A DNA stretch of 64,000 bases from the human T2T-CHM13v2.0 reference genome, Homo sapiens, in assembly GCF_009914755.1 (NCBI RefSeq), contig NC_060934.1; one strand, written 5' to 3'. The notes beneath the pieces are model-generated. The model worked only from the letters and a program-made list of their open reading frames with translations, searched no databases and had not been told where the DNA came from. Positions 1-64,000 of the stretch are shown piece by piece. Position numbers and translations under genes: made by a program. Numbering within the stretch: the first letter of the stretch is position 1; every line of letters starts with the position of its first letter.

Positions 1-378
1 GGGGAGTCCACAAGGCTGAAGGTAGACAGCAGTCCTGGTGAAGCACAGTCCCCACCTAGAAGGGACCTCTGCTGCTGTCAGCTCTCCCCCTCACTTTCAG
101 TGTCTCTTCACTTCTCTGGAGACACGTTTGCCTGGGGAGGGTCATCCAGGTCATCCTGCTTCTTATCCCCGAGGAAGCTAGGCTATCAGCTATGTCCCCC
201 CATGCTTGACCAGATGGGATGCTTCTTGAGTCAGGGACTTTGTTTCATCTTGGCCACCTCCTCCCTAGCACACGTTAGGTGACTGATAAAGTATCTGTGA
301 GATGAATGGAAACAAATACACATTAGAGTGTGTGTATTCTTCTTATTATTCCATTGGGGATTTTCCACTCCTTCCTAA

Positions 379-712
<334 letters not shown>

Positions 713-3409
713 TACAGATCCATTTTCAATGTGACAGAAATTTGTCAAGATATTGAAAAGATCAGAGTTCCAAACAAATGTGGCAAAGCTTCCAGAAAAG
801 CATTTGAAGGCCAAGTCCTACCTCTATTGAAAGGTACTTACAAAGCCTATGTGGGGCAGCACCCAGAGGTGCTGAAAAAGAGTGGCTGAGATTTGCTAAT
901 GACATTTCCTCAAGGGGAGAGGAAAGAGCCTCCACAGGGTCTCAAGTGTTCACAAGTCCGTCCCAAAGTAACCTTCTCTTTCTAGAAGAGACCTCCCAAA
1001 CAGGCTTTCTGTTACTCTAATAGATCCTGGTGATGTTTCACAAATGTGTTCTCCTGGGCTAACAATAACAGCCTAACACACTAATTGAATTATCAGTCTA
1101 AGTTTTTCCTTAAAAGAACAAGCTGGAGAACCTTGTCATTAGAGCCCCCAAACCGACAAACATTCCAGGTTATGACAGCTTCCATTCAGAAGGGAGAATA
1201 AGGCTGAGAAATATTTGACAACTCCCACAGGCAGAAAACCTCTCTGGGTGTGTTTAGAATAAACACCACACCTAGCAATCCTCAGCCACACATCTTTTTA
1301 TTCACGAGGCTTAGGGCAAAACTGTTTTTAATTTCATACATGAGTGCTCTTAGGGGATGCACCATCAGTGCAACATAGACTCCTTTGCAAACCTTCATAA
1401 CTACTTAATCTTTATAATTCTAAGGAGATCTATCTTCTTTAGTCAATTTAACATAAGGATCCTAAAGGTTAGGTTTATTACATCTCTTAGCAAGATAGAA
1501 ATAAATTGGAAACTAACTAGAGATGAGTATTACATGATTATTCCTGTCTTTAAAAATGACTCTTGGTTATCCCCAAACCATATAAAAAGCCTAGTTCCCC
1601 CTCCCAGATTTCAGTCAGATCAAGCAGCAGGAAGAGACAATGCTAGGCCTAGGAGATTAAAAACACAGTTTCAGCTGTGAGCAAGGACTCAACAGAAATG
1701 GCTCTCTGTAAATATAAACAATACTTGAAGCTTCCTTTCCAAAAACATTTGCCTCAGCTGACCCTGGGACATATTTCCCTGGCCTAGTTATAAAGACCAT
1801 AGTCTCAAGGGTAAAGCCACTAATCGTCTCTTCCAGCCAGCAGCTTTTCCTGGACTGGGATCTGTGTCTTTCTTGTCTTTTTCAAAAAAGCAATGACAGA
1901 CTCATCAGATTTAGGAAACCGAAATTGCTCACAGGCAAAAAAAAAAAAAAACCAAACAAACAAAAAAAAACAGTCACTAGCTAAACGTGCTGAGCTTTAC
2001 CAAGCCTCGCCTCATCTCAGGTCAGGAACTGGGTGGATCCCTGAAATATATATAGTCTTCATTCCCAAACAAACTCAACATTCATCCAGCTGTCAAAGAA
2101 ACAATGGTTTTGCAGGCCCTGCTTATCATGTTTCTGGATTTGCTAAGAAGGACCACTATGAAAAAAAGGAGGAAACATTCAAGCCTGCTCTCTCTCTGCC
2201 TCTAAACTATAACACCATCACAATGATTTTTTCTGTTAAGCTTTCATCTGTATGACAACAGAAAGTGCCAAAGGATCTAGGGTTTCAGTCTCATTGTAAA
2301 GCACCTTTAGTCTCCCAGGAATCTATTAAACAGAACTCAGTTTAATCACACTGACCTCCCCAACCAGAGCAATGTGAGGGACTAATTCATAATTGATAGA
2401 AAAAAGAGTTTCCAAAGACAAAACAAATATAGTGCCATATTCGATTCTTTTTAAACATATAGCACCAGGCAGACACAAGTTTCTGCTGTAAGCATTTTCA
2501 AAAAGATATGCCAAAGGTTCCCCACAGATCATTTTGAATGGAGGAGTCTTTTAGTCCTCAAAGAGTCCTTAAGTCTCTCTCTCTACTTAATTATAGCTAT
2601 CACGGAAGAGCTGGCTTCATGTGAAAAATATGGTCTTCGCTAAGCTTTAAAGTTTCTTTCCAAACATGCTGATAGAATCATCAGAAGTCCTAGGAGGTCA
2701 ATTTGGCTTTGAGCCGCCTCTAAATGATTAAGTGGGAAGAAGGTCAATCTTGCTGTCAGCCGACAGCTGGAGCGCTGCAACTGTTTAGAAGCAACCTTGG
2801 CAAAGAACAAAGCAGCCAGTCGTGACCCTTTCCACTTTGGTGTTTTCTGAAACGATATCCCTCATCTCCTCGTATGAAACCATGGGTCACTGGGCACATC
2901 AGGCTGTTGCCCAGAAGAGATAATTAGGAGCACAAACAAAACTGAGAAGCAGTGGTCATGCCCAGGAAGTCAGGATGTGACTCAGTATCTGTTCCACCAA
3001 AATCAAGAACTTATGTTACCTAGCAAGGGTGTTCACAGCAGCCTTGTTGGTGATGGCAAGAGATCAGAAAACATCTAAACAGTCCAGGAATGGACAGACT
3101 GGTCATATACATGATGGTACATGTGACAAAGACTGTAGGGGCCAACCTATATGTACGGCTAGGAAAGAATCTGTGAGACATACGTCAATGAAAAGTGTGG
3201 TGTCTCATAGTATACTACGCCATGCTACCATCTGTGTGAAACAGAAGGGGCTACAGTGACTTAGAGTACACACAAGCACAGACTATCTCCAGAATGATAT
3301 TCCAGACACTAGTACTGGTGCTTGTCTCAGGGGAAAGGGAGTGAGAGGGAGGATGGGAAAGAAACTGACCTTTACCTTTACACTTTGTGGGACAATTTGA
3401 ATTTTTAAA

Positions 3410-3690
3410 AATCATTCATTCCTTCAATCAGCAAATAATGAGTGAGAACCTGCTTTATGCCAGCCCCGTTCTAGGCCCTGGGTAGAGAGCAAAGAATAAG
3501 ACAGACAAGTCCTCTGCTCTCACAGAACTTAAATTCTGATGGAGGAATAGGCAAGCAAACAAATAAAGACCAGTGACGTCAGATACAAAAACAGGGTGTA
3601 AGGGTGAGGGGCCACGTGGCAATCAGAGCAGCTAGACGGCCAGGGAGGGCAAGGAGGGACATTTAAGCTGAGATCATTCCCTGGTGGGAT
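3410..3690. mobile_element. L2 3' fragment
   Basis: cattcattc...tatgccagc...ttctaggccctggg...aagacagacaagtcc, typical of the L2 3' end. Confidence 0.6.
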
Positions 3691-3863
3691 AAAGAAAGTA
3701 AATAAATGAGTCACGTTACAACAACAACAAACCTAAGAACTGCAATGAAAGGGAAAGCCTAAAATCAATGTCTCAAATAATTCTTAATTCCAAGCAATAC
3801 GTCAACACCAAGCAACAAAACAAGTTACCCAAATAAAACTAGGGGTAAAAACATGGAGATAAC

Positions 3864-4080
3864 TTTTTCTTTTTTTTTTGTTGGGACAAGGTCTCACTCC
3901 GGGTGACAGTCAGGGGTCAGGGTCACCCAGAGTGAGACCCTGTCTAATTTTTGTATTTTTAGTAGAGACAAGATTTCACCATTTTGGCTAGGCTGGTCTT
4001 GAACTCCTGGCCTCAAGTGATCTGCCCACCTTGACCTCCCAAAATGCTGGGATTACAGGCGTGAGCCACTGCGCCTGGCC
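3864..4080 (-). mobile_element. Alu with the right arm replaced by a short inverted duplication
   Basis: Poly-T tail, rearranged 3885-3944, intact left arm 3945-4080. Confidence 0.85.
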
Positions 4081-4458
4081 CCTCGTTACTTAATCTTATT
4101 ATACTTAATATTTGAGTAGAAAAAAATAATAATAGTCTAAGGTCCATAGTAGTAGGTTGTTAGTATTCATTGAGATGGATGTTTAATCTCAGCAGAAGCC
4201 AAGTGACAGGGAAGTAGATGAGAGGAGGTAATTATCCATCCAAGATGATTTATTCATCAGCAAAATGATTCGCGAACTTGAACCATGGTTTTTAATGACT
4301 TGCTCTGTCTTTTTCAGAATAAGATTAACCCATTGTGTTTTAGGAGTTTAAATAAAGACCAAGTTGTATTCAGACTCATTTGTAAGTAAAATTTCAAGGA
4401 ACACTTAAGTAATTTTTTATTCTTTAATTTTTTATTCCTCTTAGAAAAAGTTATCTTG

Positions 4459-4569
4459 GTTAGCCAGGCGTGATGGCACATGCCTGTGGTCCCAGTTACT
4501 TGTGAGGCCAAGGCAGGAGAAGCACCAGCCTGGGCGACAGAGTGAGACTCTGTCTCCGAAAAAAAAAAA
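4459..4569 (+). mobile_element. Alu right-arm fragment with internal deletion
   Basis: ttagccaggcgtg...ggcaggagaa|...cagcctgggcgacagagtgagactctgtctc followed by poly-A. Confidence 0.85.
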
Positions 4570-4793
4570 GATTAGGTAAGGAGGAAGAAGGGGCAGGTCC
4601 AGCCTTATGCCTCATTTCAAGTTCTTAGTAGTCAATGACCTTTCCAGAATAGAAATAATGTGTGACAGAACCATTCCCTCCGTTCCCTGGGTCAACTCTG
4701 TGAATCTTCATGCCACAGTCACTTTCACCCACACCTGCAGTTGCAGATCTGGGGCAGGGAACCAGAATTCTCACATGGGCATGCTGCACTCAC

Positions 4794-4965
4794 TTGGTCG
4801 GAGCAGGCACTGTGAATCACAGGCTGATTGGCAAGGGACAGCAAAGACTCCACCATTTCCAGCTCCTGCTGGTAAAAGCTCTGCACTCTGTTCTCCATGA
4901 GGAATTCTTTGGCTTTTTCACTCAGCAAACTCGTGAGACTGGGGAGGTCCAGGGCGCCTGGATTG
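4794..4965 (-). CDS. STN1: STN1 exon 7 (start of winged-helix region, codons 194-251)
   Basis: ccctccgcag|C AAT CCA... gives [57 protein letters not shown]; donor CAA|gtgagt; 172 nt. Cumulative CDS is 753 nt = 251 codons. Confidence 0.97.
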
Positions 4966-5899
4966 CTGCGGAGGGAAAGTTTTAAAGAGCTCTGCAGAAA
5001 ACCATCACCTTTGTTCCTTTTTGGTGTATAAAAACCAGAAAATTAGCTAGAAAATGCAACACTATATTGGAGTTTGTTTTTCATATACAGAGTAATATAT
5101 ACAGGGAACATCATGTGGTTGTTTAAAATGATGAGGCAGAACTACAGGAACTAAGATATTCATGACAGATTAGGAGAAAAAAGTCAAACTGCAGAACAGC
5201 ATGTAAGGTATGGTCCTATTTTTATATAAAAAAAATGGAAACCCACAAAATCTATGGGTGAATATTCATGCTTGTGTAAGCACAGAAGAAACTAATTTAA
5301 AAAGACACACATTGGCTTATGAACATTGGTAATCTCTGGGGAATGGTCCTGAGGCAGGAGACAGGAAAATGGAGAATTTCCACTTTTTATATGAGTCTAT
5401 AGTTGTGCTTTTAATATACTTTTTTGAATATATAATATATTCATGTTAAAAAACATTAAAGGATACACAGTAAAGTCTCCTTTCTGTCCCCTTCCTGTCC
5501 TATCCTCCGGTCCCCACCCCCGAGGGAGCTGCTGTTACCGGTTCTCTGTGTCTCCTCTCAGAGTTCTTTTATGCATATATTAGCAAATATGCACACATTC
5601 TCATTCCTCCTGGGTTTTCTCCCCTATAAAAAAGTAAAATCATCCCTGGTTGAGAATGACCGGTGCAGGTTTTTTTAAAACAGGTTTTTGATTATGACGT
5701 GCTATGGTATCATATTTTGATTATGAGGTGACTTGGTGCATTTTTCTTCAGGTTTCTTGCCTTGGGGTTCATTGAGCTTCCTGGATCTGTGAGTTTAAAG
5801 TTTTTATCAAACTTGGAAAAATGTCAGGCATTATTATTTCTTCCAAGTGTTTTTCTCTGCTCCTGCCTCCACTCCTCCTTCAGTGACTCCAATTACACC

Positions 5900-6060
5900 C
5901 ATAATTTCCTCACGACAACCCTAGGACATCTGTGCTATTATTCTCTTCATGTTACAGTTGAGGAAATTGAAGCATAGAGAGGGTTAGAGGGCTTGCCCAG
6001 AGCCCCACAGTGCATAGGTGGATGATTCGGGATTTGAACCTAGGCCGATCCCAGCATCTG
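5900..6060. mobile_element. MIR
   Basis: Core ttacagttgaggaaattgaagcatagagagg...cttgcccagag...ggatttgaacctagg. Confidence 0.7.
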
Positions 6061-6122
6061 GGCTCAGCTGCTTCAGTTTTCTGCCGTGGTCACGTGCTCA
6101 GCAGTGATAAGTCACCACTTAC

Positions 6123-6246
6123 CTTAGTGCCTCTTCTTTCTCTAGGGCTGAGCTGTGAAAAGGCTGGTCATAAACTTTCCTGTAGATAGTGGGCAGCTCA
6201 AGCATCCTTGCAATTTGAATGTTCCACACTGGGTCGTCCACTTTAT
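6123..6246 (-). CDS. STN1: STN1 exon 6 (codons 153-194)
   Basis: ttgttag|AT AAA GTG... gives YKVDDPVWNIQIARMLELPTIYRKVYDQPFHSSALEKEEAL; donor AG|gtaagt; 124 nt. Confidence 0.97.
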
Positions 6247-6648
6247 CTAACAAGTGACCAGAAAAAAGATGCTACAGAAATTACAAATTACATTGAGATC
6301 AATTCTTTCCCAGGCCCAAACTGCTGCTAAGACAACAGTAAATGAGGTGCTGGGTGGGCCTCCTTCCTTGTGAGTGCCCAGGGATCACAGTCTAGATGCA
6401 CTAAATGGCTCCCAGTCATCCTGCATGAGGGAATGCGATGCCCTAAGTGTCATGGGCTTGGCCAGGGCCAAGGAACCAGGAAAGCACATCAATGTATTGA
6501 TTCGTCTGCTCCTCTGGTGGACAGCAGGGGCTGTCCTTGAGATTTCCAACTGAAAACCAGCCAGCACGTGCAAAGGGAAGATGATGGGGAACTGTCATAT
6601 TTCTGATTAGCTGTTTTCATTTAAAGTTAATGGACTTAATGGTATTCA

Positions 6649-6961
<313 letters not shown>

Positions 6962-7307
6962 AAGAAATTTCCATTATTTTGAAGAATATTCATATTTTGC
7001 CCTAATGGATTGACATTCTGAACTTGAAAGTGCTTTGGAAACTCTACTATGTCATCCAAATAAACTTGCCAACCATATATAAAGTAAATAATTCATTTTC
7101 TTTCCCAACTTATAATTAGCTGTCTTCAAAATAAAAGTAAGAAATGCTGATTTTCTAAAGAAAGCATGTTAAACAATGTAATTCACTCATTAAATAGAGT
7201 TATACCTTAACTGAACTTTTTGAAAGTTTGACTTCCAGCTGAACAAGAGGTTTACTGGACGCACATCCAGAAAAACCACCAATTTGGTAGAAATATCTTG
7301 TGCTTAC

Positions 7308-7469
7308 AGTAAGCGGTGGCATGAATCTCTCGCTCTTCTCTGTATGTGCGGATACTGCCTCTGACTCGGATCGTGTCCCCGATCTCTATCTTTGTTTTCT
7401 GCTCAATGGTCTCTTGTAGCTTCTTAAGTTGTGAGGTTAAGCTGAGCTCTCTTGCTGCACTTGGAGCAG
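7308..7469 (-). CDS. STN1: STN1 exon 5 (codons 99-153)
   Basis: ctacag|CT GCT CCA... gives AAPSAARELSLTSQLKKLQETIEQKTKIEIGDTIRVRGSIRTYREEREIHATAY; donor T|gtaagc; 162 nt. Confidence 0.97.
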
Positions 7470-7936
7470 CTGTAGTTGTTTAGAGCCAGAGGGAAAGAGA
7501 AAAAGTTATAACACAATCACTCTACCACATCTGTGAGACAGTTTTAGGGTAAGACCAACACAATATGCTTATTTATTCTACTTCTGAGTAATTGTTCTAC
7601 TGTTGGAAATCCACATAACCTTTTGGAGTACTCCACTGAGAACAAGGTATAAACTGTAATTATTCAAGAGCGGGGTGAAAGGAACGGAGTCTAGACTGAG
7701 GTCCAGCGGGCAAGTTCCGACAGGCTCCAGGGCCTTCTTTCCTGCCCTGCATCACCAGTGCAGTCAAAGGGCTCTGCATGGCCTTGAGACAAATTCTGTA
7801 CAATGAGTTCAGCTGGGCGTGGCAGCAATAGCTTTAAACAACCTTTCAAATGTCCTTGCGAGGAGACTTGTCCCATCTGAGTGCTCAACATCCCAATTTC
7901 TCACCTCTCATCTCTGTTGGGAAACTAGGCTAATCT

Positions 7937-7937
7937 G

Positions 7938-7969
<32 letters not shown>

Positions 7970-7990
7970 TCTCTCTCTCTCTCTCTCACA
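7937..7990. repeat. Compound (CT)n(CA)n(CT)n microsatellite
   Basis: Directly visible. Confidence 0.95.
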
Positions 7991-8139
7991 CTTTCTCCAC
8001 TTTCTCTCTCTCATACCACTTAAAACTATAAACTCGAGCAACTTTATAATGAAAAAAACCCAATGTACACTCAATTCTAAATAACTTCTATCACTATTTT
8101 ACTTCCAAATTGTATTAGTTAAGTAAGAAGAATCATCAC

Positions 8140-8345
8140 GAATGTCTGGGTACTATAGATGCTGTTCTAAGGAGTTTACAATGTACTAGCACATTTAGTC
8201 CTCACAACCACTCCTGCTCATTATTAGTCCCATTTTAGAGAGGAAACTGAGTCACAGAGAGGTCAAGCAACTTGCCCAAAGTAGAACAGCTAGTTAGAGA
8301 CAAGGCTGGAGTTTGAACCCAGGCAGTCTCTAGCTCCAGAGCCAT
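8140..8345. mobile_element. MIR
   Basis: cccattttagagaggaaactgagtcacagagaggtcaagcaacttgcccaaag...tttgaacccaggcagtct. Confidence 0.8.
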
Positions 8346-8509
8346 CCCACTTATCCTTTATTCTCTGCTGCCTGCCCCAGGAAGATACTCACATTTCCCA
8401 GTTACGGCTGGTGGGTGTAAAAGACTATGTATTCTGTTTTCCTGTCTAGCATAATTTCAAATACACATACGTATCCAAAGAAGCTACACAGCCAAGCATT
8501 TTATGTTTA

Positions 8510-8610
8510 TTAGAGACAGGGTCTCACTATGTTGCCCAGGCTGGAATTGAACTCCTGGCCTCAAGCAATCCTCCCACCTCAGTCTCTTGAGTAGCTGGGA
8601 TTATAGGTAC
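8510..8610 (-). mobile_element. Alu monomer fragment (FLAM-like)
   Basis: tagagacagggtctcactatgttgcccaggctgg...ctcaagcaatcctcccacctcag. Confidence 0.8.
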
Positions 8611-10319
8611 AGTTTTATAAATTTTTACTTTCGTTTTTTTCACTAGCACTGTATGGGGGCAGTATAGCTCAGCCATCGGCATTTTGGCTACTGGAGTCAG
8701 AAAGACCTGACGTGAATCTCAGTTTACCTCCTACTAGCTGTGTAATCTTGGGCAGGCTGCTTAACCTGCTTAACCTCACTGTGCCTGTTTCCTTTCTACA
8801 CTTACGCTTCGGTTTCCTCAATTATGAAATGGATATAACAGTAGAGTCTACCTCATACATAGAGTTGTTGTGCATTATCTAATTGAACACTTACATTCTG
8901 CACTTAGCACAATTCCATATTTATAGGAAATAATAAATGTAAGCTATTTGTGATAATGAATAATTAAACCTTCCAGAAAAAGTATCTTGTTTTTTGGGGG
9001 TCTTTCTTTGGAGATTATTACTGGATAAAAAATTACAAACTGGTTTACAGTTCATTACATATTGTCAGAATGCTTGCCAGAAAAAAATGATCAAATCTCT
9101 CTGTTTTTAGACAACATTGTCAGTAATGCATGCAGGCTCACAACTCCTACACCAGCTTCAGTCATTTGGATTTTTAATACCTTAAAAAATACATAATTAT
9201 TCCGTACATCTTATTTTGCTTTTAAATTGCAGGAGAGGCTGTGTTTTTACACAAGATGATCTACTCTCTGTATTTCTTTATAGAGAAACCCTTCATCAAA
9301 ATCAACCTAATATAATTTTGACAACTGTGGCTCTGTAATGTACAGAGGCATTAATTTTCCTTGAACACACCTACTATACCCAGGGAAACAGCAACATAGG
9401 GAGCACAGAGAACTCTGTGCATTCAGTGAGTCCAGGTAGGAACCTGGACGCAATCAGCATTACCGCTGCTCAGAGCTTACTGGGTTTCTTCAAAAAATCC
9501 CCAACTGCTACTTTTTCAAAAGTAGCAGTTCCTATCCCCAGGCCCTCTTCTACTTAGGCTGAATTTTAAAGGTATTTATAAATCTCATTGTCATTATGCA
9601 GACATTATAGGTGATAATAAATGCTTCACATAGCACCACTGAAATGATCAGACTGATGGTTGGTCTGAGAAAAAGAGGCCCACCTTTCACTTAAAGGGTG
9701 AGCCAAGTTGCCAAAAGGAGGCTCAAGCTGTGTAATTAAATGAATATAATGAGAAGACTGGAGCCTGACAGAACTTCACTTTCAGTGTCTATTCCATCAT
9801 GAAAGATAAATCCCCTTTAACATTCGAATACTCAGGGCCAGGAAATCTTAACTTTGCTCATAAGCTAAGTCCAAATGGTACATTCAATGTGACATTTATG
9901 AAAGCTAATATTATATTCTTTTACTTTAACTGAGTGGAACATGATTTTGACTCAGACTAAATTTTGTTTAAAAAATTAGTCTTTGCTGGCCACCTTCCAA
10001 TGGAAAGCTTTTAAACTAAGGGCAATTAAATTAAAAGGAGAGAATGGGCTAGTTGGGAACAATTTAAAGACGATGAGAATCATTTTTAGGTTTTCTCCTT
10101 CTACTCTTACCTTCTCGTTATATTTGCAAAGCAATCTTAAGGCTACCTACTGTGATTGTTCATCCATTCATCTACTTATTGATATTTTAAAAATCTGACT
10201 CTCAGTATTAATACCCATTTTGTTGATCTAAAAAATTACGAAGTATAAGAATTATATATTCCTGATGATGCTATTTCTTTAAAAAGAGTTAATTTTGAAA
10301 ACTGAAACAATGACTAAAA

Positions 10320-10533
10320 CAGGGGTCTGCAAACTATAGCCCATGGACCAAATCCATCCACAGCCTGTTTTTTAAAATAAAGTTTTATTGGAACACAGCC
10401 ATGCCCATTTGCTTATGTACTACCTATGGTTACTTTCTGTTATAATGGCAGCGTTGAATAGTTGAGACACACAGACCGTAGGGTGCACAAACAGAAAATA
10501 TGGCCCTTTACAGAAAAACTTTGCTGACTCCCC
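10320..10533. mobile_element. MER58A-like hAT-Charlie DNA transposon
   Basis: caggggtctgcaaacta...aataaagttttattggaacacagccatgccc...ggccctttacagaaaaactttgctgactcc. Confidence 0.75.
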
Positions 10534-10618
10534 ATCTAGAACAAGTACGCATATTCAAACTACACCTTCTGACTGAAGATTGTGACAACAACCAAAAATC
10601 TGCAAATGATTTTAATAC

Positions 10619-11023
10619 TGCTACAGTTTGACAAAAACAAGTTTCAATGTTTTTGTCCCCTCAAAATCTCATGTGTTAGAAATTTAACCCCCAATGCAAC
10701 AGTGTTAGAAGATGGGGTCTAATGGGAGGTGTTTAGGTTATGAGAGCTCCACTCTCATGAATGAATTAAGGCCACTATAAAATGGGTTTGCAGAAGTGGT
10801 TCTCATTCTCACGCTCTTCTGCCATGTGAGGAACAGTTCTCCTCCCCTCTGGAGGATGAAGCATTCAAGGTGCCATCTTGGAGGGGAAACCCGGACCTCA
10901 CCAGACACCAAAACTTTGATCTTGGAATTTCTGGCCTCCAGAACTATGAGAAATAAATTTCTTTCTTTATAAAATTACCCAGTCTTAGGTATTCTGTAAC
11001 AGCAGCACAAAACAGATTAAGAA
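10619..11023 (+). mobile_element. MaLR solo LTR (MST family)
   Basis: tgctacagtttga...ttaacccccaatgcaacagtg...gcctccagaactatgagaaataaatttc...acagcagcacaaaacagattaaga. Confidence 0.8.
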
Positions 11024-11575
11024 AAACACCTCAGACATACATAAAAATCCAGATACCTGATTGTCTCATAGGTTTATTTCTTGCCTATGAGGTATCTGCC
11101 TAAAAACACGTTGTCTCCCTTAAATCTATCTACAAACCTTCCTCACCAAAGCAATGCCATTGATTTAGATGTTCCCAAATTAGGAATTAGAATTCCAAAG
11201 TTACATGAAACTGATGGCCAAATTCTAAATGTAAATACATCAGAAAATTAAGCAAATGAGCATTCCATTGATCGGTATAGTCAAAGTACAAAGTTGAGAT
11301 TCTGACACGTAATGGCAAAAAAGAAGAAACGACTCTAAGCACTAGATATTCTTACCATACATAATGCAAGTAGATAGATACTAGATGTTAGATATTAGAG
11401 CAGGCAGTGTTTACTGAATAACCCCACTGTGTATGGCACTATACTGTATATGTTGTAAAACACAGGAAAAACAAGGTTCCAGTTTTCAAAGCTTCTCTAG
11501 AACCAAAAACCATCACCAATATTGCACGATATTCTTTCATATTATGAACTTAAATTAAAAAATATCTAAAAATTA

Positions 11576-11706
11576 GGCCGGGTGTGGTGGCTCAAGCCTG
11601 TAATCCTAACACTTTGGGAGGCTGAGGCAGGAGGATCACTTGTGTCCAGGAGTTTGAGACCAGCCCTGGAAACATAGTGAGAACCTAACTTTAAAAAAAA
11701 AAAAAA
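11576..11706 (+). mobile_element. Alu monomer (FLAM-like)
   Basis: Left-arm sequence with poly-A; TSD tatctaaaaatta. Confidence 0.88.
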
Positions 11707-12332
11707 GTATCTAAAAATTATTAAAATATATTCAAGCAACTCCAAATGTTGTTTCAGTTATAGTCAATGTATTCACTATACAATTTTAAAGTTCTTTTAA
11801 TTTATATTACTTAATGGATAATTTCCAAAGGAATCCTATCTTACCTTCTCAGTCTTAGAATTCCTGGTATTATTTGTTTGAACACAGAGATTTTAGAAAA
11901 TCTGGACCATGGCAGCACAGAAGTTAGTGGCAACCATGTGAGTGAAACAGTCTTCAAAATGTTCTTTGGTCAAGTGATATGGCTGGGACAAGGGGATTCA
12001 GACCTGACTTGCAATTAGGCTAAGACACCTTGACTTATGTAATAATGGGCATGGTAAAAATGAATTGCTGAAACTCCCTGTAACCTATTCACATTCTTGT
12101 AGGCTTAGGAAGCAGTGAGCACCAAAGAGATGGGAGAAAGAAAAGCAACTGGCTCTCCTATGGCATCAGTTTTCAGAGCAGCCAAAGCTCTGGGTATAGT
12201 GCTTCAGGTAGATCAATGTAACTCACCAGCAGATAAATGTGAAAATTTAGCCCTATAGCTGTTTTGATGAACTACATTGAGTAAAATCCATTAGTTAGGT
12301 GAAAAGTAAAGGAATGTGGCAAATAAAATTAC

Positions 12333-12398
12333 CTGATACAGACTCAGTATTCAACTTTTTCCAGCAGATGCAGTTTATAACTCCAGTGCTGTCATCCA
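12333..12398 (-). CDS. STN1: STN1 exon 4 (codons 77-99)
   Basis: ttctcttgcag|TG GAT GAC AGC... gives VDDSTGVINCICWKKLNTESVS, containing the OB-fold DDSTG motif; donor G|gtaatt; 66 nt. Confidence 0.97.
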
Positions 12399-13549
12399 CT
12401 GCAAGAGAAAAGCAAAAGGGTATAAGAGAGATTTGGGCAAGGCTGGTGAATTAGCATGCTGTCATTGCATTCAGCCATACTGAAAGATGACCTCTTTCAA
12501 TAGCCTGGAGAAGCAAATCCCTTATCAAACTCTCCTTCCACCTTTGAAACAACCTCTCACTACATACGAGTATAAACTGCTTGTCTGCACAAGTCAATGT
12601 AATACACAAGCCCAGTGGGATATGGTCAGCATTTCACTTATCCTACCTCAAGGTACTAACGATTAGTACCCTCAAGGGTACCCTCATGATGCTGGTCTAC
12701 ACCTCTCTACTAAAAATGGTGGCCTTGGGAAGTTAAGTGCAAAAACTGAATGACTGCTCACATAGAAAATCAGCCTTTCTCTCCCACCCTGAAACAAGAG
12801 AGCATCGTGTGGAGTGTGGTTAGAGGCACAGGCACTTAGGGCGCAGCCTTCTGTCACAGTCTCTTTGCTAGTGTGCTGACTTCCCAAGACAAAGTGTTCC
12901 AAGTCATCTGGCCTGGGTTTCTCTTTGTGAAAGATCTTTTGCCCAGTCCTCACCACCGCAGGGGCTGTAAGGAAAGCCAAGCACATCACAGAAGGGCACC
13001 GTTTTATTTTCATTATAGAAAATAATTATATCCTGGCCACAAAAACAGTACTAGTCTGGCTTATGTTATTCCTGGCTTATCTCATTTTTGCAAAAAATCA
13101 AACAATTCCCATTGCAGTTATATTTACAACTACAGAGGAATTTGGAGATGTTTGCTAGGGAATAACAGGCATTTTCTCTTTGCCTAATTTCCGACAAACT
13201 CAGAACAGAGGTTGCTAAGCATGGGGTCAGTGGGTCTCTAAATTTAAAAAAAAATCATCAACTAGACTGTTGTAAAAGCACACACAATCCTGAAGAAATC
13301 TAAGGCAAAATTTGTTACTGCTGGCCTAAATCTATGCTGAAGAAAAAGCCAAAAAGAGTACTTCCTATACTAAAATAAATCCTAGATGGGTTTCATTTTA
13401 TTAAATATAAAAAAGGTAAACTTAAGATGAGAAGAAGATATGGGTGAATACCTTTAACCCTGGACTTACAGTGGGTGGGGTGAGACTTCTTTAAGCAGAA
13501 TCTTAAAATCAGAACTCATTAAAGAAAGTCTGATAAGTCTAACCACCTA

Positions 13550-14006
<457 letters not shown>

Positions 14007-14218
14007 CTAAAAATGGCCAATAAAAATACATCAGTATAAGTTCACTAGTTACCATTAAGAAAAGCAAGTATACATAATTTATCAACAATGAAATTGACAA
14101 ATATTAAAAATACTGATACCCTCATATGTCGATAGTGGGAGTATAAATTAGTAACACATTTCTAAAATTTAAATCTTAATGAGCAAGTTTGTAAACAGGC
14201 ATCGGATTGTGAAATGTA

Positions 14219-14372
14219 AGCCAGGTGCAGTGGCACATGCCTGCTACTTGGGGGGCTGAGGCAGGATTGCTTGAGTCCAAGAGTTTGGGGCTGCAGTGTG
14301 CTATGATTGTGCCTGTGATAGCCACTGCACTCCAGCCTGGGCAACACAGTGAGACCCTGCCTCTTAAAAAAA
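14219..14372 (+). mobile_element. Alu monomer (FRAM/FAM-like)
   Basis: Single arm ending gagaccctgcctctt followed by poly-A. Confidence 0.8.
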
Positions 14373-15088
14373 GTTGTTTTTAAATGTATATATCCTTTGA
14401 CTTAACAATTACTTCCAGATAAAACAAAAACAAGTACACAGATACATACATCTATGTAAGGCTGTTCACTGTAGTATTCTTTATAATACTGACACTTGGA
14501 AATACCTAAATGTTTATAAATATGGAATTGGTTAAAAAAATTACAATGACGTAGTATATGAGAATAAAAAGATATACATGGCTCATTGTAAAACAGAAAT
14601 ATATAATCCAATTTATGTGCAACATTAAACAGTGTATTTTGACAGAAATGATTTTAAGACTTTAAATACTAAGAGCAGTTTCTCTTGGAGTGTGGGGAAG
14701 GAACCCCACATTCAATGTATACGTTGACTGTAAGCCTAATTTCAGAAACACTGAGAAATAAATATGCATAATAGTACTAAGGAAATAGGCATTTCTATAT
14801 TTCTTTGATACTGGGAACATGTTTAGAATGAGGAAGGATGTTCACCCAAACACTGACATTGTTTTGCCTGATTTATAGTGTTTCATATGATTTTTATATA
14901 CTTCATTAAAATTATCTCTAGTTTGAAATTTTATTTTATAATGAGTAAATACCATTTTAAGAATCCAAAAAATGAATAAGGACATTTTGCGTTAAAAAAA
15001 TGCATGGCACTTCCAGGCACACCACTTCTCTGTAGGTGAAAAGCTTGATTTATAGTATAATAGAAAGTTAAAAAAAAAAAAATTAGCA

Positions 15089-15385
15089 GGCCAGGAGCAG
15101 TGGCTCACGCCTGTAATCTCAGCACTTTGGGAGGCCGAGGTGGGCAGATCACTTGAGGCCAGGAGTTCGAGACCAGCCTGGCCAACATGGTGAAACTACA
15201 ACTCTACTAAAAATACAAAAATTAGCTGGGTGTGGTGGTAAGCACCTGTAGTCCCAGCTACTCAGAAGGCTGAGGCAGGAGAATCACTTGAACCCGGGAG
15301 GCGGGGGTTGCAGTGAGCCAAGATCACACCACTGCACTCCAGCGTGGGCCACAGAGCGAGACTCCATCTCAAAAAAAAAAAAAAA
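15089..15385 (+). mobile_element. Alu (AluS)
   Basis: Full dimer; flanking aaaaattagca on both sides (TSD). Confidence 0.92.
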
Positions 15386-16610
15386 ATTAGCACATGAACA
15401 TTTGTCCTAGAGAATGCGAGGTCATTCTGGTCTTGACTGTAGCCTTCCAATATTCTAGGTCTAAGCTCGAGTTGCTACCAAGTGTTCTGTGCACTCTGGG
15501 CACTGTCACCAACCCCCGGACTTCCCAGGTTTGTGACCTCTCCCAGCAGACCCTGTGCCTTGGTGCCCAGAGGTCTGGCTGCTGGAATGCCCCTGAATGG
15601 AGGCACCCTTGCAGTGCTGCACAATGTCCTCAGCAGCTACACAGTACCGCCTGGGCCGCTGGCCTTTTGTTTCAGCTGCGGGATGAGTCAGTGCGAGCAG
15701 GAAGCACCCCCAGCACAGGCCTGCGGTGAGTCAGGGGAAGCAGAACCCAGAACAGCAGGGAGCGGCCACCTGGCAGATGGCCCAAAAGCCATATTGTGCC
15801 TGAGGACAGCAAGGAGAGGGGCAGTTCTCCACAAGAATTAAAGTTGCAAAAGCCTCTCTACTCTCAATAATTTCAGCAGTCAGATGCTTTTTATTTTCCC
15901 AAAGCCCACAGATGTTTCATGCTCCTCAGACACTCACTCAGAGGGAAATGCTTACTGGAGAAGAGGCAATCATAGTGCCTTAATCTTTTTATAATGGGAA
16001 AAGAGGTTAAGTGAAGCTCCTTTAGACACAGGCTTAATATCTAGCCTGGTTCTAGGGCCAGGATTTTAAAGTCCTCAAACAGTCTCATTTATTTGATCTG
16101 AAAAACAGAAAACTAAAAATCAAATGCAGTTAATTTTTTTTTTTTTGGTGGGTGGGGGATGGAAGAAAGGAGGAGGAGAGAAAAATCAAACTGAGTTATA
16201 TGGAGACCACAGAACACACTGGAGTCAGTAAACAGAATGGACCCACAAATCTCCATCAGTGGAATCTTGAGTAAGTTACTAAGCCTTAGTTTTCTCATCT
16301 ACAAAATGGAAATAATACCTGTACTTTCTATTTCAAAAGACTAGAGGGAGAATAATATGAAATTATGCATATAAAAGTGCTTTACAAACTGAAAGACGCT
16401 ATTATTTCGTTGTTGGCATTTGGAGAGGAAGCACTGTACTATATACCACAGTGTACTGCCCATAGCTGGATACACTGTAGGAACTTAGTAAATATTTGTT
16501 GAGTTGTCTGGAGAAAAAAAGGACCAATATCTTTGGTAAAATAAAGCAGAGAAGAGATTCAGTATGGGAATTTCTGACAGGATGATCCTTTTCAGAATCA
16601 AAAAAAAAAA

Positions 16611-16801
16611 ATATATATATATATGTATATATATGTATATATGTATATATGTATATATATGTATATATGTATATATATGTGTATATATGTATATATGTAT
16701 ATATGTATATATATGTGTATATATGTATATATGTATATATATGTATATATATGTATATATGTATATATATGTGTGTGTATATATGTATATATGTATATAT
16801 G
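16611..16801. repeat. (TATATG)n-type microsatellite, ~190 bp
   Basis: Directly visible; it causes the spurious Y/I/M/C-rich ORFs. Confidence 0.97.
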
Positions 16802-17773
16802 CTGAGAAAAAGCAGAAAAAATAAGCTTTTATTTTTCACATGTTATTTTATTAAAAGCACAAGATAATACTCTTCAGGAAAATGAATACATGTAAAGAAA
16901 TGCAATAATATTGTATCTACAAATTATCAATCATGCAGGGACTGCCAATGAAACGCTCTTGGTCACAAAGTTCAACTGCCTTCTATCTTTCCTCAAGAAG
17001 AGTAAGAATACAAATCCAAGGCACAGCACAAAAAGTGACAATGTCAATTTCAGCAAAGGTTTGGAATTTAAAGTTAAGTTTCCCACAAAATATCTAGCTT
17101 GGGCTCTTGATTATAGAGAAGCTTGGAGTTGTACAAGGCAATGTATTAAATGCTTAAAAATCAACTCAATGAAAAAAGAAAGACCTATTACACTAAAATC
17201 ACATTTGAGCAATTCTCTGGTGTCCAAAATATAGAAACCCTTTATTAAGCTTCCATCATGAGGGAAAATAAACTTTCTGATAATGGGTATTTACCCCTTT
17301 GGGTATCAAAAGGCTTTTTGTTAACTGTTCTGGATATAAATATTTTAAAATTATTTTTCACATCTTCCTGTGTTGTTAAAGAATCTACTTTAACATTAAT
17401 CTGGTCTTCGCTTTTTAAAGTGATCCACATAACCACATATTACCACGCTTTGCTATTTACAGATATACCCTTTGGCATCAGGTGCCCCCCTGCCCGTCCA
17501 TCGATGCTCATAGGGGGCTGTATTTTAATTCTTCCACTTCTTAGCACCTCAGCAGCTGTCACTTCACTGAATTCATCAGTATCATTCCTACCCGTTGCCT
17601 CATTTTATTCTTAGCCCGTGTCTGGGGCTATAAGGGGCACCCCATAGAGAAAGTACATGCCCTTAGTGAGGGTCCCCAGCTACTCTAAATGGCTGGGGCT
17701 GCTGAAATCCAACTTTCAGCCCAGAAGGGTCAGCCTTCTACATCAACTTCATTTCAGACACAATTGTTCTTAC

Positions 17774-17869
17774 CTCCATAACTGTAGAAAGCATCTCTTT
17801 CTCTCACTCCAATGACAGTTCCCAAGACATCTACCTGTTTTATTGGATGTCCATTGTACAAAAATACAC
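17774..17869 (-). CDS. STN1: STN1 exon 3 (OB-fold, codons 45-77)
   Basis: ttttag|GT GTA TTT TTG TAC... gives [31 protein letters not shown]; donor G|gtaag; 96 nt. Confidence 0.97.
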
Positions 17870-18792
17870 CTAAAATTTAAAAAAAGCAAAGTCGACATAA
17901 TGTATGATTACATTTTCTGCTTCAATAAATCTTAACTTGTAGGGGGGAAGGGAGTGTAAAAAAATCAATCCATGCTGTTTGCTGAAATTCTAGACTTAAG
18001 AATCAGTCCTTGACAAATGACAACGCCCCAAGAAATTCCAATGTCTTTTCCTCACAGGTCCTAAGTAGAAAGCTTGGCATTAAAGCTTGCACTAGACGGG
18101 AGAAAACCAACGCTGTCCAACTAGATTTGGTTAATGCACCCTGTTCTGAATGCTCACAAGGGGCCTGAAAACAGTCATTATACTGGGGGACCAAACACAG
18201 GACTATATTTGAAGCAACTAGAAGGAAAGAGAGAGGAAACCATGAGAAAGGCTTCTTTGGCTTTTTTTTTTTTTTCAAACAAGTGCTTTTCTAAGAAACC
18301 AGTCATGATTTCTTTGAACTGGCAATAGCATTTTTTTAAAAAAAAAACAGTAAGTAGGTTACAAAACGCTACCCTTTGGGGCCAGGTTACAACCCCAAAA
18401 CTTCTCTTTTTAAAACTCTGTTTTCAAAACCTAGGCTACAGATGGTGGCAGGCAACTTCCTGCCAGAGGAGAAAGCTGAGAGGGGGAACCTACCCACTGA
18501 TACCCAGAGGCTTTTTTCTGACTTGGGGCCAGGACACAGAGGGGCTGCTCAGAGCAGGGAGTCCCTGATGGTCCCAGGGCTGTCCTGGCTCCTGCAGGGC
18601 TTCCCTTCTGCCTGTCCCCCAGTAACCTAACCCGAGCTCCCCACTTCACCTTAAGCTACACGCACTGTGTTCCTGTCACCTGCAGCTAAAGAGTCCTGCC
18701 CAATCTCTTTTCCAGCCTCTTCCCCCCGCCCCCATGAAGGCTAAATTCTTTACTTTCAGAAACAGGTTATAAACTTTCATATGGTGATTTCC

Positions 18793-18917
18793 TTTTTCTT
18801 TTTTTTAAATTAGACATGGGCATCTCACTTTGTTGCCCAGGCTGGTCTTGAACTCCCGGCCTCAAGCGATCCTCCCACCTTGGTGTCTCAAAGTGCTGGG
18901 AGCCACCACACCCAGTC
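18793..18917 (-). mobile_element. Alu monomer fragment
   Basis: tgttgcccaggctggtcttgaactcc...caaagtgctggg. Confidence 0.8.
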
Positions 18918-19437
18918 AAGTCCTTTTTAAAATAAATATACGAATTCTAAATTAAGAAACAATGATCACCTCAGGCATTTGGCCATTCTTCCCCTCACAT
19001 CAAGCATAGTCACAGCCTCTATTCTGTCCATTCATGGGGGGACCTGTGGCCTGAATCCCGACGCCCCTTATAACCCCCAGACTGGCCTCTGCTGATGGCT
19101 CTGTTTCCCTTGTAGACAAAGGGACTGAGAAAGAGTCCAAAGAATGAACAAGGAGCTTCTAAGCCTCAGTTACAGAGAGACACCAAGGGAGTGAGACGTG
19201 GTTTTAAGAAATAAGAGGTGGCAAATTTAGCCAAAAGCAAGACCCTCTCCCTCCACAGAGGCACGCTTCAAGAGATAACCTGGTGGTTGGAGACTGTCCT
19301 CAGGACCACCTTGCAGGCATGAGCTGAAGATGGCAGGAACAAGGAGGGAAGGAGCCTGGGTCACTGTGTCACCCCCAAAAAGAGAGTCACCTCCATCCAG
19401 GAAAACTTGGATTGAATGGAGACAAAGTGGTTCCAGT

Positions 19438-19582
19438 CTCAACTCCTGGTCTCAAGCAGAAGCCCAACTAATTTTTAAAATTTTTTATAGAGATGGGGTC
19501 TCTCTCTGTCGCCCATGCTGGCCTCAAACTCTTGGCCTCCCAAAGCACTAGAATTATAGGTGTGAGCCACTGCACCCAGGCC
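19438..19582 (-). mobile_element. Partial Alu (AluJ-like, internally deleted)
   Basis: ctaatttttaaaattttttatagagatggggtct...ggcctcccaaagc...gtgagccactgcaccc. Confidence 0.75.
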
Positions 19583-20229
19583 ATAAAATTTTAAGATGTA
19601 GCCAGTTCCAACTGGCTTCTCCCAAGTTCTCACAATTGAAACTTAGTCTTTTCCATAACACCATTGATGAGATCTTCAGTCCCCTGCCCCTGCCTGCCTG
19701 CACTGACCAAACGCAAAAGGATAGGGAGCCTGCAGAGAAGGGAGATCCCTGTGTCCTGTGTAGTCAAGGGCAGGCTTCCTTATGGCAGAAGCAAACTTTA
19801 AACTAGGAAAATGAGCCTCACCCAGGGATGCCCTCTACTGCCGTACACCCCACCACTCAGCCTTGGAGTGCCTGTGTGCAGAGCAGGGCTGAGGCATGGT
19901 GCTGCTTTGGTGGTCTAGGTTTGCTGCAGGGCCAGGTGGCCTGAGCTCCAGGCAGGATCTCTGGCTGCACTCAGCCCTTTCTGCCTCCCCAAATGCTCTA
20001 TATCACTATTTGTACACTGAGCAGAGTAAAGTTAGAGAGAACTGTTTTATAGAATAGGGCTGGCCCCCGCTCCCCTGGCCTACGTGATGGTCCTTCCTGG
20101 CTGCCAGGTACTTGTTTGTATTAGAGACAGACACTCCACAGGGTCTGTTGTGGCCCACAGCACATAGGCAATCAGAGGCAGAAAGCAGAGCTGTTTGGAC
20201 CCACAGAGGGCCGGCTGTCTGCCACTGAA

Positions 20230-21200
20230 ATGTCTTTCCAGTTGGTTGAGAAGCAGCAGGATGCTCTGCTGGTGATGTCTGAAAGTCCCAGGATTCTTTG
20301 GGTCTCCAAGGAGATCCTAGCATATACCACTGTCGTGGTTTTAATAAAGAGCAAAAACACTTTCAGATGGGGAGAAGAGTGGAACAAAAGGTATTCTTCC
20401 TGGGTTGAAGTCTGGGGGAAAGGCATTGAGAAGACTGGGCTAATGGCACAAACCAATGAAGTACTCAAGTCACCTGTGATGGAGGCCAGTCATCCAATGG
20501 TATCAACTTTGTATGTGGCAACACTTAATAAAAATCTGAACAGGTCTTCACTTGTGGACACAGTAGACTTTCTTGAAAAAGGACAGAAAAGTGAGCCCTG
20601 TGAATTTTCATCTCACGGACTGACAACAATGACTTGCCTTTAAGGACAGTCACTCAAGATGAAGATGCAACAAAACCCTTCCAGTTCCAAGTGGCTGATG
20701 AAAAAAAAAAAATCTTAAAAGCATCACAGAACAACGGAGAAAGAGATCAGAAGACTATAACAGATAGTTTGAATTTTAAAACTCAGAGAAAAGCAACTGA
20801 GGAGGAAATACACTGCTTAGAAAGAAGAAACTTCTCCAAGTATATAGAAACGTGAACTATACGTATCAGATGCACAGCATCTACAAAAAGATGGCTGAAG
20901 ACATGGAAAAAAGAATTAGAGAGCCATTTTCTTGTATCAAAGTGATCTTCTATAAGAAGAGAGCTCAGGAAAGTTGGATGGCTGCTCTGTCAACTGAGAG
21001 AAAGCTTAATGAACTAAGAAAAGAAAATGGTAACAAATACTAGATAACAGAGCTCATGTTCCAGCCTTTCCCAAGGCCCTTGTGTTCCTGCTGTTCCACA
21101 TGCAGCCCACAGAGGCCTAAAAGCATCAGAGGACCCCCTGGATCATCAGGCCCCCAAGAAGGAGGAGGGTCAAGCTATAAGGGTTCAGGGATCTAGGGTC
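20230..21200 (+). pseudogene. Decayed intronless cTAGE/MIA2-family retrocopy, antisense in STN1 intron 2
   Basis: Three tiled ORFs (20230-20643, 20634-20855, 20852-21043) are collinear with recalled cTAGE5 segments: KNLNRSSLVDTVDFLEK ~ EKLNRSNSELEDEILCLEK; LKASQNNGERDQ ~ LNASLKTLEGERNQ; RKATEEEIHCLE ~ RKLTVEENYRLE; YKKRAQESWMAALSTERKLNELRKEN ~ [26 protein letters not shown]. Frameshifts and stops separate them. Confidence 0.78.
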
Positions 21201-21588
21201 ACAGGCAGGTTGACTCGGATTTCAAGCAGCCAACCCTGAACATCCACAACCACAGCAAGACATTTGACTGTTTTCTCTTTTTAAAAGTACTTTTGATTGC
21301 TCTCTTTTTAGTTTAACTGCTGTTATTTAATCGATGCTATGTTATTTATGTTTGACAGCATTAAAACACCTAAGATAATCTTTTTCAACCAGATTTAATA
21401 TAATTCTTATGAATATATTATTTCCACTTCATTGTACCCACTAGAATAATAGGATAAGTATTATATGCTGATTTAAATAAAAGAGTCACTATTATTTAAC
21501 CCATCATTAAAGTTTGACATGGATAGAGATATTTAAAACAATAAATACGACTTCTGTATGTTATGAGCTATTATTAAAAATACACATA

Positions 21589-21605
<17 letters not shown>

Positions 21606-21622
<17 letters not shown>

Positions 21623-21887
21623 TTTTTGAGACAGGGTCTTGCTCTGTTGTCCAGACTGGAAGGCAGTGGTACAATCACAGCTTACTGCAGCCTTGACCTT
21701 CCAGGCTAAAGTGATTCTCCCACCTCAGCCTCCTGACTAACTGGGACCATAGGTACTGCTTTTTAAAACTCAGACACGGGGTCTCACTTTGTTGCCCAGG
21801 CTGGTCTTGAACTCTGGGCTCAAGTGATCCTCCCGCCTTGGCCTCCCAAAGTGCTGGGATTACAGGCATGAGCCACTGTACCTGGGA
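21606..21887 (-). mobile_element. Alu (AluJ-like) with adjacent (TA)n
   Basis: Long poly-T plus dimer; (TA)n at 21587-21605. Confidence 0.9.
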
Positions 21888-21989
21888 TACTTTTTTTTTA
21901 ATGCAAAAAAAACCCAAAAACAAAACAAAACAAAAAGAACCCACACAAATCTAAATACCACCACAATCAAATTTCACAGTATTTTTCTT

Positions 21990-22792
21990 AGTTCAACTCT
22001 AAATTCAAATTTTGAGGAGCTGACGTTTTGCAATCATTTTGCAATGCAATTCTGATGCTAACTACTCAAAGATAGGTTAAATTTCACAGGTGAAGGGCAC
22101 AGTCCCCAACAATACTGCCCTCATTTGAGTCATGAGTCCCAAGTTTTGTGAGAGTCCTCAGGCCAACTGCACTTCTGACCAACTGGTTATAAATTTGGGG
22201 GTCCCCAACACTCCCTCAGGTTTGATAATTTGCTAGAATGACTCACAGGACTCAGGAAGGTGCTATACTTATGATTATAGTTTTATCCATGAAGGATCCA
22301 AATCAGGGCCAGCCAAATGAAGAGATGCTAGGGCAGGGTCTGGGAGGGCACAAACACAAAGCTTCTGTGTCCTTGACACCTTGCCCCCTGACACACCAAC
22401 ACATGATTATCAACTAGGGAAGCTCATCTGACCCTCAGTGTCCAGAGTTTTTACTGAGGTCTCATAAGGTAGGCACAATTAACTGAATGATTGGCCACAT
22501 AACTGAACTCAATCTCCAGCCCCACTCCCTTCCCAAAGGGTCAGACTGATATGATCTGGCTCAAAACCCCCAACTCTCTAATTGAACAGTTGGTCTTTTA
22601 GGCATAGACAGCCCCACCCCAAACTATCTAGGGATCCAGCATGAACCACCTGATTCGCATAAATTCAAGTGTGGTTCGAGAGGGCACCATGAATAATGAT
22701 GACGCTCCTATCACTCAGGAAACTATAATAATTTAGATGTTACCCTGCAGGAACCAAGGGCAAAGGTCAGTGAAATTCTTTATCACACAACA
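21990..22792. mobile_element. MER21-family LTR
   Basis: acttctgaccaactggttataaatttggggg...ctcaggtttgataatttgctagaatgactcacag...ctcaggaa, matching the recalled MER21 consensus. Confidence 0.7.
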
Positions 22793-22989
22793 CATTCATT
22801 TCATATTTTATCATTTTTGGGGTTTGTCTTTGTTATTTTGTTTAAGATATTCTTTGCTGTTTAAACAATCCTAAATTTTATGTAGTCAAAAGTTTTGCCT
22901 TTATAGTAAATGGAACCAAACACAACAACAAAACAAAAACCTAGGAGTGGAATTCCCCACCCCCCAGAACACTATGGTATAGTCTAAAG

Positions 22990-23319
22990 CAGTGGTCCCC
23001 AACCTTTTTGACACCGGTTTTGTAGAAGACAATTTTTCCGGGGATGGGGGTTGGGGGAACGGTTTGGGGATGAAACTGTTCCACCTCAGATCATGAGGCA
23101 TTAGATTATCCTAAGGAGTGTGCAACTAGATCCCTCACACGTGCAGTTCACAATAAGGTTTGCGCTCCTAAAAGAATGTAATGCCGCTGCTGATGTGACA
23201 GGATGTGGGGCTCAGGCAGTAATGCTCACTGGCCAACCACTCACTTCCTGCTGTGTGGCCCAGTTCCTAATGGCCATGTACCAGTAGTGGTCTGTGGTCC
23301 CAGGGGTTGGGGGCCCCAG
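22990..23319 (+). mobile_element. MER1B hAT-Charlie DNA transposon
   Basis: TIRs cagtggtccccaacc / ggttgggggccccag; 8-bp TSD gtctaaag (22982-22989) / gtctaaaa (23320-23327). Confidence 0.85.
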
Positions 23320-24696
23320 GTCTAAAAGTATCCAATCTGTCAGCTGATGTCTGCTTTAACCGTGAGGTTTCATTTTTAAAACACCTTGGAAACATTCTCA
23401 CCAGTGATAAATCAAAGATCACCGGTCCTGTTTTTGTTGGTTTGTTTTTAACACATCATAAAGTCTTTTGCCTACAGGTAGAGTTAAGCCCCTGTCATGT
23501 CCTTGGTACCTGTTTTCTCACCTGCAGAAGATCATTAAGCAAGGCTAGAATTTGGTGTGAATTAATTTCTTCCTGAAGAGATGAGCTATGAAGAAAACCA
23601 GACTGGAAAATGGAAAACTGTGGAGGAGGTTGGCTGCCTTCCAAGGGAAAACACAGACCATTTCCAACAATAATTAGGAAATAAAGGTGTGGCGAAAAAT
23701 CTGTACAAAAGGCATTAGCATAAGGTCATCCAAATATATTTGTACATTTAACTGGAAACAAACAAAACCTTATCTCATTAAAACTGTGGATGCTTGAGAT
23801 TCTTGACTACTTCTAACTCATAGTTTGTTATTCAGAAGGACCTTGACTGGAAAGCTTCACTCAAAATAGCAAAGAAAGTTTAACCAAACTTCTCAAATAG
23901 CACAGTAAACATGTGGCTATTTGTGAATTATTACACAGCTAAGTGAATTATTTAAATCCACCCCAAACTATACTTGTTATATTTTTAGGTAAGATAAGCC
24001 TATCTCTAGTAGCCACTATTCTAATACAAAAAAAAAAAAAAGAAAATTTAAACTTTACATGTATAATGCCTTGTTGCTTCAACTGCTATTTCTATTTGAG
24101 GGCCCACTATATGCCAGGCACTGTTCTAAGCCCTGGGATTACAAAGGTGAACAAGACAGATGATGTTCTTCCTCTCAGGGAGTTTATAATATTTTGATTC
24201 TGCTTAATTCAAAAGAAAACAAACCCCCTTTACATATCAGGAATCAAAAGATTCCATTACACAGGGTTAAGCTCCATTTTTACAAAGAAACCCAGACTTT
24301 GCAGAAGGTGAGTCACATGCCCGGACCAGGTAAGTGGCACATTTAGGAAAGGAGCCAGGCCTAGGAATATCTGGCCCAGCGATCTCTCCAACAGGAGCAG
24401 GGCCAAAGAAAAACAAATGAGCATTTTTAAGCATGAAAGACCCTAAATGGAGGTAAAAACCCCAGTACAAAAGTTACTCCCCCAAACACCTACTAAAAAA
24501 AAAAAAAAAAAAAAAAGATTTAGACTGTTTTTTTTACCTTGCAAATAAATGAACTCATGCGAAGGTCCAGGCTAGGTCCCTTTCAAAGCCTGCAGCAGGG
24601 AAGGCTCTCCTAAAAGCCTCTAATCCCAGCTTTCTGAGACTTTGGGAAAGGGTGGCAGATGCAGCCCAGGGCATCCCAGGGTGGCTAGCCACATAC

Positions 24697-24829
24697 CTGG
24701 CACCTGGCGGGACTCCTTCATGTCCAGGATATCCCTGATGTAGAGTTTTGCAAAGGCTAGAAACACAGGATCCAAACCCCACAAGAGGGAAGGGGTCTCC
24801 TCTTCACACCGGCTGGATCCAGGCTGCAT
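24697..24829 (-). CDS. STN1: STN1 exon 2 coding part (codons 1-45)
   Basis: Translates [44 protein letters not shown](G), the human STN1 N-terminus. ATG at 24829, donor G|gtatgt at 24697/24696; 133 nt, phase 1. Confidence 0.98.
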
Positions 24830-24891
24830 CAAGAGGCAGGGCTGTGGCTTCCAGCTAACTCTGAAAGGTTCTGCATCACTGAGTCAAGCAT
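24830..24891 (-). other. STN1: STN1 exon 2 5'UTR part
   Basis: Pyrimidine tract and acceptor tttctgtgtcccatctag| lie 62 nt upstream of the ATG. Confidence 0.8.
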
Positions 24892-24939
24892 CTAGATGGG
24901 ACACAGAAATGAGGATGCAATGCGTTTAACGTGGGTCAA

Positions 24940-25900
24940 AGTGGCACGGCCCTGACGCTGCTCCCAGGTGGGCGTCCAGGACTCCAGGAGGGGTGAACGC
25001 AGGGATCCAGGGCCCTGTCAAACTCCATGCCACGGGGCGTGTTAAGAGGCGTTCCTCACGTCAGGACGCCTGCGTTCCTTACGGCTCTCCCGCTGTTCTC
25101 CTTCCCACAAAGCACCAACTTCGGAACGGCTAAACATCAACTTTCACTCTGGGAAGATACGTCTGTACAGGCGTAGCAGAAACCGCTTGGGGTCCCGGGA
25201 GGAACGGGCGCCCTCGCAGCCCTGCACGTGTTGGGGCATAGTGGATGGGTCTGACTGTCGCTCTGCCCTAAACTTTCCGCTTTTGGGGATGAGCCAAGAA
25301 AAGGAGGAAAAAAGATACTAAAAAATGGACCCACTTGTAGCCCCTCCCGCCGCCTGCAGCTCCAGGAGCCCTGCGACCTGGCCCTTCCGGCGCTCGGAGC
25401 CGCTGGCGGCGACGACCCCGCCCGGCGCAGGAGCAGTTGGCTGAGGTCGTCTCTGGAGTTCCGGCCTGAGCCCGCCCCCTGCCCCGCCAGGGACCAACCC
25501 CGGTCTCCCCGCCAGCGCATTTCCTTTCTGCTGCAGCGCCTCGCCACGGCTCCGCCCCATCTCTCCCGAAGTCCCGCCTCATCCCACCCAGACCCCACCC
25601 ATCCCGCCGCGGCCACGCCCCATCCTGCCCGAAGCCCCGCCCCATCCCGCCCGAAGCCCCGCCCCATCCCGCCGCGGCCCAACCATCCGCTAGGCCCCAT
25701 CCAGCCGAAGTCCAGCCCGTTCCGTGCCCCGCCTCAGCGCAGCGTACTTTTGGTTCAGGCAGCGCTGCAGCCCCGCCTTCGTGCTAGCCTCCACCGCTGA
25801 GGCCTAGGAGGCGACCTTGAAATTCCTGCAGTTCTAACGCCGCTCTTCTAGTCACCTTTCACCCCTCCTCCTGCTGGTGGCGGGACCCTGAACCTGGGCC
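24940..25900. promoter_or_regulatory. CpG island / TATA-less promoter of STN1 with multiple GC boxes
   Basis: The only CpG-dense stretch in the window; repeated CCCCGCCC (Sp/KLF) motifs at 25550-25735. Confidence 0.9.
25335..25450 (-). other. STN1: STN1 non-coding exon 1 (5' end approximate)
   Basis: Donor CTACAA|gtgggt at 25335/25334 inside the CpG island. The TSS cannot be fixed from sequence alone. Confidence 0.65.
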
Positions 25901-26642
25901 TCCTAGAGGTTGGGTCAGGATCAGACTATTTTTCTTTTTGATTCCTGATATGTAAAACAGATAAAAAGTAAGCAGTGCCACGAGTGCATTGTGGCATATT
26001 TTAAATGTTCATTTACAGTTGGTAAGTGACCTGACTCACACACTTAGGACTCTAGTTTCACTTGGAGATGTCAATATCTAAATTTGAGCCCTCGAGTGAA
26101 TGTGAGGTCTTGACTCTGCCAGAGACTAGCCGTGCAAAATCATGACAATACATTTTGTCTCCTTTACCCTTGTTCGGTCTACAGTCTGGAAGGTTGTACA
26201 CTTAAGAACTTTGAAAAGCTGGCATTTTGGTAAATCATGGCCACCTTGATGGTGCTTAGTCTCCAGAATTTCTATTTTAAAGTGAGGAAAGATAGCCACG
26301 TTCCACTCCCATAAAGAGCTACGTTACCCGAGACGTCAGGAATTCTTCCTAATTTACAGAGACTCTGGAAAATGGCAGGGGAGTACAGATCACCCTGGCA
26401 GACCATTCCCGGGGGAGGCAGGTGGTGGCCAAAGAGATAATTGCTAAACTATTTATCAGAGAAGGAACTTGGAGCCGCTGGAATGGAAAGTGTGTGTGTC
26501 ATTAGACCCATGGCATTTAATTACCTCCCCGGCCATTTAAGAAGCTCAAAAACAAGAGTCCTTGGTAAAATACATTGCCCAGATTCTACTGCAATGAACA
26601 CTAGGAAATGTAGGGTTTAAGATTTAATTAAGAGAAGACACT

Positions 26643-27036
<394 letters not shown>

Positions 27037-27847
27037 TCAGATGGGGAGAGACAGGTTGAGTGACATTTTCCTGACTGTACACATCTGCTCCAGGGTGAAA
27101 CCCAAAGGAGGAAATCACTACTAAGTGTCAGAGCCTGAGATGATTTCAGGAATAATGCTCATGGCGCTCAAGGGTAGAGTGTTGGATAAAAGAGCCCTCC
27201 TGGACTCCATGCTTACTGCCAGCCTTGGGAAGGACCACACCCAGGTGGTATAAGCAGAGCAGAATGTCCCAATGTCATCTTTTACAATGAAGGGAGGACT
27301 CCTTGGAGTCTAAGGGTGTTCCTTTTGATCTGAGCCCCAAACCTGAAGGAGTAGGTTGTAACTGAAACCTAAGGTGAAATGTAGAAAAGAATTTCCAGAC
27401 TGCAGAAGCATTTAGAGGAATTTGGGAGGATCCTCTTCCCTTTAGTCTCCATCAACACAGATTTCAGGTTCCCCAAGCCACCGCCTGGACGTGTATGAAG
27501 GGACTCCTAAAATCCTCAACACTGCAGGGCTCCTCTGGAATTCTGCAACACTGCAAAGCAGATATTTCAAAACCCAGCAGTTAAGATGTAATGCTAGGAA
27601 CCCATTCTTATAGCTTCTCAATGTGAAACTTGTGAACTTGGTTTTGAAGCATTTGTGACAGAATAGACAATTCTTTCTAGAAAGTTAAGGTTTTAACAAG
27701 TTCTTCTGGAAAATGAGGGGATTGAACTGGATATCTCATACCTCAAACTCAAACTATCATGTTTTAAACATGTTTTACACCTTTACAGGTGGAATTGAGT
27801 TTGTCCACTTGCAAAGTGGGTTAGATTTTCTGTTTGAAGTTTACAGT

Positions 27848-28459
27848 TGACAAAAGATTCTCTCTTTGACCAAACTCTAATCAGTCTCCTTGAGTCCTCT
27901 TCCCAATTTGTCCTCAACCTTGGCCTATAAAGACATGAACAAATGCTACATAGTTTCAAACAGCTCAAGGCTACATTCCTAGAATGACCCTAGATCCCTT
28001 TAAAGTGCCTGCCTGAGAAAACTCAAGACTGCCAAAAGTAACAAACCTGCACGTTGTGCACATGTACCCTAGAACTTAAAGTATAATTAAAAAAAAAAAG
28101 AAGAAGAATAATTTACTGTTTGTTCCAGCCAATACCTGAAGGCAAGGCCTTGTCTCCTAGCCTTTGTTGGAGGGTAGGAGCCTAACTCCAATAAGCACCA
28201 GTTAGCAAGCCTAGATGGGTCTCACAGGGACTGGTCCCCTCTCTTCTCATTTTTTGTAATTTTTTCACTTCGCAGACTCTTCTTAGGCACCTGCAATTCT
28301 TCCCTGCCCCACTGTCCCCCAATTCATTTTCTCTTTAAAAAGCCCGGTGACCTCTCTATAAATCTGAAGGGAACTCAGCTCTTTCCCCTACTGTCAATAG
28401 TTATTCAGTAAAGTGTTTTCACTGTTTTAACTAAAGTCTGACTGTGCTTATCTTTGCCA
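27848..28459 (+). mobile_element. MER31-like ERV1 LTR containing a ~60-bp L1PA 3'-end insertion (28038-28100)
   Basis: tgacaaaagattctctctttgaccaaact...gtgcctgcctgagaaaactcaag; insert gtaacaaacctgcacgttgtgcacatgtaccctagaacttaaagtataat followed by poly-A. Confidence 0.7.
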
Positions 28460-29523
28460 TAATAAAGACAACCTCTCAACATTTTTCTTAGGCTACTATT
28501 ATAACCCCAGGGATGGCAGGTGGGGGGCGGGGACATCTTCAGTCATTCAGCATATCTTGAGCTTTCTCTGTGTGCTTTGGCACTGGGCTGTGGAGGAGCA
28601 GTAATTATGCCACTGGAGCAAAAAGGGTGATGCCTGTAATATATTAAATAACAAAGTAAGAGGCTAAATTGTGATTCAATATGAAAGGAGTAGCATGGAT
28701 AATTACTGTATGAGTTACAGGAGGTAAATTGAGGGACCTCATTAAGTGAGATAATATATGTAACCACTGGAACAAGGTAAGCACTAAATAAATGTCAGCT
28801 ATTATTCATATTTACTATGGAGGTGGGATTTAAGCTGGGTGTTGAGATTATGGAGGAGCTGTTCATTCATTCATGCTTCATTCATGAAGCATATTTTAAA
28901 GGCATTTGTCAAGCACTGTAATAGACATTGAGGGTAAGAAAGAGACAAGACAGTGGGGTTCCAGCCCTTATGGAGCTTCCATTCTGTAGGGGGAAAGTGG
29001 AGGGACAATAAACAAATTGTTCTCAGTGCTTAGATGAAGTGACGTCAGGTTGAAACCGGAAGGGTTAAAAAGCCAGCCACACAGAGCTAAGCAAAGAGCA
29101 TTTCAGGCAGCAGTCAAAGCAAGGGCCACCGTGTGGAGGCAGCAAAATACTTCCCTGTTCAAGGAACAGAAGAGAGTGTGGGGAGAGCGGTTGCATATGC
29201 AATGGAGAGATAGGCAGGAGGCAGATCCGAGGGACCTTGTAGGCCATGGTTGGTGTGGATTTTAGTCTTAGTCTCACTCTATGTGAAAAGGGTACTGTGA
29301 TGCTGTGATGGAGTGGGAGCACGGCATAGGCAGCAGGATGGGCAAGTCATGTTCCTGGGTAAGCCAACACAGCAGCCTGGCTGGAGAGGGAGGCTGCAGT
29401 GGAAGCCACCTGGAGACCAAGATTTTAGTTAGATTCTGAAGGTCTTGAGCTAGCTTCTACCTTTATTCCTGTAAACAACGGGAGTTGTTAATTATTCATC
29501 AGAGGAACGATTTAATGAATTTA

Positions 29524-29869
<346 letters not shown>

Positions 29870-30049
29870 CTACGGTGGGGGGTACAAAAATGTATAAGAA
29901 GTGTTCTCAATCCAATTTACTGAATCTATCCTAAAAATTGTGTCTTACGGATATTCATCAATTGGTGGTGAAGAAACTAGAATAAGAAAACATTTCTGGG
30001 CCTAATGCAGTGGGCCTCATCTGTATCACTTGTCCTCCTGCCTCCTTAG

Positions 30050-31310
30050 CAACCTGGCTCAATCCCTTATGATGTCATCCTCCCTCTCTCTCTGGCTTCC
30101 CCTTGGCCCATAAGCACGCTCTCCTGCTCTCTTTAACATCATCCAAACTTTCCAAAAGCAGCATCTCTGAAGACCCCCTTCTCCCCTTTAACTACTGCCC
30201 TCCAGCTCACTCTCATCTCCTTTCAAAGCAAAGCTCCTTGGAAGAGTCCTAAATGCTTCCTATCTGTACTTCTCTGTGGTAGGTCTCTAATTCAACCCAC
30301 CATCATTTGGCTTATCTTGGTCTTCAACCCACCCCACCACAGCCCACCACTCGACTGACATTGCTCTCCTAAGACTCACAATAACCTTAGCAGATTCAAA
30401 TTCAATGAATACTTTTCTTTCCTTATCATTCTGTATCTTTTTTTTCTTGATGTACTAGTATTTGATGTTGATTTGATCATATTTTCTCTCAGTCCCACCT
30501 TGGCTTCCTGATGGGTTTTCTCACCTTTTAGGTTTTCCTCCTACTGCCTCTGTTTCTTCCTTCTCAGTGTCCTCTCCTGTTATCTCTTTTACATGTTGAT
30601 GTTCCCCAAGGTTCAATCTCCTGCTCATTTCCCTTCTTACCCTATGTACTTTCTCTGAGTGGCCTTATCCAAACCTATGACTTCAGTGGAAACAATCTTC
30701 TAGTGACTCTCAATTCTTCACATCCAGCCCAGAACACTCTCCTGAGTCTGTCATGTGAATTTCCAACCAGACTCTCCTGGATACCTCAAAGTAAACCTCT
30801 TCCCCATTTCTCCTTTCTAAGTCAGGATGAATGTCAGGATGAATGTCACCACCACCTGCCTTTTGTCGAAGTCAGAAACCTGGAATGTTTCAAGGACACC
30901 TCCCTCTGTTTCACCCTACAATGTAATTAGTCATGAAGACCTGTCAGTTCTGTTTTCTAAATGCGTTTTCGTAACTCAGCCTCTCTTCCCTGTTCCCACT
31001 GCCATAACCTGAGCCCAGGCTTTTGTCATTTATTGCCTGGGTTACTGACACTACCTTCCAACTAGTTTCTTTGCCTTTAGCCTGGCTTTCTTCCAATTCA
31101 TCATCTGTGCCACTGTCAAGGTGAGCCTTATAAAATGCAAATTAAACTATGTTACTCCCTTGTCTGAAATATTTCAATGGCTCTATGTGGTCTGCAGAAT
31201 AATGTTCAAATCTCTTAGCATTTCCTACCAAGTTCCTCCTGGCCTGGCCTCTCCAGGCTCATCTCCCATCAGTCCCTCATAGCCATCCTACACTTCAGAC
31301 CATCATCTCT
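30050..31310. mobile_element. L2 remnant
   Basis: Pyrimidine-rich L2 hallmarks (catccagcccag...ctcctgag; gtcagaaacctgga; gcctgggttactg; atttcaatggctc). Confidence 0.65.
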
Positions 31311-31744
31311 CCAATGCTGTTCTGAAGAATACATCCTCAAAATATTGAAGAAAGTTTGCCCAAATAAGTCTGGACTTAAATCCAATCAATAGTTTACATT
31401 GGAATACACAACTCAAGCTATTTGGAACAACTTATAGTTCCTACAATATGCCACTCTGTCTTTTGCTTCTCCCCTTCTGCCTAGGATACCATTCACTTAT
31501 TAATTAATTGATTACAAAAGTCAACTGTTCTGTATCTGCTGAGCAGACTGAAAAAAGTGCTGTATCCTGGGCATACAAAAGGAAAAAAGGCTCCAGGTGA
31601 GCCAAACAAGTAAACAGACAATTACAATATGTCATGATAAATGCTGTATAACTTAGCAGCATAAAGTGGGGGCCCTGAGTTGGAGTAATCAGAGGACAGT
31701 AACTTTTCCCCCTGCTTCATGTGAGTTATCTCTGAGAAAGGTGT

Positions 31745-32983
<1,239 letters not shown>

Positions 32984-33789
32984 CTACATTAACCAAGCTG
33001 GGGTCAGCAAGGGGAATGAGAGAGGCCCCAGGCCAAATGCATCAGATGCTCACTGTTCTTACCTGGAGTTCAGTCATTTTCAAGCATAACTGCTTTCAGA
33101 CTGTTGTGTGTCTTTGATCTCAGAGTGCTGAAATGGTTGTTTTGGTCAGTTTTGTCCAGTTTTATGTTTGCATTTTGGCAAGATGATTTGCTGATCTTGT
33201 CAGTCACCCATAACTAGAAGTTATTAGTGATATAGCTTTTAGTTAACAGCAAGTCCATTTGGTCAGGGGGAATAAGGTGGCTCAAGAATTTAAGGAGTGA
33301 AGGACTGAATTGTAGAACAAAGTCAGAAATTGCCTAGTTGTAGATAACAGTTACAGCCCATCCCGCCTCATGGACTTTGAAGGAGATTCCTGTGTCAGCA
33401 GAAGGCCCCAGGTGAACCAGGGTGCAATTCGCATTTCTGCTTCTTCTCATTCTTGGAATAAGCAGAAGCAGATATAAAAGGGAGAGATGGCTGAGGGTGA
33501 GATACCCTCTAGGTCCTTACACTTATGAGACTGACAGTGCTGCCCACTGCATCAAGAGGGCTACTTGGGTCCTTTCATGTGAGTCAAATAGCTCATCCTT
33601 CCTGTCCAAATGGCAGGAACTTGACCAAAGGATTATGACCCTTGCAAAGATGAAGAGGGCAGGAGGTAATGGGCTAGGGTTCATTCTGGAGAGCAGAGAA
33701 TGACTTTAATTAAGGAAAATTTGTGTCCCAAGAGACTGGATTGAGTACACAAGAGAACTTTGCGTTTTGTGCTTTAAAAATCTGCATCT

Positions 33790-34020
33790 TGAAGAAAGTG
33801 GAATGATGGTTGTCAGGGGCTGCGGTAGGGGGGATGAGGAGTTACTGATTAATGGGTACAGAGTTTCAGTTTTGCAAAATGAAGAGATCTGGAGATGGAT
33901 GGCAGTCATAATTGCACAATAATATGGATATACTTAATACCACTGAACTGTACGCTTAAAATGGTTAAGATGGTAAATTTTATGTTACATGTATTTTAAC
34001 ACAATTTTTAAAATTAAGAA
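33790..34020 (+). mobile_element. L1MB-type 3' end
   Basis: aatgggtacagagtttcagttttgcaa...cactgaactgtac...aaaatggttaagatggtaaattttatgtta. Confidence 0.8.
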
Positions 34021-34617
34021 AATCAAAGAATTTTTTTAGAAAGCCTGTATCACAGGGCAACACTGTGCATGGTTTGTGGAGTTTATGGTATAAAAATCTA
34101 TGTGACTGTTGCCTGGCGTTCTACATTATTCCTGGTCATTTAAGTCATAAATCCACAGTGTCTTGCCAACTTTGGAAGTTCCCATGATTACTGGTAGTTT
34201 ATGTGATAGGTGAACTCCCTTTTTTTTTTTAACTGGACTCAGGCTTATAATTAAGTGAGTGGAAACAATCAGCCAAGTCTTGATGCACATGCACTCTTCT
34301 GAGAAAGTCCCAGAGTATTGCTCTGACAGATGACAGATGTCCTTACAGGGACAGAGCTGGCAACACATCGACCTCCCTAGTGGTCACCAGCTGCTAGTGG
34401 GTCCACCAGCTGGAAAACACCTTTGTGTTATTCTTATATTTCTCTTCTCATAAAAATGCTACAAAGATTGTAAGGCATTTGGAGCTGGGTAAAGATTAAG
34501 TTTTGGAGAAATTGGATTAATATTCATTATAATAGGCCAGGATAAAAGAATTAATGAAAATGTCAAAAAGAAAAAATAACTTTTCTTTTTAGGCAGGACA
34601 TTTATAAAAATTTATAG

Positions 34618-34947
<330 letters not shown>

Positions 34948-34988
34948 ATACATACGATTTTAAAAGTAATCTAAAGGGATGTTTTCCA

Positions 34989-35124
34989 ATTTTTTTTTCT
35001 TTTTGGTAGAGTTGGGGGCCTCACTATATTGCTCTGGCTGGTCTTGAACTCCTAGGTGCAAGTGATCCTCCCGTCTCAGCCTCTCCAAATGTTGGGATTA
35101 TAGGCCTGAAACACCGCACCCAGC
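34989..35124 (-). mobile_element. Alu monomer (FLAM-like)
   Basis: Single arm with poly-T. Confidence 0.82.
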
Positions 35125-35548
35125 TCCAATTTTTAAAATGTTGAGTATATATTAATTACAAAAGCTATTTCTCTTGAATCTCTCAAATGTGATGTGGAAT
35201 GAAAGAAGGCAAACACAGAAGACAGTACATATCATATGACTCTATTTATATAAAGTACAAAACCAGTCAAAGCTGTTCTATGCTATTAGAGGTAAAGAAT
35301 CAATTACCCTTTGATGAAGGGTGTTGACTTCAAAGGAGCATGAAGAGGGCTTGTGGGGCTACTGGTTATTTTGTGTTTCTTGATCTGTAGCTATATTATA
35401 TTTCAATAAAGTATTTTTTTCAAGTTTGCATTCTTCTTAGTGTTTACAGTTACATTTAAAGTTGAGAGGAATTAAAAAGTGAGTGTGTGAATGTGTAAGA
35501 CCCCACATTTTGCCTTCTTGTCACTCGTATGGAAAAACTGATCATTTT

Positions 35549-35791
<243 letters not shown>

Positions 35792-35864
35792 TTAAATGTT
35801 AATGTGATTCCAGAGAAGACACAGAGCATTATTTTGTACTTTGCTTTATTTTTCAACATGTGCC

Positions 35865-36471
35865 TGTAAACCAAAGAATATCTGAGACAAGACTCAATTT
35901 AGGAAGTTTATTCTGCCAAGGTTAAGAATGCACTCGTGACATGGCCCCAGGAGTCCTGAAGACATGTGCCCAGGGTGATTGGGGCACAGCTTGGTATTTT
36001 ACATTTTAGGAAGACACGGGACATCAATCAATATACATAAGACGTACATTGGTTTGGTCCAGAAAGGCAAGACAACTTGAAGTGTGGTGGGGGCTTCCAG
36101 GTCACAGGTAGATAAAGGACAAACGGTTGCATTCTTTTGAGTTTCTGATGAGCCTTTCACTGAATACGGCAATTTACAGGAACAGTCACTTAGGCCTTTG
36201 TCTGGCTTAGTGAAACAATAGGCCGAAGGTAGCAATCAGATATGCATTTGTCTTACGTGAACAGAGGAATGGCTTTGAGTTCTGTCTGTCCTTTTGTCCG
36301 CAGGGAATTTTCTTGTGGGCAGATTGTAAGGGAGGTATATAGCTTTTTTATCTTTGTAGCTATCTTATTGAGGAGTAGAATGGGAGGCAGGTTTGCCCTA
36401 TGCAGTTCCCAGCTTGACTTTTCCCTTTGGTTTAGTGATTTGGGGGTACTGAGATTTATTTTCCTTTCACA
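35865..36471 (-). mobile_element. MER4A-family ERV1 solo LTR
   Basis: TG...CA termini (tgtaaacc...ttcctttcaca); 4-bp TSD tgcc at 35861-35864 and 36472-36475. Confidence 0.82.
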
Positions 36472-37310
36472 TGCCTATAGGTTCAAGTAGCCATGACATT
36501 TCATGAGCATTAGCATAAAGCTGGGCGGCTGAATAGAATTTTGTTTCTCTTATCAACTTATAATTTTCCCCAGGGCTACTTTCAATCTAGGAAAAATTTA
36601 ACTCCCCAATGATGTCAAAGACAGCATATTCCAGAGATTAATTAACGAGTCACCCAGAGAAGATAGAAGTGCTATTATGCTGACATGTTCAAGGGCTAAT
36701 CGGTTCTGATGATGTAATTTGCAGTAGTGCTTGATGTATATTAGCCTGATGGGTGACAGCTGCTCTGGGCCCAGATGATTAAAGTGTGAAGCACGAGGGT
36801 GGGGTGGAGGGTCGTCGGGGTGTGGTGAGTGCTTTCAAATGGAAAGAGAGTTTTTTTATAGAGCCAGAGTGAATACAGCCTGGTTATGCTGGTTACCTCA
36901 CCTACCACCTAGAAAGCCTGTTTAATCATCTCTTTATCTACACAGACTTTATCAGGCCTAACACAATCTCCACTCCCGCCTCCCCTCAGCCAAGACCGCC
37001 CCAGTCAACATTGGCTGATGCTCCCTTCCCCAAACAACTGTGCAACTTACAGTCAGCATCACATACTTTAGCACCTATTTCTTCAATAGTTATTTCAGGA
37101 ATGTGTACCATGTTCCCCAACTTAAGCATAAGCTACTTAAGAACATCATTTTTTTCTATGTTCTCCACAGCATGGGGGATAAGCATAAAAGTTCAATAAA
37201 AAAATAACTGGAGCAAAATTTTGATAATTATTCAAGCAGAGGGATGGTTACACGTGGGTCTATTCTACTTTCTTTCTACTTTTGTGTGTGTTTGAAAATT
37301 CCCTTGATAG

Positions 37311-37622
37311 CAGGGCTGGCAGATTTAGCCAATCAAAATGCAGGATGTTCAGCCACATTTGAATTTCAGGTAAACAATGAATAGTTTCTTCTTACTAAAC
37401 ACTTCTATTATATTTTATTATAATTACTTATTTATGTCTATTTGATGTGATCATTTAATTTATAACAGTATCATTCATATTCTAACATTACATTTCTATT
37501 ATAGTATGTTATGTTTTTATATTATTAATATTTTATGGTTCCATGAGACGTACTAAAAAGCTATTTGTTGTTCATCTGAAACGCGAATTTAACTAGGTGT
37601 TCTGTATTTTATCTGGCAACCT
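37311..37622. mobile_element. MER53 palindromic DNA element with an expanded AT-rich centre
   Basis: Arms agggctggcagatttagc...tttgaatttcaggtaaacaatgaata and tatttgttgttcatctgaaa...aatttaactagg...tatctggcaacc. Confidence 0.75.
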
Positions 37623-38169
37623 AACTTGCTAAAACTTAAGAACATAATTGGTGATTAATCAATGGGCTAAAAGAAAGCAGATGGTAGAAACACTGCAGTG
37701 CCTCTTAGAGTGAGATCTGGTGTCACTTGCATTAGTATCTTCTGTGGAACCTGTTAAAAAGGAAGGCTCCAGTGGCCTCCTGTCCCAATCCTGGAGCCAC
37801 CAAATTGGGTTATTTCTGCTGGTGGGACTCTGCATTTGCAGTAAGAGCCCCAGGTGGTTCTGATGCTGTTGCTAGCCAACCTGTTGCCTTTGATGTTTCT
37901 AGTTTTTCTGATGTGATCTTTTATTTCCTTGTAACTTGTTTCCTTGGCCTTGTTTCAGCAACTTCTACTCCATTTTTATGTCAGGGACATGACCTAAGAG
38001 ATGTTAATATTTCTACTCAATGACTCGCTAAATATTACAAATCAAATATAGTCACATAGTCACAAACCTTCTAGCAGCATTTTTTAGTTGACCTACTCCT
38101 TAGAATGCATCCAGTGGCCCAGCGTCTTAACTACTGATGTATATTCTATTCATATATATTCATTTTGTT

Positions 38170-38471
38170 GTTGTTGTTTTGTTTTTTAAGAGACAGGGTC
38201 TTACTCTATCACCCAGGCTGGAGTGCAGTGGTGCGATCATAGCTCACTATAACCTTGACTGGCTAGGCTCAAGAGATCCTCCCACCTCAGTCTGCCCAGC
38301 AGATGGGAGTACAGGTGTGTGCCACTAGGCCCAGGTAATTTTTCAATTTTTTGTAGGGATGAAGCCTCACTACGTTGCCCAGGCTTGTCTTTAAGTCCTG
38401 GCTTCAAGTGATCCTCCCGTCTTGGCTCCCAAAGTGTTACGATTACAGGCATGAGCCATCACACCCAGCCA
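38170..38471 (-). mobile_element. Alu (AluJ-like)
   Basis: Full dimer. Confidence 0.9.
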
Positions 38472-39495
38472 GATATATTCATTGTTATTGATAGATTATA
38501 ACTGACAGAATCGCAGCTCCCTGTAGTGTATTTTAAAGCCAGGGCTTATGGACAGATGCTGTAGAGTGACCAAACATTCTTGCGTGCTTGGGACTGTTCA
38601 GTTTTAGCGCTGATGTTCCCATGCCCTAGGCTTTTTCTCAGTCCTGGTTGCTCCTGGTCATCCTACCTGTAGGTCAGGTTCCCCATTCTCAGACTCTGAG
38701 GATCCCCTGTAGGGGAATATTAGCAAACACTTTCAGGAGCTGAGCCCTGAGTGGGTGAGGGAAGCAGGATTGAGTAGAGGGAAAATGGGGTTTTACTGGC
38801 CACTTTCAAGGTAGGGTGACCTCATCCAAAATTATGCCCTGCCCTCAGGGACAGTAACCAGTTGACACATCCCCAGAACTTAGTGCATGACATTTCTGAT
38901 TAACTATCCCAGCTCTAGAACTTTCTGTGGGATCAGCTGAGGCCTCTATTGTAACTGCCCTTCAATTCAACTTGTCCTTCTGTGCAATCCTGCTTCCCTC
39001 ATGCCCTCAGGGCTCAGCTCCTGAAAGCATTTTCTAATATTCCCTATCAGGCAAATCTCAGAGTCTGACAGCCCAGAGGAACCTGACCTACAACAGCAGG
39101 CACAGGGGTAAAGTGGTCCTAGGAAGCAGCGTCTAATGTAGGATTTTGAAGCTGGGTCGCTGCTGACTGGCTGGTGATGAGAACCCTTCCCTAGTGGTAG
39201 ATGGAGTCCCTGGTGGGGCAAGACTTTCACCAGTGGTAAACTGGAATGGGCTGAAGGCCCATCCAGAGGTTTGGGGAAAGTAGTAATTTAAGGACAATAA
39301 AATGGCATGGTTGTTACTGGCCACTCTCAATGCATTGGAGAGAGACGATGAAAGGTTATGGGTGATTAACCACCAATTTCAGGCTGAATGTAAAAACCAG
39401 AAGATCTTCTTGGCAGCACAAGAGACTCTCATCTCCTGCAGTCAGAGTTTGGACCTCCTGAAGATGAGACCCAGAACTTAAATTAGAAAGCCACA

Positions 39496-39808
39496 GCTGG
39501 GCGCTGGGGCTCACACCTGTAATCCTAGCGCTTTGGGAGACGGAGGAGGGAATATTGCTTGAGCTCAGGAGTTCCAAAACAGCCTTGGCAACATGGTGAA
39601 ACCCTCTCTCTACAAAAAACACAAAAATTAGCTGGGCGTGATTGTGCGTGACTGTAGTCCCAGCTACTTGGGAGGGTGAGGTGGGAGGATTGCTTGGGCC
39701 TCAGGAGGTTGAGGCTGCAGTGATCCGTGATCGTGCCACTTCACTCCAGCCTGGGTGACAGAGTGAGACCCTGTCTCAAAAACAAAACAAACCAACCAAC
39801 CAAGCAAA
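39496..39808 (+). mobile_element. Alu (AluJ-like) inserted in the ERVL remnant
   Basis: Full dimer with (A/C)-rich tail. Confidence 0.9.
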
Positions 39809-40249
39809 CAGAAGTCGCAGAGCTCCAGTGAAGGCAGAATTCTCAATCCTAGTGAGCTGTCTATGTCAAAGTCACAATCCTAGTTGGGAGGGAGTGGGAT
39901 CCTGAGATTTGGGGTGAGGACATATAGGCAAGTGTCCTTGTAAATTTTGACTTCCCAGATTTCCTCTGAATTCTCTGGGCCTGCAGAAGGGGCCCATTCT
40001 CCTGGTTGGTTAAAGGTTAACACTCCCTACTTTTGAAGTCAATACAGAGATTTTTGCCTTGCAAGAAAACAACTTCTTTCCCCACAGAATCTCAACGTCT
40101 CCCTTCATCCTGCCACCAAACCAGTAATGAGGGTGAGGTTACAACATAATTGAAGAGCCTGCTCAGGGAGAAAAGAGACCATTCCTCAAAGGAGCTGCAG
40201 GACCTGGACAACATATGTTGTCAGAAGCTGGAAGAGTACATAGGGATCC

Positions 40250-40669
40250 TGTTAAATTCAGTTTAGCCTAAAGCTGCCTCTTCTCATATTTTAAGTTCAG
40301 CCTAAAGGTTTTTCTGTACATAGTGAATTAACTGTAACCTAACTGGATGTGTAAACAGACTGTAATCTACTCTTGTAACAAGTAGCCAAGTCCCAGCCAA
40401 TCACAGAAACCACACTTCCACTACTCACAGGCAGCCAACTGTTCGAACAGTATTTAAATAAGGCGAACACTGAGCTGTAAGCAATCCATCTGTTTCTGTA
40501 CCTCATTTCCATTTTCTGAACATCACTTTCCTTTTTCTGTCCATAAATCCTCTCTGGTTGGGAGGGGAGGGAGACGGGGTTGGGGAGAAGTGGCTGTCTG
40601 ATTTGCAAATCATTCTTTGCTCAATTAAACTCTGTTAAATTTAATTTGTCTAAAGTTTTTCTTTTAACA
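40250..40669 (+). mobile_element. MER57-family ERV1 solo LTR nested in the ERVL remnant
   Basis: tgttaaatt...gcctaaagctgcctc...cttttaaca; 4-bp TSD atcc at 40246-40249 and 40670-40673. Confidence 0.8.
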
Positions 40670-41303
40670 ATCCTGAGTATGCATAATCGAGGGAGGTAGA
40701 GCATACAGTTGGATAAAGAAGAATTCATTGATAAGAGAGCACTTTCCCATGATGTAGGAGTTCACCTCGGCAAGGACCCAGGAAACACTAGCTGTTGCAC
40801 TGCTAGAATGCCTCTTGGAAGTTAGAGAGAACATCACATCAAATTGATCTACTATATCAATGATACCATGTTAATCATACTGGGTGAGCAAGAAGTGCAA
40901 GTACATTGGAGGCCTTGATAAGACACTTGTGCTTCAGAGGCTGGAGCTCTGCCATGTCAGTGAAATGTTTAGTCCACACAGTGCCACATAAGTACAGAGC
41001 CTGGGTTACCCTGGGATATCCCCTTCAAAGTAAAGGACAAATGTCTGCATTTCATGCCTCCACTACTGAAAAGGAAGCACAGTGCCTGGTAGGGCTCTGG
41101 AGGCAGCATCTTCCACACTCGGAAACACTGCTTCAGCCCTTTTGCTGGTGACTGGGAAGACGTCCAGCATTGATCCAGGCTTTGAAGCCGGTCCAGGATG
41201 TAGTGAGAGCAGCCCTGTCACTTGTGGCCTTGTAGCCAGCAGGCCTATGCATTTGAAGTCATTTGCATTGCCATGTAAACTCCTCCATCGCTCTCCCCAA
41301 ATC

Positions 41304-41555
<252 letters not shown>

Positions 41556-41845
41556 CTCCCAAAATCTTTAGTGAAGAGGTACCTCCCATCACGGGTGGGT
41601 GTGAGAGGCAGTGGAGTTTCACATCCAGATTCATGTGCTGTAAAACAGAGACTAATATGGACGTGTAAACTCCAAGACCATGGAGAACTTACGTACCTCT
41701 GGAAATTTTCAGAAAACCAGAGAAACTCAGGCAAGGATGGAATGTGCAGGGAGGCCCCAGCTGATAACTGGGTTACGCGTCTAAGTCATCACCATACAGA
41801 TTAGGAAGGTGGGGAGGATTTGTTAAAAAATGAGAAAAATGAGTT

Positions 41846-43093
41846 TTTTTCCCACAAATTTTTGAATCACTTAAAATGTGATTTTATTTATTTTTTAGAC
41901 TTCGATTTTAAGTTCAGGGGTACATGTGCAGGTTTGATATATAGGTAAACTTGTGTCATGGGGGTTTGTTGTACAGATAATTTCATTACCCAGGTATTAA
42001 GCTTAGTACCCATTAGTTATTTTTCCTGATCCTCTCCCTCTTCCCACCCTCCACCCTTCGGTAGACCCCAGTGTGTGTTGTTCCCCTCTTTGTGTCCATG
42101 TGTTCTCATCATCTAGCTCCAACTTATAAATCAGCATATGTGGTATTTGGTTTTCTGTTCCTGCATTATTTTGCTAAGGATAATGGCCTCCAGCTCCATG
42201 CATGTTCCCGCAAAGGACACGATCTCATTCTTTTTTATAGCTGCATAATATTCCATGGTGTATAGGTACCACATTTTCTTTATCCAGTCTATCATTAATA
42301 GGCATTTAGGTTGATTCCATGTCTTTGCTATTGTGAATAGTGCTGCAACAAACATATGTGTGCATGTGTCTTTATGAGAGAATGATTTATATTCTTTTGG
42401 GGATATACCCAGTAATGGGATTGCTGAATTGAAGAGTAGTTTTGTTTTTAGGTCTCTGAGAAATCGCCCCACTGCTTTGCACAATGTTGAACTATTAGGT
42501 TGGTGCAAAAAGTAATTGTGGTTTTTGCCTAATAATTTACACTCCCACCAACAATGTATAAGCGTTTCTTTTTCTTCGCAACCTCACCAGCATCTGCTAT
42601 TTTTTGACTTTTTAACAGTACCCATTCTGACTGGTGTGAAGTAAATCAAGATGGATTAAAGACTTAACTGTGAAACCCAAAGCTATAAAAGCCCTGGAAA
42701 ACAACCTAGGCAAAACCATTTTGGACATAGGAATGGGCAAAGGTTTCATGATGAAGGTGCCAAAAGCAATGACAACAAAAGCAAAAATCGACAAGTGGGA
42801 TCTAATTAAACTAAAGAGCTTCTGTACAGCAAAAGAAACAATCATCAGAGTAAACAGATAACCTACAGAATGGACGAAAATTTTTGCAAACTACGCATCT
42901 GACAAAAGTCAATATCCAGCATCTATAAACTTAAACAAATTCATAAGAGTAAAACAAAGAACCCTATTAAAGAGTGGGCAGGTACATGAACAGACACTTT
43001 TTAAAAGAAGATATGCATGCAGCCAACAAGCATATGAAAAAAAGCTCAACATTACTGATCATTAGAGAAATACAAGTCAAAACCACAATGAGA
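41846..43093 (-). mobile_element. L1PA element with 5' inversion
   Basis: 41882-42639 is the L1 3' end on the minus strand (ORF2 C-terminus KDTCTHMFVAALFTIAKTWNQPKC). 42640-43093 is upstream ORF2 sequence on the plus strand ([20 protein letters not shown]). TSD aatgagaaaaatgagtt. Confidence 0.9.
42495..42532. mobile_element. Internally deleted MADE1 (Hsmar1 MITE) within the L1
   Basis: ttaggttggtgcaaaaagtaattgtggtttttgcctaa flanked by TA duplication, interrupting L1 ttgaacta|atttacactccc. Confidence 0.85.
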
Positions 43094-43116
43094 AAAATGA
43101 GTTATAAAAGGCAACA

Positions 43117-43310
43117 AGGCCAGGTGCAGTGGCTCACGCCTGTAATCCCAGCGCTTCAGGAGGCCAGGGTGAGTGGATCACTTGAGCCCAGGAGTTTGAG
43201 GTTACAGGGAGCTATGATCACATCACTGCACTCCAGCCTGGGCAACAGAGCGAGACCCTGGCTCTAAAATACAGACAGACATACATACATACATGCCTAC
43301 ATACATACAA
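43117..43310 (+). mobile_element. Monomer-length Alu followed by a (CATA)n tail
   Basis: Left-arm start joined to a right-arm end. Confidence 0.82.
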
Positions 43311-44129
43311 TCCTGTTTGTTTGGCTTTTTCCCCAGATACCAGGTGGCATTGCCCTGGTCCTCCTCCTGCTCTGCTTCAGCTCCCTGGGAATCTATCTGC
43401 TGTCGAGGCTGCCAATGTCTGGGCCAAAAGTGCCCAGTGTCTCCTGCAGATGCCTGGGCTGAAGCTGACAGCAGGCTCTTCACCACCACAAGGGCAGTGG
43501 GGCCACTGTCGAGGCTGCCAGCCCTCACGCCGCCACTGCAGCTGCTGCCCTTTGGGCTCACAGCGCCCTACAGAGAGCCCAGTGAATGCTGCCTACACAG
43601 CCTCTCCCCAGGACAGGAGCTGGCTGGGGGATCCCCTTGGTAGTACACATTCGGTTATACTTGGCAGTGGCATATCTAATGATTTGATACCCAGAGGGTA
43701 TAATTTTAAAACAATCTTCCACATGACAAAATAATTTTCAGTAATAATCATGAAAAAATGAATGGTAGTAATGGTCAGAAATGAAATGCAACAGGAAAAT
43801 TTTTTTTAAAACTTTCTATATATAATCATGCCCATAAATAAATAAGGAAAAAAGAAAGATGACAGTGCAAAAAGAAAAACATGAGCAACATTAATAACTC
43901 TGAATTATACTAATATTCTTTTTGCCAACATTTTATTGTGCATATTTTCCAACATACAGTAAAGTCAGAGAAATTTTACAGCAAACACTTTTATGCCCAG
44001 CACCTAGATCTTACCAATAATATTTTCTTATATTTTATCACACAGCTTTATCACGCAGCTATCTATCCAACCCTCTATCCATCTACCAATCTTATTTTTT
44101 GTTTTAAACTTTTTACTTTACAAAAGTGT

Positions 44130-44408
44130 TAGTAATTCTAGCACTTTGGGAGGCCGAGGTGGGTACATTGTTTGAGCCCAGGAGTTCGAGACCAGCCTGG
44201 GCAACATGGCGAAACCCCATCTCTACCAAAAATACAAAAATTAGCCGGGCATGGTGATGCACTTCTGTAGTCCCACCTACTCAGTAGGCTGAGGCTGGAA
44301 GATCTATTGAGCTCAGGAGGTCGTGGATGCAGTGAGCTGTGATGGCACCGCTGTACTCCAGCCTGGGAGGCAGATGGAGACCCTGTCTCAAAAATAAATA
44401 AATAAAAA
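44130..44408 (+). mobile_element. Alu (AluJ-like), 5'-truncated
   Basis: Dimer with (AAAT)n tail. Confidence 0.88.
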
Positions 44409-44409
44409 T

Positions 44410-46600
<2,191 letters not shown>

Positions 46601-47277
46601 AAAAAGGGAAAATATGCCAATGTTAGTTCTATCTCAGTGATAAATAGTAATATTTTATGACAACTTTTGCAAATTAGGTAATGACTTCATCAAAATTGAT
46701 CTTTGTTTCTTCATATTCAAAAGACAGTACATTATCAACCAGATTTGATAATCTATATTTACTCATGGTTAATCAAGAACACTTTTTATTAGTTTTCATT
46801 TTGAAAAGCTTCTTTCACATAAGATAGCAGATGTGCAAAGTTTACAGAAGAGGTATAATCTTAGTGCTGTTACAAAGGAAAAGATGCTCAATCTCACTGT
46901 GAGATAAATGCAGATCAGAATTGTGCAATAATATTTGCACTTCTCAGATTGGCAAAGATCAAAGAGTTTGATGACATAATGTGTGAGTGAGGAGGTGGGA
47001 AAGCTGGAACTCTAACACATTTGCAAGTGGAAGTGTAAATTGGAATATACTTTAAAATTATGGCAATAGCTATCAAAATTACATATGCACATCCCTTTGC
47101 TTCCACATTCTGTATATAGGATTTTTTTTCTATAGAGGTGTTTTCATATTTGTGAAATGAGGTATGTAAAAGATTATTTATTGCAGCATTGTTTGTAAGG
47201 GCCTATGGTTAGAAACAATGAAAATGTTCATCAATAAAGGGCAGAATAAACAAATAAAATTAGTTAAATTAAATTGT

Positions 47278-47577
<300 letters not shown>

Positions 47578-48120
47578 TTAATTAATTATATTGTATGCCA
47601 TCATAAAAAGATGACATGAAAAGATCTTCCAGACACGTTAAGTGAAGATTGCAAGGTGTTGACCAGTGTGTATAGTATACTTCCATTTGTTTACAAAGTA
47701 TTCATTTGCATACGCAAAAATGATCTTTTGGGGGACAGTTAAGAAATGTATAATGGTGCTTGACTTTGGCAGAGCAGGTAGACAACCTGGGGTTGAAGGA
47801 GGTCTACTTTTCATTGTACACCCTTTTGTGTATACATCCTTGTGTGCACCATGTTAATGTACATGTGACTGCAATGTAAATAAATGAAATTTAAATTTTA
47901 AATTATTCTTTGAGAGTATAGACTAACTGCAGAGATTAGGAGAGGGATGAGAGCCCCACATATCTGGATTTAGCAACATCCTGCCTACAGGACAAAAGGA
48001 CTAGTGGCATTGAATACAGAAAGGTGAAAGGTGGTCAATATCCCAATGATCCTTTGGTCAGGTAAGGAAATATCTATGTTTAAGGATCAAACGTGTGCAA
48101 GGAATGCAACATACAGATAA

Positions 48121-48442
<322 letters not shown>

Positions 48443-49602
48443 AATATGTTTTTTTTAAACAGATAAGAGAAAAAATTCTAACAAGGTAAGGGAAATATTT
48501 ATATTATGGATTCAGGCCTAGGAGTCACCCCAGATAGTCTGTCTCCTTCCATCCACCTATGTATGAACCATCAAATCCTATCTATTTAGCCACCAAAAAA
48601 TATCACAAATATATAGACTTTCCTCTACCAGTTCCCTAGGCCAAGCCACCACCAGCCTAGCTTTGCATTCCCTAACCCTTCCATTCTAAATTAGAATTCC
48701 TAGTAGCCTTTATTCTCTTTCACAACACCTTTTATTTTATTTTTCTTCATAACTCTTACCAACATATAAGAAGTTTAATGGCATACCTATTTAATTAATG
48801 TCTATTCCCCAGCTGGAATATAAACTCCATGAAGTCAGAGACTGTGTCTGTTTTGCTAGTTACTATATTTCCAACTCAAACATTTGTGTTGAATGAATGA
48901 ATAAACTAGACTATGGAACTCCCTGGAGAAACAGAGCTGTGTGTGTAATGGAAAACTTTAAAAATCACATTGAGGAGACTATCAGGAGATAAATTATCAG
49001 AAGCAAATTGTGATCATAGAAGAGCCTAGAAAATATGCTAGGTCTTTTCGTCTCTGACCTCCACTGATTTGCCACACACTGAGAACTGTCAGCTTAGACA
49101 TTTCACCAATGTGGCACAAGACTTTAGTACTAGCAGGCTGAGCAAGTCTCCTCTCCCTTGGGAACTTGGTTCTCTCAATTCTGCTTTGGGGTAGATGAGC
49201 AAAGAACTTCTTATCTGAAGACATGAAGTCTAAGAAGACTGTATTGTTCTAGCAGCATCTCCCTAGCAAGTCTGTACAGGCTGAGTATGAATCAGGCGGA
49301 GATTATGACCAGGTTTTACTTCAGGCATTTTCTAAAATCACTCCACAAAAGTTCAGCTCTCATAATTGAAGATGACATTGATCTCATGCATTGCCAATGT
49401 ACATTTTAAAACTCTCAGGGAGTCAGGACCATCATGAGTAAGTCTCCAGTGACTATGTTACCAGGTTATAATGGTCAGGAGCACTTTGTATATAATTTGC
49501 TTCATGTCCCATTGTATTGTAATCATTTATGTGTCTCTCTTCTACCATTGCACTGTACACTCCTCAAGGCTCAAAGGCAGGAATATAATAGGAGCTCAAT
49601 AA

Positions 49603-49924
<322 letters not shown>

Positions 49925-50489
49925 TGAATGAATAATCTGAATACAGTACATGGATTTGACTTTTGAAGGAAGACAGTTTATATAGAGACAGTTATATTCA
50001 ATCCACCACTTATTAGATCTGTAAACCAGAACAGATAATTTAATCTCTCTTTACCTTCCCCCTTTTTGAAAAATTATGAAGTATTTAAATATATACACAA
50101 ATATAAAGAAGGGTAAAATTAACATTTATCTGCTACCTAGCTTTATATTATTTTGTCAAATATGGCTGAGAGAATGCCATGTGTTCATCAAATATTGTTT
50201 CATTTTTCTCTTTCTGGGCACACAAAAAGACTGCATTTCTCATCCTCCTCTGCAGCCAGATGGGTGTCATGAGACTAGTTCTGCCAATGGACTGTAAGCA
50301 GATGTGCTATGTGTTACTTCCAGGGTAAGCATAGAAGAATGACTGAGTTCTCTGTTCTCTTTCCCTGCTGCAGTGATCCTGGAAACCACGTTTGAAAACA
50401 GTGTTATCAGAAGACCCTGGAGCCTCCATCAGTCTATACCCCTGAATATCTGTATGGATCAGTGTATGAGAATCGCCTTTGTGCTACAT

Positions 50490-51750
50490 CTTTATCAATG
50501 CTGAGCTTTTCCAGCTTTAAAAACTTTTCTGACAGTTTGATGGTGTGAAATCATTGTTTTAATTTGTGTTTTGCTGATCCTGAATGATGCTGAACACCTT
50601 TCCAAATGCTTGTCATTTGGGTTTTTCTGTGAGTGCCTGTTTGTATCCTTTGCCCATGGTGGATGGGGGAGTTCATTATTCTAGTGTTCTGTGGGATGAT
50701 TTTATATATTTTGGAAACCAATCTCCTATCAGTTGCATTCATTGCAAATACTTTCTCCAAGTGTGCAGCTTATCTTTTTACTTTGTTTAAAGTATCTTTG
50801 TTGTATAGAAATTTAAATTTACCAGTCTTCTTATGCTTTGTGTAAGAATTTTTTCCTATCCCAAAGTTCTAAATATATTTTTCTATATTCTCTTTTGAAA
50901 AATTTTTTTCTTTCTACAGTGATGTGAATTTGAAAGTTTTAAAGACTTGATTTTCATTTGTAAGTCTTTAATCTACCTGTACAGTAATAGTTTGTGTGCG
51001 TGTGTGTGTGTGTGTGGTGTAATGTAAGAACATATTTGTTTCCATAAAATAGCCAATTTCTCAAGGCCATTTATTGACTAGTTCATCATTTCCATTGATG
51101 ACAATACAATTTTGCCGTATATCAAGTTTCCATTGATGCACAGGTCTGTTTATAGTCTCTTTAACCTGTTTGACTGGTTTATTCATCTGTCCCTGGGCCA
51201 AGGCCATGTTGTCTTAATTGCTATAATTTTATAATAAGTTTTGATATGTGGTAGTGTAAGTATCCCTCCATTTCGATCTTCATTATTGTCTTATGTTTTG
51301 TTGACCCTAAGTATTTCAATATGAACTTTGGGATGAGCTTGTCAAATTCTACAAATAACTAAGTTGGGATTTTGGTTGAAATTGTATTTGCATCCTGTTG
51401 TTACTGTGGTTGAGAATAATTTTTTTTTACTATTACATTTTCTAGTTAATACTAATGATGCATAGAAATGCTGTTGATTCTCATACATTGATTTTGTATC
51501 CAGAAATCTTGTGCCCTCATATTAATTGTGTACATAGAGTCCTTGGAATTTGTCCACAATGTATATTCTTTAATAAGAGTAACTTATATAATACATTTTC
51601 AGTTCTTATGTTCCTCTTATACAGTATTGAATAAAAATGGTGAATCTTATTGAATCTTATTCTTATTTTAATAAAAATGTTCTTACAGTTTCACTATTAA
51701 GTATTTTGTTTGCTGTATGGGTATACTTAAGCTAAAGAAATACATTCAAA
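50490..51750 (-). mobile_element. Old L1ME remnant with (TG)n at ~50993-51015
   Basis: attgttttaatttg...; cattgcaaatactttctcc; gagcttgtcaaattctacaaa...gggattttggttgaaattg. Confidence 0.7.
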
Positions 51751-53979
51751 TTTTTTATGCCTCAGTCTCTTCACCTGTAATATGTAGATATCAATGCCTG
51801 TTTTATTTATTTTTCCAGTCTATTGTGAGAATTAAATAAGGTATCATACAGGAAAGATCACTGGAAATAGTGAAGTACTATATTCAAATGTCAGTTAGTG
51901 TGTATATATTGTTTGTTCACTTTTGTGTCCCAGTACCTAAAACATTTTCTGGAACCTAATTGGTGCTCCATAAATATGTGTTGGATAATTGTGGAAAACA
52001 GTATTAATATTAAACAGATGTTTCATGCAAAGTATTATTTCCTTATATCTTAACAGGGATGGCAACACTGAGATATTCATGCTGGTATCCCCTGCATTGC
52101 CTGCCAGTGGCAAAAAATTACTGAATTATCTCAGAAGGCTTCTTCTGAGCTCGGACTGTCAACCTCAGAATCCATTTCGACTTAGTGTTCTAGGCAGCTA
52201 TTTCCAATCTATTATAATTGGAATATGAAAAGAAACTTATTTACTTATTTACCAGTTTACTACTGGTTTGGTACCAAGCCAATAACATTGAATCTCTACT
52301 CAATTGGGCATATGGTACTGTTATGAAAGAGAAATTTAGGAATCAAGGGTTTCTCATTCCCAAAAGTAAATATCCACAGGAGGGCTACATAATCACCAGC
52401 ATTTAGGAAAGCTCAGTCTGTTTAATTGGGTTATTCTTCTTGTGTATTTCTCCATAAATTGAAAACACAATGATATCTGTTAAGTAAAAAGGCAACATCA
52501 GGCCTATGAAAATATTTCTTCCTTATTAGTAAAGTGCTTTGTTCCTATGTTTATCTTTGTTATTATATTGCAGGCTGGAAATGAGAACTGTGAGCATCAT
52601 TTTAATAAGTGGATTAAAGGTCTTTATTTCGAAAAATTTTTCCACGAACCTTGCTGAGTCTTCTATTTCTGACAGCTAGAAGTAGAGGTGAATCATGTCA
52701 TCCCCTTATAAACAAGAACAAACAGGCACTAAATTTACAGAGTAATTGTAAAGCAAGTCATTTTATGTTGTATATTTATGTTGCTTCTCACAGCCTATTT
52801 GCTATTTTCACATCTTTTCAGGTTATTAATTTATGATTTCCTGTAAAAAGGGACATTACTGAGTTTCTCTTCCCAGGCATTTCTACCTTCCCTCCCACAT
52901 ACCACAAACCCCTGTCAATTTTTGCCCTAGAATATACAAAATTTAGAGATTAAAGATATAAATGCAAGGCCCATGTCACTGGAAGGACTTGTTCATTTAT
53001 TGAGAGCTGGCTGATTGTTTCATTAAGTAATATCTCATATAAAAACACAAATATCTGATGCCTGAAAAGATTATGGGTGTCCCTGTGGCCCTTGATACTG
53101 TCATTTCCCACTCCGGCTCCTGGGAGGTGGATGAGCTCCAGCGTGGCACCCGCATTGCTGGGCTTTTAGGAAATGTGTTTTAATTTTAAAACAACTCAGA
53201 TGCTATATTCTCCAACAACCAACTTTGCCAAGATCAAGCCTTGAGACTCTTATAAAAGATTAAAATTTCAAAGCTAGCACTTTTCAGTGAAGGGCACACA
53301 TCATTATTTTGTTCTAATCTGCAAACACCTGACAGGCTCAAGAAGCAAACACGGCCAGGAACCAGAAATCCAAATATTGTGAAGTCATTGTTGCTTTTCA
53401 ATTTTGATTCAGCCTGTTCAAAAGCTATTAAGTAATGAAATGTACATGATATAATACTATACGAAAAATGGAGTTTACGAAACAGTATGAGATATATAAG
53501 ATAGATGTATAAGATATATGCATAACTTATATGGCATTATATATAAAATATTAAGTTAGCTGAGGTCTCTAAGCCTCAATTTCCTCTCCCGTAAAGAAGG
53601 TAATCATATCTATCTCATAGAGTCATGATATTAAATGAGATAATCCATGCAAAGTACACAGTATAGTGCCTGGAAGGCATATAATAATATATAGTCTATA
53701 TTTTATTACCAATATTTTAGAACAAAGGCTAGATGGATATATACCTAAATCCTAAAAATGGTTATTTTGGGGTTGTGGAATTGCAGGTGGGTGCTATTTT
53801 CCTTCCTTTGCTTTGACAGTATTTCTAAAATTTCTCTCATGAGTCAATATTACTTTTTTTTTTAATAAGAAAATTCAGAAGTTAGCCTCCTTTGACCAAA
53901 AGTACTCAGGTGGTTCTCACTTGCTCAATGATGAAGGGTAGAAATGGGATGAGCAGTGTTAATGACATCTGTAGAGCTT

Positions 53980-54500
53980 CCTGTGACAGATCATTAGAAA
54001 GGCCCCTGGTGAATCCCACCTTTCTAGTTCATATCCTTTTGCTGTGTGGCTTTGCTGCTCTTCCCATCAATAAATGGAGTCTAATTTTCCACCCTTTGAA
54101 TTTGGGCTTGCTTTGTGACTTGCTTTGTCTCATGAAGAAATGTCTGACAAAAATGATGCTGTGTGAATTCCAGAACCTGGTTTTTAAGAGGCCTGGCAGT
54201 TTCCACTTTCCCCATCTTGAAATCCTGAGACTTTCTCTGCTGTGAGAAGCCTTGTTTAGTTTATAGGAAGGATTGCTGATGGGCTGCAACAAACAGCAAG
54301 CACCAACAGCCAGACCTGTAACTGAGACCATTTTGGACCCTCCAGTTCTAGGCAGGAGGTTGATGACCAGAACTGCATAAGTGACCCCAGGCGAGATTGA
54401 AAAAGAGGAGCCCAGGAGTGTGAGACACAATATAACATTGATATTTTAAATGACCATGTTTTGGGGTGGCTTGTTATGCAAGAGCAGATATCTAAAACAC
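53980..54500 (+). mobile_element. MLT1-family MaLR LTR
   Basis: cttcccatcaa...ggagtctaattttccaccctttgaatttgggcttg...ttttggggtggcttgttatgcaagagcagata. Confidence 0.7.
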
Positions 54501-54738
54501 TGCTCTTCATAGATGTCCGTGCTACCCAAACACTGTCTACTTCAAAGGGGCTGCAGAAAGAAGGGACTTCTCTCCAAAGACATTAATTTATTGTGCAATT
54601 TGTAGAGAGTAAAAAAATGCTTCCTTTCACTTGTGCTTTGTAACCTGAACTTAAATGTACACTATTGTAAATCTATATGGCTGGTAAGTATGGAATTGAG
54701 GGTCCTCTAACCAACTACTCCAGGGGCAAGTGTCCTCA

Positions 54739-54996
<258 letters not shown>

Positions 54997-56950
54997 TCAT
55001 TTTCTGGGGCTACCCTGGCTGGGATATCAAGGAACCAAACATTCATTTATTTGTTGATCCATTTTTCAGATGTATATTGAACACACATTATGTATGAGAC
55101 TGGGCTAAGCAATGAAGCATAAAAAGACTTTAAGACATGGTTACTGCTTTCCACAACAGGAAGATATGACATGCAGATAATGTCAATAGGAAGTAATGCA
55201 TGCTAAAGCACTCGGTGAATGTACAGGCAACTCATAAACCATATGAGTTTCGGGGAGGAAGAGAAGCCTTCCAACCAGGATGACCAGAGTTGACATTATA
55301 GTAACCACACAATTTGATTTTAGTCTTATAGACTGAGTTAAGAATTTGGTGGGGGTGAGATGGGGAGAGGCCATGCAGACAAGGGAATCTTCATGAGCAA
55401 AGGGCAGGAGAAAGACACAAGACACATTTGAGAGAGGTATCTAGGAGACAAATTTAAATGGAAGGTTCATTTACTGACTCATTTATTGCTTCAGCAAATA
55501 TTTACTGAATGCCTAGTAGGTGTCAGAAACTCTGCTAGTCTCTGAAAATGCTGAAATATAAATGACCCAGCGCCCATCTTTAAGGAATAAGTAATCTATT
55601 GTGCAGGCAGCAAATAAGCCATTGCAGAGAATGGGATGGTAAATTCATGGTTGAATACCAAGGAAGACAAGCCTGGAAAAGTAGGTTAAGGCCAAATTGT
55701 GGAAGGCTTTGAAAACCAGGATTTCTCTCCTGCAGTTCAGAGAAACTTCTACTTAAAAAAAAAGTGGAAACTTTTAAAATAACAAATAATACTGTTATTT
55801 GGAACTGCAGCATAAAAGACAGATACAAGTGGATCTGTCTGGATCGAAGAGGAGGGGCCTAGAAGGCTTACTGGCCTTACCTCTCTCTCAGTGCTTTTCC
55901 CTGCGGCAATCCCTAGGGCATCTCTACAGTTCAAAGGAACACAGTGTCAAACATAATCGTATTGTGCTGGCAACAGAGAATTGCTGAAGTTTGTTTGTTT
56001 AAATCAGGAGAGTTCCATAATGTACATAAGATGCCCTGTCAACATAACTCACAATTGTTGAGCACTTACCAGGTAGCAGGCACCATGTTAAGTGACATAC
56101 TATTTAATATTTACCACAACCCCATCAGGAATGTATTATTAATAATAAAAATAATGATGATAATAACGTTCCCACTTTAGAGGTGAAGAAGCTAAGTTTC
56201 AGAGAGGCTAAGTAAATTCTCCAAGCTACACAGTTTGTAGAGCAGGGATCAGAATAGAACTGATCAGATTGCAGAGCCTGTGCTGTATTTTAGGCACAGC
56301 TGGTGAGGGTATGAGGCTTCTAAGCTCTCCTGCCTCCTAATCTGCTTACCATATATTAGATGCTTGATTAATGGTATCTATTATCATTACCATTATCTTT
56401 ATTACCATCAAAAGAGGACAGCTCTATAGGAATTACATTATACATTTGGATATGCAATTTTAGTTGAGGCTGATGAACTAGTGGCCTAAAATCACTAAAT
56501 TTAAAGATGACTTGTTTCAACATAATAAATAAAGTACGAAATATTTTCATTTACCATTCACTCATTCTATTGGGATAGTGTACAGAGTCATGAAAATATT
56601 GCCTCAATGGATTTTCAGCTACTCAGAATAGCTCTCCATAAAGAAAAAACAAAACAAAACACAAATGGCCAATAAAAAATACTAAAGGATGTTCAGACTT
56701 ACTCATAATTAAAGACATATCATTCAAAACAGTGAGGCTCCAGTGCTGCCATGTGTAGTTGTTCGGTTTGAGCACTGTGTAAGGTGGCTGGCCAAAGGGC
56801 AAGTGGAGTGAAAATGGAATTCTGAATGGCAGACTCCATGTTCTGTCATGGTCTCAGTCCGCCTAGGAGGTTATAGGAAGCAAAGAGAGGAGGGAGATTT
56901 TTAAATTCCTTTGCCCAAAGGGATTTGAAAAATATTAATGCAAAGGCATG

Positions 56951-57351
56951 TGTCTTAGTCAGCTTATGTTGCTATAAAAGAATGCCTGAAGCTGGGTAAT
57001 TTATAAAGAAAAGAGATTTATTTGTCTTATGGTTCTGCAGGCTGTACAAGAAGCACGGTGCCAGCATCTGCTTCTAATGAGTGCCTCAGGCTTCTTCCAC
57101 TCACAGTGGAAGGGGCAGGGGAAAGGGAGCTGGTGTGTGCAGGGGTCACATTGCAAGAGAGCAGAAGCAAGAGAGAGAGGAGGAGGTGCCAGGCTCATCT
57201 CAACAAGCAGTTCTTTCGGGAGCTAAGTATGGGAATTCACTCATTACCATGAGGCCAATCATGAGCATCCACCCTCATGACCCGAACAACTCCAACATTG
57301 GTGATCACATTTCACATGCGATTTGGAGGGACAAATATCCAAACTATATCA
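56951..57351 (-). mobile_element. MST-family MaLR solo LTR
   Basis: tgtcttagtc...gctgggtaatttataaagaaaagag...ggttctgcaggctgtacaagaagca...aaatatccaaactatatca. Confidence 0.85.
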
Positions 57352-57966
57352 GCACCCCACATATAATCTTTTCACCTCTTATTATGGACAAAGGTTTAAA
57401 AATTTTGTTATGTCCACATCTAGTGAGGGTGCAAGGAAAGGGGCATTCTCTTACATTGACTATGGAAATTTTTGGAATTTAAATTGGTGCTGTTTTTTTG
57501 GAAAGCAATTTTACAATTTAAAAAGAGTTTAAGTTCTCACAACATTTGATCAGGAATTCTACGTCTATGAATTTATCCTATATATATACTATACAAAAGG
57601 GCAAAGAGGATATTTGAGGATGTTCCTTGTAATCTTATTTGTAAAAGTGAAAAACAAAACACTATCCACATATTCATGTAGGAAAGTCTGGTTAAAAATT
57701 TATGGTACATCTATGTAGTGGAATAATATGAAACTACTATGAAAGTATGTGTATGCACTGATATGAAAAGACATGCAGAATATGTTAAATGAAATCAATC
57801 AAGTTGCAGAGCAGTTTGCATGTGATACTCTTACTTCTGCAGAAAAGTGACATAAATGTGTGTATATGGTTGTAGACTTATTTTCTGGAAGGATATACAA
57901 ACAATAGTTAACAGTGATTCCTTCCAGGATGTGGTACTAGAGGAATAGAGGTACAGGATCTTAATC

Positions 57967-58279
<313 letters not shown>

Positions 58280-60349
58280 TAACTTTATATCTTATTTGTT
58301 CAACTATTTTTTAAGAATAAGATGAGAACAAATTAATGGGTTTTGGGGGAAAACAGGTGTGAGACAAGAGTGTGCTGAAATGCAAATACTCTTGGATTTG
58401 ATACTTAGAGAGGGGAAGGAAGCAGGATTGGGCAGGAAGAAGTTGGATCATGAAACAGTCTCAGTGAAGGCCTCAGTTAACCCCACTGAGATATCTGAAG
58501 CTGGAACAGCCCTTCAGGGTCGTCCTGAGTTGAGACAGGGGGGCTAGACCTTGACAGACCCTGGCATCAAGCAGTCAGTGGATGAGGGCTGTCTCAGGAA
58601 AAGGATGTGGCCTAGGGAGAGGAGAGCCTCAGCTGGGACAGTTCTGAAGACTCCTGAAGGGGGCACATTGTAGCACCACTTCTCTAACAAAATTGTTTTC
58701 CAAAGGTTCAATGACAATTTAAATTTGTCAAAACCCCTCTCAGACCTTTCCAAGGCAGCTGCTGCAGCTGAGAACGGCACTGGATTTTGGCTCTTTCTCC
58801 TTGGCTCTGGCTTCCCATATTAAAATATTGACATGTCATTTGATTGCTGGTCTCTTTGAGTTCCTACCCCCAATGCTCAGCAAACTGTAAAAAGATGAAA
58901 CGTCTTCCATATCAGAAACATCACTGTTCTTTTTCTTTTTTAAGATGGTGCCTCCACTCATTATTTAAAACTCTAATAAAGGGGGTTTAAATCTGCTGGT
59001 TAATTTGCTACACGGTCTTGGGAATTAAGGGGATACTGAATTTTTCCTTCTGTGTAGCCCATGAATAAGTAATACTTTGACTACACAGAAACCCTTGTTC
59101 CTTAATAAAATGATGTTTTATTGAAGCTGGAGAAGCACATCACCTTACAATGCTTTTATATCAAATACTTGAACTAGTTTGTTTTGCCCGCTCTAAGAAG
59201 GAGTGAATAATTTGAAAACAACTCAGTTGGCCTGGTTTATAGGCGTATAACACATTGTAAATAAGCTTATCTGGAGAATCTGGATACTATCAAACCATAA
59301 TGGAACATAGGCTTCCTCGGGAAACTAAATCGTGTGGTTTGAGGGGAGGACAAAGGAAAGCTCTCTGGAACAAAGGAAAGCTCTCTGGAAGGGAACAAGT
59401 GCTTCTGAGTTTGTTAGTTTAGCAGGATTGGTTCTGGTGTGGGATGGCAGTAATATTTGGCTTCAAAGCAGTCTTTATCCCTTAATAATTCCCTAATCCT
59501 TGCTGTTATGTGAACCAGCAAACATTTGAAAGGCAAAGCTGTAGAATAGAATTAGGATGGTCTCCTGAGTGAGGCAGAAAGATTCAGTGAGAGGAAAGGA
59601 CTTTCAGGGTTCCAACAGAAGCCTACATTTTGTGAAAGTCAGTAAATATCAATTATAAGCAAGATGCTCTACAAATCTCAGTATGATTATTGGTGCTAAT
59701 CAGGTATAAAAACCACCGCAGTGGCTCCCTATTATGGAAAGAATCACAGAAAGGGAAAGGCCTCCCCTAGTGCTTGCTCAAAATCGTACATGGAAGAGGC
59801 TTAGGGGGGTCTAAACTATTCGTTTGGAACTGGCAGACTTACCTCTAAGCTGTGTTTACATATCACTTTACATAATGTTGAGAAAAACTACGTCTATAAT
59901 ATTAATACTTGTCCATGTCAAAGAATGAAGGAGGTGGTTGTCAATGGTAATGATGGGGGCGCCAAAGTCCATTCACATCATCCCTACATGCTACCATTTT
60001 TCTTTCCTATGAAAATGAAATTGTAATGAACAATGTGACCAATGAAAGGTGATTTCTTAACATTTTGCTTGGGGTCTTTGAGTGTAAAGCTATGTTAACT
60101 GCAGAACAGTAACGTAAATTTGGGTTTATTAATATCATTAAGGTAAACCTATGAATTTGCCTTTGAACAAAATACAAGGTCATAAAATTGATTATAATGA
60201 AACAAAACTATAGTGACAGAAAGCAGATCAATAGTTGCCTGAAGACGGAGGAGGGAGGCGGGAGAGATTATACAGGAACATACAAATTTATAATTCACAA
60301 TTATAAAGTTATAATTCAGCTTTATAATAAAGTTTTGACATATATATTC

Positions 60350-62030
60350 ACTTGTAATCTCTCTTCCCTCCTCTCTCTACAGGCAACTATTGATCTTCTT
60401 TCTGTCACTATAGTTTCGTTTTCATTTGTTTCCGTTTACTGTATAAATGGAATGTACTCTTTTTTTGGGGGAGCCTGACTTCTTTAACTCAGCATGATTA
60501 TTTTGAGATTGATCCACATTGTTGGGTATATCTATGGCTCATTCCTTCTTATGGCTAAGTAGTATACCCTTGTATGGATATGCTGCAATTTGTTTACCTA
60601 TACACCTGTTGATAGATATTTGAGTTGTTTCCAACCTGGGCTATTATACACAAAGCTGCTATAAACATGCATGGGCAAGTATTTGGACCTATACCTTCTT
60701 TTCTGTAAATACTTAGGAGTGAAATGGCTGGATCATATGGTAAATATATGTTTGACAGTTTGAGAAACCATCAAACTGATTTTCAAATTAGTTGCACATT
60801 TTACATTCCCACCAGCAATATATGAGTTTTTCCAGTTGCTCAGCATCCTTGCCAACACCTGATGGGGAGAGTCTTTTTAATTTTGGCCATTCTGGTGGTT
60901 GGGGACTGGTATCTCATCGTGGTTTTCATTTACATTTCCCTTATGATTAATGATGTTGAACATATTTTCATATGCTTGTATGCCCTCCATATATCTTTTT
61001 TATTGTTGAAATGTGTGTCTAAATATCTTGCCAATTTTTAAATTGGGTTAGTTGGCTTGGAAAAAACACTCCAGGCAGTTAGGACACCTGAGTTCTATTT
61101 CTAGATCTGGTCCCAGTGTTGCCATACTATTTGACCACAGATTTCTTGCCTCTCTCGACCCTTTGCAAATGAGGTTAAGCCCACTGCTCTGTAAGTCTTC
61201 TTTAAGAGTCAAGTTATTTGTTGGGTATATGTTTTGGAAATATTTTCCCTGAGTTTGTGGCTTGCCTTTCTTAGTAGCATTTTTTAAAGAGAAAAAGTTT
61301 TAAATTTTGATTAAACCCAATTCATTAATTTCTTTCTCTTATAGTTTATGCTTCTTGTGTCATATTTAAGAAATCTTTTCCAAAGCCAAGATCACTAAGA
61401 TTTTTAAAAGATGTTTTATAATTTTATAATTTTTAATTGTAGCTCTTACATTTAGCTCTATATTCCATTTAGAGTTACTTGTGGTATATGGTATAATGTG
61501 GGGGTTGAGGTTACTTTTTATTTTTTCATGTGGCTGATGGTTTCAGCGTTATTTGTTGAAGATATTATCCTTTCCTCATTGAATTGCCTTGGCACCTTTG
61601 CCAAGAATCAATTGACTATATGTGTGCGTGTGTGCATATACATATGTGTATGTATACATATACATGTATATGTGTATATATATGTATGTATGTCTAATGC
61701 TGGGTTCTCTCTTATGTTTCATTTTTGCCCATCTTTAGACCAGAACCTCTCCTGATTACTATAGCTTATGATAAGTCTTGAAACCTTGTAGTGTAAATCC
61801 TGTATCTTTGTTCTCTTTTTCTCTCTTTTGTTATATGGTAGATTGTTTGCTTTTCCATATTCAGCATTAGCTTGCCATTTTCAGACAAAACCCTGAAGGG
61901 ATTTTGATTGTGAATGCATTGAATTTAGACATCGGTTAGGGGAGAATGAACATCTTAACAATATTAAGTCTTCTAATCCATGAAGATGGTATACCTCTCC
62001 ATTTATTTGGATCTCCTTTTATTTCTCCCA
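60350..62030 (-). mobile_element. Old L1M remnant with a (TATG/TG)n tract at ~61618-61692
   Basis: ggcaactattgatcttctttctgtcactatag; ttacattcccaccagcaa; cattgaattgccttggcacctttg. Confidence 0.75.
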
Positions 62031-62798
62031 GTAAAATATCTGGTTACAATAACTGGTTACAAAAATTAGTTGATTATAAACTATTATGAAAATGTATTTT
62101 TGAAATCAAGGTCTGTATTTCCTCTTAAGAAGCAATAGACTAGAACTGCCTCAGAATAGAGGGAGGCCAAAATATGTGGGGGCTGCATGAAGTTGTGCCT
62201 TTGCTCATAGAACTTTTAAAGAGGAAAAGTTTTTAATTTTGATTAATTCCAATTCATTAATTTCTTTCTTTTATAGTTTATGCCTTTTGTGTTATTCATT
62301 CTTACAATAAATGGTATCCTCCTCCCTCAAACTCATAATATCATTTTATATCACCTTAACAAGAGATTACAGATATGTTCAACAATGACTGTCATTCACC
62401 AACTTTGTTTTCATTAAAAATTCAATGAAAAGATTACATATGAGTAAGATATATATATATAGCATGTTAGTATTATTTTAGGCTTTCTTTAAAAAAAACA
62501 TCATTAAAAAGTGATCACAGACTTCCACTATTTTAAAAGTTATAACCTATGTCAATAAGGTTTACTTTTAAAATTCAATGTGATGTTTGGGCATCTCTAA
62601 CTGAGGCTATTGTAAAAGGTGATAATGTTCAGATGGGTGAGGAAGAATGGAAACTTCTGATGCAGCAGGTGGGTGGATGACAGCCTCTCAAGTGGAGGGA
62701 TAGGGCACCACATCCATAAGAAGAGGGGGGATAAGAAGAACGGCATATAAAATCATGGAACTTGAGGGTAGAAGGGGATCTTTAAAAGTCACTCAGTC

Positions 62799-63591
<793 letters not shown>

Positions 63592-64000
63592 TAAAACTAG
63601 AAAATAGTGTTCCTGTGGGCCAACACAGATTCACCGGCACTCACCCTGGTTAATGAAGTGTGGGCTAGATTTCAGTCTTCCCTTATCCCCTTGGCTATGT
63701 GTATTTATGTAGTTGCACAAAAGCCAAACAAGTGGTCTTTCCATAAGCCAAAGAGAAATCTAGAAACCAGAATTCCTAACTCAGTTGATTTGAGAGTGAG
63801 GTGATGAGAGTCAGCACAGTTTAAACCCAGAGGTTTCAACAGAAAATAACTTTTCCAGCAATCAGGTAGAGATCAGAGTGGATAAGACTTGGTGGTGGCA
63901 TCACAGGATAGAAATCAAGGCACTGTTGATGCAAGATAAGAGTGGAATACAGAAGATGAAATGGAGAACTCTATCTCCAGGGGTCACATTTTGTTGGAGT

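What the first reader, a model, noticed from the sequence alone, without database searches (positions are those of the whole stretch)
24827..24891. uORF whose stop codon overlaps the STN1 start codon (TGATG)
Seen: on the minus strand exon 2 begins with ATG CTT GAC TCA GTG ATG CAG AAC CTT TCA GAG TTA GCT GGA AGC CAC AGC CCT GCC TCT TGA ([20 protein letters not shown]). The A of TGA (24829) is the A of the STN1 ATG. The uORF has two AUGs, the second with G at -3, whereas the main AUG context is weak (ttgATGc: T at -3, C at +4). Known: uORFs repress downstream initiation, and UGAUG-type stop/start overlaps mediate termination-reinitiation in some viral RNAs. Inference: STN1 protein output may be throttled or coupled translationally, which matters for a subunit of a stoichiometric telomere/replication complex.
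Basis: partly seen in the sequence, partly recalled or inferred. Interest (0 to 1): 0.7.

Follow-up and report, generated by a model that had tools for sequence, protein, structure and literature searches.

The report
Known overlapping uORF that dampens STN1
The human telomere gene STN1 carries a short upstream reading frame whose stop codon overlaps the gene's own start codon; a 2018 paper already described it and found about 3.4-fold more reporter output without its two start codons, so it is a known brake that likely works by intercepting scanning ribosomes.

Summary
In detail: exon 2 of STN1 opens with a 20-codon ORF (second AUG, 15 codons) whose TGA shares its A with the STN1 ATG. It is already published. 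Torrance and Lydall 2018 (PMC6089452) describe these two overlapping ORFs and the one-base overlap; mutating both AUGs raised reporter output 3.1-3.8-fold in HCT116 cells. Repression is therefore supported. The viral-type termination-reinitiation idea is not: the leader has no UGGGA TURBS core, and shuffled leaders give such an overlap in 1-2% of cases. Predicted ortholog proteins that run through the leader make the one-base overlap impossible in 18 of 32 named species. The second AUG is compatible in 16 of the 18 models that reach it, and in a tarsier model it sits in frame with STN1 while the usual start reads Val. Best reading: an out-of-frame decoy ORF that leaves no room for rescanning, so STN1 is likely made mainly by leaky scanning. 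Stress control, mRNA decay and effects on human telomeres remain untested in what I read. Already known; low interest.

The parts
24829..24891 (-). Upstream overlapping ORF, 20 codons plus TGA, frame +1 relative to the STN1 CDS
   Evidence: described in PMC6089452 Fig 5, which counts 19 and 15 aa
24889..24891 (-). uAUG1, first three bases of exon 2; weak context after splicing (C at -3, C at +4)
   Evidence: not compatible with 16 of 16 non-primate ortholog models checked, and Val in the tarsier model
24874..24876 (-). uAUG2 at -47, 15-codon ORF; G at -3, C at +4; likely the older and stronger decoy (inference)
   Evidence: compatible Asp-Ala dipeptide in 16 of 18 ortholog models that reach it; Met in tarsier
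24829..24831 (-). TGA stop of the upstream ORF, sharing base 24829 with the STN1 ATG
24827..24829 (-). STN1 start codon, weak context (T at -3, C at +4)
   Evidence: 100 of 168 anchored ortholog proteins start in this register
24892..24893 (-). Intron 1 acceptor AG directly before uAUG1
   Evidence: RefSeq NM_024928.5 row supplied with the task
25335..25419 (-). Exon 1, 85 nt, 76% G+C, no AUG and no UGGGA
24892..25334 (-). Intron 1; when retained it adds three more uORFs (AUGs at 25239, 25137, 25028; 31, 31, 30 codons)
   Evidence: same three AUGs (181, 283, 392 of the 590-nt leader) in PMC10705125
24757..24759 (-). Next stop (TAG) in the upstream ORF's frame, 70 nt into the CDS; where the ORF would end without the TGA

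Best explanation
Two upstream AUGs open an out-of-frame ORF that stops on the first base of the STN1 start codon, and they likely lower STN1 output by capturing scanning ribosomes that then have no room to restart. Shown: the anatomy (sequence) and 3.1-3.8-fold higher reporter output without both AUGs (published). Inferred: ribosomes that start at uAUG1 (weak context) or uAUG2 (G at -3) translate 20 or 15 codons and terminate with the STN1 AUG already under the ribosome, so ordinary resume-scanning reinitiation, which needs spacing to reload initiator tRNA, is unavailable and most 40S subunits are recycled. STN1 protein then comes mostly from the fraction that leaks past both AUGs, about 30% of the output seen without them. 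The functional property is likely 'an out-of-frame ORF that stays open up to or past the main AUG'; the exact TGATG junction is likely incidental.
For: Anatomy. Reporter: PMC6089452, (mutant 3.76, 3.50, 3.53, 3.19, 3.13 against wild type 0.86-1.14). Reviews state that overlapping uORFs repress and that the main ORF is reached by leaky scanning, and that a one-base overlap likely precludes ordinary reinitiation (passages of PMC10275272 and PMC5972666). Yeast STN1 analogue: oORF start mutation gives 10-12-fold more protein, and moving its stop away raises Stn1. No TURBS core, no notable local fold (z = +1.1). One-base overlap impossible in 18 of 32 ortholog models while uAUG2 is compatible in 16 of 18.
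Against: The human experiment is one reporter in one cell line. Both AUGs were mutated together, the construct carried promoter and intron 1 (primer at 25915), one mutation lies at exon base +3 next to the acceptor, the main AUG had luciferase G at +4 instead of the native C, and I saw no human mRNA measurement or stop-codon mutant in the text read. Effects on splicing or mRNA level are therefore not excluded. I found no ribosome-profiling report for these AUGs. Ortholog evidence is indirect (protein models, not DNA): Asp-Ala shows ATG only if the codon is GAT, and several neighbouring positions are just as conserved. The overlap stays possible in 14 of 32 models (12 rodents, galago, pig).
Confidence: 0.78

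Rival explanations
1. Termination-reinitiation coupling: ribosomes that stop at the TGA restart directly on the overlapping AUG and supply a substantial share of STN1, possibly more under stress.
For: Same UGAUG geometry as GAD and SLAMF1 (PMC5972666 passage). A bare UGAUG junction rose from about 1:325 to about 1:8 reinitiation under arsenite in HEK293T cells (PMC9856671 section 3.1). The ORF is short enough to keep initiation factors (established knowledge).
Against: No UGGGA in the leader; the nearest look-alike, CGGGA at -77, lies upstream of both AUGs and is mostly paired in the predicted fold. Removing the AUGs raises output. The overlap is impossible in 18 of 32 ortholog models. In yeast, moving the stop raised Stn1.
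Confidence: 0.1
2. The ORF acts mainly through mRNA level: termination 132 nt upstream of the exon 2/3 junction triggers nonsense-mediated decay, or the reporter mutations changed intron 1 splicing.
For: Yeast STN1 oORF lowers mRNA about 4-fold through NMD. The stop lies more than 55 nt before the next junction (coordinates; junction rule is established knowledge). The reporter contained intron 1 and a mutation at exon base +3.
Against: The luciferase reporter has no exon junction downstream of the stop yet showed the 3.4-fold effect. Adding three more uORFs by intron retention did not change STN1 mRNA decay in A549 cells (PMC10705125 passage).
Confidence: 0.08
3. Tolerated accident: the AUGs lower reporter output but have no selected role at the endogenous locus.
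For: Out-of-frame ORFs reaching the start arise in 29-44% of shuffled leaders; 24.5% of human transcripts have one (PMC6089452). uAUG1 and the junction look lineage-restricted, the pig model lacks the uAUG2 stretch, and rodents and rabbit have an in-frame AUG at -21.
Against: Such ORFs are depleted genome-wide (24.5% observed against 49% expected), yeast STN1 has an analogous ORF with strong telomere phenotypes, and uAUG2 is compatible across carnivores, rhinoceros, ruminants and elephant.
Confidence: 0.04

Closest known systems
Human STN1 oORFs of Torrance and Lydall 2018 (PMC6089452)
   Same: The identical element: two AUGs sharing one stop whose third base is the first base of the CDS; their synthetic fragment matches the window's sequence at the intron 1/exon 2 boundary.
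   Different: The paper counts 19 and 15 aa; the window gives 20 and 15. It did not separate the two AUGs, mutate the human stop or compare mammals in the parts I read.
Budding yeast STN1 oORF (same paper)
   Same: Short out-of-frame ORF ending at the STN1 start, repressing output.
   Different: 6 codons, starts at -13, ends a few bases inside the CDS, 10-12-fold effect through NMD and Tma20/Tma22; no sequence relation is claimed, so analogy rather than shown homology.
Repressive overlapping uORFs (oORF class)
   Same: Out-of-frame uAUG, stop at or past the main AUG, main ORF reached by leaky scanning.
   Different: Minimal overlap of one base, the borderline case between uORF and oORF.
TURBS-dependent termination-reinitiation (caliciviruses, influenza B BM2)
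   Same: Stop and start codons share a base.
   Different: No UGGGA motif 1, upstream ORF is short rather than long, and it lowers rather than enables downstream output.
Human SLAMF1 long-isoform uORF4 (UGAUG, 29 codons; seen only as review passages)
   Same: Cellular short uORF overlapping the main AUG by one base.
   Different: SLAMF1 has a TURBS-like sequence according to the review; STN1 has none.
STN1 intron 1 retention uORFs (PMC10705125)
   Same: Same leader, uORF-based repression.
   Different: Three other AUGs inside intron 1; the two exon 2 AUGs were left intact in all its constructs.

Membership tests
Repressive overlapping uORF (oORF) | AUG upstream of the main start in the mature mRNA, out of frame | tested here: met
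   two AUGs, frame +1, in the annotated spliced leader
Repressive overlapping uORF (oORF) | Stop codon at or beyond the main start codon | tested here: met
   TGA 24831-24829 shares base 24829
Repressive overlapping uORF (oORF) | Removing the uAUGs raises downstream output | not testable with these tools
   published reporter: 3.1-3.8-fold (PMC6089452); not my experiment
Repressive overlapping uORF (oORF) | Ribosomes initiate on the uAUGs at the endogenous locus | not testable with these tools
   no profiling data at hand; no such report
TURBS termination-reinitiation | Stop and start codons within about 20 nt, often overlapping | tested here: met
   one-base overlap; criterion from PMC10275272
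TURBS termination-reinitiation | Motif 1 with UGGGA core complementary to 18S rRNA helix 26 | tested here: not met
   no TGGGA in the 147-nt leader; CGGGA at -77 is upstream of both AUGs; definition from PMC5972666
TURBS termination-reinitiation | Motifs 2/2* forming a stem that exposes motif 1 | tested here: not met
   no motif 1 to expose; CGGGA is 4 of 5 paired in the predicted fold; exon 2 region folds no better than shuffles, z = +1.1
TURBS termination-reinitiation | Downstream ORF depends on translation and termination of the upstream ORF | not testable with these tools
   published AUG mutant raises output, the opposite direction; human stop mutant not seen in the text read
Conserved-peptide uORF | Peptide conserved in its own frame across species | tested here: inconclusive
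   no hit for the uORF frame among 24-77 aa proteins, a weak test; start and stop differ among mammals

The most novel reading that the evidence does not exclude
The one-base overlap makes human STN1 a stress switch: when recycling factors are withdrawn under oxidative stress, ribosomes that finish the upstream ORF restart directly on the STN1 AUG without a TURBS, lifting CST levels just when replication and telomeres are under strain. The decoy AUG itself is an old placental element that lineages have rewired, up to becoming the real start codon in tarsier.
Probability: 0.1. Interest if true: 0.55.

Novelty: already known. Interest (0 to 1): 0.13.

Why it matters
STN1 dosage affects telomere length and capping in yeast, and STN1 mutations cause a human telomere syndrome (PMC6089452 introduction), so a 3-fold translational brake is a plausible place for regulatory variants. 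That point was made in 2018. What remains open is modest: which AUG does the work, whether the residual output is leak or restart, whether stress lifts the brake, and whether it changes human telomeres. The comparative result here (junction not conserved, second AUG likely older, a tarsier model with that AUG in frame) sharpens those tests but does not change the class of element.

Tried and rejected
TURBS-like signal: none. Search for the upstream-frame peptide with the stop read as X among 24-77 aa proteins: no candidate; weak evidence. In-frame N-terminal extension in human: blocked by TGA at 24886 (-57); only TTG at -3 and AAG at -21 are open near-cognates. Alternative acceptors that would skip the AUGs: CAG sites exist at 24879, 24871, 24861 and 24842 with fewer pyrimidines (6-10 of 17) than the annotated site (13); usage could not be tested. 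Paper searches: OBFC1 + upstream open reading frame + ribosome profiling, 0 papers; STN1 + telomere length + untranslated region + variant + uAUG, 0; STN1 + DENR + MCTS1, 0; OBFC1 + rs4387287 + untranslated, 2 papers, the one opened gave no position for the variant; STN1 + tarsier, 1 listing, not opened. The paper's human uORF table (S2 File) was too large to read, so the genome-wide count of one-base overlaps was not obtained. Earlier scan findings were not available. No mammalian DNA collection was on hand, so conservation rests on protein models only; genome searches were not run.

Full report
Observation. The minus strand from 24891 reads ATG CTT GAC TCA GTG ATG CAG ... GCC TCT TGA, 20 codons and a stop, and the A of TGA at 24829 starts the STN1 [14 protein letters not shown].... 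Splicing the annotated exons gives a 147-nt leader with exactly two AUGs, at -62 and -47, both in frame +1 and both ending at the overlapping TGA. The first AUG is the first three bases of exon 2, and after splicing its context is weak (C at -3, C at +4); the second has G at -3; the main AUG is weak (T at -3, C at +4). An in-frame TGA at -57 blocks any longer in-frame extension from exon 1.

Chance. In 20,000 shuffles of the leader, an AUG-initiated ORF ending in a one-base overlap appeared in 1.0-2.3% depending on the shuffle, two such AUGs in 0.07-0.4%, and any out-of-frame ORF reaching the start codon in 29-44%. Across the window, 74 of 2289 ATGs have the same arrangement. The junction is uncommon for one gene but would be expected in many genes; function has to come from other evidence.

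It is in print. The first literature search (STN1 + uORF, 12 papers) returned Torrance and Lydall 2018 (PMC6089452). I read its abstract, results, discussion, methods and supplement legends (parts 1-4 of 6 and section 22), its primer and plasmid tables and part 1 of 12 of its dataset; figures are not held and the human uORF table was too large to read. It reports two human oORFs of 15 and 19 aa sharing a stop whose third base is the first base of the CDS; the window gives 20 for the longer one. Changing both ATGs to ATA raised luciferase 3.76, 3.50, 3.53, 3.19 and 3.13-fold against wild-type values of 0.86-1.14 in HCT116 cells. Limits of that test: the insert ran from 25915 through promoter, exon 1 and intron 1 to the ATG, both AUGs were changed together, one change is at exon base +3, the main AUG had luciferase G at +4, and I saw no human mRNA measurement or stop mutant. 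In yeast the analogous 6-codon oORF gives 10-12-fold repression through translation and NMD, and moving its stop away raised Stn1. A second paper (PMC10705125; passages and one methods section) shows that retention of intron 1 adds three further repressive uORFs, whose AUGs match 25239, 25137 and 25028.

Is it viral-type coupling? Reviews (passages of PMC5972666 and PMC10275272) define TURBS-dependent reinitiation by a UGGGA core that pairs with 18S rRNA, and state that overlapping uORFs usually repress, with the main ORF reached by leaky scanning. The STN1 leader has no UGGGA. A CGGGA at -77 lies upstream of both AUGs and is mostly paired in the predicted fold, and the exon 2 region folds no better than its shuffles (z = +1.1). 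In PMC9856671 (section 3.1 read) a bare UGAUG junction behind a long ORF gave about 1:325 reinitiation in unstressed HEK293T cells and about 1:8 under arsenite, and repression by a short overlapping uORF fell from 4.5- to 1.3-fold. That argues against coupling at baseline but leaves a stress-dependent restart open.

Other mammals. No mammalian DNA was available, so I used predicted STN1 proteins whose N-terminal extensions read through the leader in the CDS frame. Two searches gave 309 and 295 hits, of which the best 120 each were listed, 170 distinct proteins. Of 168 that could be anchored, 100 start in the human register and say nothing about the leader; 68 have an offset. I kept one model for each of 32 named species, dropping unnamed records, duplicate isoforms and two elephant models whose offset is only an extra Glu. 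A one-base overlap needs the residue before Met to be Leu, Val, Ile or Met. It is Pro in 8 caniforms, 2 felids, rhinoceros and rabbit, Gln in 4 ruminants, Arg in elephant and Ser in tarsier: impossible in 18 of 32, possible in 14 of 32 (12 rodents, galago, pig). These rows are kin, about seven lineages against three, and the sample is biased to species with extended models. uAUG2 hides in an Asp-Ala pair at -16/-15; that pair is present in 16 of the 18 models that reach it (pig lacks the stretch, tarsier is discussed below), which is compatible with ATG but does not prove it, and Phe, Arg and Pro nearby are about as constant. uAUG1 cannot be hidden in frame +1 in 16 of 16 models checked; the register is ungapped for caniforms and rhinoceros, less certain for felids, ruminants and elephant. 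Without the TGA the human frame would run on to TAG at +70, so species with uAUG2 and no junction stop would have a plain oORF (inference).

Tarsier. Model P0156 reads VLDSVMQ, matching the human upstream-ORF frame at 6 of 7 residues (0 of 200,000 shuffles reach that; pairwise E = 0.018), then switches to the human CDS frame, and has Val where human has the start Met. The Met is 36 nt from that Val against 47 nt in human, which fits an 11-nt deletion that puts uAUG2 in frame; it is the only Met in that stretch. This is direct evidence that uAUG2 exists outside apes and suggests it became the start codon in tarsier. It rests on one predicted model from a 118-kb contig and could be an assembly error. 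Rodents and rabbit instead have an in-frame Met 6-7 codons upstream, where human has AAG at -21.

Mechanism. Shown: anatomy; net repression of about 3.4-fold in a published reporter. Inferred: scanning 43S complexes are partly captured at two imperfect AUGs, translate 20 or 15 codons and terminate on top of the STN1 AUG, with no spacer in which to reload initiator tRNA, so most are recycled; STN1 comes from the roughly 30% that leak. Confidence 0.78. Rivals: direct restart at the overlap (0.10), action through mRNA decay or splicing (0.08), tolerated accident (0.04).

Novelty. The element and its repressive effect are already known. My searches found no report of ribosome profiling at these AUGs, of DENR/MCTS1 dependence, of variants in them or, from the listing alone, of the tarsier arrangement; the library lacks most subscription papers and large profiling catalogues sit in supplements that were not searched, so these may exist. 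Other papers were seen only as search listings or single passages (PMC13631847; PMC3478524; PMC10976276). Verdict: real, functional in a reporter, published in 2018; interest 0.13.

Noticed in passing
protein P0156 (Carlito syrichta model), residues 63-82; human equivalent window 24827-24891: The tarsier model carries the human upstream-ORF peptide (6 of 7 residues) fused in frame to STN1 by an apparent 11-nt deletion, with Val at the usual start: the decoy AUG may have become the real start. One predicted model only.
   Followed up: partly
window 24848-24850 (-21, AAG): Rodent and rabbit STN1 models start at an in-frame Met 6-7 codons upstream, where human has AAG; mouse-like models may therefore not reproduce the human leader logic.
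   Followed up: partly
window 24719-24721: In-frame Met37 has a better context (G at -3) than the main AUG and is the next AUG downstream; leak past the weak main AUG could give an N-terminally shortened STN1. The five non-human models whose sequence I saw there have Leu.
   Followed up: no
window 24879: A CAG 12 nt inside exon 2 could serve as an alternative acceptor that removes uAUG1 but keeps uAUG2; joined to exon 1 it would form a new AUG at the junction in the same frame. Usage unknown.
   Followed up: no
window 24884-24886 (-57): The in-frame TGA that closes the human leader is a sense codon in carnivores and rhinoceros models, several of which have 27-residue N-terminal extensions from an upstream in-frame Met.
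   Followed up: partly
window 24892-25334: Intron 1 holds three uORFs of 30-31 codons, already described as an intron-retention control of STN1 (PMC10705125).
   Followed up: yes
window about 25540-25700, minus strand: The promoter has several imperfect copies of a G-rich unit (ggcgggatggggcggggcttc-like), suggestive of GC boxes or G-quadruplex potential.
   Followed up: no
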